A stretch of 62,913 nt of DNA from Octopus bimaculoides (GCF_001194135.2 NC_068990.1:38631081-38693993), one strand, 5' to 3'; shown: positions 1-62,913, numbered from the stretch's first letter. A program made the numbers and translations. The notes: generated by a model not told the origin, from the sequence alone.

Positions 1-14
1 ATCAATACAAATAT

Positions 15-62
15 ATGCGCGAGTGTGTGTGCACGTGCGTGCGTGCGTGTCTTTGTGTGTGC

Positions 63-115
<53 letters not shown>
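15..115. repeat. (TG)n/(TGCG)n microsatellite
   Basis: Direct reading of the dinucleotide run. Confidence 0.95.
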
Positions 116-116
<1 letters not shown>

Positions 117-645
117 TGGAATAGAATTTATGTCTGAATCCTCTTGATTTAAGACGAATGTATAGGCTGCGCAATTTTGAGACCATTCTCAACTGGCTGG
201 ACATGCTGTGTCCTATTAAATAGATACACGTTTTAGGCAATACACACACACTCTGAAATGTTTGTGAATATGTATGCGTATGTATGTCTGAGTGTGCTTT
301 TGCATGTATGTATATATAGACTGCGATTTATATGAATAGATAGCTATATGGTAAAATGGATAGACAGATAAGTGAGTTGATAGATTGATTAGCAGATAGA
401 CGGATAGAATGATTGGCAGATAGACGGATAGATAGATACAAAGATAGACAATAATGAAGTATAATAAATAAAAATAATATACTGATAATCAGAGAGATCG
501 ATATATATATAATATATATAGATAGCTAGTCGATAAATATATCGATGAGAACGTATAAATATAGAGACACAGAGAGAAATTCCGAACGAAAAACAACGTA
601 AAATATTCGAAAACACGTAGATACTGTGAACAATTATAAAACATG

Positions 646-699
<54 letters not shown>

Positions 700-704
700 A
701 ATAA

Positions 705-759
<55 letters not shown>

Positions 760-1779
760 TAAACACATACATATATATATACATAAACACACACACATAC
801 ACATATATACATAAACACAAACACCATATACATATGAATATATATTGACACAGCTTGTATGCTTGAGTATATATTACAACATATTTTGTATATATGTTTG
901 AATGTGTGCGTATATATATTTAGGATAAACTGCATTTCTTTCATATACACATATATCTACATATATATGTGTGTGTATATACTGCCTGTCTGTTTGAACC
1001 GTTGAATTAGTTTCTACACGTACGCATGCAAACTTATACAGATCGCGCGCACGCAGCCATAACAGAGTACCTCATTAGCATTTTCGGGAAAGTGTATCTG
1101 TATGTCTATATGCATATGTACACATGTGCATATTTCTTTCATGAATCTGCGCATGGATATACAATCATATACAGAAAGGTATGTGTTTTAAAAGCATATG
1201 CACATACACACACACAGAGGAACAAATATACATATGCATGTACGTATGAGAGATCACATATATGTATGTGTGTATGTATGCGTGTTCATGCGTATGTGCA
1301 TGTATTTATGTATACATTTATGTGTGTATGTGTGTGTGAGTGTGTGTATGTTTTTGTGTGTATGTACGTATAGCTTGCGAGGAGATTCACATTCAAAAAA
1401 CATGGCCGCGCTGTTGGAAGTGCTCAGTCATAAAAAGCTAGATTCAGCCCATTAAATCCTTTGATAACAGGGTGACGGATGGACATCAAACAAGCGGCAA
1501 GTCCCTTCACTAGGGACATAATTCATAGAGCGGTCAGTTGTTGTTGACCAATCGATGTAATTTCACATGCAGCTTCCAAATGAAACGGACATTTTTATTG
1601 TTCTTTATCGGATTGAGTTTCAATTTCCAATTGTCTTTCATTCGCTTACTCTTCCTAACCCTCACTCTCTATTCTCTGTGCTCAGTCTTATCACTCCGGC
1701 TCTCATTCCCTTTGCATTGCTCTTTGTCAATACATACAATCATACGTATACACACGCACATATGTATATATGTATGTGA

Positions 1780-1849
<70 letters not shown>

Positions 1850-2085
1850 GTATGCACGTATGTATATCTGTTAATCCCCCTCTCTAATTCTACCTTTCGT
1901 TCTGTTTCAGATTGACTCACATTATATTTTTTCCCTTTGTCTCACACTTTCACACTTTGTGTCATATGATCTGACAAGCCATCTATCACTCCATCCATGT
2001 ACCAATCAATCAATGTATGTATCTATGCAGCTATCAAATCTGCAGATCGATGTACTGGAAGTCATGGTTTATGTCTCTCGAGTTG

Positions 2086-2235
2086 TCCACCCATCCATTC
2101 ATCCATCCCTCCGTCCGTCCATTCATCTAACCATCCATCCATTCATCCATCCATCCATCCATCCATCCATCCATCCATCCATTCCTCTATCCATTCCTCT
2201 ATCCATTCCTCGATTTATTTATCCATCTATTCATC
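2086..2235. repeat. (CCAT)n tetranucleotide microsatellite
   Basis: Tandem ccat/ctat units; explains the HPSI-repeat ORFs. Confidence 0.9.
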
Positions 2236-3595
2236 TGTCCGCCAATCAGTGTATATGCCTACATGTATGTATCTACTTATCTGTCAATCTATTTATGAAT
2301 ATATCTATCTGGATATCTCTCCCTTTCTCTCTCTCTTTCCTTGAATATATANNNNNNNNNNNNNNNNNNNNNNNNNNNNNNNNNNNNNNNNNNNNNNNNN
2401 NNNNNNNNNNNNNNNNNNNNNNNNNNNNNNNNNNNNNNNNNNNNNNNNNNNNNNNNNNNNNNNNNNNNNNNNNNNNNNNNNNNNNNNNNNNNNNNNNNNN
2501 NNNNNNNNNNNNNNNNNNNNNNNNNNNNNNNNNNNNNNNNNNNNNNNNNNNNNNNNNNNNNNNNNNNNNNNNNNNNNNNNNNNNNNNNNNNNNNNNNNNN
2601 NNNNNNNNNNNNNNNNNNNNNNNNNNNNNNNNNNNNNNNNNNNNNNNNNNNNNNNNNNNNNNNNNNNNNNNNNNNNNNNNNNNNNNNNNNNNNNNNNNNN
2701 NNNNNNNNNNNNNNNNNNNNNNNNNNNNNNNNNNNNNNNNNNNNNNNNNNNNNNNNNNNNNNNNNNNNNNNNNNNNNNNNNNNNNNNNNNNNNNNNNNNN
2801 NNNNNNNNNNNNNNNNNNNNNNNNNNNNNNNNNNNNNNNNNNNNNNNNNNNNNNNNNNNNNNNNNNNNNNNNNNNNNNNNNNNNNNNNNNNNNNNNNNNN
2901 NNNNNNNNNNNNNNNNNNNNNNNNNNNNNNNNNNNNNNNNNNNNNNNNNNNNNNNNNNNNNNNNNNNNNNNNNNNNNNNNNNNNNNNNNNNNNNNNNNNN
3001 NNNNNNNNNNNNNNNNNNNNNNNNNNNNNNNNNNNNNNNNNNNNNNNNNNNNNNNNNNNNNNNNNNNNNNNNNNNNNNNNNNNNNNNNNNNNNNNNNNNN
3101 NNNNNNNNNNNNNNNNNNNNNNNNNNNNNNNNNNNNNNNNNNNNNNNNNNNNNNNNNNNNNNNNNNNNNNNNNNNNNNNNNNNNNNNNNNNNNNNNNNNN
3201 NNNNNNNNNNNNNNNNNNNNNNNNNNNNNNNNNNNNNNNNNNNNNNNNNNNNNNNNNNNNNNNNNNNNNNNNNNNNNNNNNNNNNNNNNNNNNNNNNNNN
3301 NNNNNNNNNNNNNATCGTTTATATTGTGTTTCCTGCTCTGTTCTACTCTCTCTCCCTCTCTGTCTCTGTCACTCTCCCTCTCTCTCTTTCCGTCTTATTC
3401 TCTCATTTTACATCTTTCTTTTCCTACTCCTTTGTACATCTTCTGTTGATATATCCCAGCTCATTCTTGTCTAGTATACATCAAAATATCCCATTGAAGC
3501 AGTAACACCTGTCTCTCACAATTGTCCTATTCTCATGTGCACTCTCCCGCCCCTTCTTATTTTGAATGTGCATGTATTACACAAATACATATATA

Positions 3596-3634
<39 letters not shown>

Positions 3635-3648
3635 CATATATATATACA

Positions 3649-3689
<41 letters not shown>

Positions 3690-5045
3690 GTGTCTTACAC
3701 ATGGAATATACTTCGAGGTAAGCAATTTCTATCACCTGCGTCTCTTCTCTCATCCTGGGGAAGTGACGTCTTTCACTCGTTTGAAAGTTGGTTCCTTCTT
3801 GGCCGTTGGTGAGTTCAGTTCGAGAGAAATCGAATTGGAAATGACTACAGTACTCTATTACATGCAAGGTAGGTATTTATAGGTAACTGTACCGTGATTA
3901 ATTTATAATAATAAGGAACATTAATGCTTTGATTTCCCTAGTACAACTGGATTGATGATATTATTTTCAAATTCGGCTGTTTGGTAGTAGCAAATAAAAA
4001 AAAAGAAAAACAAATAGCTTAATTTGTAGGAAATCTTCGTTTGGGGATACCGTTAATTTTTCTTTCCGGGTATATAGTATTTCAAGCAAAAACACCATCG
4101 GCAGTTGATGATCGACTGATGTAGGGAAGAGCCATTCCAATCAAACTTTGGATAATGGTTACTGAAATTCTTCATGAAACAGGATATGGAAATTGAGTTA
4201 ACTCTGTAGCTATATCAGAGAAAATATTCATATTCATATAATGAATATGAATATTCATATTCATCATATCATTTTATAGAAACCTTTGCGTTGAGCACCG
4301 TTCATATTCTATGAATCCAACCTAGTGAATTCCAAGTAGCTCTGCAATTTCAATGCCTTCAAATATACACTTAAATGACAAGAGATTAGATCCAAGAAAG
4401 TGAAGTGAGATTTGGGATATGGAAGCAGTGCAGACGCGTAAAAAAAATTGCATGTGTAACAAACATGGAAGCTATGTTGTCAAGGCAACGACAGTTCTCT
4501 TTACAATCATTGTATTACGCATAGTCAAAAGGTGGTACCTTAAGAGAAATAAAGAGTTCTTGGTAATATTGGGGGTAATGTCTCTTTCATGAGATGGAGT
4601 GAACACAAGGAACTCTCGCTTCCAGGTTCCCCTGACCCAGAGTGGATGCAAGAATCTCTACATAGATTGATTCCTCACTAAATTCCCTTTCAGCTACAGC
4701 CTCGTTATTAATGTATGCTGCCTTGATGAATATTTCTCTGTCGTAGAAAAGATCGGAGAATTTGCTGCTTATTCTTAATATTTGGTTTCTAGTTATAGTT
4801 GGGACCTGAATGAGTATCTTACATTCAAGTATTTTCGTTTCTTGTAAAAGTTCTGTATTAAAGTCTTATATCTAGTGCAATATTTAGAAACATATATGTT
4901 ATATACATCTATATCGATCTATCTATCTGCCCGTCTATATCGCTATTTATCTAGTCATATACCTACCTACTATCTGCTTACCTACCTGCCTATCTATCAA
5001 TCTATTCATCTGTCTGGCTGTCTGTCCTTATATATATATATACAT

Positions 5046-5085
<40 letters not shown>

Positions 5086-5794
5086 NNNNNNNNNNNNNNN
5101 NNNNNNNNNNNNNNNNNNNNNNNNNNNNNNNNNNNNNNNNNNNNNNNNNNNNNNNNNNNNNNNNNNNNNNNNNNNNNNNNNNNNNNNNNNNNNNNNNNNN
5201 NNNNNNNNNNNNNNNNNNNNNNNNNNNNNNNNNNNNNNNNNNNNNNNNNNNNNNNNNNNNNNNNNNNNNNNNNNNNNNNNNNNNNNNNNNNNNNNNNNNN
5301 NNNNNNNNNNNNNNNNNNNNNNNNNNNNNNNNNNNNNNNNNNNNNNNNNNNNNNNNNNNNNNNNNNNNNNNNNNNNNNNNNNNNNNNNNNNNNNNNNNNN
5401 NNNNNNNNNNNNNNNNNNNNNNNNNNNNNNNNNNNNNNNNNNNNNNNNNNNNNNNNNNNNNNNNNNNNNNNNNNNNNNNNNNNNNNNNNNNNNNNNNNNN
5501 NNNNNNNNNNNNNNNNNNNNNNNNNNNNNNNNNNNNNNNNNNNNNNNNNNNNNNNNNNNNNNNNNNNNNNNNNNNNNNNNNNNTATATATATATATATAT
5601 ATTACCATAGGAATCAGCGGCTGTTTCTGCAAGAGGATAACGTGAAAATTATAAAATAATAGACGCAATTCAAAACCAAATAGGAAATAATTCACCGTCA
5701 CTAAAATGTGAGGAGGGGTGCAGGGAGCACCAGCATTGCTAGAAATAAGAGTCGAATGAGTATTTAGCCACAAAAAGCGCATGTTTTGTTTACT

Positions 5795-6030
5795 GGTACT
5801 TTATTTCCCGTTGCTCCAGTTGACTGATTGGGCAAAAATGCGTAGTAACTATACTTGAAAAGGCCAGCGTTGTCACAATCTGCATCACACTGAATCTCCT
5901 TGAGAACGACGTTAAGGGTAAGCGTGTCTGTAGAGTGCTCAGCCACCATATGCACGTTAATTTCATGAGCAGACTGTTCCATTGACTGGATCGATTGGAA
6001 TCCTTGTCGTCGTAGCTGACGGAGTGCCAA
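5795..6030 (+). mobile_element. SINE-like dispersed repeat, family D (3' part)
   Basis: 5860-6030 aligns by eye with 62275-62437 (gttgtcaca...gagaac.acgttaa.ggt...gagtgctcagccac...gcacgttaatttca.gagcag.ctgttcc...ggagtgccaa). Confidence 0.7.
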
Positions 6031-6389
6031 TTTTTTGCGTGATTTTTCTTTTCTTTAAGAATTACTTCTAATAACTCAGAGTACCAATTGAAAGAATTAA
6101 CACAATCAAGTACACGCACATATAGAGTATTCGGACTAGAATTGCTGATTTTTCTGTCTCAATTTTTCCGCAATAGCTTGAGGTAGGAGTGAAGAATCAA
6201 CGGTGTTGGGGTATATAGAGATTACAACTGTAGTAAAGAAAACGTTAGCTAAGTTGGTGGATTCAATATCAAGTGCCGACATCATGTCCTCTGCTCAATG
6301 CTGCGTCAATGTGACATAGTCAATGGAAACTACGAAGCTGCGGCAATTAAGAAGAGACAGCTGGCATCCTGGCTGCATTTACTCTCCGA

Positions 6390-6818
6390 AATTGCTCCCC
6401 ACATCTTCTAAACAGGAGTTTAGGCTCAATTCAAGCGGCTGTGTGAAGTTGTTGGACATTGTGTTTAAACCCTGACTGATAAGATTGTTGCTTGAATACC
6501 ATATGTGTGGCAGCAGAATTCAGCTGCTCGGCACACCACTTGAAAGTGTCAGAAGCTGTTGTTTGAGAATGATTATGACATTACCAGTCCCAATTTCTAG
6601 CCTCCTAATAACCCCGATTATAATCCTATGGATTATTATATAGGGGGCGCGTTTGAGAAAGATACCAACCGCTTTGTCTGCAATCCCAAGGCTGAAATGG
6701 TAGCCAAGATCACGGAGGTATCCGAATACTTCCTAACGACACAGCGAGGAACGCATTCGCTAGATTACGGAGCTCTCTTTAGTCCCTCGTGAAAACTGAG
6801 GATGGTTATTTGGCGTAA
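6390..6818 (+). pseudogene. IS630-Tc1-mariner transposase fossil, DD37D (maT-like) catalytic C-terminus
   Basis: Manual translation across stops and frameshifts: RLNSSGCVKLLDIVFKP*..PYVWQQ[N]SAARHTT*KCQKLLFENDYDITSPNF*PPNNPDYNPM[D]YYIGGAFEKDTNR...ARNAFARLRSSL*SLVKTEDGYLA*. This matches the WQQDSAP...WPPNSPD.NP.DY motifs, with 37 residues between the second and third catalytic positions. Confidence 0.8.
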
Positions 6819-7268
6819 GTTGTTATCTCTTAGTATTAATCTAGTTCATATTTTTAAATTTTTTAAAGATACATTTACTTTTTGATGAGATAGTGCTTTC
6901 TTTTCCTTTTATGCAAACTGCCATATACAAATGTATATGTGTGTATACATGCACATTATATAATATGATTACGTACATATATAGGGATGAAAGTAGATAG
7001 ATAGATAGTATTATTCCATACATATTTGTAGTTAGTTTCCGTGGTATATAGCCTAGTATACACATCAATATTTAGTTTTCTGTTCTATTTATTTAAACTC
7101 CTATATGCTAGTAAAATCTATCGATATATCTACATATCAATTGATAGATGTATCTATAAATCGACCTAGCTTTCTCATATCGTTCGATGTGAATATATTT
7201 CATCAACATCCATGTATGTACGAATGTCTCACTCTCTTTATGTATCCCTCTCTGCCTCTCACATATGC

Positions 7269-7305
<37 letters not shown>

Positions 7306-9449
7306 GTATGAATGTATGTATGTACATACATACGTATATATGTATGTATGAATGAATACATACATACATACATATATACATGCATACACACATACATACA
7401 TGAATTTTTGTGTGCACATGTGTGTTTTCTCTTTTCCGACCGAGAAACTTGTACTGAAATATATGGCTACTATCTGCCCACAACAATATCACCTTTGATT
7501 GTCTTAATGTTTTTGTTTCAATGTCTCATACAATTTCATATCCACAGGGATACTGATTCTTGAAATATTTTTTCTTATATCTTCCACACCTCATATATTC
7601 CCGTATACGCTTGTCTCTGCTTTCACTGTATGGTTACATATATGTGCAGGAATTCTTAGATACCGCTCTATATGTGTGCATTGTTTGTATGTGCATGTGC
7701 CATTATTTGTGTGAAACAGTTTCGTTTGTGAAGAAAGAGCCTGAGAAATGAAATAAATTCATTTGTTGCTTGTATTACGTTTATGGACTTTAACTAATAA
7801 GATAGTCTTAGTTGAAATAAATGCACCAGTATAAACGTGTCATGACACGCTAACTCAAGAGTAAAGTAATTTTACATACTTGGTCGCAAGCTGTTATTGT
7901 AATTGTCGTATAACACTGTCTACCCATCATGATTGAAGAGAATTATCACAGAAGCGCTACCGACTGTAACGGATCCTACATTTAGTATGTATGGCTTATA
8001 ATGCTCAATATTTGCCTTTATGAGACTGTAGTGTTGGTTGGGTGGGGGGAAGCATTTTATATCGACCGCGTAGGTACTCTTGGTTTTAGATAGAATCGAT
8101 AGTAGTTCAAACAGTGATATAAATGGAAATACTCTTACTCTGTTACTACTTTCCTCTCAGTAGATAGTTAAATACATATTAACTATAAGCACTTTTATAA
8201 AAACATACCTATCAGTGTCAATAAATTGTGTCAATATCTCAAACAATATTTAGTATTCTATGCCCTTCGAGGAAAGGGTTTCAGATGTTGGAGGCTAAAA
8301 TTACGCTTTTGACAAACTAGATGATCCCAGAGTAGGCTGTATTTTTTTTCTGTTCTTTACGACATAATTACATCGCTGCTGCTATTTCATTGCGATAATT
8401 TTGCGATAGATTTCTATAATTTAAGTAAATGCGCTCGACGATGCGTCTGTTGGATATTACCAGTTTATTATGGCTAGGTATATAAAAGTCTACATTTAGG
8501 ATTGGGAAAACAGGTAATCTCTTAAGGTAATCTATAGCGTGTACATGACTAAGGTTTTCTATTGTATCGTTTATTTGCAATTGTGTAACCATTGCTTTTC
8601 TTTCTATTGTCTTTCTTTAGGGTGGTGGGAATTGATAGTGTCCGAAGCTCAGTTAACTGTCAGGCTTTGGAGTGTGTTCCTCTGGCTATTTCATTCAATT
8701 AAATTTTGTTGCCTGTAGATTAAAACATCATAAAAGTTTGAGTAGTGATGTTGTGATTCATCAGCTGCGAACGAATACATAAAATCTTGCCATTTATATG
8801 TTTTATTGAAACTCGTATAACATATGGATAGACGCAAGTGTTGTAAACGTTGTTGGATCGCTTTGATAGTGTAGAAGAGAAAAGACTGTTTCAGCAGTGA
8901 TTGAAATGTTAACAAGCTTCGCATCTGTAAACTGGTAATATGGAAGTAAATTAAATATTTTGAAACTAATGCGTTCTTGGGTCTATGGTGTTTTATCTGT
9001 TCAATATTATTGGCATCCAACCGAAATTCGTTGCAATTACTTCAAACATTATTGCATTTGAAGCATAGCAACTGGTACGGGCTGGCAAAATTCAGAATTT
9101 AATGAAGAAGAACCAGCTTTGCAAGATTCTGTTTTGAAGTGACTACAACATAGTTACGACAATTAAAATTCGGACTAATTATTTTTATCTTTTAACTCTA
9201 AGAAATTTTAATACAATATAAAAAATGCAACAACGCTTTAAAGATGGTAATGATTCAATGGCGAACAATATTGATGTAAGGTGAATTGGGAAAAAGTGTA
9301 ATTAGAAACAGAAGTCAGTCACGAGAAGATTGTTCTCATTCTGAATCATGGACATTACACGCTACCTGACAGAACAGCACAAACCGGCCTGGTATGCCGT
9401 TAGCGGAGTCCACATAATTGAATCTATTGTGGTCATGCATCCAGTCTGT

Positions 9450-9685
9450 GAAGGCGCGTGGTTTTGTGGTTAGGGTGTTGGACTTATGATCATAAGATTG
9501 TGGTTTCGATTCCTGGACCAGGAGACGTGTTATATTCTTGAGCAAAACCCTTCATTTCACGTTGCTTCAGTCCACTCAGCTGGCAAAAATTAGTAATCCT
9601 GCGACGGATCGGCGTCCTGTCCAGGTGGGGAATGTCTATGCCATGGAAACCAGGAAACTAACCCTTTTGAGTCGGTATGACATGA
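9450..9685 (+). mobile_element. tRNA-derived SINE, family B
   Basis: Head has A-box-like gtggttagggtg and B-box-like ggtttcgattcc; body ttcttgagcaaaac.cttcatttcacgttgct.cagtccactcagctggc is shared with 12350-12596 and 22822-23044. Confidence 0.85.
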
Positions 9686-10529
9686 TAATGAACTTTTAAT
9701 ATATATAGTTTTTTTTTATGCATCCAGTCTCAGAATAACACGTTCACTTCTTCTCACTAGTCACAGAAGACTTGATAGTGTCATGGAATCCGTACATTTA
9801 TCCCTGACTGAGACAGCTCCAATAATTAAACGTTGTATCATATTTTCTATTCTAATTGAAGTTGTATATAGACGCTTTATTAATATTCAAAATGTCTCCC
9901 AATCCAATCTTGTTGTAGAACATATCGAAGTGAATTGAGTAGGATTCGAAACATATTATTCTAAGGGCAGAAAAAAAATTACTTTACATTTTTCTTACTT
10001 ATCCATACAACTACTTACTACTATTTTATCCGCATCTGATACAGAAGGAAAATATAAACCAAAGATACAGATTATGGTTTTAATTAATATAATCATTTCA
10101 TTTTATCTCTTTCCGAAAAAGTATATGTGCATCCTGGTTTCGATTTCCGTGCATCCGTAGCTGAATTCACATAATACCATCATGAATGTCACACTACGCT
10201 TTTACCCTCGTTTCTTAAAAGTCAATAAAACTAATCACCTATTGATCTATACAGTTCATTACAAATAATCAAATAGACCATGAATATATTTGATGTCTAA
10301 CTCTATTAATAATCCCAACATCTATATGAAATAAATGAATAGATTTCTGTAGAAATTTTTCTTTCTTGTTTATTTACCATAACCATCGTTATGTCTATAT
10401 AAAGCACACGCACTCACACACATAGACATATGCTTGTATACATACGTACATACATACATACATACTCACACACACACACATATATATATATATACATATA
10501 CATATATATATATATATACATATACATAC

Positions 10530-10560
<31 letters not shown>

Positions 10561-11589
10561 NNNNNNNNNNNNNNNNNNNNNNNNNNNNNNNNNNNNNNNN
10601 NNNNNNNNNNNNNNNNNNNNNNNNNNNNNNNNNNNNNNNNNNNNNNNNNNNNNNNNNNNNNNNNNNNNNNNNNNNNNNNNNNNNNNNNNNNNNNNNNNNN
10701 NNNNNNNNNNNNNNNNNNNNNNNNNNNNNNNNNNNNNNNNNNNNNNNNNNNNNNNNNNNNNNNNNNNNNNNNNNNNNNNNNNNNNNNNNNNNNNNNNNNN
10801 NNNNNNNNNNNNNNNNNNNNNNNNNNNNNNNNNNNNNNNNNNNNNNNNNNNNNNNNNNNNNNNNNNNNNNNNNNNNNNNNNNNNNNNNNNNNNNNNNNNN
10901 NNNNNNNNNNNNNNNNNNNNNNNNNNNNNNNNNNNNNNNNNNNNNNNNNNNNNNNNNNNNNNNCAAGCAAGAACACCTTAAGCTACGGTTAGAGATCCGG
11001 GCTTATGTGGCTGGGAAAAGGAAAAGGTAAAGAAAAAAAAAAGATTGTAAATATAATTTAATGCGACAACTGAAAATTTCATTTGGGGAAGAATTTGGCA
11101 AGAAATACTAGATATTCAGAAAATGTTCGTATTAGTCTACAATACGTCAAAAATGAAAAGAAAGCCAAAAATGTAAAATATATAGTCATATCAACTGGAT
11201 CCTTTTCCTTTTTTTTTTCTGATTTTGTTTTTAGAAAACGGCATTAAATAATTTCTGGTGGACGCTTTCAGAATAGTGGTGTAGGTATGCGTTAAATTAT
11301 CACCATTATGTTCAAAACTTGCTGGTGATAGTTACTTCGATTATATTTTCTAATCATGGAGGTTTTCGATATTGTTTTTCTTTTTTCTTTTCATGGGAAC
11401 TAGTTATCTAAAATATTCAAATTGATACTTCAAACATTTATTGGGGGTTTAATATATGTTTTAAGTTTTGGCGCAAAGCGAGTAATTTTAGGAGGAAGTG
11501 TTAAATAGCTTACATACACTTCAGTACTTGACTGGTATTTAATTTACCGTTGCCCAAAGGGGGAAAGGAAAAGACTCCTTCACCGTAAT

Positions 11590-11855
11590 TTGAACACAAC
11601 TTAAAACTGGACAAAATGGCAAGAGTTTCCTACTGTAGCCTCGAACCGACCAAAGACTTGTGAGTGGATACATAACTATATGTATTTGTGTGACTGTGTT
11701 TGTCCACTCGCCAACGCTTGACAACCGGTGTTGGCATGTTTAAGTCCCCGTAACCTACCGGTTCGTCAAAATACACCTGGGGTCCATTTTTTTGACTAAA
11801 GGCATTGCTTCAGTATGGTCTCAGTCAAATGACTGACACAAGTAAAAGAATAAAA
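11590..11855 (+). mobile_element. tRNA-derived SINE family A, 5'-truncated and diverged
   Basis: ctactgtagcctcgaaccgaccaaagacttgtgagtgga...cgcttgacaaccggtgttggc...cagtcaaatgactgacacaagtaaaaga matches the copies at 12797, 40589 and 42249. Confidence 0.75.
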
Positions 11856-11867
11856 GAATATATAAAC

Positions 11868-11903
<36 letters not shown>

Positions 11904-11962
11904 GTGTGTGTGTATGTGTGTGTATGTATGTATGCATGTATATATGTATATATAAGCACACG

Positions 11963-12027
<65 letters not shown>

Positions 12028-12349
12028 GCATATGTGTGTGTCTCTACATATATGTATGTCTTTGATGGTGGAGGTGACCATGTATATGCGTGCGCATGCG
12101 TGCTTGTGTGAATCTGTGGTAGAAAATCTCAAATTTGGTCGTTGTAAATCTTTGGGGATAAAATTTCAATCAACTTCCCAGGAAACAGCTCTGTTCACAG
12201 CATAAGTACTGTAAAATCATTAATGAAAACCACAACTAATGTTTTCTTTTGTTCGAAATGTAATTTTTCCCACATACAGCTGAAATGTTAACATATAACT
12301 GAAAGTATATAGGCCCTACGTGTTTATAAAATTATAAATAATGAATAAA

Positions 12350-12596
12350 TGCGCCCTTTTAAAGACTAGCCAGGCTCATGGGCCCGGTTTCCCGGTTTCA
12401 ATGGCGTATGTGTTCCCCAGCTGGACGGAACGTCAATCCATCGCAGCGTTACTCATTTTTTGCCAGCTGAGTGGACTGGAGCAACGAGAAATGAAGTGTT
12501 TTGCTCAAGAACACAACGCATCGCCCGGTCCAGGAATCGAAACCACAATCTTACGATCATGGTGCTGACACCCTAACCACTAAGCCTCGCGCCTCC
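12350..12596 (-). mobile_element. tRNA-derived SINE, family B
   Basis: Reverse complement aligns end to end with 9450-9685 and 22822-23044. Confidence 0.9.
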
Positions 12597-12796
12597 ACTT
12601 ATAAAATTATAGTTACACTTAATATTGCGTGGCAGTTTGATTCTAAGGGATACCTATAGATTCTGCCTCGTGATCATAATGACGGATAGCAAGGATGATT
12701 ATATTAATGATGATGATGATATTCATGATGCTTATTACGAGGAGGTGGATTGGGGTGACAGTGTTGATGACGATGTTTATTTTATAGTTACATACA

Positions 12797-12959
12797 AGGC
12801 GCAGGAGTGGCTGTGTGGTAAGCACCTTGCTTACCAACCACATGGTTCCGGGTTCAGTCCCACTGCGTGGCACCTTGAGCATATGTCTTCTACTGTAGCC
12901 TCGGGCCGACCAAAGCCTTGTGAATGGATTTGTTAGACGGAAACAGAAAGAAGCCCGTC

Positions 12960-13008
<49 letters not shown>

Positions 13009-13256
13009 CGTGTGTGTGTGCGTGTGTGTGTGCGCGTGTGTGTGCGCGTGTGTCTGTGTTTGTCCTCCCCAACATCGCTTCACAACCGATGCTGATGTGT
13101 TTACGCCCTCGTAACTTAGCGGTTCGGCAAAAGATACCGATAGAATAAGTACTATTCTCACAAAGAATAAGTCCTGGAGTCGATTTGCTCGACTTAAAGC
13201 AGTGCTCACGCATGGCCACAGTCAAATGACTGAAACAAGTTAAACAGTTAAACAGT
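12797..13256 (+). mobile_element. tRNA-derived SINE family A, full length, with internal (TA)n(TG)n
   Basis: Head aggcgcaggagtggctgtgtggtaag...ggttcagtccc; 3' end cagtcaaatgactgaaacaagt followed by a short tandem tail; matches the 40589 and 42249 copies. Confidence 0.9.
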
Positions 13257-14249
13257 TATATGACGTACAACACGGGATGATTAAATGTGTGCGCAGTTCG
13301 CTAGGTTCCATGGTGGTCATAGATTCTGTGGAAGGTGTATAACAGGCAGCTGGTTAAATAAACATTATTCTTGTGAACGTTTTGATGTAACGTTTAAATG
13401 GATGCGTCCTAGGATTTAACCTGCATTAGCTATTTTTAGATGTGATCCATGATGCTTATCTGGGACCTCCAGCGGCACAGACATGGAAAGAAAGATGCTT
13501 ATTTCATCAAATGTTCAGGAATATTTGTATGTAAAATGGTGCCAAACTGAGTAACGTTTGTGAATCGAACTGAACTTAGCGTGTCGGCTTGATGATTTAA
13601 CCGTGGTACGACGAATTAAGAATGGGTTCCTGTTGTTATAACATCCCTATGTTTACATCGCTTTATATTTTATGTTTATGACTATTGTAGTTTGTTTACA
13701 ACTTGAGCAATGGTTCAGTAGACACAGCTTCCCTATTTTGTAACACTCAGAGTGCTGACACTCATCTGATTCAGTCAGATAATTAAAGGAAAGGGGGAAA
13801 AAAATAATGATAATAATTACAATAAGTATATAAAAAAAATATAACCCATTTCAGTCGGGGAAATGTGGGTAAAATAAAAAAAAAAGCAAAAATATATAAA
13901 CAAAAAATATATAAAAGCAATCAAAGATAAAAAATTGAAGAAAAACAATTACTTAAATGGCAAAGACCAAAAAGGGTTAAAAGGAAAAAAAATAAATAAA
14001 TAAAAGCAGAAAAAGATTAACAAAAAGTAATTTGAATAAATGAAGAAAATAATGGGAATAAATGACAAAAGAAGATAAAAATATCAAAACTAAATTTCTT
14101 CAAGAAGAGAAATATCAAATGTTCGAAGTGTGTAAAAGAAAATAAACGAATAAAGTACATAAAGAAAATAGCCTGTCACTTATGGAAAAGTTCTGGCGGT
14201 CGAGGAAAGGTAGTTTAATAACTACCGATGATGGCTTTGACAATAATTC

Positions 14250-15099
14250 TAGTGGTGATAGTGTAGGTGGTGGGGGAGAGTGGTAGGTGGTAGTTGTTGT
14301 GGTAAAGCAGTGTCAGAAGATCCGTGACGGTGAGGTAGTGGTGATGGTGGTGAATAGCAGGAGGACGAAACAATGGTTGGGTAGTCGGTGAAGGTGGTGG
14401 TTGTGGTGGTGGTGGTGATGATAATGCGTTGTCTACATCGTTTTAAAAGGACCACGACCACGACCACGACCACTACGACGATGATGATGCAAAGAGCAAA
14501 AAAAAGGGCGGTAATGACGATGTTATGTAATGTTGATGAAGAAGATAACGATAGTGATAATGACGACGACGTCGACGTTGTATATGATGATGATGATGGT
14601 GATGATGATGATGATGATTATGATGGTGATGATGATGATGGTGATGATGACGATGACGACGACTGTGTTAGAAATAGTGCTGCTTGTGATAAAGGTTAAT
14701 ATATTTATGATAATGGTGATGATGTTGATAATAATGGTGGCAATGGCAATAGTAGTAGTGGTGGTGGTGGTGGTGGTGGTGGCGGTGGTTTTTCTAATGA
14801 AATTTTATGACGAAAAATAAGGTCGTTTTATAGATGGAAGAGTCTGTTTTATGATGATGGTGATGATGATGATAATGATGATGATGATGATGATGAGGAG
14901 GAGGAGGAGGAGGAGGAGGAGGAGGAGGAGGAGGAGGACAATGACACTGATGAGAACGATGAACACGTGGACCTGGCTGAGGATGAAAAAAAGGAGGAGT
15001 AGTATGAAGAAGATGAATTGGTAATGATGCGGATAAAGTGCAGGAGGAGGAGAAAATGGCACTGGATGGGATAAACAAAGAATGGTAAATAGAACAACG

Positions 15100-15134
<35 letters not shown>

Positions 15135-15240
15135 GATGATGATGACAACGTCGATGACGACAATGATGATGCTGATCGTGATGGTAGTGGTGGTGGTGGT
15201 CCTGTTGGTGCTGTTGATGATGAATGCGGTGATGATGATC
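14250..15240. repeat. Mosaic trinucleotide low-complexity block (GTG, GAT, GAC, GAG, GTT)
   Basis: Successive homopolymer-encoding triplet runs; explains ORFs 14249-15306. Confidence 0.9.
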
Positions 15241-15661
15241 TTTAAAGACAGGATCAGTCGTAATCTGATGGACTCTTCAATAAAGATGTTTCGGTCTCAG
15301 ACGTAGTCCAGTGACTTCTGCTTTTTAAGACTGTTTTCTCTGACTTGAGTGAGAATTGGCTGTTGTTTACTGGTATGACTAACGACTAGGTAAGAACTAA
15401 TTATTGGCACTTCTGTTGGTTGCTACTTCTAGAAGATTCCGCTTTCAAAGGTGAATGGCATGAAATAAACATTTTTCTTATATTTTCATATTTAGCATTT
15501 TACCTCTCCCTCACTTTCGCTTCCTCCCCTTTTCACTCTCTATCTCTCGCTCTTTCTAATCTTCAACTTACTATTTCTCTAATTTGTTTTATTCGTCTCT
15601 AAAACACTCTTTCGAAGTCATTCTCTCTCTTTCTATATTTTCTTCTCCGAAAATTCTTTGT

Positions 15662-15696
<35 letters not shown>

Positions 15697-16772
15697 TTTT
15701 TTTGACTTCTTCTATCTTTCGTTTGATGCTGAACTCTCTTTGTCCGGATTTCGGACAGATCTACCTCCCTGCAAATGATGATGTTGTGCCTGAATCATTA
15801 ATATCTAATTTTCGTTGAAACAATTTTAAAACGCTTTGTATGTTTAAAGAGCGGATTGAATTAAATGCAATAAGGCGGGAAATCTTTTGTAATATTTGAG
15901 GATTTCATTGAATTATATGTAATCTAATAAGGCTACATTAAAGAAAATTTTATTAAATATACAGAAAAATGTAATTGTGTTTATTGTGAAAATATAATTA
16001 TAAATATTGGAGTCGGAAATTTACAATGCTTATTTCAAAACTGTAATTAAATTTATTGTAAAAATATAAATATATATCTAAAGTAAGAAATGAAAATACA
16101 AATTGACCTTTTACTAATTTATATATATTTAATGAATAATTTTACTATGCAAACATCAAAAATAAATTTTTCATGCAAAATCCCGTTTTCTTCTAGAGGG
16201 CTGTACTTCAGACTCCGAAAGTCTGATGGATCTCCACCTCCTTTCCAAATATTGCAAAACAATATATGAAGACAACAGTTAAACAACGTTTCATTGAATG
16301 GAAAAGCTCCTGATGGACGTTGTTTCTTATAATTACTATTATAATGCTCGAAGATGCACATCACATTGTTATATTAGAACATTGGTACATTACGTTTGAA
16401 GATAGCGTTTTTGATTAGTTCTAAATCAAACTTAAGTGAATAAACATATGACCAAATGCGTCTCGGTTCTGATTTTTCTGCAATGTTCACAGTGACTGAG
16501 GGTAATTAGACCGTGTTTTTAGCTGGTAAAGTGACCATTTACAGGTTCCTTCGTTCACTAATTTTATCGGTGGTTAGGTGAAGACACTACACACATTTTT
16601 TTCTCTCCTTGTTTCTCTCCTTGTTTCTTTCCGTGTTCCTTTCTGTAGAAGAGCGTACGCTCGGAACGTTGAAGACTTTCTCAATTCCCGAGCGTTATAC
16701 TAATACATCAATTTGTTTTCAACACCACCTGTCTTCGTCTGTTGTTTTTTTTTTAATGAATTCTCCCTATAT

Positions 16773-16813
<41 letters not shown>

Positions 16814-18000
16814 GCTTGTGTTTTCCCATTTGGAGAGAAAAGGGAAGTGCTCACATCTGATGATATAAAATCATGCATCTCTAATCCGAATAGATAAGTG
16901 CTGCAACGAAATTTCACCAATTAATTATGAAACAGCTGGCTGCTTTTTATAAAACCTTCTCGAGGTAGATAAAAGCATAATTTCATAAAGGGAATGGATA
17001 CAAAATTGTTTAACAATCTTAACACACAAATAGTTCTCATTTTGCTTATCCTTGGCAGACGATGAACCAGTCTGGACTTTAAAATGGTCCTCAAATTACT
17101 ATGTAAAAGGAAAGCAATGTAGTGAAAGTCATTTAGTCATCTCCATTTCTCTTTCATTGTTTTAATGAGCAACATATTAATTGATTATTGATTGGTAATT
17201 TTCTGTATTAATAACAATAAGAATTTATTGGATGATAAATGGTAAGTATAATATGGATGGATAGCCGGATGGATATATGTATGAAGGGGTGGATTGGCTG
17301 ATGAAATAAAATAGAGTAATATAAAGACGAAGTCATCAAAAGAACCAAAATACGTTTTATTAACTTCTAAAATGATCCCTAATGCCAGGAAATTTCTTTG
17401 TCATCTTCGCTTTTAGATTTTAGTTCAGATCAATTGTTTAAAAGTGACAGGATTTATAAATCTTATCGTTCCACAAACGCTTAAAAGCACTTTAAGACAT
17501 GAATAAAACCAATTTAAGAAGTGTATGTTCACAAGGTTATCGCTCTCACTATTTTGTCTCGACAATGAAATATCTTCTTTCTTTTAGTTACCTTTATATA
17601 TATATATATATATATATNNNNNNNNNNNNNNNNNNNNNNNNNNNNNNNNNNNNNNNNNNNNNNNNNNNNNNNNNNNNNNNNNNNNNNNNNNNNNNNNNNN
17701 NNNNNNNNNNNNNNNNNNNNNNNNNNNNNNNNNNNNNNNNNNNNNNNNNNNNNNNNNNNNNNNNNNNNNNNNNNNNNNNNNNNNNNNNNNNNNNNNNNNN
17801 NNNNNNNNNNNNNNNNNNNNNNNNNNNNNNNNNNNNNNNNNNNNNNNNNNNNNNNNNNNNNNNNNNNNNNNNNNNNNNNNNNNNNNNNNNNNNNNNNNNN
17901 NNNNNNNNNNNNNNNNNNNNNNNNNNNNNNNNNNNNNNNNNNNNNNNNNNNNNNNNNNNNNNNNNNNNNNNNNNNNNNNNNNNNNNNNNNNNNNNNNNNN

Positions 18001-18045
<45 letters not shown>

Positions 18046-18721
18046 GTATGTATATATATACATATATATCAGCGCACACACAAACATATGTGCGTGCCTG
18101 TGTGTGTACATGGAGATAGAGAGAAGGTTAGAGAAAGGGAAATAAAAAAATAATTGAAAACCGATAAAAAGTAAAATGAAGATTTAAGGAGAAAATAAAA
18201 ATAGGGAGAATTAGTTCTTTCTGCTGATGTCATACAAATCCTTCTGCTGTCATGCAAATAACAAATAAATACGCCAAAAATACTTTTAAAAAACAGCAAG
18301 AATTAAACCAAACAATTACATAATACACACACCAAGCACACACATACATACGTACACAAAGGGAGGCATAGACAAAGGAAGAAGAGGGAGAGCAACAGAG
18401 AGAGATAGAGAGAGTAGGAGTGACAACAGACAATGAAAGGGGAGTAGATGAAGCAAAACAAGGAAGGAAACATGAAATTATACATGTTATATCATCGCCA
18501 ACACAGTGGGAATTTTGAAATCCAATTTTATTACATCATTCCAGAATAATAAAAAGACGATTAAAATATGCATCATGGCGTTTACCTTCGCGTGTCGGAT
18601 GTGTTCTTAATTGCTTAACAATTAGGCGTTTTGCAAAGACCTTTGAATTATCATATTCATAATCATCATCACTTACATGAGTATAATCGTTGCTATTTTT
18701 CTCATATTGCTATAGCATTTT

Positions 18722-18872
18722 TTACTGTTGTTGTTGTTGTTGTTGTTGTTGTTGTCGTTGTTGTTGCTGTTGTTGTTAATGTTATTCTAAAAATAATAAT
18801 AATAATATTAATAATAATAATAATAATGATAATAATAATAATAATAATGATAATAATAATAATAATAATAAT
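18722..18872. repeat. (TTG)n followed by (ATA)n microsatellites
   Basis: Direct reading. Confidence 0.9.
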
Positions 18873-18891
18873 AGAGTGTAGTGTTGTTGTT

Positions 18892-19018
18892 AAGGCGGTG
18901 ACTTGGCAGAATTGTTAGCGTGCTTGGTAAAATGATTAGCAGCATTTTCGTCCACTCCTATATTCTTAGTTCAAATTCCGCCGAGGTCGACTTCGCCTTT
19001 AATCCTTTCGGGGTAGAT
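18892..19018 (+). mobile_element. tRNA-derived SINE family C, 5' part
   Basis: aaggcggtgacttggcagaattgttagc...gttcaaattccgccgaggtcgacttcgcctttaatcctttcgggg matches the 39862-40258 and 53732-53938 copies. Confidence 0.85.
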
Positions 19019-19477
19019 AGAGTGGTGACCACTATCTATAAGCGTTTATGACTATAATCCAATGACGGTACAGATGTCTCTTTATTGGTAACCTCAGTTA
19101 CCATCCCATGATGATGGAGGAGTGATAATCTCTGCAGATCATACCAGCTAGAAGCAAGCAGAAAGTTAAAACTTTCTTTGTCCCCTATGCTTGAAACCAA
19201 GAAGATCTGCAACGAACTCGGTGGTCATCTTAAAGGTCTTCGCTGGAGAGTCAGAAGAGCCATTGACCGCAAGAAAGCACAAGCACATGGCAATTATCTG
19301 TGGAAATGGAGCAATCACCATATGTGTGTGTCTGTGTGTGTTTCTCACACAGAAATCTGTCTCTTTTGCCTAACCTTTATGTAGCGGGTATATAAACACA
19401 CAAACAGCGGTTGTCAAGTGGTTGTGGATGACAATCATAGACACACATATATATATGAAAGAAGCCCATCCCATATT

Positions 19478-19540
<63 letters not shown>

Positions 19541-19677
19541 GTGTGTGTGTGTATGTATATATGTACAAGCGTCGAACGATAAAAATGAGTGAAAACTACA
19601 TTGGTGGATATAATTTCTTTATTTTGTAGGCTACCATTGGGTTCACATCAAGAAAAGTAAGAAAATATCGTAATGAT

Positions 19678-19913
19678 ACAGTTCTATATTTAATAGACGA
19701 AGAATTATGTACATTATTTACATTTGACGGATATTTGTCCTCATCTTGTTTGTTGTTAACACAACGTTTCGGCTGATGTACCCTCCAGCCTTCATCAGGT
19801 TCGAAATTTCCCCAAGACACCTGATGAAGGCTGGGGGGGGGGTACATCAGCCGAAACGTTGTGTTAACAACAAACAAGATGAGGACAAATATCCGTTAAA
19901 TGTAAATAATGTA
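19678..19913. mobile_element. Inverted pair of Penelope-like terminal-repeat ends (about 91/95-bp palindromic arms, 18-nt spacer)
   Basis: 19710-19800 is the reverse complement of 19819-19913 apart from a G-run expansion and one substitution; each arm carries a hammerhead core. Confidence 0.75.
19816..19865 (+). ncRNA. Minimal type I hammerhead ribozyme motif
   Basis: gacac-CTGATGA-a-GGCTG..CAGCC-GAAA-CG-TT-gtgtt: stem I gacac/gtgtt (5 bp including a G.U), stem II ggctg/cagcc, palindromic stem III AACGTT, predicted cleavage after GUU at 19860. Confidence 0.7.
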
Positions 19914-20012
19914 AATATCGTAATGCCTTAACAATTTTTCAAGCCAATCACATAGAGAAAGATGTTCGCCTGCATTTTGGAAAGCACATGTATATAAATA
20001 CACACGCGCACG

Positions 20013-20058
<46 letters not shown>

Positions 20059-20399
20059 TATATGTATATGTATATATGTATATATGTATATACTGCAGTA
20101 TCTGGCCCTCACGATAGAGTAGACGGTAGCGCTGCTAATATGCAGTGCATCCAGTACGGGCATTTATATAAGTTAGGTACTAACCTTGCCAAAATATTCC
20201 ACATGTAAATTGTTACATATCTCTCACGTCTTCTCTCTACAGAATAAAGTCGTAGTTTCTTTAGATCCTAACAGTAGTTTATCTGCTGCAATCTGGCAAT
20301 CTTTTTTAGCGTGGCAGCGTATAAAATATCATATTATTTAGCTATCAGTCTTTCTCTCTCCTACCCGGCATTCTCGCTCTCACTCTCTTTATATACACA

Positions 20400-20464
<65 letters not shown>

Positions 20465-21584
20465 GCATACATAAATATATATATATGATTACATATATGC
20501 ATATGCAATCATATTCATACATACATTTACATACATGATAACGTATATGCATTTATGCATATATATACATGCATTAGCACTCTCTCAACGACATTTGCCT
20601 ACACCATCCAGACGAAATTCTTTAAAAAAACTTCTTTTGTCAATAACAACATTATTTCCTAAGGTTCCTATGACCCTGTAGTTCAAAGCTGTGAGAAGCC
20701 GGACTACGGTTTGAAACTAATTCATTAAATTCACTGCCCGAATAAAAACGAATGGTTTTGGCGCCAAATCTTTTATATGCAAGATTATGACTTTATTTTT
20801 ATTGTCTTTTGCTTAAGTTTCCGGCAAAGGCCGTTACTATTATAGCTATGCTATATTTTCCGTTTCTGTATCTTTTTTTTTTTTTCTGTATTTTCCATCC
20901 ATTTAGAATCAAATAAAATTTCCATTTGGTGTTCTTTTATAATACACTATTCAGACAATTAAAAATACTACTTTTAATGTCAGAACAGAACCGCCCCATA
21001 TTCCTGCATTGCCTTTCCAAGAAAATAAGACAGAAACAAAGTAGATATATATACAATTGCAAGTATAACGCCACTCAAGTAAGTTAGATATACACTTTCA
21101 CTTGAGTATATGTCATCTTTACTTTCTTTCGTTGAAGACGTACAGAGCAATGAATAACACATGTGCTTACACTCGCACACGCACACAGACGCACAAGCAT
21201 AAACTCACATATACAGCACAAGCTTGCAACAATTGTATACATGCGTACATACGAGTGTGCAGGTATATATATACATACGCATATATATATATATATANNN
21301 NNNNNNNNNNNNNNNNNNNNNNNNNNNNNNNNNNNNNNNNNNNNNNNNNNNNNNNNNNNNNNNNNNNNNNNNNNNNNNNNNNNNNNNNNNNNNNNNNNNN
21401 NNNNNNNNNNNNNNNNNNNNNNNNNNNNNNNNNNNNNNNNNNNNNNNNNNNNNNNNNNNNNNNNNNNNNNNNNNNNNNNNNNNNNNNNNNNNNNNNNNNN
21501 NNNNNNNNNNNNNNNNNNNNNNNNNNNNNNNNNNNNNNNNNNNNNNNNNNNNNNNNNNNNNNNNNNNNNNNNNNNNNNNNNNNN

Positions 21585-21618
<34 letters not shown>

Positions 21619-22531
21619 ATACCCAGGTCTATTTCCCGTCTTATGGGGGAGAGGGTAACCACAACAAGACATACATCAGGAATACCATTCATTTCCCAGC
21701 TCAAAGGGGCGACTCCCGTTCTATAGATATACATATATATACATATACATGCACACACACACACACATTCATATCTTTATCTATAATATATATACATATA
21801 TATGTGTGTGTGTGTGCGCAGGTATTTGTGCGTGTATGTATACGTGCATATACGTCTGGGTGTGCGTATATGCCTTTTATTTAGTTGCAAGCATAAGTAC
21901 ACATGCGAGTTTACTCCGTAGGAAGTGCACACTGCGCTCAAAAAATATTATAAAAGCTTGACTAAAGATAGGATGGTAACCGTGTAATAGAGGAGGCAAA
22001 GTGGCTTCATGGAAATATTCGTTGCACTCATTTCAAATTTTATGATATATCTCAGATGATAGACTGTCGAGAAACTATTGTCTTGTTTATGGCCTCTTCT
22101 GCGTATGATTATAATATACTCACATACATGTTATCCTTTGTTGAGGCTTAATATTTGTATGTGTGTGTGTATGTTTGTGTCTATGTCTCTGCGCCTGTGT
22201 GTATCGATAAATGTTTATGTAGAAATATATGTAAATATGTAAATGCATATATGCATATTCGTACATGTATGCGTGTGTATGTGTGTGAGCCCGCGCGTCT
22301 GTATGTTTATGTGTGTGTGTGTGTGTGTGTGTGTGCTTTTATATAAGCGTTTACACAAGTCATTTACATACAGAACGTTTCATATATATGTTACCTCTAT
22401 TGTGGTTCAGAATCTGAAGCGAGTTGGCGACTATAAAGAGATTTTTTTTTGGTGCATACATACATATATAGATACTATAGACAAACGCACGCCATACACA
22501 CAATCAGACGCACGTACACACACAAACACAC

Positions 22532-22616
<85 letters not shown>

Positions 22617-22821
22617 NNNNNNNNNNNNNNNNNNNNNNNNNNNNNNNNNNNNNNNNNNNNNNNNNNNNNNNNNNNNNNNNNNNNNNNNNNNNNNNNNNNN
22701 NNNNNNNNNNNNNNNNNNNNNNNNNNNNNNNNNNNNNNNNNNNNNNNNNNNNNNNNNNNNNNNNNNNNNNATATATATATATATATATATATATACATAC
22801 ATACAGTATACATAAATTCGT

Positions 22822-23044
22822 GGTGGCACGTGGCTTAGTGGTTAGGGTGTCAGCACCATGATCGTAAGATTGTGGTTTTGATTCCTGGACCGGGCGATGC
22901 GGTGTGTTCTTACTCCAGTCCACTCTGCTAGCAAAAATGAGTAACGCTGCGATGAACTGGCATCCCGTCCAGCCGGGGAACATATGCGCCATTGAAACCG
23001 GGAAGCCGGGCCAATGACCCTGGCTTGGCTTTAGAAGGGCGCAT
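22822..23044 (+). mobile_element. tRNA-derived SINE, family B (small internal deletion)
   Basis: ggcacgtggcttagtggttagggtgtcagc...ggttttgattcctggaccgggcg...gaaaccgggaagccgggcc aligns with the other two copies. Confidence 0.9.
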
Positions 23045-24266
23045 TTAATTTTTTATTATATATAAATTCAATCTTTAGAAACGCACCATCTCAAAAAACC
23101 CAGTGCATTTCCAACTTCTTTCTATTTTTCAACCTGCATGGGATAAAATAACTATATTGTGTGTGTGTACACTTTGCAAGACTTACAGTTCAGATATTAT
23201 CTGCTCATCATCCATCTACATATCTTCTAGTATCTTTGAGTATTCTATGATTGAGTCTCCTTTTTCCTTTGTTGAATATATAACGTAGTTTCTTTTATTA
23301 ATTTCAATTATTTTTGCCCCTGAGGTTAGAGACAAAACCTTAAATACGGAGCATTTCTATAACTCATCGGAGGAGAAAGAGTTAATATCTGGTGCGTTTT
23401 ACTGTTACCCTTCTCTTAGGTCAATGTGGGGCTATTTCCATGTGTTTGTTACATGTTTACTTATCGTTGATAATATCGTTTTTGTTTCAGTATTTAATGT
23501 GGGACTAATTTGCTAATCTCCGAATACTATTTTCTTTCTGATATAGTCTTAATTAGACCAGATATTTCCATTCCGTTGATTAATGATATCGCTTGTTTCG
23601 TATGCATAACAGAATCTCCTACTATTCGCTATGACTAGACTGAAAGCAAACTGCAGTCACAGGGGGACAAGATAACGTGGTTCCTTAATTTGTAAATTTC
23701 ATCTCGAATGTTTGAAAAAACTTGTAATTTTTCTGTAACAGGGAAAGCAAGGAATTGTAAAATATTGTCAGAAAAGGAATAAAAATTTTCCTTTCGAAAC
23801 GCGCACTGTATTTTAATGAAGACGTGACGAGAAAACGTATATATGAGGAAACAAAACATAGACTGCAACGTTGGAATGTTTTGTTATAAAATGATCGAAA
23901 TCTGCTGAATATATACATAACTATTTTGAATCCATTTGATATTATGTTACAGTTTCTTACAGCAGCTTTTCTTAACGTCGGCGGAACTGTTGAAGAGGGA
24001 GTTATTGCATTAATTAACTGCTTAAATAGAGAGCATTCAAAGATTAAAAAACAAACACAAATAAAAAAAATCAATATGTCTCTTGCTTCGAAGATGCAGA
24101 ATCTCTATATTTCCTATTCTAAGGGAATTTTATTTATATTTATATTTATACATATATATATATACAAACGTAGATATATATATATTTCTACTTACACTGA
24201 TAATGAAATTCCGGTGCACGATGGGTCGAAACTGTCGAAGTGAATTCCATTTATTGTGTCATACAT

Positions 24267-24297
<31 letters not shown>

Positions 24298-24312
24298 GTC
24301 TCTCTCTCTGTC

Positions 24313-24365
<53 letters not shown>
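24267..24365. repeat. (CT)n microsatellite running into a gap
   Basis: Direct reading. Confidence 0.95.
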
Positions 24366-25289
24366 NNNNNNNNNNNNNNNNNNNNNNNNNNNNNNNNNNN
24401 NNNNNNNNNNNNNNNNNNNNNNNNNNNNNNNNNNNNNNNNNNNNNNNNNNNNNNNNNNNNNNNNNNNNNNNNNNNNNNNNNNNNNNNNNNNNNNNNNNNN
24501 NNNNNNNNNNNNNNNNNNNNNNNNNNNTATACAAATATAAAGTAATGTGACCAGTAGCCTGAATTATGTTATTCTGATAACAAAAATGAAAATAGGAATA
24601 CTAAGTACCGCCATGATATGATTGAAATTTATTGCAATTATTTTCACTTTGAGAAAAGATAAACTAAATACCTAGCAGCATTTGATACTAAATCCGAATT
24701 AGAAGTTTAGATAGTCTCCCGAGAATTTAAAAAAAAAGACTCCTTTCTCGAATTAACATTATATTTAGAAAAATACTCTGACTTTTTCTTCTGTATTTAT
24801 AACATCTATTGAGAGAAAAAAAACGTGTTCACAACTATACCTTAGCCCCCAGAAATAGACGCAAATGGCTATGGTAAGCAGGGGAAACTATAAATAATGA
24901 ATTGTTCAATGATGGCTTTAGATTGCTTCTACTAAGTTATTTCTATGGAATATAGTGCCGCTTCCTCTTCAAATAAAAATGTCTGCTGTTGACAAATACT
25001 CATTTCCTTTCAATGATTTAATTATTATTCATTTCCATTCTATATATTTATTTTCATTTATACTAATATCACTGCTATTTATTATTATCAATATCATTAA
25101 TACTGTTATTAACCATGTTGAAATTATTATTGTCATTCATTTTTCCCATATTCCACCCCCGGGCCAAATAAAAGAAATCAACATCATCGTTAACATCAGC
25201 ATCTTCACAATCATCGTCTCCATCCTCATCTTTATGTTTATATATGTTATAATTAATTTCGTTGTTATTATGAATATTTAATCTAAATA

Positions 25290-25417
25290 TAATAATAATA
25301 ATAATTAATCATAACCGCAATAATAAAAAAAACATCTTCATAATAGTAATATTACTAATAATAATTAATGTCTTATTATTATTAATATTATTATTATTAT
25401 TGTCGTTGTTGTTGTTG

Positions 25418-25460
<43 letters not shown>

Positions 25461-25461
25461 G

Positions 25462-25540
<79 letters not shown>
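25290..25540. repeat. (ATT)n/(GTT)n microsatellite
   Basis: Direct reading; explains the poly-N ORF. Confidence 0.95.
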
Positions 25541-25541
<1 letters not shown>

Positions 25542-26032
25542 TTGAAATCTATTAACCGAAGAATTCTATTTAGAAATTAATTTAGTAAGGTATTCAATGT
25601 GAAAATATGTTCCATTACTACGAATTGTTAAAGCCATTTATTTTCAGTTATTGCACATGTTTCAAAGCAATTAAGAAGTACATACATACATACATACATA
25701 CATACATACATGCATGCATACATACATACATACATACATAAATACATACATACATATATTCATACATACATACATACATACATACGTATAGACAGACACA
25801 GACATATATACCCTCTCACGGACACACATAAATACACACACACATATATATGTATGTTGTGTGTATATATGTGTATACATTCATTCATACTTGCAATTAC
25901 TCTCACATATGCACATAGGTTTGATTACGTTTCACGTAGTGCCTGCGCTTATCTCGTCTTGAATATCCGTTTCGTGTATGTGGATGTGTGTATATATATG
26001 TGTGTATATATATGTGTGTATATATATATGTG

Positions 26033-26085
<53 letters not shown>

Positions 26086-28984
26086 TTCTGTATGCGTGTA
26101 TATGTATGTATATTTATACCAGATACACTTATTTGTGTGTGTGCTTTTATTATATTCGAATATATTCGCTATTAACTTTGAATGAAGAATTTTCTCTTGT
26201 TATAGTTTGCTTTCATGTTGCTTTATTTGACTGGTGAACAATGTCTTCTCTAGCAGAACAAATATCTTCACATATACAGCAGAGAAGAAGAGGGAATCTG
26301 TGAATATTCACGGTTTATTGAACTCGAGTTAGCGGGTGGTGACATACACAGAATGAACTGGATATCTAATGTCGGGGTGAGATTCAGAATCAGAGAGTGT
26401 GAAGACTATTTAATTTTCTATTGGTTATAGTTGTAATAAATGTTTACTGAAGATCATAACAAGATATATGTTTGTAGTAAAATAATATTTTGATGTGTTG
26501 TATAGTTGAATATGACAATTATATCCTGTCTTGGGAATAACAGTTAACGACAATCCTCTATGGCCTTCTAAACTATAGCTAAAGACCATACAAATCATAA
26601 ATTAATTCCTAAGGGATATTCCTCTCAGACTTCAGAGCTATGTTGCCATTATAACTGTAAAAGTGATGCTAACTAACACCTAGAATCTATATAACGCCAT
26701 GTGTTCTCTCTCAGTTTGCTGTCAAGTTCTCTATCTTTGATAGAAGCCTTCTTGTTTTCAAGTATGAGTATGCGGTATGATATTTATGTATATTTATTAT
26801 TTAGTATTTAACTTTATTTAAACTATTTAGTAATTAACTTTAAGATGTTGAACAAACTGCAGATTAGAATATTTGAATTTTCTGATGAGAAATTTACATA
26901 AAAATATTTTCTTTTCAAATCACATCTTGAAGAACAGTAGGAACGAGGATCCTATATTACTTGATCTTCTAACATCCAAAGATCGTCGCTGTTTAAGCAT
27001 ATTATCGTTAATAGTGAATTATTTGTGGCCACGGTGTGTGACTGAATGAAGTGCAAACACAGATTATGATAACACTGAAAGTGATACTCTAACCTTTATA
27101 AATACCCAAATGGAATATTAAAATAAATTTGAATTTGATGTATCTAAGAAAGTTATCTTAAATAACTTGAAACTTAGATACTCTCACTGAAAGCTCCCTG
27201 TTCCTATGGTTCCACCGAAGCAGTTCTATATAGTACATTTACCTTTCCCTGAACCAAGTCAATGTATGTGCAATACCCACAGCTCAAATTATAATTCGTG
27301 ATGAGTTCCATGAGAAGCAATGCTGCGCACACTGACGTATGAATGTAGTTGGTAGGTACAAGATTATCTAGAAAGTAGACATTATTTCAACATGTCTGCT
27401 GACAGTGAAGCTTCAAGCTAGCAATAAACTCGATATTAGACATGATAACCAAACTCTAACATAGCATTATGTTAACTGACGTTCTATTGATGATTGCATT
27501 CGAAGATAAATTGGGGAATAATATATAAGAGTAACGAAAGACATGGAATTTATTAGAGTTAAGATATTCTTAGTTTCAGCAATGTTGAATAAAAGGAGAA
27601 ATATTGAAAAAAACGAAAATGGTTGAAATAGGCTCCATATGGCTGCTATACTGCCCAAATGGAAGTATACATCAGAAACTTTCATACCACAACATTAAGT
27701 ATGTTTAATTGTATTTCCGTATATCAAACTTAATTTAATGCTCTTGTAATTGGCCAGAAACAGAAGCTATCGCACATTAAACGGCTTCAGTAAATTGAGT
27801 TATGGTGTTTGAGAATCAAAACTAATGTAGTATCATAAGAGCCGTTGAAATTAGGTTATGGTGATAAACTTTTATGATATGACATAATAACAATGGGATT
27901 TTATACCTTGAAAAACTGACCAGAAGTGGCTGAAAGATACCTAACAAATGAGAAGTGTGCGATTTGGGAATAGATTGATGAAAAGTGACCTAATGTGACT
28001 TGACAGATATTATGATTAAGCTACAGGGCTAGACTGGCAAACATTGACCTAAAATTAAATATGAAATGAGCATAGGGAGAATAATAATCACATATTGATA
28101 AATGAGAGCTGAAACTACTAAGCCGTAGTATTGCACTTACACGGTGAGATATGATTGTCGAGTGATCTTACAAAATTAGTGCTGAGTGGAAATGTTGGTA
28201 AACTAAACTTACGGGGAAACCTGCAGAAATTATTAAAAAACGCACACAATATAGTGACTTGTAAAAACATAAAACTGAAGTAAATTGATATTCAGTCTTT
28301 TATAATCTTGTTACACTTAATAAATTGTGTATAAAAGTTTGGTGTCTGTTAAATCATATATTACGTATGCAGTAAGTTATATAGAAATGTAGTTTTGCCT
28401 AGTGAAATAAGATTATTTATTAATATGAACGACTAAACAAAACAAGAGCAAACAATAAATTAGATAAATTTATAGTCCATCATAGTTGATTCCATATCAT
28501 TTCCAGTCAAAAGGATTCAGGTTCTAAACAAAATTCTGATGCAAACTAGAACAAATTTGTTAGTGAGTCAAATTCGAGCTTTTTTCTTTTTCTAAACGAT
28601 GCCCTAAAGATATAAACTATTTCAACTACAAATTGTTTTGAGTAAGTGAGATGGTCATCAGACGTGAGCATATAAAAACTTATTTTCATAATGTCAGCTC
28701 GCATTTATTCTTTATCATAAGTTGTTCTGCGCGGCCCAGATTGTTTATATGTTAGCTGCCATATTTTCTACTAGTTGTCAGTTTCTACATTTTTTTATTC
28801 ATTTTCTTTGTTACATTATGCTGTGTTTATCACAAATTGGAACCGATACGCAACGAAATCCTTGGTAGAATTTTGTTCTTTAATCTGGCATCCAGTTTTG
28901 TGCAAAATCATGCACAATTATCTACGTAACCTGAATTAAAATCGTAACAGTAATTATATAATATATAGACAGAAGTTTACATAC

Positions 28985-29145
28985 AAACATACATACATGC
29001 ATACATACATACTTACATATATTAATACATATAAATATACACATAAACACATAGATAGTGATACATACATGCATGCATACATACATACATACATACATAC
29101 ATACATGCATACATACATACATACATACATGCATACATACATATG
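28985..29145. repeat. (CATA)n microsatellite
   Basis: Direct reading; a similar tract lies at 25680-25790. Confidence 0.9.
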
Positions 29146-31743
29146 CTATATTTGTAAACATCCCATTTTTGCTCACTGCAAAAATAAAACAATACTGTTG
29201 TGAACTAATGAGTTATTATTTAAACCACGTCTTCAGAAACAAACACTATTATGTAAATGAAGAATGCGTGTATAGTTGTATCTTACAAATCTTTCTGTGG
29301 ATAGAATGAGGTTGTATTTTGTTTCATAAAAGTGTAACAAGCTAATAGCTGTTCAGATCGATTCCATTTTGTTCTGATAATTGGTGAAACAGAAACTGGG
29401 GTGAAATCACTATTCAACTAAAGTTTATTAACATAACGAGTTTAAGTTATATTTCAAATTATGAAGAAAAACGCACATTATGAACGAATTAATTAATTAA
29501 CTCTCGTTAGTAATTGTTATTGCACTCCTATGAAAATTAATCGACCCAGTTTAGCTGCCTCCGGTTTCTGTATAAATATTATTTCGAGTACAAGAACTCT
29601 ATGTAAAAACGTTAACAGCAGAAACAATGTTGCTTTGCTATTTATCTCGGTACTCATTTATACGTTATTTGCCATACAATTGGTTAAGTTCCGATCAGAT
29701 TGTCCACATGTTGACTATCGAAACCTTAGAGACTTTCCTATATTTTCTACAACTGTGTTTTTTTTTCTTTGTGTGTGTGTTTTTGTTTTTGTTTTGTTTT
29801 GTTTTTTATCACAACAATCACAGTATATCTGATATTGTTATTAATGTTGCTAGCCCTGCCAATGTTTTACTTTATACAAACCAACATAATAACATTATAG
29901 TTCTCTTTTTTTTTTCTTCCGTTGTTAGTTTTGTTACTTTGTTATTACGGTAACTTTCTTACTCTTCTATATTTTTTGGTATTCTTATTTCTGGTCATTA
30001 CTTTCTTATCAATTAGCTTTCATTTTTTCCTTTCTTTATTTCCATTCACAGTTGATAATATTCTTGCTGTTGACGTTATTATTACTATCCGCGTTAACGT
30101 TGATACTTGTTGCATATTAAAGGTGTAAATTTGTCCATCCTGCATAATCTCTCTTCTAACATATCAATCATTTGCTTCATTTCTTTCTGATTTTAGCGAC
30201 CATCACTATCTCTCAACTCAGTGTGATATTAAAGCGTGTCATTATACGTCTTAAGTTATTCCTAATTCTCAATCACTAATACTCACAGTACTTGTCCCAC
30301 CGTGTATTTTTTTTTCTTTTCTTCATACTTTCACTTTACCTTTTTCTTNNNNNNNNNNNNNNNNNNNNNNNNNNNNNNNNNNNNNNNNNNNNNNNNNNNN
30401 NNNNNNNNNNNNNNNNNNNNNNNNNNNNNNNNNNNNNNNNNNNNNNNNNNNNNNNNNNNNNNNNNNNNNNNNNNNNNNNNNNNNNNNNNNNNNNNNNNNN
30501 NNNNNNNNNNNNNNNNNNNNNNNNNNNNNNNNNNNNNNNNNNNNNNNNNNNNNNNNNNNNNNNNNNNNNNNNNNNNNNNNNNNNNNNNNNNNNNNNNNNN
30601 NNNNNNNNNNNNNNNNNNNNNNNNNNNNNNNNNNNNNNNNNNNNNNNNNNNNNNNNNNNNNNNNNNNNNNNNNNNNNNNNNNNNNNNNNNNNNNNNNNNT
30701 ATATATATATATATATATATATATACATACATATACACATATATTTGCATATATATACACAAGTGGTATACATATTCATACTTGCATATCTGTATGTAAA
30801 AGTGCGAGTGTTTTTGTGCACACATGTGTGTGTGTATATATATATATATTTGTGTGTGTGTGTGTGTGTGTGTGCATGAGTGTATAGCAACATGTGTATA
30901 AATACATTCATACATAGATTGATGAGTTTTCTTTTTTTTTTATATATATATACTTTCACATTATTATCTAACTGTATATCTAACAAAGCAATAAACAAAG
31001 GCATATCGGTACGTTGATATGTAAATATGTCTGTTCGTACGGTAGATATTAGATTTAACTAAAAATGTCCCCAAACTTGCTGTGGTCAGTCAGTACATCG
31101 TTATGTAATCTAATTGGCTTGCTTTGTAGAAATTGAATAGCGGGCAAAGCGAAACCATATCTCTTCAGCCTTATCAACATCCGGACAATATGTGATGTTA
31201 TTGGTGAGGGTATTGATTTTGGCGTTGGTGACGGGAATTCATGAGGGAAGCGGTGGTGTGATGGTGGTGTTGTTTTGAAAATAACGGATAAAGTTTTTGA
31301 CATGATGATGATTAAATAATTATGATGATAATGGTTTCTCGTGGTCTTCCTTGTGAATTAAAAAAAAAGTAGTAGTAGTTGTATGTCATTAAGTAGTAAA
31401 CAACATGGGGTACAGTAGGCTGCTATATGTATACGAGCAACATACGATGGGCGGTTATTATATTGTAGTAGTGTTACGTGTACAGGTATGGGTTGTTGCT
31501 TTCGTTAAATTATTGTGCATCCCTTTCCATACTATATGTATGAATGCATGTTGTATGTGTGTATACACACACACACATACACACACACACACACACACCT
31601 AGACAGACCACCCTTTCTCTGTCTCATACACACACTCACACACATGTTGGCATACAGAATAGTATAGCAAAGTTTTTGCATCTAATGATGTTCATTTCTC
31701 AAAACAGTCTGACTTGATATGCATACATCATGCATGCACTTAC

Positions 31744-31781
<38 letters not shown>

Positions 31782-32093
31782 CACACACACACACACACAC
31801 ACATACAATCACACAGTAATACGCAGACACAAATATACACGCTCACAAATAACAAAGAAAAAATATGTGGAGACAACTAGCCATGCAGTCACAAGCATTT
31901 ACATACAAGAACACCACATACACTAAAAGAGGGCGAGAGGAATGCACCAGATACACACTTGCTATGCACCAATTCATTCCATTGCTTTTGAATAAATATT
32001 TTGCGTCTTAAAACAGCATGTTCCTTATGATTGTTGGCCCATTCATTGCATCCATTATTACACATACTGAATTTAAGTGTGGTAATGAGGCCT

Positions 32094-32094
<1 letters not shown>

Positions 32095-32161
<67 letters not shown>

Positions 32162-32560
32162 NNNNNNNNNNNNNNNNNNNNNNNNNNNNNNNNNNNNNNN
32201 NNNNNNNNNNNNNNNNNNNNNNNNNNNNNNNNNNNNNNNNNNNNNNNNNNNNNNNNNNNNNNNNNNNNNNNNNNNNNNNNNNNNNNNNNNNNNNNNNNNN
32301 NNNNNNNNNNNNNNNNNNNNNNNNNNNNNNNNNNNNNNNNNNNNNNNNNNNNNNNNNNNNNNNNNNNTATGTAGCAACAACAGCATCAGTAGTGACGGCG
32401 GCGGTAAGGTGGTGGTCGTGACGGTGGTGGCGGTTGTTTTGGTGATAATTGAAGTAGTAGAGGAGGTGGTGATGGTGGTGGTGGCGGCGGTGGCGGCGGC
32501 GGCGGCGGCGCCGGTGGTGGTGGTGGTGGTGGTGGTGGTGGTGGTTGTGGTGGTGGTATC
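32095..32560. repeat. (TAG)n, gap, then (GTG/GCG)n triplet block
   Basis: Direct reading. Confidence 0.9.
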
Positions 32561-33529
32561 AACTTTGAAAGCTGGTTATTTTGTTGGGCGAAATATTGGG
32601 GTGGGGATAGACGGCGATAGTTGTGAGTTTGTGTTGTGGTCGTGCTAGGTAAGTAATCTTCAAGTTAATCTTCAAACTTGTCTCTATAGCTATTGCTCCT
32701 TCTCTTGTCTGTCTCTCAAGCTCTCTCTAGCAATCATCCAGATACTAAGAGGCTATGTATTCCTCTCTCTGTTTGTCAGACTCTTTTGCTTTTTCATACT
32801 TAAAATACCTATACAAACACATGCATATATTCTTCATGTTTTTCTGTCTTAACTTGTCCTCTGTCTTCCTCTGAGTCATTCTCTACCTCAAGCATCACTG
32901 TCTCTTTCTCTCTCTTTTAATCTCTCTCCCTCTTTCAATCTCTCTCTACACCTCTTGATTTAAAGGCACATTACATTCTTTATGTCTCCCTCTCTCTGTG
33001 TCTATCTAACTTTAACACACATACACATAAACACACAAAAAACACATACAAGCATCATATACTCAAAATACCTCCCTCCCTCCCTTTCTTCTTCATTCTC
33101 AATATTGCTTACCATGTTTCTTGGTGGTAAACTCTTAATACAGTGAGGGTAAGATAAACCATCTCTTCCTATTAGACATTAGATGGTTTCGCTCCAAGTC
33201 TAACGTTATATGACAACTACCGCGTATATATTGGTTCTATCATCAGACGCGTGCCAATTCTAATTGGCACTAGCATCTTTTACATGGACGGAGAAACACA
33301 TTTTTCACATTATTCTTATATTATTTGTTATTTTGCGATCAATTTTGTTTTAGTTTTCTTTTTTTTCTTTACCTGTTTTTTCCCATTTTATGCTTTGTTG
33401 TTTATATATATATATTGTTTCTTTGCTTTAGTCTGTTTACGGTTCTTCGATAAAGTAAGATTGGCTAAAAATGATTTTTATTTCAAAATACCCACGTTCA
33501 ATGAATTCTCTTTGCTTTCACTGGAATTT

Positions 33530-33646
33530 TTCTTCTTCTTCTTCTTCTTCTTCTTCTTCTTCTTCTTCTTCTTCTTCTTCTTCTTCTTCTTCTTCTTCTT
33601 CTTCTTCTTCTTCTTCTTCTTCTTCTTCTTCTTCTTCTTCTTCTTC
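33530..33646. repeat. (TTC)39 perfect microsatellite
   Basis: 117 bp of uninterrupted ttc; explains the poly-F/S/K/E ORFs. Confidence 0.95.
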
Positions 33647-33708
33647 TTTTTCTTCGTCATCATCATCAAAATTGTCTTCTTGTCCTGCGCGTATGCAGAC
33701 ACAAGCAT

Positions 33709-33742
<34 letters not shown>

Positions 33743-34096
33743 TACACACACATGAACACACACTCACATATATATACTCCAGACACATGCACAGACACAC
33801 AGACACACATATACTCCACACACGCACGCACACACAAACACACACCCACGCGCAAACACACATACGCACATACACACAACTAGGCAAATTAAGCATATGT
33901 GGACAAATATTTGTCAAAGTCTGAGAATGGACGTATTTGTAAGTCTGTACAGGCATGCAGTACGTTATGGTTATCTCAGCTTAAGCAATTTCCAGCAAAA
34001 TGGAATTTTAAAGTAAGACGACTTAATTTCTGATACAATCTCTAAGTTCCCTCTTAAAGGATCTCGCATAAATTTAGACAATTTAACCACTACGCT

Positions 34097-34275
34097 TCAA
34101 TGTTATTTATAAATTACACATAAGTTGCTTGAATGTATTCATTCAGGATCATTGCGAAACAAAATATTGTGACACCTGTGAACATAGGTGAAAAGAATGT
34201 TGTCAGAGGTTGTGCTGGCCAAATTCTAATCAAGAAAGCTGCCCTTAAGGAAGCGAAGCAGCACCTCAGAGACCT
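34097..34275 (+). repeat. 179-bp direct duplication, copy 1 (copy 2 at 36049-36227)
   Basis: Aligned by eye: 4 substitutions in 179 bp; non-repetitive sequence. Confidence 0.9.
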
Positions 34276-34544
34276 TGTTCAAAACAGTAGCCGGCATTAT
34301 CATTTTATTACACAAATTTCTCTCTTCTGTCTGGACAAGGATCGGTGACTCTAGGTATAAAGTTACTTAAGACACTTCATCAAGAAGATGCGGACCCCTT
34401 GCCTGTCATCATTTCTTGTTTGATAAAATAAATATCAGTTGAACACTGGGATTAGTATAATCGACTGCCCATCGCAACCTGAATTGTATGGCCTCGCGCC
34501 ATAACTGGAAAGTATTTTTATAGCTGTTGTTGTTGTTAAAGCAT

Positions 34545-34730
34545 CGAACTGGCTGAATTGGAAAAAAAAATCGAAAAGCAAAAAAGGAATGCACAACGGT
34601 AATTTTTTCGGTTGAGTACATTCTGCGTTCAAATCTCGCCGAGATCAACTCTGACTTTCATCCTTTCGAGGTCGACAGCATAAAGTACCAGTCAAATACT
34701 GTGGTCGGTGTAATCGACTAATCCCATCCC
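34545..34730 (+). mobile_element. SINE family C, diverged
   Basis: ttctgcgttcaaatctcgccgagatcaactctgactttcatcctttcgaggtcgac...aagtaccagtc...gtaatcgact. Confidence 0.7.
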
Positions 34731-34960
34731 ATTAAAATTCTTGCTACATGCTACGTTGAGGTGTAAAACGTTTTATAACTTTGTTGCTAATAAAAGATAT
34801 TTCGTTTACATTCCAAATACATTATGTTCTCTTTTATGGATAGCTTCATCATACAATTAGGTAAATCTAATGTATGCATATACAATTATATACATATGTG
34901 CGTGTGTGTGTGTGTATTATGTATGCATGGATGTATCTATATACGTGTATATGCATGTAC

Positions 34961-34991
<31 letters not shown>

Positions 34992-36048
34992 CATATATAT
35001 NNNNNNNNNNNNNNNNNNNNNNNNNNNNNNNNNNNNNNNNNNNNNNNNNNNNNNNNNNNNNNNNNNNNNNNNNNNNNNNNNNNNNNNNNNNNNNNNNNNN
35101 NNNNNNNNNCATACATACATATTTAAATGTATATTTGCGCGCGCACACATCTATATATTAATAAAACAAACATGTATGTATGTATGTATGTATGTATGTA
35201 AGCATACAGAAGGGAATATCGTTACATATAGGTGCGTGTAGATGTGTATCTGCGACATTTTGTGTCGGTGACCATTCGTGTGGGACCTTGTGGGTATGCA
35301 TCTATATTTATATTTACAAATACATCATTTTTAATTGACAAATCTTCAAAGATATCTAGGCTGCAGTGAACCATGTATTAGACTATTTGATTTTTCATTG
35401 TGAAACAAATATCAGCCGAGACTATTATATACAAGCACATTTATAAAAGTAATAACTAGTCACACATATTGGTATTTGTTTATGTGTGTGCGTGTGTGTG
35501 TCAATCTCTATATACATATGTATATATATGTATGAGATATTAATATTTAGTACCATATTGCACGCTCAAAAATTTTACTGTATGAGACATTGATCTATTT
35601 ATCACAATTTTCAGTCTGTTAGCAATATTTAGTAATGGATTAGCAAAATCGGCAAAGCGACTGACAATTCCTTGCGGTATTTAGTCAACGCAGAATTGAT
35701 GTTCTGAGTTTAAATTCTTCCAATAACGTGTTTACATTTCTTTCTTTCACTATATATAACACTCATGTCTTATGGTGAATATAATCGACTGTTCCCTCCA
35801 CCAAAATTCTTATATTTGTTTTGTTTGTATAGATTATTAATTTACCATGCTTTTCGAGAATCAATGAAATTTGGACAAAATAACATTTTGTATTTTGTCT
35901 AATCTTCTCTTTTGAGATCAGTTACACCGTGGTTGATATTTATCTTTTCAGAGAATATACAGGTTGATTGAAAAGTTGTTGCACATACAAGGCTTGTGCC
36001 CCAAATGAAATGATGCTTGTAGCGCAAAACTCATAGCTATAACATGCC

Positions 36049-36227
36049 TCAATGTTATTTATAAATTACACATAAGTTGCTTGAATGTATTCATTCAGGA
36101 TCATTGCGAAACAAAATATTGTGACACCTGTGAACATAGGTGAAAAGAGTGTTGTCTGAGGTTGTGCTGGCCAAATTCTAATCATGAAAGCTGCCCTTAA
36201 AGAAGCGAAGCAGCACCTCAGAGACCT
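36049..36227 (+). repeat. 179-bp direct duplication, copy 2
   Basis: See copy 1 at 34097-34275. Confidence 0.9.
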
Positions 36228-37999
36228 GCTAACTGTTCGGCTATAAGAAAGTATTTGATTCTGATCCTTAGTCATGGATAAACGAATCACGTTGCTAGGG
36301 TTTCAACTGCTATAGTCAATGTTATTAAGAGAGTGACAACAATATGGTCCACAGTGTTATCTTTAAAAACTGCACCTACCGCAGTAGTTATAACATAATT
36401 AGACTACAAACTGGAAAAATTTCATCATGACAGCTTACCTATAATGCATTTCCTCTTAGCAGTGAACCCTTTCTCAGCCCTGTTAAGGAACTACAAAGGA
36501 TACATGATAAGAGCTGCAGATGAAAAACGATTGTTTTCGCCTGCATCTTTTTGTTCTTGACTTTACGTTTTACTTGTGTAAAATACATGATATCAAAGGG
36601 CTGTTATGACTTCCCACAATATTTTTACGGGCAGTACAAACGGAGTTCCTAGTACCCGTGTTCATAATTTGTAGTCAAATGAGGGAAGATTGTCAACCAG
36701 GCAAGAAATATAGGCAGTGTGGTTAGAAGAGCGTGAGAGCAGTAAGGGCGCTTTACGGTGAAGAGCCGCGTGGACTTCGGTGGACGTCTACAGATGAGGC
36801 TTCAGAATCAATGACAGCAACTCAACACAAACAACTTCAAAATAGAACACAAAAATATTCTGATGCTCTGTCTGGATAATCAACGAGGTGGTCAAGAGTG
36901 GAATGCCATTATTTATAAGTGTATTAAATCAAGCCAATTCGGCGTTAAGCAACATTGACTACAGCATAAATTTTTGGAATTCATTTTTCTCTATGAAAAT
37001 ATTCATACATACCATTGACAGTGTTATTCGCTATTAACGTCACCATTTTTTCGTCATCTTTGAAATTACACTACCAAAATGGTCGTTTAAAATAGTAAGC
37101 ATCTTTTATTGCCGTTTTAAGAGTAGCATTATATATAGAGATAGTTTATGTCCATATTGTGTATTGAAAATAAGGCACACCCATGATTAATTATTATTTT
37201 GGTTTTTGGGAAACTGAACTCTTTTGAAACATTGTTATTGCTTAAAAAGCGTTTTGGTTTTATAGCATCATATTTTTTCAAGACGTTACAAACATTTTAA
37301 TAGATCTATTTATTTATCCATCTATCCATGCATCCATCTATCTATCTATCTATCTATCTATCTCTCTATCTATCTATCTATCTATCTCTCGCTAACAAGC
37401 TAGCTATCTTTTTCTACATCGTTTGTTTATCTTCTCTGTATTGTGTCTTATTGGTTTCGACAATCATATCACCTATTAACTATTGGTTAATAGTAGAAAT
37501 AATTAGAATGATATAAGTACAACAATGTTAGCAATGATTTGCCTTAACAGTTCACCACAATATGTAGTTAGGATCTGTGCATATTATGATTAGAGGATGT
37601 ATATTTGTTTGACCTAATCATACCTCATGATTGATATACTGGTTGATGGAAGGACATTTGCTTATTAGACAATTGGCTGCCAGTAACTGCTTAATATCAA
37701 TGTATCTGACCACGATAAAGTTGATTAGGTTTTATGCTGCATGTTCAGTAATGTTACTTATATCAGTTCACACACAGAGAGATTGATCAAAATTTTAAAA
37801 ACATAGAGTTTGAATTGATTTTGAAGCCTATGTTTAAAGAATGTGAGGTAGGATACGTTTTCTAATGTAGGTGTTATGAATGAAATTAGGTGCTTCTTAC
37901 TAAGCGATAAAAATATTATGTTCCAGCTTGTCCAATATAATGTAAACTATAGTTAAGGAATCAATCATCTTCTTGAACCCATTTTTTTTCTATTCTCAG

Positions 38000-38103
38000 T
38001 GACCAAGATTATTGTTTCTGTTGATGGAAATGTATCAGTAACTGACACATTACCGTTACAGACCAGTGAGTTATCACCCTTGAGAAGAACGAGAAAATCA
38101 ATG
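38000..38103 (+). CDS. Candidate internal coding exon (104 nt, phase 1 to 0), product unknown: xTKIIVSVDGNVSVTDTLPLQTSELSPLRRTRKSM
   Basis: Strong acceptor ttttttttctattctcAG, donor ATG|GTACGT, open frame, unique sequence. No homology recognised. Confidence 0.4.
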
Positions 38104-38760
38104 GTACGTCACTTCATATAAGCTAAACCTTCAACAGTGTCTAGCAAGGGAACGTTCTACTTCAGTTTCACACTCTTTTGCTCCATCGATCTCTCAAGTC
38201 TTCAGTCGAAAATTTCCTGTCAGACGTCTCAGTCACAGTATTCGTAAACTGTATGTTTACACATTGTTTATCTTGTCTCAAATGTTTTTCTCTCATTTTC
38301 AAATACTTTTCCAAACGCTTCTACACAGATTGAAGCTACTTATTTCACTCTTACTTAAACTTGAGTAAATCGGCGCTATCCTTAGCTACACACGCACATA
38401 TAAACACAAAGAGAAGTATACAGTATTTTTAATAGAAAATTTGTAGTTTCTTGGAAAGAAAATTTGTAAATCTTCAAAGGGAGAGTTAATGATATATTTT
38501 CGTTCAACCGCACATGTTTATCAGTCATAACACTATATCTGTATATGTGGACTACACTCAACTGCAGCTCCTCAGTCAATGTCACACAATTTTGAATATT
38601 CTTTAATGGTGCGGTATAATATGTTGCACAATATCAATTGTGCAACATAAAACTCAACCACTACAGAACCAGAAAATATTAGAACACTATGCAGCTTTTG
38701 GTATTCTAAGTATGGGGTCGTCAAATTCCCTTATTATTCGATTAGTATACATTCCTTCAG

Positions 38761-38827
38761 CAACCGGCATGGAGGTGTGTCGCGTCAGTCAACTATACAT
38801 GTTATAAACACACTCTAAAACGATCCA
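38761..38827 (+). CDS. Candidate internal coding exon (67 nt, phase 0 to 1): QPAWRCVASVNYTCYKHTLKRS
   Basis: Acceptor acattccttcAG, donor CCA|GTAAGA. The only open frame is phase 0, which matches the end phase of the 38000-38103 candidate. Confidence 0.3.
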
Positions 38828-39861
38828 GTAAGACAAACCATTGTGAATATTATTGTTATTATATCACCGTAAATATTTCTGACGTTAAGAAAAAATTCTT
38901 GAATTCTAAGGGATGGGCATATCGAAGCCAATATGTCTATGTCCTATAATGAATCAACTCTCAGACGCGCTGTAAGTAAAGTTCGAGTCCTGCGGAAAAT
39001 GAACTCATTACGTGAAGTGTCGCGACTACTTACCGCAAGCCATTTCGTCTGAAGCTCCACCGTATTTCGCAAGTCAGTAGCACTTTTGTAATGAATAATG
39101 TTCTTATTCTTTTTAAAAGTGCTGCTGCTGTTGTTGCTACCATTTGCGATATCTTTTCAAGTACACGATATTGCAGTAATAAACATGTTTTCCTTGTCAC
39201 AATAATGCGCTATATATAAATTGGCTCTGAAATCTTACAAGGACATCTGTCAAAGCACATTAATATCACTCTACAGAAATTTCCGCAACGTTTTGCTATT
39301 TTATTTAACAAATGTAAGTACATGTATAACTATTTTAGCACTCATTCAACTACATACGAATATGTATATGTACGTACACACACACATATATATATATATA
39401 TATTTATATATCTATGTATTACATAGCGAGTGTATATATTTCTGCGTGGGTGTGTGTTGGTGTATAGAGATACACACATATATATGAAGGGGAAAGTGGT
39501 AACAGAAATACATATATAAGCTTATATATATATATATATATNNNNNNNNNNNNNNNNNNNNNNNNNNNNNNNNNNNNNNNNNNNNNNNNNNNNNNNNNNN
39601 NNNNNNNNNNNNNNNNNNNNNNNNNNNNNNNNNNNNNNNNNNNNNNNNNNNNNNNNNNNNNGCAGCACTGCATGTGTTACACATACATCGAAATCTATAA
39701 TTTTTACCACAATACACGTGCAAAAATTCGAATAATAATATTTATATTTACATCCGCAATACAAAAGAACGTGTATGCAATCTTTGATTTGCCGGCGCTA
39801 TTAAGATATTTCATGGAATCACCCTTGCATTTTCTTTTCCTTTGGTAGACAAAATAATCTT

Positions 39862-40054
39862 TTCTCCTTTAGGCACAAGGCCCGAAATGTTTGAGAAGGT
39901 GGCCAGTCGATTAGATCGACACCAGTACGCAACTGCTACTTAATTTATCGATCACCGATAGGATGAGAGGCAAAGTCGACCTCGGCGGAATTTGAACGCA
40001 GAACGTAAAGACAGCCGAAATACCGCTAAGCATTTCGCTCGGTGAGCTAGCGTT
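39862..40054 (-). mobile_element. SINE family C
   Basis: Reverse complement contains gttctgcgttcaaattccgccgaggtcgactttgcc...gatctaatcgactggcc...tttcgggccttgtgcct. Confidence 0.9.
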
Positions 40055-40055
40055 T

Positions 40056-40258
40056 ATTATTTCTTTATTGCCCACAGAGGGCTAAACATAGCGGGGACAA
40101 ACAATGACAGACAATGGAATTAAGTCGATTACATTGACCCCGAAACGATGAAAGGCAACACCAACCTCGGCGGAATTTGAACTCAGAATGTAGCGGCAGA
40201 CGAAATACCGCTAAGCATTTCGCCCGGTGTACTAACGTTTCTGCCAGCTAGCCGCCTT
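40056..40258 (-). mobile_element. SINE family C head with an alternative 3' tail
   Basis: Full head aaggcggctagctggcagaaacgttag...gttcaaattccgccgagg; tail (..cccgctatgtttagccctctgtgggcaataaagaaata) differs from the adjacent copy. Confidence 0.85.
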
Positions 40259-40514
40259 AGGGTAAACAAATTCCGTCATGAATGATACGAAACCAATATT
40301 CCTTCTGTCTTCTAAATATATACCAACTATGTACGAATATGTATGAACGCCACCACACATCAGTAGATTTGATGACTGTTTATGAGTCTATTTTCTAATG
40401 CAAAAGATGATATCAATGGAAAGAGTAAATATTTTCATCACACACACACGCACACACACACACATGTGTGTGCATGCACATATAAACATACAGTTATTCC
40501 ATGCATACGTATGC

Positions 40515-40588
40515 ATATGAATATACCTACACATATAGGTATATGAATATACCTACACATATAGGTATATGAATATACCTACACATAC
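40515..40588. repeat. 26-bp tandem repeat, about 2.9 units (atatgaatatacctacacatataggt)
   Basis: Units start at 40515, 40541 and 40567. Confidence 0.9.
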
Positions 40589-40999
40589 AGGCGCAGGAGT
40601 GGCTGTTTGGTAAGTAGCTTACTCACCAACCACATGGTTCCGAGTTCAGTTCCACTGCGTGGAACTTTTGGCAAATGTCTTCTACTATAGCCTCGGGGCA
40701 ACGAAAGCCTTGTGAGTGGATTTGGTAGACGGAAACTGAAAGAAGCCCGTCGTATATATGTATATGTTTGTGTGTGTATATGTTTGTGTGTCTGTGTTTG
40801 CCCCCCCCCCCAGCATCGCTTGAAAACCGACGCTGGTGTGTTTACGTCCCCGTAACTTAGCAGTTCGGCAAAAAAGACTAATAGAATAAATACTAAGCTT
40901 CCAAAGAATAAGTCCTGGGGTCGATTTGCTCGACTAAAATGGTGGTGCTCCAGCATTGCCGCAGTCAAATGACTGAAAGAGGTAAAAGAGTAAAAGAGT
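40589..40999 (+). mobile_element. tRNA-derived SINE family A, full length
   Basis: Aligns end to end with 12797-13256; tail (taaaagag)n. Confidence 0.9.
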
Positions 41000-41500
41000 A
41001 TATGCGTGTGTGTGTGTGCGTGCGTGAGTGTAGCGTATGAGGGTGTCAGTGTACTCTTACTATTGAATAGACAACTGGAAGTATTTAACTCAATGCAATT
41101 TATAAAAGTTATCAAGGAAAATACGTCCAATGTGCAAATTAATTTCTTTTCCTGTATTATTATGCAGCTGTTTCGCAAGGTCAGTTCTGCTTGTCAAAGC
41201 AAAATCAACATAACTAATTGCGTAGAACACTAAGATCTTTCCAAAGACTTTTCGATACTAAATCATTTTTTATTTTTTTATATTTCAAAAATACTCTTTC
41301 GTTTTAGGAGATAAGTCAAACTGAACTGATAAACGTTAGAAAGTAGAGCAATCCCACTAAGCAATGCAGCCAAATATTTATTATGCCTATCAGTATAAGA
41401 TGCCACATAAATTTGCAGCAGAGACTTCAACGTAAATTTATTATAGGTTAAAAACGTTAAACTGCTGCTATATAGTTATACATAAATGCATGCATAGAGG

Positions 41501-41532
<32 letters not shown>

Positions 41533-42248
41533 CATACATATATANNNNNNNNNNNNNNNNNNNNNNNNNNNNNNNNNNNNNNNNNNNNNNNNNNNNNNNN
41601 NNNNNNNNNNNNNNNNNNNNNNNNNNNNNNNNNNNNNNNNNNNNNNNNNNNNNNNNNNNNNNNNNNNNNNNNNNNNNNNNNNNNNNNNNNNNNNNNNNNN
41701 NNNNNNNNNNNNNNNNNNNNNNNNNNNNNNNNNNNNNNNNNNNNNNNNNNNNNNNNNNNNNNNNNNNNNNNNNNNNNNNNNNNNNNNNNNNNNNNNNNNN
41801 NNNNNNNNNNNNNNNNNNNNNNNNNNNNNNNNNNNNNNNNNNNNNNNNNNNNNNNNNNNNNNNNNNNNNNNNNNNNNNNNNNNNNNNNNNNNNNNNNNNN
41901 NNNNNNNNNNNNNNNNNNNNNNNNNNNNNNNNNNNNNNNNNNNNNNNNNNNNNNNNNNNNNNNNNNNNNNNNNNNNNNNNNNNNNNNNNNNNNNNNNNNN
42001 NNNNNNNNNNNNNNNNNNNNNNNNNNNNNNNNNNNNNNNNNNNNNNNNNNNNNNNNNNNNNNNNNNNNNNNNNNNNACAGATATATGCATTTTTAAAGCA
42101 CTTTGATTTGGTTCCGTGCTACTCCACGCTTCTGGGATGTCCAGAATGAATTGCAGAATCCTGAAGGGGTTGGGGTCCACTTAATGGCCTACGAAACTTG
42201 AAGTAGCATAGTACCAAATCAAACTGTATAAAATAATACATGTAACTT

Positions 42249-42644
42249 AGGCGCAGGAACGGCTGTGTGCTAAGAACCTTGCTTCACAACCACATGGTTC
42301 CGGGTTCAGCACCACTGCGTGGTACCTTGGGCCAGTGTCTTCTACTATAGCCTTGGGCCGATCAAAGCTTTGTGAGTGGATTTGGTAGACGGAAACTGAA
42401 AGAAGCCTGTCGTATATATATTTATATGTGTGTGTGTCTATGTATGTATCTATTTGTGTGTCTGTGTTTGTCCCACACCATCGCTTGATATCCGATGTTG
42501 ATACCCGTAACTAAGCAGTTCAGCAAACACGACCGATGAAATAACAACCAGGCTTACAAAGAATATGTCCTGGGGTTGATTCGTTCGACTAAATGCGGTG
42601 CTCCAGCATGACTGCAGTCAAATGACTGAAACAAGTAAAAGAGT
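42249..42644 (+). mobile_element. tRNA-derived SINE family A
   Basis: Same head, body and 3' end as the 12797 and 40589 copies. Confidence 0.9.
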
Positions 42645-42824
42645 NNNNNNNNNNGAATTTACAAAAATAGAACAAAAAACAAAAGACGAACACGGGTGTG
42701 TAACCAATAAACATGTGTATTAGTTTCACGCTCGTAAAGTGAGAGAGTCTTTTACGCTTCGAGCCTACGCTTTTCAACAGAGAGGAACATAGAAATAAGC
42801 AGAGAATGCAAGGGAGCCACATAT

Positions 42825-44206
42825 ATAACCATCAAAGTACCTACTCCTAATGGCCTCAAATTAAGACCTATAATAACAGGTCCTGCATGTGAAACCTAGT
42901 GCCACAGTAACTTTTGGGATACCCTGTTAAAGTCATTACTCAAGCACATCAAATACTACATAAAGGATGACCTAGATAAGCTGAATCACCTCCGCGAAAC
43001 GACAAATAAATACAACCTGCTGGGTATCATTCGACGTAGTCAATCTCGATTCTAATAACCCCCACAGCTTAGGGCTAGAGGCAATCCAATTCTGGGAAGA
43101 GAATTACTCCAATGAACTCCCACATCGCATCAAAAAAGAATTCGTAATAGAATGTCTAAAATTCATCTTGAAGAATAACATCATTGCATTCAGAGACAAC
43201 TTCTATCGACAAAAATCGGGGACTGCGATGGGTATGAGAATGGTCCCCTCCTTTGCTAACCTGAATTCATAGGATGTATAAAAATCAGTCTTTATTGTAA
43301 GATACCAGAAAAACACGGCAACCTATTCTCCCTCTACACAGAAAATAACTGGAAGAGGTATCTGGATGACTGCTTCATTATTTGGCATGAGAGTGTAGAG
43401 AGACTTAAATAACTTCAAGTACTTATAAATGGACTTGACATAAACGTTCAATTTACGATGGAATATAGCCATCACCAACTTCCATTCCGTGACATCCTCA
43501 TTAAGAAATCCAGCAATAAAATAGAAACAGATATATACTACAAGCCCACGGACTCCAAGCAATATCTACCGTTCAACTCATGCCAACCCAGACACACTAG
43601 AATGAATATCCTCTTCAACTTAGCAAAAACAATTTGTACTATAGTTTTTAATATAAGCACTAAGGACACACTACTACATGAACTAAAATATACACTCATC
43701 AGCAGGAAATACCTACCATCACTAATTGATATTGACTACAACTCAACATCCCAAAACTCAGACATCCCAAAGTAAAGAAGGATTTGCAACCAAAAGCCCT
43801 ATCATACATCTCCACACACAACCCCCTTAACAATGAAGCCTTCAACACCATCCTCCAGAACATTCCTCTACTAAAAGGGGGCTGCAGAATAAATCTAATC
43901 CTCTAAACGCACACCATCATAAAAGAGCAAAAGACAACTCAAGTCAATGAAAAGTCTCCTGAAACAAACCCAAGTACACTCAGCAGCAACATTGAAACCG
44001 TCAGTCATTCAGGGATCGGAATTCTCCTTCAAACAAGGTCAACATTTTACAGTGAAAAATAACTTCATATGTGCTTCCGAAAAGCTAATATATTTGTTAA
44101 CTTGCGCAGGATATCGACAGCAATACATAGGCCCAACCAAAAACAGTCTACGCCAGAGGATGACTATACATAGATCCCAGATTAAAATACGGGAATATAG
44201 AAAAAT
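42825..44206 (+). mobile_element. Penelope-like retroelement fossil: reverse transcriptase plus GIY-YIG endonuclease, with frameshifts and stops, truncated at both ends
   Basis: Manual translation gives LKLRPIITGPACET, KHIKYYIKDDLD, LVSFDVVNL..N.PHSLGLEAIQFW, FYRQKSGTAMGMRMVPSFANL, WKRYLDDCFIIW (YxDD), ETDIYYKPTDSKQYLPFNSCQPRH, and LIYLLTCAG..QQYIGPTKNSLRQRMTIHRSQI (GIY-YIG-like). This is the order typical of Penelope-like elements. Confidence 0.9.
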
Positions 44207-44238
44207 AGCAGATGTGATAACCACTACACCATGGAACC
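44207..44238 (-). pseudogene. tRNA-Val 5' half (nt 1-32) abutting the Penelope-like element
   Basis: Reverse complement = ggttccatggtgtagtggttatcacatctgct, identical to the intact copies. Confidence 0.9.
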
Positions 44239-44799
44239 AATCAGCAACAAACCCCAAATGTTGCTTTAACAAATACAAAATACCTGGTTGTGTTCAATTG
44301 TGTCCATTGGCTGGGATCATTGCCAATCAAGACATGCCCTACCATATTAGAAACAACAACAACAAAACGTTTTGAAAATAACAATGACAATATTTCGTAA
44401 CATCTACAAGCAAATAAAGAAAATAGAATTAGGTTCTTTGAAATACGGAGTGAAATATCAGTGAATCATTCATGTATGTTGTTGTTGTGTTGACACCAGA
44501 ATATCTCTGGTACTTATTCTCAAGTCTATTTAAAGAGATAAATACCCGTATTGATATTAGACATGTGTAAAATACAAAAATGGAGGGAGATTTCCAAATA
44601 CCGTGATGCATGAACAATTCTGAGGTTCTGGAAGTCACGAAACTAAATGGTAAAGCAGGAACCGTACCAGCATCACCAGCAACTACAACAGTAACAACAA
44701 CAATAAAGCGTCGTCGTCGAAAACAACAGCAACGCTTGAACTTAAAAGCAAAATAAACTAATAAAGAAAAATAATAATAAGCAAAATATAAAGACGATA

Positions 44800-44871
44800 G
44801 GTTCCGGCGAGTTTCGAAAACACGACCTTCTGCATGTTAAGCAGAAGTGATAACCATTACACCCTGGAACC
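44800..44871 (-). pseudogene. tRNA-Val(AAC) pseudogene (copy A)
   Basis: ggttccagggtgtaatggttatcacttctgcttAACatgcagaaggtcgtgttttcgaaactcgccggaacc; T-stem, B box and acceptor pair 7 are damaged. Confidence 0.85.
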
Positions 44872-44924
44872 AGGCATTACTGACTTACTCAAATATTGTT
44901 TTATAATTCACAAGTTGTAGCTAA

Positions 44925-45320
44925 TGCTTTCTAATTGATATATCAATATCAGCAGATGACAAAGTTTCCCTAAAAGAAATGGAGAAACTTTCAAAATACA
45001 AAGACCTGGAAATAAAGGTAACTCGAATGTGGAATCTAAAAACAGAAACAATTCCTATCATAGTAGGTGCATTAGGTATTATAAAATAATATTCAGATAA
45101 ATACATAACAAAACACCAGGACTTACAAATATATATAACATACAGAAAATTGCACTACTGGGCACTGCACACATCCTACGCAAAATACTTTCAATACAGT
45201 AACCATAAGAGCATCACAGCAAACCCCAGCACATTCCCAAGGCACACAGAGCTGCGCTCGGTAGTGAAGTGAAAGCACGTTATAAAAATAGAACTACTGA
45301 ACGATAACAATAATGATAAT
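44925..45320 (+). mobile_element. Non-LTR retrotransposon 3' end, RLE type (R4/Dong-like), with 3' UTR and degenerate (AAT) tail
   Basis: Translation CFLIDISISADDKVSLKEMEKLSKYKDLEIKVTRMWNLKTETIPIIVGALGII...IQKIALLGTAHILRKILSIQ* is a restriction-like endonuclease C-terminus. Confidence 0.8.
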
Positions 45321-45415
45321 GCAAAAAGATTGAGGCTAGATTCGAACACGCAACTCTCATTGAGGAAAGCGGCCGTGATTCCTCGATATACCAGTCGTCT
45401 TTATATTTTCCAAAT

Positions 45416-45575
45416 GAGCTGGCAGAATAGTTTCGATTCAGGACAATAACCTTTGCGGCATATCGTTCACCTTTATGTTCTGAGTTCAAAAGCTACCGAA
45501 ATAGACTTTGACTTTAATTTTCTTGGGGTCGATAAAATAATTACGTGTTGAACTGGTGTCAACGTAATCGACTTA
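45416..45575 (+). mobile_element. Diverged SINE family C inside duplicated block X (45310-45575, repeated at about 51900-52200)
   Basis: gagctggcagaatag...gttctgagttcaaaagctaccgaaatagactttg...ggtcgataaaataattac occurs in both places. Confidence 0.8.
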
Positions 45576-45974
45576 CGAGTTGTCATTCACGAGTTGTATC
45601 TAATGCTGAATTTAATGTTGAATTCCTTTTCANNNNNNNNNNNNNNNNNNNNNNNNNNNNNNNNNNNNNNNNNNNNNNNNNNNNNNNNNNNNNNNNNNNN
45701 NNNNNNNNNNNNNNNNNNNNNNNNNNNNNNNNTGTATCTAATACTGAATTTAATGTTGAATTCCTTTTCAAAACACAATGGACTACCAGAAACTGTGAAG
45801 TAGCTAAAAGTATTTAGGGTTTCGAATCCTGCTGCAGATCACTTTCCATTTAATGAAGACTAAATCGGGGTTGGGGTATTAGCACCAATAACTATAGAAA
45901 ATGCAACAAACTTAATATAGCAATCTCCTCTATAAAAAATAACTGTGTAAAAGCAATAGAGAAAACAAATGATA

Positions 45975-46046
45975 GGTTCCAGGGAGTTTCGAACTCACGA
46001 CCTTCTGCGTGTGAAGCAGATGTGATAACCACTAAACCATGGAACC
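45975..46046 (-). tRNA. tRNA-Val-CAC: tRNA-Val(CAC)-like (copy B), D- and T-stem mismatches, possibly a pseudogene
   Basis: ggttccatggtttagtggttatcacatctgcttCACacgcagaaggtcgtgagttcgaaactccctggaacc. Confidence 0.6.
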
Positions 46047-46317
46047 ACATGCCGACTGTTTTCCATCATTGTCATATTATATTGGAGCTGTGAAGAGCAG
46101 AGCTCGCCGAATCGTTAGAACGCCCGTCATAACGAATAGCAGTATTTCGTCCGTACTTACGTTCTGAGCGCAAATTCATCCTTTTCGGGTCGATAAATTA
46201 AGTTCCAGAGAAAAACTGAGGTTGCTGGAATCGACTCATCCTCGACCTCCCCCAAGCTGCTGTTGTGGCCAAAATTTGAAATAATACTAATTATTGTTAT
46301 ATTTCGGTGACCGGAGA

Positions 46318-46352
46318 TTAAGCAGATGTAATAGCCGCTACACCGTGGAAAC
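46318..46352 (-). pseudogene. tRNA-Val 5' fragment (copy C, about nt 1-35)
   Basis: Plus-strand ttaagcagatgtaatagccgctacaccgtggaaac, followed by the standard array spacer. Confidence 0.75.
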
Positions 46353-46638
46353 AGTATTTAGTAACCCCGTCAAATATTGTTTTATCATTCACGAGTTGTA
46401 TCTAATGCTGAATTTAATGTTGAATTCATTTTCAAAACACAATGGAGTATCAGAAACTGTGAATTAGCTAAATGTATTTAGGGTTTCCAATCCTGCTGCA
46501 GTTCACTTTCCATTTAATTTAGACAAAATCGGGGTTGGAGTATTAGTACCAATGACTATAGTAACTGCAACAAACTAAATATAGCAATCTCCTTTATTAA
46601 CGAATCCTGTGTAAAATCAAAAGAGAAAACAAATGATA

Positions 46639-46710
46639 GGTTCCAGCGAATTTCGAAATCACGACCTTCTGCGTGCTAAGCAGATGTGATAGCCACTACA
46701 CCATGAAACC
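46639..46710 (-). pseudogene. tRNA-Val-body pseudogene with AGC (Ala) anticodon (copy D)
   Basis: ggtttcatggtgtagtggctatcacatctgcttAGCacgcagaaggtcgtgatttcgaaattcgctggaacc; G53 and C61 are both lost. Confidence 0.85.
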
Positions 46711-47521
46711 AGTTGTTAGTGACGCCGTCAAATATTGTTTTATAATTCACGAATTGTATCTAATGCTGAATTTAATATTGAATTCCTTTTCAAAACACAA
46801 TGGTGTATCAGATACTGTGAATTAGCTAAAAGTATTTAGGGTTTCGAATCCTGCTGCAGTTCACATTCCATTTAATTTAGACTAATTTAGCATTCCACCA
46901 AATGCTATATCCTATCAATACACCACCCTGGAATTTTACTCTATTTATCGTCCCCAAACTGATAAAAGCCATAAGTGACCGAAGTAACTGGATTTAAATA
47001 TTTAACTCATCAAATTATAAGGTATATTCTGAAGTCAATGATTTTACTCAATTGAATATTGTAGACTGTTATATATATTATATAAATATTGTAAATTAAC
47101 TAATCGATAATGTTTTATAACTATATCGAAATTTAAATTATTAATACACAGGTTTTGTATAAATACAGTAAATAAGTGATATCAATGCCTAACATAATAA
47201 AATCATTAACTTCAGAACCACAGCACTATGGAAACAGTAATTAGTGACCCCGTTAAATATTGTTTTATCGTTCACGAGTTGTATCTAATGCTGAATTTAA
47301 TGTTGAATTCCTTTCCAAAACACAATGGTGCATCAGAAACTGTGAATTTGCTAAAAGTATTTAGGGTTTCGAATCCTGCTGCAGTTCACTTTCCATTTAA
47401 TGAAGACTCAATCGGGGTTGGGGTATTAGCACCAATAACTATAGTAAATACAACAAACTAAATATAGCAATGTCCTCTATAAAAAATTCCGGTGTGAAAG
47501 CAAAAGAGAAAACTAACGATA

Positions 47522-47594
47522 GGTTCCACCGAGTTTCGAACTCACGACCATTCAGCGTCTGAATCAGATGTGATAACCACTACACCATGGAACC
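47522..47594 (-). pseudogene. tRNA-Val-body pseudogene with CAG anticodon (copy F)
   Basis: ggttccatggtgtagtggttatcacatctgattCAGacgctgaatggtcgtgagttcgaaactcggtggaacc; anticodon stem broken, 1-nt insertion. Confidence 0.85.
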
Positions 47595-47902
47595 ATATAC
47601 CGGCTGTTTTCCATTATTGTCATATTATATTGGAGCTGTGAGGTGCAAAGCTGGCCAAATCGTTAGCACGCCCTTCAAAATGAATAGCAGCATTTTGTCT
47701 GTACTTACGGTCTGAGCACAAATTCATCCTTTTCGGGTCGATAAATTAAGTACCAGTGAAAAACTAATCGATAATGTTTTATAAATATATCGATATTTAA
47801 ATTATTAATACAGAGATTTTGTATAAATACAATAAATAAGTGATATCAATGCCTAACATAATAAAATCATTAACCTCAGGAGAGGAAAAAAAAAAAGAGC
47901 TA

Positions 47903-47974
47903 TGTTCCAGCGAATTTCGTACTTATGACCTACTGCGTTTTAAGCAGATGTAATAGCAACTACACCGTGGAAAC
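47903..47974 (-). pseudogene. Heavily decayed tRNA-Val-body pseudogene with AAA anticodon (copy G)
   Basis: gtttccacggtgtagttgctattacatctgcttAAAacgcagtaggtcataagtacgaaattcgctggaaca. Confidence 0.8.
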
Positions 47975-48260
47975 AGTAATTAGTGACATTGTCAAATATT
48001 GTTTTATCATTCACGAGGTCTTTCTAATGCTGAATTTAATGTTGAATTCCATTTCAAAACACAATGGTGTATCAGAATCTGTGAATTAGCTAAAAGTATT
48101 TAGGGTATCGAATCCTGCTGCAATTCACTTTCTATTCAATGCAGACTAAATCGGGGTTGGGGTATTAGCAACAATAACTATAGCAAATACAACAAACTAA
48201 ATATAGCAATCTCCTCTATAAAGAATTCCGGTGTAAAAGCAAAAGAGAAAACATTTGTCA

Positions 48261-48332
48261 GTTTCCAGCGAGTTTCGAATTCACGACCTTCTGCGTATAG
48301 AGTAGATGTAATAACCACTACACCATGGTACC
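48261..48332 (-). pseudogene. tRNA-Val-body pseudogene with TAT anticodon (copy H)
   Basis: Anticodon arm tctac-tcTATac-gcaga with a mismatch; acceptor stem has mismatches. Confidence 0.8.
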
Positions 48333-48617
48333 AGTTATTAGTGAATAACTGAAATATTGTTTTATCATTCACGAGTTGTATCTAATGTTGAATTTAATGT
48401 TGAATTCCTTTTCAAAACACAATGGAGTATCAGAAACTGTGAATTAGCTAAAAGTATTTAGGGTTTCGAATCCTGCTGCAATTCACCTTCCATTTATGTT
48501 GACTAAATCGGTGTTGGGGTATTATCACCAATAACTGTAGTAAATGCAACAAACTAAATATAGCAATCTCCTCTATAAATAATACCTGTGTAAAATCAAA
48601 AGAGAAAACAAATGATA

Positions 48618-48653
48618 GGTTCCAGCGAGTTTTGAACTCACGTCCATGGAACC
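48618..48653 (-). pseudogene. Internally deleted tRNA-Val (copy I, 36 nt: acceptor stem plus T arm only)
   Basis: ggttcca-tggac-gtgag-ttcaaaa-ctcgc-tggaacc. Confidence 0.85.
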
Positions 48654-49593
48654 AGTTGATGACGTGTTATCAAATATTGATTTGTCATATAAAGATGTTG
48701 TGGGTTGTACAGAGTTTAATGGTGATTTACTTTTAAAAGGACCGTGGAATCTCAGAAATAGTAAATTAACAACAACAAAAATTAGTTATATTTTTTTCCA
48801 ATTCAGGATTCGAATCCTGCTGGAGTTGACTTTAACCTCCACGTACTCGGGGTATCATAAAATATTGGTCAGTTCTTTTGGTCAAATATACATCGAGTTT
48901 ATCAACTGGGCTCTTTCTAGAAATATTTGTCTGTGAATCAACGTGAGCGATGAAAATTTAAAAAAAGTGCAATATTAATTGAGAAGATCAATAATTACCA
49001 ATAGAACAGATCACTATTGTATAAACTCCTAAGGATATAGAATGGAAAGCGAACTGCAGCAGGATTCAAAATCCTGACCTCTCCTTGTTAATGTACCATT
49101 TACGATACTCCACTGAGTTTTGAAAACTAACTCTACATTAAACTCTGCACAAAATAATTGTGTATGACAAAACAATATCTGATATAACGACAGCATGCGT
49201 TTCCATGGTGTAGTGGTTATCACATCTGCTTAACACGTAGAAGGTCGTGAGTTCGAAACTCGCTGGAACCTAGTTGTTTTATATTTTATTTGTATTTAAC
49301 GCCACCACCCTCATTACTGTTGGTGGGCAAAGGCTGCCTTTTCTCACAGACATTTAGTTCCAGTTATTGTTATGTTGTTATACAAATACCCAACCCCGCC
49401 AACGATGACCATGATTAAACGCAGTCATGTATTAAAGTTTGTCTCTGTAAAATTTGACGGTCGAGACAATATTGATATCAAATATTGGCACAAGTCCAAC
49501 AATCTCGGAAGAGGGCATAAATTGATCATATGGACCCCATTACTCAAATAAGAGAATAGGGAGAAATATTCAAATATTGTGAGTTAAAAAAAT
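48643..49593 (+). repeat. ~950-bp cassette carrying a divergent tRNA pair, duplicated at 55419-56373
   Basis: Collinear by eye from ccatggaaccagttgatg to aaatattgtgagttaaaaaaatt in both copies. Confidence 0.9.
49199..49270 (+). tRNA. tRNA-Val-AAC: tRNA-Val(AAC) (copy J), T2.C71 mismatch and G.U in the anticodon stem
   Basis: gtttccatggtgtagtggttatcacatctgcttAACacgtagaaggtcgtgagttcgaaactcgctggaacc; A and B boxes intact; TTTT 7 nt downstream. Confidence 0.7.
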
Positions 49594-49987
49594 TCCTGGT
49601 GATGAACGTATCCTTTAGTTCATATAGTGGTGTGTCCCTGGTGCTTGTATTAGAAAATATAGTAGAGATCCTTTTTGCTATGTTGGAGGGGATATTCATT
49701 CTGATGTGTCTGGGGTGGCATGAGTTCAACGGTAGATACTGCTTGGAGTCCGTGGGTTTATAGTATATATATCTGTTTCTATTACGTTGTTAGATTTCTT
49801 AATGAGGATATCGAGGAAGGGAAACTGTTGATGGCTATATTCCATCGTGAATTGAATGTTTACATTAAGTATATTTTTAAGTGCTTCAAATTCTTTAAGT
49901 CTCTATACTTTCATGCCGAATAATGAAACATTCATCCAGGTGTCTCTTCCAGTTATTTTCTATGAAGAAGGAGAATGAGTTGCCGTA
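49593..49987 (-). mobile_element. Penelope-like RT fragment (second, diverged copy)
   Basis: Reverse complement aligns with about 43310-43705 (gaaaataactggaagag...atggaatatagccatca...cccacggactccaagca.tatctaccgtt.aactcatgcca.cccagacaca). Confidence 0.85.
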
Positions 49988-50560
49988 GATCAAAATTCCG
50001 AAAAACAGAAAAATATCATTCACTCAACATATCGACAATTGCGCTAATAACAAAAATCAGAATGTTTGCCCTCTAACAATTCAGGGACGATACAACCTGT
50101 AGCCAACAAATTAGTAAAGAGCCTTTCTTTATCACGAAATACAGACCCCTTTCCAACGCATCTACAACAAATGACATATCCACCACGACCTTAGAATAAC
50201 ACACACGCAAATATTAAAAATGATACATTCAAAAGAGATAGCCAAGAATTCAATTCAAAATAGTCCTAATCACTACTATAATCCACAACGAGCAACTTTT
50301 AGGTCCCTTGAGCATTTAACATCCAGATCTTGTTCAAAACGGGGGCACCAGTTTTCATTTATGTTTTATGTAGTGTTTTTGGTTCCAAAAGACTTTCAAA
50401 CTTCGTATACTTATCTATTTTGTGTTATAGAACAGAAAAAAATTTTGTATTCGAATTTATTTCATGTAAAAAATTGTCTTATTTCGATCATTTCTACTAA
50501 TCACTGACGTCTATTCAGTTGAAAACAGTTAGCGCAGTAACGGTGTATATCGTATTAATC

Positions 50561-50640
50561 CCCTAACCCTAACCCTAACCCTAACCCTAGACTGTTAACC
50601 CTAACCCTAACCCTAACCCTAAAACTAATCCTAACTCTAG
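50561..50640. repeat. Interstitial telomere-type (CCCTAA)n: 4 units plus a partial unit, 9-nt interruption, 4 units, then degenerate units
   Basis: Direct reading. Confidence 0.9.
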
Positions 50641-51872
50641 AATCCGAACTCTAAAATTGTTACACACATAGATACGCACAGCGTAATTTATTATATAAAC
50701 AATATATGCGTATAAATTACGATTAAACCGGATGAAATATGTCACAGGGNNNNNNNNNNNNNNNNNNNNNNNNNNNNNNNNNNNNNNNNNNNNNNNNNNN
50801 NNNNNNNNNNNNNNNNNNNNNNNNNNNNNNNNNNNNNNNNNNNNNNNNNNNNNNNNNNNNNNNNNNNNNNNNNNNNNNNNNNNNNNNNNNNNNNNNNNNN
50901 NNNNNNNNNNNNNNNNNNNNNNNNNNNNNNNNNNNNNNNNNNNNNNNNNNNNNNNNNNNNNNNNNNNNNNNNNNNNNNNNNNNNNNNNNNNNNNNNNNNN
51001 NNNNNNNNNNNNNNNNNNNNNNNNNNNNNNNNNNNNNNNNNNNNNNNNNNNNNNNNNNNNNNNNNNNNNNNNNNNNNNNNNNNNNNNNNNNNNNNNNNNN
51101 NNNNNNNNNNNNNNNNNNNNNNNNNNNNNNNNNNNNNNNNNNNNNNNNNNNNNNNNNNNNNNNNNNNNNNNNNNNNNNNNNNNNNNNNNNNNNNNNNNNN
51201 NNNNNNNNNNNNNNNNNNNNNNNNNNNNNNNNNNNNNNNNNNNNNNNNNNNNNNNNNNNNNNNNNNNNNNNNNNNNNNNNNNNNNNNNNNNNNNNNNNNN
51301 NNNNNNNNNNNNNNNNNNNNNNNNNNNNNNNNNNNNNNNNNNNNNNNNNNNNNNNNNNNNNNNNNNNNNNNNNNNNNNNNNNNNNNNNNNNNNNNNNNNN
51401 NNNNNNNNNNNNNNNNNNNNNNNNNNNNNNNNNNNNNNNNNNNNNNNNNNNNNNNNNNTATACGAGTAAAAATAAATACAAAAAAGGTGGGTTTTTTTGT
51501 ATGATTGTGTATAGAGGAATATATTATTTTGCTTAAAAGAGTTCCAACACTGTCTGTTTTTTATGTTTTATTTATATTCCTGCAGAACTAATGTGGGGTA
51601 TAGAATATGGAATATACAATATATAATATGATATACAATATACAATATAAAATAAAATAAAATAAAAATGGATGGCACCATGAAAGAAAGTATTGAATGT
51701 AGATGAAATATTGAGTGTTCAATATAAAGGATCAAATATATAAATATATAAATATAAATATATATATATAAAGGCGACTCGAGTTTCAGGGCTATTTCCC
51801 TTCGTCATGGCCGGTATGACGTGTGTGTGTGTGTATTGTTTTATGTATATATTGATATTAAAACTACTGAAA

Positions 51873-51909
<37 letters not shown>

Positions 51910-52296
51910 CAAAAAGATTGAAGTTAGATTCGAACACGCGACTCTCATTCAGGAAAGCGGCCGTGATTCCTCGACATACCAATCGACTTTATATTTTCTA
52001 TATAAGCTGGCAGAATAGTTTCGACGCCGGACAATATCCTTAGCGGCATATCGTTCACCTTTATGTTCTGAGTTCAAAAGCTACCGAAATAGACTTTGCC
52101 TTTCATTTTCTTGGAGTCGATAAAATAATTACTTGTTGAACTGGTGTCAACATAATCGACTTACTCCCTCACTCGAAATTACCGACCTTGTGCTAATGTT
52201 TCCAATCAATAACAGGAACTAAACGGTGGTGAGAAAAAACAACCTTTACAGCACCAACAGCATTACATTATGTTGAAGCAAAATATAAAGACGATA

Positions 52297-52368
52297 GGTT
52301 CCAGTGAGTTTTGAACTCACGCCCTTCTGCGTGTTAAGCAGATGTGATAACCACTACACCATGGAACC
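52297..52368 (-). tRNA. tRNA-Val-AAC: tRNA-Val(AAC) (copy K), intact cloverleaf
   Basis: ggttccatggtgtagtggttatcacatctgcttAACacgcagaagggcgtgagttcaaaactcactggaacc; acceptor, anticodon and T stems pair fully, D stem as in the other intact copies. Confidence 0.8.
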
Positions 52369-52419
52369 AGATGCCGCCTGTTTTCCATCATTGTTATATT
52401 ATATTTGAGATGTGAGAAG

Positions 52420-52605
52420 CAAAGCTGGCCGAATCGTTAGCACGCTCGATAAAATACTTAGTAGTATTTCGTCCGTACTTACATTCTGAGTTCAAATTCA
52501 TCCTTTTCGGGTCTAGAAATTAAGTACCAATGAAAAACTGAGGTCGATGTAATCGACTCATGCCCCACCTCCCCCAAGCTGCCCTTGTGGCAACAATTTA
52601 AAATA
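52420..52605 (+). mobile_element. SINE family C inside duplicated block Y (also at about 46095-46290 and 47650-47762)
   Basis: gctggccgaatcgttagcacgc...gtatttcgtccgtacttac.ttctgag..caaattcatcctttt is shared by the three places. Confidence 0.8.
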
Positions 52606-53019
52606 ATACTAATTATTATTATATTTCGGTGAACGGAGATTGAATTCGAACACAAAACCTACAAAACCAGAAAACTTTCCACCAAATGTTTTATTCTACC
52701 AATGCACCACTCTGGAATTCTACTTTATTTATCGACCCCGAACTGATGAAAGCCATAAGTGACCGAAGTGACTAGATTTAAATATTTAACTCATCAAATT
52801 ATACGGAATATTCTCAAGTAAATGATTTTACTCAATAGAATATTGTAGACTGTTATATACATTATATAAAGTATTATAAATTATCTAATCGATAATGTTT
52901 TATAACTATATCGATATTTAAATTATTAATTCACTTGTGTTGTGTAAATACAATAAATAAGTGATATCAATGCCTAACCCAATAAAATCATTAACCTCAG
53001 GAGAGGAAATAAAAAAGTA

Positions 53020-53091
53020 GGCTCCAGTGAGTTTCGAACTCACGACCTTCTGCGTGTAAAGCAGATGTGATAACCACTACACCATGGAACC
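53020..53091 (-). tRNA. tRNA-Val-TAC: tRNA-Val(TAC) (copy L), intact
   Basis: ggttccatggtgtagtggttatcacatctgcttTACacgcagaaggtcgtgagttcgaaactcactggagcc; one G.U in the acceptor stem; T6 terminator 3 nt downstream. Confidence 0.85.
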
Positions 53092-53627
53092 ACCTGTTAT
53101 TCATAACCCCAAAATTTTTCGTTTCATATATAAGTGAAATCGATCCGGAGATCTAACTATACAACAATGGACTGTTCTATTGTAGACTGAGGGGTGGAAA
53201 GGCCAGACTCATCAACAACTGGAACAAAACCGTCGTTGACTACAACATCATAAGCAACTATAGATCTTGTTTTCCTGCTTCCAGTGATGTTAAGATTTAT
53301 ACCAGTAATATTCTGTGACTAGAGTTTATCCACTGAACGCTCTTTAGAAATATCTGTCTGTGAGTTAACGTTAGAGATAAATAGTGAGAGAAGATCAATA
53401 TTCATTGCAAAGATCAAAAATTGCGAATGGAACTGGTCATTATTGTATAAGCCCCTAAATACATAAAATGGAAAGTGAACTCGAGCAGGATTCGAAAACC
53501 TAAATACTTTTTGTTAATTCACCGTTTCTGATACTCCGCAGTATTTTGAAAGCTACCTCAACATTAAACTCTGCGTAGGTTACAACTAAGCTATGATAAA
53601 ACAATATTTGAGAACGTTCAAGCATCT

Positions 53628-53699
53628 GGTTCCATGGGGTAGTGGTTATCACATCTGCTTAATACGCAGAAAGTCGTGAGTTCGAAACTCGCTGGAAGC
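53628..53699 (+). pseudogene. tRNA-Val-body gene with AAT (Ile) anticodon (copy M), mismatches at 2:71 and 11:24
   Basis: ggttccatggggtagtggttatcacatctgcttAATacgcagaaagtcgtgagttcgaaactcgctggaagc; B box intact. Confidence 0.75.
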
Positions 53700-53731
53700 T
53701 AATTGTTTTACATTTTGCTAGTATATAATGG

Positions 53732-53938
53732 TTTCTACTCTAGGCACAAGGCCCGAAATTTTGTAGAAGGGGCAAGTCGATTAGATCGACTTCAGTATGC
53801 AACTGGTACTTAATTTATCTACGCCGAAAGGATAAAAAGCAAAGTCGACCTCGGCGGAATTTGAACTCAGAACGTAAAGACAGACGAAATACCACGAAGC
53901 ATTGCGCCAAGCATGCTATCGTTTGTCAGCTCGCCGCC
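53732..53938 (-). mobile_element. SINE family C, full length
   Basis: Reverse complement runs from ggcggcgagctgacaaacgatagc through gttctgagttcaaattccgccgaggtcgactttgc to tttcgggccttgtgcctagagtagaaa. Confidence 0.9.
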
Positions 53939-54145
53939 ATATTTTGCTAGTACATAATGCCACCACCCACATTGATGCTGGTATTGCAAATGCTGTTGTT
54001 GTCGGCGACGTTTGGTTCCACTTGTTGTTACTATTGTGTTGTAGAGTGGGCCCTCTCTGCCCGCACTACCGATGAGTACAGACAGACTCAGTGATATATC
54101 AAAGTTTGACATTGGAAAATTTGTCAGTAGGGACAATTCGTTTCA

Positions 54146-54318
54146 AATTTTAGTACGAGGCCAGCAATTTCAATGGGAGGAGATAAATCGATTACATCAA
54201 CCCCAATACTCAACTGGTATGTATTTTATCGACGCCGGCGGAATTTGAATTCAGAACGTAAAGACGGACGAAATGCCGTTAAGCTTTTTACCCAGGGTGC
54301 TAACGAATCTGCGAAACT
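54146..54318 (-). mobile_element. SINE family C with internal deletion
   Basis: gcggaatttgaattcagaacgtaaagacggacgaaatgccg and attacatcaaccccaatactcaactggta match family C. Confidence 0.8.
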
Positions 54319-54371
54319 GGTTCCTTACATCTTCGATATAATTAAACAATAATTAAGTGAAGTTCGTGTCT

Positions 54372-54443
54372 GGTTCCATGGTGTAGTGGTTATCACATCT
54401 GCTTCACACGCAGAAGGTCCTGAGTTCGAAACTCGCTGGAACC
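54372..54443 (+). tRNA. tRNA-Val-CAC: tRNA-Val(CAC) (copy N), single C49.C65 mismatch
   Basis: ggttccatggtgtagtggttatcacatctgcttCACacgcagaaggtcctgagttcgaaactcgctggaacc; T-rich tract downstream. Confidence 0.8.
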
Positions 54444-55243
54444 TACTATTTGTTTTCTATTTTGTTTTGAGCCTGGGGTTTCTAATACAATGGGAGTGGA
54501 GATTGATATTTTTAGTTTCTTCTATTTGCTATAGTTATTGGTTCTAATATCCCACCCGTATTTGTCTTCATTGTCAACGCTTCTCTCTTAAGACATAAAT
54601 AGTAATATCGACCTCGGCCATATTTAAAATAAGAAAGCTCTTACACAAAACAGCACTCAGTGAGGGCAAACAGAGTGTTTCATGATTGTGGAGCTAATTA
54701 CGTAACTATGAACAGGTCTATACATAATGAGTGGTGTAAAGATCCAGACCGCTGTATAACGGTTTCAATACTCTATTGAATATTCTTTTCCCTTAATTGT
54801 GATATGAATATTCTTGAGAGTTTGAAGAACTTAACAATCTCTGGTTTCTATTTCTCTCTCTTTTAAAACTCAGAGAGAAACCTTTGTATGAATTGACGAC
54901 AAAACCAAAAATAGTGAAGAGAGAGAAACTGTAGTGTTCCGGATTAAAGGTTCTCTAGTATTCACATTCCGTTAGATTCTTAGTTGTTGTTTCTGATCAA
55001 ACAGACTTATATTTAAAGTATGTCAGCCATGACCATCTCATCTTATTATCAAACAATGTATCCAAGACTTCAGTATCCAGGGTCCACTCTTTTTATTTCT
55101 CTTCCAATTCATATTTAGTGAGCCTTAAAGTGTTTGGTTCTAGATTTACGACCTGGTCACTGATATGTGACAACACGTGTAGGGCGCGCTGCTGTTGTTT
55201 TTGAAGTTGATGCTAATATATCAACACCTATTCCTATAAAAGT

Positions 55244-55382
55244 AGAGCTAAAGAAGTAAATATTAGGTTCCAGAGCTAAAGAAGTAAATCTTAGGTTCCA
55301 GAGCTAAAGAAGTAAATCTTAGGTTCCAGAGCTAAAGAAGTAAATCTTAGGTTCCAGAGCTAAAGAAGTAAATCTTAGGTTC
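55244..55382. repeat. 28-bp tandem repeat x5 (agagctaaagaagtaaatcttaggttcc), each unit containing the tRNA 3' acceptor strand
   Basis: Units start at 55244, 55272, 55300, 55328 and 55356; the minus strand reads ctggaacct-aagatttacttctttagct. Confidence 0.95.
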
Positions 55383-55385
55383 ACA

Positions 55386-55428
55386 TCTGCGTGTTAAGCA
55401 GATGTGATAACCATTACACCATGGAACC
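55386..55428 (-). pseudogene. tRNA-Val(AAC) 5' part (copy O, nt 1-43), 3' half replaced
   Basis: ggttccatggtgtaatggttatcacatctgcttAACacgcaga continues into tgtgaacc, an inverted copy of its own D-arm sequence. Confidence 0.85.
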
Positions 55429-55976
55429 AGTTGATGGCGTTTTATCAAATATTCCTTTATCATATAAAGAAGTTTTGGGTTGTACAGAGTTTCATGGTGA
55501 TTTACTTTAAAAATGACCGTGGAATCTCAGTAATGGTAAATTAACAAAAACAAAAAAAGGACGTGATATTTATTTTCAATTCAGGTTTCGAATCCTGCTG
55601 GAGTTGACTTTAACCTCCACGTACTCGGGGTATCATAACATATTGGTCAGTTCTTTTGGTCAAATGTACGTCGAGTTTATCAACTGGGCTCTTTCTAGAA
55701 ATATCTGTCTGTGAATCAATGTGAGAGATGAAAAGTAAAAGAAAGTTCAATATTAATTGAGAAGATCAATAATTACCAATAGAACAGGTCATTATTGTAT
55801 TGACCCCTAAGGATATAGAATGGAAACTGAACTGCAGCAGGATTCGAAATCCTAATCTCTCCTTGTTGATGTACCATTTTTGATACTCCACTGAGTTTTG
55901 AAAACTAACTCTGCATTAAACTCTGCACAAAATAATTGTGTATGACAAAACAAAATCTGATACACCGACAGCAACT

Positions 55977-56048
55977 GGTTCCATAGTGTAGTGGTTATCA
56001 CATCTGCTTAACACGCAGAAGGTCGTGAGTTCGAAACTCGCTGGAACC
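55977..56048 (+). tRNA. tRNA-Val-AAC: tRNA-Val(AAC) (copy P), intact cloverleaf
   Basis: GGTTCCA TA GTGT AGTGGTTA TCAC A TCTGC TT-AAC-AC GCAGA AGGTC GTGAG TTCGAAA CTCGC TGGAACC; A and B boxes intact; TTTT 7 nt downstream. Confidence 0.88.
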
Positions 56049-56602
56049 TAGTTGTTTTATATTTTATTTGTATTTAGTGCCACCGCCCTCATTACTGTTG
56101 GTGAGGCAAAGGCTCCTTTTTCTCACAGACGTTTAGTTCCAGTTATTGTTATGTTGTTATACAAATACCCAACCCCGCCAACGATGACCATGATTAAACG
56201 CAGTCATGTATTAAAGTTTGTCTCTGTAAAATTTGTCGGTCGAGACAATATTGATATCAAATATTAGCTCAAGTCCAACAATCTCGGAAGAGGGCGTAAA
56301 TTGATCATATGGACCCCAGTACTCAAATAAGCAAATAGGGAGAAGTATTCAAATATTGTGAGTTAAAAAAATTTTCTCAAGATCACATTCAGTGAAGTCG
56401 ACCTGGAACCTCATGATTGCAAAGCTAACCATATAACTTATAGAGTGGCCTAACGTACAATAAAATGTGTAAAGGTCTAGATCCATCACAGCAATAACTG
56501 AGACAAAATATCAAGTACTATAAGAACAACATCAGGATTTACAACATCATGTTATTTAGTGTGGTAGAGCCTTGGCCAATCAAAGAAAAAAAAATGTAAA
56601 TA

Positions 56603-56629
56603 GGTTCCAGCGAGTTTCGAACTCACGAC
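56603..56629 (-). pseudogene. tRNA-Val 3' fragment (copy Q: T arm plus acceptor 3' strand)
   Basis: Plus-strand ggttccagcgagtttcgaactcacgac is identical to the 3' part of copy P. Confidence 0.85.
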
Positions 56630-56804
56630 ATCTGATACCTCAATTAAAATTGACGCATATCCCACAGTTGGGTCTTCGGCATTTTGTTTTACTGACGGAT
56701 GGTGTCGAAGGCTTCATTGTTAAGAGGGTTGTATGTGGAGATATATGGTAGGTCTTTTGGTTGTAAATCCTTCTTTAATTTGCATTTTCTACCTTATCAT
56801 TTTT

Positions 56805-56837
<33 letters not shown>

Positions 56838-56889
56838 NNNNNNNNNNNNNNNNNNNNNNNNNNNNNNNNNNNNNNNNNNNNNNNNNNNN

Positions 56890-57050
56890 AACATAGCTTG
56901 ACAACCAATGCTGGTGTGTTTACGTCCCCGTAACATAGCCGTTCGGCAAAGTACTAGGCTTACAAAGAATAAGTTCTGGAGCCGATTTGTTCGACTAAAG
57001 GTGGTGCTCCAGCATGGCCGCAGTCAAATGTCTGAAACAAATAAAAAAGA
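56890..57050 (+). mobile_element. SINE family A 3' part (5' part lost in a gap)
   Basis: gcttgacaaccaatgctggtgtgtttacgtccccgtaac...gctccagcatggccgcagtcaaatg. Confidence 0.85.
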
Positions 57051-57904
57051 ATATATATATGTAGGTAAAGTAAAATTTAGAGGTAATACTTGACAATTGT
57101 AAGCACCTGTGTATGCCAGCTCGTGGTTGATGTGAAAGAATAAATTGTAAATCCCAAAAATAACAACAAAAATACAAAGGATTCTGCGGTACACGTGTTT
57201 CAAGCTTTATATCAGTGTATAATTTACAATACAAAGCTATCTTCAACTGCAAAAGTATTTCTCTCCCAGGAAATTATATCACATCGGCGTTATGTATGTA
57301 TGTTTACGTATATATATGTATGTTTGTGTGATCGAAGGTACCACAATCGACCGTGCCGTTAAACTATGTCCAACATGTTGTCCTCATCCCGTCTGGAATA
57401 TGTGAACCTAAATATAATGAGCATAACTAATGTCGCTTTGCTAATCATTATAAGCACATGTTCTGATGTTTTCAGACAGGCAATAAGGAAAGCCACGAAA
57501 TGAAAATTTATTTGTAATTTCCAATGTATGATTTATACACTTCACTGATATTATGTGTATGTGCGTTAGTTGTTATGTATATTTGTCAGAGAGATATTCA
57601 ATATAATTATGATTTAATGAGAGCAAGAATTGAGAGATAGAAGAAAAGAAACACAGAGGATATGTTAAATGATTTATGCGACGCTGGTCACTTAAGGATC
57701 TGTAATTTCATTACTTGCACAAAAATAGAGGAGATGCATTTAGAAAAATTCGCAAATGATGGGGATAGTGAGTGGGAAGGAGGGCGGTACTCAACAGCAC
57801 AAGTTAAATGACTGCGTTAGGACAACTGTATATATTTTGACCAAATATGCCTATCTCTCATAACTTTTGCCGTCAAAACACAATCATACCTATCGATTTT
57901 CCTC

Positions 57905-58160
57905 ATCGTCAGCACCATCACCATCATCATTACCATCACCATCATCATTATCATCAACATCACCATCACCACAACCACCACCACCACGACGATCATCCTC
58001 CTCATCACATCATCGTCGTCGTCATCACTACCACCACCACCATCATCATCATCAACATCATCATCAACATCATCATCATCGTCATCATCATCTTCCTCGC
58101 TGTCGTCGTCGTCGTCGTCGTCGTCATCCTCCTCCTCATCATCATCATCATCAGTATGAT
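57905..58160. repeat. Mosaic (CAT)/(CAC)/(CGT)n triplet block
   Basis: Direct reading. Confidence 0.9.
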
Positions 58161-58174
58161 AATTATAATAATCA

Positions 58175-58469
58175 CATAATATTTGAAATTGCAATAACCT
58201 GGATTATGAAAACTGTAAAGCATGTGCCTGTAATAATTGGTGCATTGGGAACTGTAAGCAAAGATATTGACAAATGGTTGAAGGAAATTAGGATAGAATG
58301 TCTTGTAGGGGTTCTAAAGAGAGTTTGACGATTAGGGACGGGAATGATTATCAGGAGCGTTCTAAGCAATTGAAAGACAATTAAAAGCTACTGGATACCT
58401 AAGATTGCAGGTAGCATCCCACTACCTACATGGATTCTACCAGGAATGAAAACGAAGCTGAGTCACACC

Positions 58470-58534
<65 letters not shown>

Positions 58535-58545
58535 TAATAATGATA
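58175..58545 (+). mobile_element. R4/Dong-like RLE retrotransposon 3' end with 3' UTR and (AAT)n tail
   Basis: FEIAITWIMKTVKHVPVIIGALGTVSKDIDKWLKEIRIECLVGVLKRV*RLGTGMIIRSVLSN*, then about 100 bp of UTR and (AAT)n from 58471. Confidence 0.75.
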
Positions 58546-58629
58546 ATTTCTACTAAAGGCACAAGGCCTGAACCTTTGGGGGCGGGGGTTTGTTCATATA
58601 GGGATGTTGGAGATAAGACAGACAGAAAA

Positions 58630-59390
58630 AATTATGGCTATGGATGACTGAAAGTGATTTAAAACCGGAAACGAAGGCTCTAATCTGCGCTTCCCAGGAG
58701 CAAGCATTACATCAAATACAAAATAGACAACGCATCAGAAAATGATAAGTGCAGTATTTTTGGAGAAAATGGTAAATCCGTATGGCATATTACCAGTTAA
58801 TATACGCCACTAGCCCAGAAAGAATATAAGTGACGTCATGACAATGTAGCAAGGATTGTCTATTGGACACTTTGCAACAAGTGTGGAGTCGACAGAGCAA
58901 AAAAGTGGTACGATCATAAACCCAGAGGCATCTTCGAAAATGATAATGCAAAGATCCTATGGGATTTTATGATTCAATGCGATCATGAGGCACAGAATAG
59001 GAAACAGACATTGTATTAATTGACAAAAGAAAGCAAACGACAATACTGGATCATAGATATAGCATGCCCAGCTGACAAGGTATACGATAAGGAAGAAAGA
59101 AAAGTCGGTAGATATGAAAGGTTAGCTTGGGAAGTTAAGCAATTGTGGTCGCTGAAAAAGATGGTAGTAGTACCAACAAATGTCAGAGCCCTGGGAACAG
59201 TGTAAAAATCTAGTGAAGTACATGGAACAAATAAGCGCTGCACCTGCAGAAAACATCACTACTTGGAACCGCTCGAATACTCCGGATGGTGGTCAGAAAA
59301 TAAGGGTGTTACCTTAGTTCAGTGGTTGTGAACAAGGGCTTACAACGTAGTACATCTGCGCAACGACAATAAAAGAATAAGATAATAGTA
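58630..59390 (+). mobile_element. R4/Dong-like retrotransposon fossil: decayed CCHC knuckle plus RLE domain
   Basis: WMTESDLKPETKALICASQEQAL..IKYKIDNASENDKC...HITS*YTPLAQKEYK*RHDNVARIVYWTLC...KILWDFMIQCDH...DIVLI.KESKRQYWIIDIACPAD...RYERLAWEVKQLWSLKK...ALGTV...LQKTSLLGTARILR. Confidence 0.85.
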
Positions 59391-59767
59391 GTAATTGGCT
59401 ACAGCAAATATTTTGCTCAATACCACAGATGCGCTTGTCACTTGTTTGATTTTGACCAGTTGAGCATGTCCCTTAGTGGCTGACGACATGTGCATCTCTG
59501 ATCACAAGCAAAAGCAGTGGGGAAGCATCATAACCATATGTTGAGAGGAATTCCTTGAGTCTTGGATTATTCACTTTTAGAAACATGGGTGTTTCGCTCA
59601 ACATCCTTAAACAACCCTTATTCTTGGACCTTTTATTCAGGAACCTTTAATGAGATCACCATGTCGCGCACATGTGGTTGTGATGCATGTGTACGCTGAG
59701 CATAATGAGCTTCTTATATGTTATCCCACTGTCACTTAGATGGTATGCACTGCTCTCCCACTCACGC

Positions 59768-60570
<803 letters not shown>

Positions 60571-60988
60571 TTTACGATCAACACCCAACACCACCAGCAG
60601 AACCGTTATAAGTAACACGAAAAGACAACATATTGGTTAAGAAACATACACTAACTAAAAAATATATATATATATATCTAAAACAGAACAATAGAATAAT
60701 TTATGATATATTACGTTCATATCAATCATAAATGTTGCTTTTGCTTTGCTTTTTGTGTGTCTATGGTGTGTTTTTGTTTCTCATTCTTCTTTTCGTTATT
60801 GTTGTTCTTGCATTTTTTTTTGTGATCATTTCATAATTGATACATCTTTCACTGACGATATATTTTAGTATTCTATATTTACATCGTGATGTATTTTGGC
60901 GCTCTAACTCTTATGTAGCGCTATTTCTCTCTCCCACCTCTTTCCCCTATTCCTCCGTGTGTCTCTATGTATATGTATATACATATAT

Positions 60989-61075
<87 letters not shown>

Positions 61076-62167
61076 CATATATANNNNNNNNNNNNNNNNN
61101 NNNNNNNNNNNNNNNNNNNNNNNNNNNNNNNNNNNNNNNNNNNNNNNNNNNNNNNNNNNNNNNNNNNNNNNNNNNNNNNNNNNNNNNNNNNNNNNNNNNN
61201 NNNNNNNNNNNNNNNNNNNNNNNNNNNNNNNNNNNNNNNNNNNNNNNNNNNNNNNNNNNNNNNNNNNNNNNNNNNNNNNNNNNNNNNNNNNNNNNNNNNN
61301 NNNNNNNNNNNNNNNNNNNNNNNNNNNNNNNNNNNNNNNNNNNNNNNNNNNNNNNNNNNNNNNNNNNNNNNNNNNNNNNNNNNNNNNNNNNNNNNNNNNN
61401 NNNNNNNNNNNNNNNNNNNNNNNNNNNNNNNNNNNNNNNNNNNNNNNNNNNNNNNNNNNNNNNNNNNNNNNNNNNNNNNNNNNNNNNNNNNNNNNNNNNN
61501 NNNNNNNNNNNNNNNNNNNNNNNNNNNNNNNNNNNNNNNNNNNNNNNNNNNNNNNNNNNNNNNNNNNNNNNNNNNNNNNNNNNNNNNNNNNNNNNNNNNN
61601 NNNNNNNNNNNNNNNNNNNNNNNNNNNNNNNNNNNNNNNNNNNNNNNNNNNNNNNNNNNNNNNNNNNNNNNNNNNNNNNNNNNNNNNNNNNNNNNNNNNN
61701 NNNNNNNNNNNNNNNNNNNNNNNNNNNNNNNNNNNNNNNNNNNNNNNNNNNNNNNNNNNNNNNNNNNNNNNNNNNNNNNNNNNNNNNNNNNNNNNNNNNN
61801 NNNNNNNNNNNNNNNNNNNNNNNNNNNNNNNNNNNNNNNNNNNNNNNNNNNNNNNNNNNNNNNNNNNNNNNNNNNNNNNNNNNNNNNNNNNNNNNNNNNN
61901 NNNNNNNNNNNNNNNNNNNNNNNNNNNNNNNNNNNNNNNNNNNNNNNNNNNNNNNNNNNNNNNNNNNNNNNNNNNNNNNNNNNNNNNNNNNNNNNNNNNN
62001 NNNNNNNNNNNNNNNNNNNNNNNNNNNNNNNNNNNNNNNNNNNNNNNNNNNNNNNNNNNNNNNNNNNNNNNNNNNTAAAACGGATTGTAGAATTTTTATA
62101 ATCCTTCATTTATTCAAATATTATACCGGTTTCAATATTCATTTTCAATATTGAATAGATAAAATAA

Positions 62168-62446
62168 GTAGAGGCGCAAGACTCCGGCAGGAGATGGTGG
62201 CGAACCCTGCTGTATTCTTCCACCACAACTTTCTCTTACTCTTACTTCCTGTTTCTGTTGTGCCTGTAATTCAAAGGGTCAGCCTTGTCACACTGTCACG
62301 CTGAATATCCCCGAGAACTACGTTAAAGGTGCACGTGTCTATGGAGTGCTCAGCCACTTGCACGTTAATTTCACGAGCAGGCTGTTCCGTTGATGGATCA
62401 ACTGGAACCCTCGATGTCGTAAACGATGGAGTGCCAACGACAACAG
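62168..62446 (+). mobile_element. SINE-like dispersed repeat, family D
   Basis: Shares about 165 bp with 5860-6030. Confidence 0.7.
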
Positions 62447-62913
62447 ATAAAATAAGGTGAAGTTTTAGAAGGAAGGTAGTGAATATATGCTCAAAAATGA
62501 AATGTTCTTAACAAAATTATATGATGAAACTTTAGATGTTGCATAAGTTTCATAGCTATAAGATATAAATAATGTTCAAATACTCGATAAATTTTGATGG
62601 AATAAATATCATACGAATGAAGAAGTTCAATAAGTTTCATATCAGTATATTATGAATGTATTAAATCACTACAATGTTTTTTTTTAAATTTAAGGAACGT
62701 TTCTATTTTCACAGTCGTGAGGTGTGGTGCTCAAATGTTAATACTTTTCTTTACTCTTATCATATGTGCGCATATTTGCGCATATAATTATATTATACTT
62801 ATTTATCGTGCATTTACTTATTTATTTTTCTATATGTGAGTGTGGATTTTCATGGATAAGTTCATGGACTTTGGTTGTTTTGTCTAAAACTATATATATA
62901 TATATATATATAT

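What the first reader, a model, noticed from the sequence alone, without database searches (positions are those of the whole stretch)
44207..56629. Cryptic tRNA-Val cluster: one gene body carrying all three Val anticodons
Seen: 18 copies or fragments (those listed as features plus a short 5'-end remnant at ~47227-47235) of one 72-nt body in 12.4 kb. Near-intact copies carry AAC (J, K, P), CAC (B, N) or TAC (L) on an otherwise near-identical scaffold. Established (recalled, not searched): in human and fly, Val(AAC/CAC) and Val(TAC) have distinct bodies (GTTTCCG with a TTCGC/TCCGC stem versus GGTTCCA with a TCTGC/GCAGA stem). The body here is the TAC type, with an AAC/CAC-like TTCGAAA T-loop. 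Inference: a TAC-type gene was amplified at the DNA level (shared flanks, no encoded CCA, no A-tail) and repeatedly changed position 34, so isoacceptors are arising by anticodon shift inside an array.
Basis: partly seen in the sequence, partly recalled or inferred. Interest (0 to 1): 0.8.

Follow-up and report, generated by a model that had tools for sequence, protein, structure and literature searches.

The report
Decaying valine tRNA gene cluster
About 12 kb of this animal genome holds twelve duplicated valine tRNA genes and six broken pieces; related organisms also carry all three valine anticodons on one gene body, so this is an ordinary, partly decayed tRNA gene cluster, not a place where new tRNAs are being born.

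Summary
Twelve full-length copies and six partial copies of one 73-nt tRNA-Val body lie between 44207 and 56629, and none lies elsewhere in the window. Clean or nearly clean copies carry AAC (K, P, J), CAC (N, B) and TAC (L).

DNA-level duplication is confirmed: shared flanks, a ~358-nt tandem sub-array and a large segmental duplication. Two claims fail.

1. The body is not TAC-specific. Its 37-nt core occurs in 24 other eukaryotic Val bodies, mostly with AAC.
2. Relatives already have the arrangement. Tandem arrays (L064, L070, L071, L072) carry AAC, CAC and TAC on one homogenised body with the same T at position 73.

Inside the window, flanks track the anticodon. There is an AAC unit type, a CAC unit type and a TAC unit type, plus four units with mixed flanks. 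No point mutation at position 34 is needed in any intact copy.

Copies with non-Val anticodons (AGC, CAG, AAA, TAT, AAT) mostly carry more damage elsewhere and are pseudogenes.

This is a birth-and-death tRNA gene cluster of a known kind. The most unusual by-product is the U73 discriminator, where A73 is described as almost strictly conserved.

The parts
44207..44238 (-). 5' half of the tRNA-Val body (positions 1-32), fused to a truncated GIY-YIG ORF of a Penelope-like element
   Evidence: 0 mismatches; weak Pfam GIY-YIG hit (E 6.5e-4, below the gathering score) on ORF 43947-44375
44799..44871 (-). A2: full-length copy, anticodon AAC, pseudogene (7 changes, 3 extra stem mismatches, 35 bits)
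45633..45732 (.). Assembly gap (100 N). The 38 nt on each side are 37/38 identical, so it is an unmerged overlap or a collapsed repeat unit. It cuts no listed copy.
45974..46046 (-). B: tRNA-Val CAC, damaged (T12xC23, T50xC64), 52 bits. CAC-type unit: upstream type 2 plus downstream type a.
46318..46352 (-). Cf: truncated copy, positions 1-35. Positional counterpart of F in the ~1.55-kb higher-order repeat.
46638..46710 (-). D: pseudogene, anticodon AGC (A35G), 5 changes. Mixed flanks: upstream type 1 plus downstream type a.
47216..47235 (-). Remnant of positions 1-20, joined directly to the type-c downstream flank
47521..47594 (-). E: pseudogene, anticodon CAG (C36G) with a 1-nt insertion. 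CAC-type unit, paralogue of B.
47902..47974 (-). F: pseudogene, anticodon AAA, 12 changes, below the Rfam listing threshold
48260..48332 (-). G: pseudogene, anticodon TAT, 8 changes, 30 bits
48617..48653 (-). Hf: internally deleted copy (positions 1-10 joined to 47-73)
49199..49271 (+). J: tRNA-Val AAC with T2xC71 mismatch, 50.5 bits. AAC-type unit, paralogue of P.
50750..51458 (.). Assembly gap (709 N) between the two halves of the cluster. No homology across it.
52296..52368 (-). K: tRNA-Val AAC, intact cloverleaf, 64.9 bits. Its upstream flank is the CAC type (84-86% to B) and its downstream flank is the AAC type.
53019..53091 (-). L: tRNA-Val TAC, intact cloverleaf (U3.G70 wobble), 64.7 bits, with its own proximal upstream flank and a T6 terminator at +3
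53628..53700 (+). M: pseudogene, anticodon AAT (C36T at a CpG), 2 extra stem mismatches. AAC-type unit.
54372..54444 (+). N: tRNA-Val CAC, one T-stem mismatch (C49xC65), 54.2 bits. Old CAC-type unit.
55377..55428 (-). Of: internally deleted copy (positions 1-43 plus a remnant of the 3' end). Positional paralogue of Hf with a different deletion.
55977..56049 (+). P: tRNA-Val AAC, intact cloverleaf, 63.5 bits, closest to the consensus
56602..56629 (-). Qf: 3' fragment, positions 46-73
45304..49594 (.). Segment 1 of the large segmental duplication. It contains the ~358-nt-period tandem sub-array (45.7-48.7 kb) organised as two ~1.55-kb blocks.
51892..56373 (.). Segment 2, paralogous to segment 1 at 86-93% identity (offsets 6588, 6322, 5784, 5121, 6775), with inverted units M and N

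Best explanation
This is a nuclear, Pol III-type tRNA-Val multigene cluster evolving by birth and death.

Inferred ancestral state: three unit types, each with its own flanks but the same 73-nt body. These are an AAC unit (upstream type 1 plus downstream type b), a CAC unit (upstream type 2 plus downstream type a) and a TAC unit (its own upstream plus downstream type c).

Shown: the units were multiplied at the DNA level. The products are a ~358-nt head-to-tail sub-array, a ~1.55-kb block duplication, a ~4.4-kb segmental duplication and inversions.

Inferred mechanism: unequal crossing-over and gene conversion caused the duplications. The shared gene body is the stretch of homology where diverged units recombine. 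That would give units with mixed flanks (D, G, F, K), and it would make K look like an anticodon shift.

Shown: three copies keep a fully intact cloverleaf (K and P with AAC, L with TAC). N (CAC) keeps all but one pair. B and J are damaged.

Inferred: these copies are or recently were working genes. The rest are pseudogenes, whose anticodon positions 35/36 and bodies have decayed, or deletion derivatives.

Shown in other organisms: one body carrying all three Val anticodons is the ordinary, homogenised state of the Val family in related organisms. Inferred: the same holds for this lineage.
For: Detection:
- Every tRNA hit in the window lies in this stretch, with 0 matches expected by chance.

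Duplication structure:
- Flanks are shared over 100-500 nt on both sides, with ~358-nt spacing and offsets of about 5.1-6.8 kb between the two segments.

Anticodon follows flank type:
- Upstream type 1 plus downstream type b: A2, J, P, M, all with A34.
- Upstream type 2 plus downstream type a: B, E, N, all with C34.
- L, with its own upstream flank, has T34.
- K has a type 2 upstream flank (84-86% to B) but a type b downstream flank (70-81% to J, P, M) and A34.

Constraint on the body:
- Among B, J, K, L, N and P the tRNA identity is 93-96% while most of their flanks are at the random level of 50%. B-N: 3/73 differences against 54/150, p = 3e-8.
- In the young sub-array the tRNA diverges no slower than the flanks (D, F, G: 77-85% against 89-91%).
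- Copies with non-Val anticodons carry 3-11 other changes. Copies with Val anticodons carry 1-3, except A2 with 7.

Gene features:
- Intact stems in K, P and L.
- TTTT at +3 to +13 in every full copy, and an AT-rich box at about -20 to -40.

Relatives:
- L072 repeats a 2.84-kb unit at least 4 times, holding Val-TAC, AAC, CAC and AAC on one body with T73.
- L071 has CAC, TAC and AAC within 870 nt.
- L064, L068 and L070 have identical AAC and CAC bodies that differ from the window consensus at 4 positions.
- One body carries both AAC and TAC in another organism, L011/L043.

Literature:
- Isoacceptor changes at position 34 and concerted evolution of tRNA families are documented (PMC3923123; PMC4981973 abstract).
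Against: - There are no expression, charging or modification data, so 'functional' rests on sequence integrity alone.
- The rest of the source genome could not be searched. The working Val genes may lie elsewhere, and this whole cluster could be dead.
- No CAC copy here has a perfect cloverleaf.
- K's A34 could be a point mutation rather than a crossover. No other body site distinguishes the AAC from the CAC lineage, so the two cannot be told apart.
- The taxonomy of the relatives is unknown, and their flanks do not align with the window. 'Relative' therefore rests on 73 nt.
- Both gaps limit statements about the order and number of copies.
Confidence: 0.8

Rival explanations
1. A single TAC-type Val gene was amplified, and position 34 then mutated repeatedly inside the array, so that new AAC and CAC isoacceptors are being created here.
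For: - All copies share one body, and position 34 varies in 5 of 12 copies against 5.4% of cells elsewhere.
- B (CAC) and K (AAC) are flank-defined paralogues that differ at position 34.
- Isoacceptor shifts at position 34 are a documented process (PMC3923123).
Against: - The core is used with AAC more often than with TAC in other eukaryotes.
- Relatives already hold all three anticodons on one homogenised body.
- The anticodon co-segregates with flank families that have diverged beyond alignment, so the three types are older than anything alignable here.
- The array's majority and consensus anticodon is AAC, and only one copy is TAC.
- K has mixed flanks.
Confidence: 0.07
2. The copies are a tRNA-Val-derived SINE, or another retroposed repeat dispersed through the genome.
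For: - Many copies are degenerate.
- The window is rich in SINE-like and Penelope-like repeats.
- The genome-wide copy number could not be checked.
Against: - There is no tRNA-unrelated body or tail, no A-tail and no CCA.
- Homology extends hundreds of nt upstream as well as downstream.
- The arrangement is head-to-tail and periodic.
- No copy lies outside 44.2-56.6 kb in the 63-kb window.
Confidence: 0.03
3. The whole cluster is a dead pseudogene array. The intact-looking copies are simply the youngest or least mutated ones, and the working Val genes are elsewhere.
For: - Every copy differs from the consensus, unlike the perfectly homogenised arrays of the relatives.
- Recent paralogues diverge about as fast as their flanks. 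J-P: 3/73 against 15/150. B-K: 5/73 against 24/150.
- TE fragments and deletions are interspersed.
Against: - Bodies of B, J, K, L, N and P stay 93-96% identical while most of their flanks have decayed to random. This requires long-term constraint or gene conversion on the gene.
- K, P and L keep perfect stems, terminators and upstream AT-rich boxes.
Confidence: 0.1

Closest known systems
Tandem and clustered nuclear tRNA gene arrays under concerted or birth-and-death evolution, as seen here in loci L064, L070 and L072 and described generally in PMC4981973
   Same: - Pol III tRNA genes with their own short flanks are multiplied head-to-tail and in inverted orientation.
- Bodies are kept alike while spacers diverge.
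- Pseudogenes and fragments lie among the intact copies.
   Different: - The window's cluster is much less homogenised than the relatives' arrays, because every copy differs.
- It is Val-only.
- It is interrupted by transposon fragments and two assembly gaps.
Isoacceptor anticodon shifts (Rogers & Griffiths-Jones 2014, RNA 20:269, PMC3923123)
   Same: Flank-defined paralogues B (CAC) and K (AAC) differ at the first anticodon base. In that survey 39 of 44 isoacceptor shifts occurred at that base.
   Different: - Here the flanks of K are mixed, so recombination between pre-existing AAC and CAC units explains it as well as a point mutation does.
- No shift is needed for any other intact copy.
Human tRNA-Val-AAC and Val-CAC sharing one body, with Val-TAC on a separate body (my recollection of GtRNAdb, not tested here)
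   Same: Isoacceptors of one amino acid share a nearly identical body. The window's positions 1-48 are almost identical to the human Val-TAC body.
   Different: - Here, and in L071 and L072, all three anticodons share the body.
- The discriminator is U73, not A73.
tRNA-derived SINEs
   Same: Multiple degenerate tRNA-like copies with A and B boxes.
   Different: No retroposition hallmarks, and the flanks are shared on both sides. A defining feature was tested and not met.

Membership tests
Eukaryotic nuclear tRNA-Val gene | Cloverleaf and tRNA covariance-model score above the gathering threshold | tested here: met
   RF00005 scores of 30-65 bits (gathering score 29) for 11 of 12 full copies. 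K, L and P score 63.5-64.9. Stems are intact in K, L and P.
Eukaryotic nuclear tRNA-Val gene | Valine anticodon NAC, with A35 and C36 as identity elements | tested here: met
   A2, J, K and P have AAC. B and N have CAC. L has TAC. Five other copies have lost A35 or C36.
Eukaryotic nuclear tRNA-Val gene | Discriminator A73, described as almost strictly conserved in tRNA-Val (PMC9976931, Table 4) | tested here: not met
   All 12 full copies have T73. The homogenised Val genes of L064, L070, L071 and L072 and 8 of 24 environmental bodies also have T73. This therefore looks like a lineage trait rather than a defect.
Eukaryotic nuclear tRNA-Val gene | Pol III signals: internal A and B boxes, and an oligo-T terminator just downstream | tested here: met
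   - A-box region TGGTGTAGTGG and B-box region GTTCGAAAC, read directly from the sequence.
- TTTT at +3 to +13 in all 12 full copies.
- Promoter activity itself was not tested.
Eukaryotic nuclear tRNA-Val gene | Transcribed, processed, CCA-added and charged with valine | not testable with these tools
   Needs tRNA sequencing and charging assays.
Isoacceptor anticodon shift (in the sense of PMC3923123) | Genes shown by flanking sequence to be orthologues or paralogues, with the same amino acid but different anticodons | tested here: inconclusive
   B and K share 84-86% of their upstream flank and have CAC against AAC. K's downstream flank belongs to the AAC unit type, so a crossover is an equally good explanation.
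tRNA-derived SINE | tRNA-related head, an unrelated body, a 3' tail, target-site duplications and dispersed insertion | tested here: not met
   - No tail or CCA.
- Homology continues upstream of position 1.
- The copies are clustered and periodic.
- Genome-wide dispersal could not be tested.
Tandem tRNA gene array with concerted evolution | Repeated units with gene bodies more alike than their spacers | tested here: met
   tRNA identity is 93-96% against spacer identity of 50-66% for old pairs. The exception is the young D/F/G sub-array, which decays neutrally.

The most novel reading that the evidence does not exclude
The cytosolic tRNA-Val of this lineage, and of several other, apparently marine, eukaryotes, uses U73 as its discriminator. 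A73 is described as almost strictly conserved in all domains of life and as an identity determinant for ValRS. If these U73 tRNAs are the working valine tRNAs, the ValRS of these organisms must have relaxed or changed its reading of position 73. That would be a lineage-specific rewiring of a class I identity set that has gone unremarked.
Probability: 0.4. Interest if true: 0.5.

Novelty: new member of a known kind. Interest (0 to 1): 0.25.

Why it matters
Mainly as a correction. The rule recalled from human and fly, that Val-TAC has its own body, does not hold generally. One body carrying all three valine anticodons is therefore not evidence that isoacceptors are being born on the spot.

The cluster is a usable small example of how the conserved 73-nt gene body can act as a recombination patch that shuffles the flanks of diverged tRNA units.

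The U73 discriminator is a concrete lead for work on tRNA identity. It is shared with homogenised arrays in other organisms, and it could be tested by valylating U73 and A73 transcripts with the cognate ValRS.

Tried and rejected
- A first metagenome scan with a strict pattern that fixed the TTCGAAAC T-loop found nothing. A looser 37-nt core gave 63 loci.
- Full-text paper searches for the tRNA sequence and for the SINE sequence found nothing.
- Finding the source record through a window ORF failed, because the ORF is not on record. A homologue of the Penelope-like element led to an unnamed ENA contig. The organism therefore stays unidentified. 'Octopus-like' rests only on my memory of its SINE and on the TTAGGG-type repeat.
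- BLAST of the relatives' loci against the window found no flank homology beyond the gene and the T-rich terminator, so orthology cannot be claimed.
- The tRNA-like stretch at 45335-45379 and 51915-51967 is not a further Val copy. ARAGORN does not call it and Rfam gives no tRNA hit at E up to 5. It lies inside a 273-nt repeat that also holds a SINE-like sequence.
- 'The anticodon is a mutational hot spot'. The excess is real in raw counts (10/36 against 45/840), but the copies are not independent. The position-34 part follows flank ancestry. Two of the four position-36 changes are C-to-T at a CpG. I did not pursue it as a separate phenomenon.
- 'tRNA bodies mutate faster than flanks in the young sub-array'. 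Only one pair reaches p = 0.013 uncorrected, so it was not claimed.
- A literature search for U73 in tRNA-Val found no report. The library is limited.

Full report
**Observation.** ARAGORN finds nine tRNAs in the 62,913-base window, and Rfam RF00005 finds eight at its gathering threshold. All lie between 45974 and 56049. A permissive Rfam scan of 42.7-58 kb adds three more above the gathering score and one truncated hit. BLAST with the consensus body lists twelve full-length copies and five clear fragments. Nothing but short chance matches occurs elsewhere in the window. The 5' half and the 3' third of the body each match 13 times at up to 3 mismatches, with none expected in 100 shuffles.

Reading the partial copies base by base gave six:
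- 44207-44238: positions 1-32.
- 46318-46352: positions 1-35.
- 47216-47235: positions 1-20.
- 48617-48653: positions 1-10 joined to 47-73.
- 55377-55428: positions 1-43 plus a stub of the 3' end.
- 56602-56629: positions 46-73.

Five other full copies carry AGC (D), CAG (E), AAA (F), TAT (G) and AAT (M). A2 is a degenerate AAC copy.

**Gaps.**
- Gap 45633-45732 is exactly 100 N. The 38 nt before it and the 38 nt after it are 37/38 identical. Either the two contig ends overlap and the gap is spurious, or at least one repeat unit is collapsed there. The repeat pattern predicts a tRNA position at this place. No listed copy is cut.
- Across gap 50750-51458 there is no homology. The two halves of the cluster (44.2-49.3 kb and 51.9-56.6 kb) are joined only by scaffolding. 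Each half stands on its own.

**Anatomy.** The copies carry flanks that are shared over 100-500 nt on both sides.
- Between 45.7 and 48.7 kb they form a head-to-tail sub-array on the minus strand. A tRNA position recurs roughly every 300-380 nt, and the repeat-unit spacing is 358 nt.
- That sub-array is organised as two ~1.55-kb blocks: B-Cf-D-remnant and E-F-G-Hf.
- A larger segmental duplication pairs 45304-49594 with 51892-56373 at 86-93% identity. B pairs with K, Hf with Of, and J with P.
- No copy encodes CCA or has an A-tail, and all twelve have TTTT within 3-13 nt.

DNA-level duplication is therefore confirmed, and a SINE origin is rejected.

**Which copies look alive.** K, P (AAC) and L (TAC) have every stem pair intact apart from the family-wide U13xU22. 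They score 63.5-64.9 bits. N (CAC) has one T-stem mismatch (54 bits). B and J are damaged (50-52 bits). The rest have two to five extra mismatches.

Among B, J, K, L, N and P the bodies are 93-96% identical, although most of their flanks are at the random level of 50%. For B-N the counts are 3/73 against 54/150, p = 3e-8. The gene body has therefore been held constant by selection or by gene conversion.

In the young sub-array the bodies diverge no slower than the flanks (D, F, G: 77-85% against 89-91%). Copies with non-Val anticodons carry 3-11 further changes, against 1-3 in Val-anticodon copies other than A2. These are pseudogenes that were duplicated along with their units.

A scan of public metagenome contigs for the 37-nt core, with position 34 left free, returned 63 loci and 76 genes: 53 AAC, 21 TAC and 2 CAC. 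These fall into 24 distinct full-length bodies. Nine are seen only with AAC, twelve only with TAC, two only with CAC, and one with both AAC and TAC. The core is therefore a general eukaryotic Val core and does not mark TAC.

**Relatives.** Translating the tRNA in its open frames and searching the protein collection found called ORFs that run across Val genes. Their contigs show the following.
- L064-L068 (TARA and other marine metagenomes): a 1088-bp tandem unit with Leu-TAG, two Val-CAC, Val-AAC and Thr-TGT. The CAC and AAC bodies are identical to each other (one L068 copy has a single substitution). They differ from the window consensus at only four positions, have the same TTCGAAA loop, and have T at position 73.
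- L070: the same body in a slightly different array.
- L071: CAC, TAC and AAC within 870 nt on near-identical bodies.
- L072 (a 124-kb eukaryotic contig): a 2.84-kb unit repeated at least four times, holding Val-TAC, AAC, CAC and AAC on one body. The TAC copy differs at a single acceptor-stem base, and all copies have T73. Its T-loop is TTCGAGC.

One body with all three anticodons, arranged in Val arrays, is therefore the ordinary, homogenised condition in related organisms. The taxonomy of these organisms is unknown, and their flanks do not align with the window.

**History inside the window.** Flank types follow the anticodon.
- Units with upstream type 1 (…TGATAAAACAATATTTGA…) and downstream type b (A2, J, P, M) all have A34.
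- Units with upstream type 2 (…AATATAATATGACAATGATGG…) and downstream type a (B, E, N) all have C34.
- L, with its own proximal upstream flank and downstream type c, has T34.
- Four units have mixed flanks: D and G (type 1 + a), F (type 1 + c) and K (type 2 + b). In three of them position 34 matches one parental type. The exception is G, a heavily damaged pseudogene.

The flank families are unalignable between types and only 64-70% identical within types. The three isoacceptor genes are therefore older than anything alignable here. No point mutation at position 34 is required in any intact copy.

K is the one 'shifted' intact gene. It has a CAC-type upstream flank and an AAC-type downstream flank. 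This is what a crossover or conversion inside the shared body would produce. A point mutation cannot be excluded, because no other body site separates the two lineages.

**Comparison with what is known.**
- Isoacceptor changes at the first anticodon base are documented: 39 of 44 isoacceptor shifts in the survey of Rogers and Griffiths-Jones (PMC3923123).
- tRNA families are known to evolve in clusters under concerted evolution (PMC4981973, abstract).
- The cluster is a new example of a known kind.

The DNA-level amplification and the single body are right. The TAC founder and the repeated on-site creation of isoacceptors are not.

**By-product.** All twelve copies, all Val genes of L064, L070, L071 and L072, and 8 of the 24 environmental bodies have T at the discriminator position. 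[quoted passage not shown] Two literature searches found no report of U73 Val tRNAs. This is the most novel reading left open. It needs taxonomic placement and a valylation assay.

**Verdict.** The cluster is an ordinary, partly decayed tRNA-Val gene cluster of low interest in itself, with a moderate side lead in U73.

Noticed in passing
all 12 full copies in window 44799-56049; L064, L070, L071, L072; L008, L011, L018, L042: The discriminator base of these Val tRNAs is T (U73), although A73 is described as almost strictly conserved in tRNA-Val (PMC9976931). U73 also occurs in homogenised arrays of other organisms and in 8 of 24 environmental bodies.
   Followed up: partly
window 43395-44206 (+) and 49593-49908 (-): Fragments of a Penelope-like retroelement: homologues carry Pfam PF26215 (HTH_animal), and the second ORF has a weak, sub-threshold GIY-YIG match. 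That ORF is cut off exactly where the tRNA 5' half (44207-44238) begins, so this is a rearrangement junction and not a target-site insertion. The two fragments are inverted relative to each other (83% identity) and bracket segment 1.
   Followed up: partly
window 50561-50619: Two short runs of telomere-type repeat (CCCTAA)n, interstitial, about 130 nt to the left of the 709-N gap.
   Followed up: no
window 45595-45632 and 45733-45770: The sequences on the two sides of the 100-N gap are 37/38 identical. This is probably an unmerged contig overlap or a collapsed repeat.
   Followed up: yes
window 48617-48653 and 55377-55428: Two positional paralogues in the large duplication carry different internal deletions of the tRNA: positions 11-46 in one and 44-65 in the other. 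Four other partial copies break between positions 20 and 46. Breakpoints therefore cluster in the D-arm to variable-loop part of the gene.
   Followed up: partly
window ~45440-45594 (+), 53845-53921, 54229-54305, and ORF-like traces at 12643-13209 and 40579-41178: Copies of a SINE-like repeat with a tRNA-like T-arm (…GTTCTGAGTTCAAATTCCGCCGAGGTCGA… / …GGGGTCGATAAAATAA…). From memory it resembles an abundant octopus SINE, but I could not verify this. The tRNA-like stretch at 45335-45379 and 51915-51967 lies in the same 273-nt repeat.
   Followed up: partly
window, about -18 to -41 upstream of each full copy: An AT-rich box is kept in all three upstream flank types at a similar distance from the gene: ATAAAACAATATTTG, ATATAATATGACAATGATG and TATATATGAAACGAAAAATTTT. 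It may be an upstream Pol III promoter element.
   Followed up: no
L071 758-833: The Val-TAC gene of this relative is followed directly by CCA in the DNA, unlike its CAC and AAC neighbours.
   Followed up: no
window positions 34-36 of the 12 copies: Position 36 changed in four copies in three different ways (T in M and G, A in F, G in E). C36 is followed by G37, so the two C-to-T changes are at a CpG.
   Followed up: partly
whole window: There are 17 N gaps, most of them flanked by (TA)n, (TG)n or (CA)n microsatellites. GC content is about 35%. I recognised no protein-coding exon.
   Followed up: no
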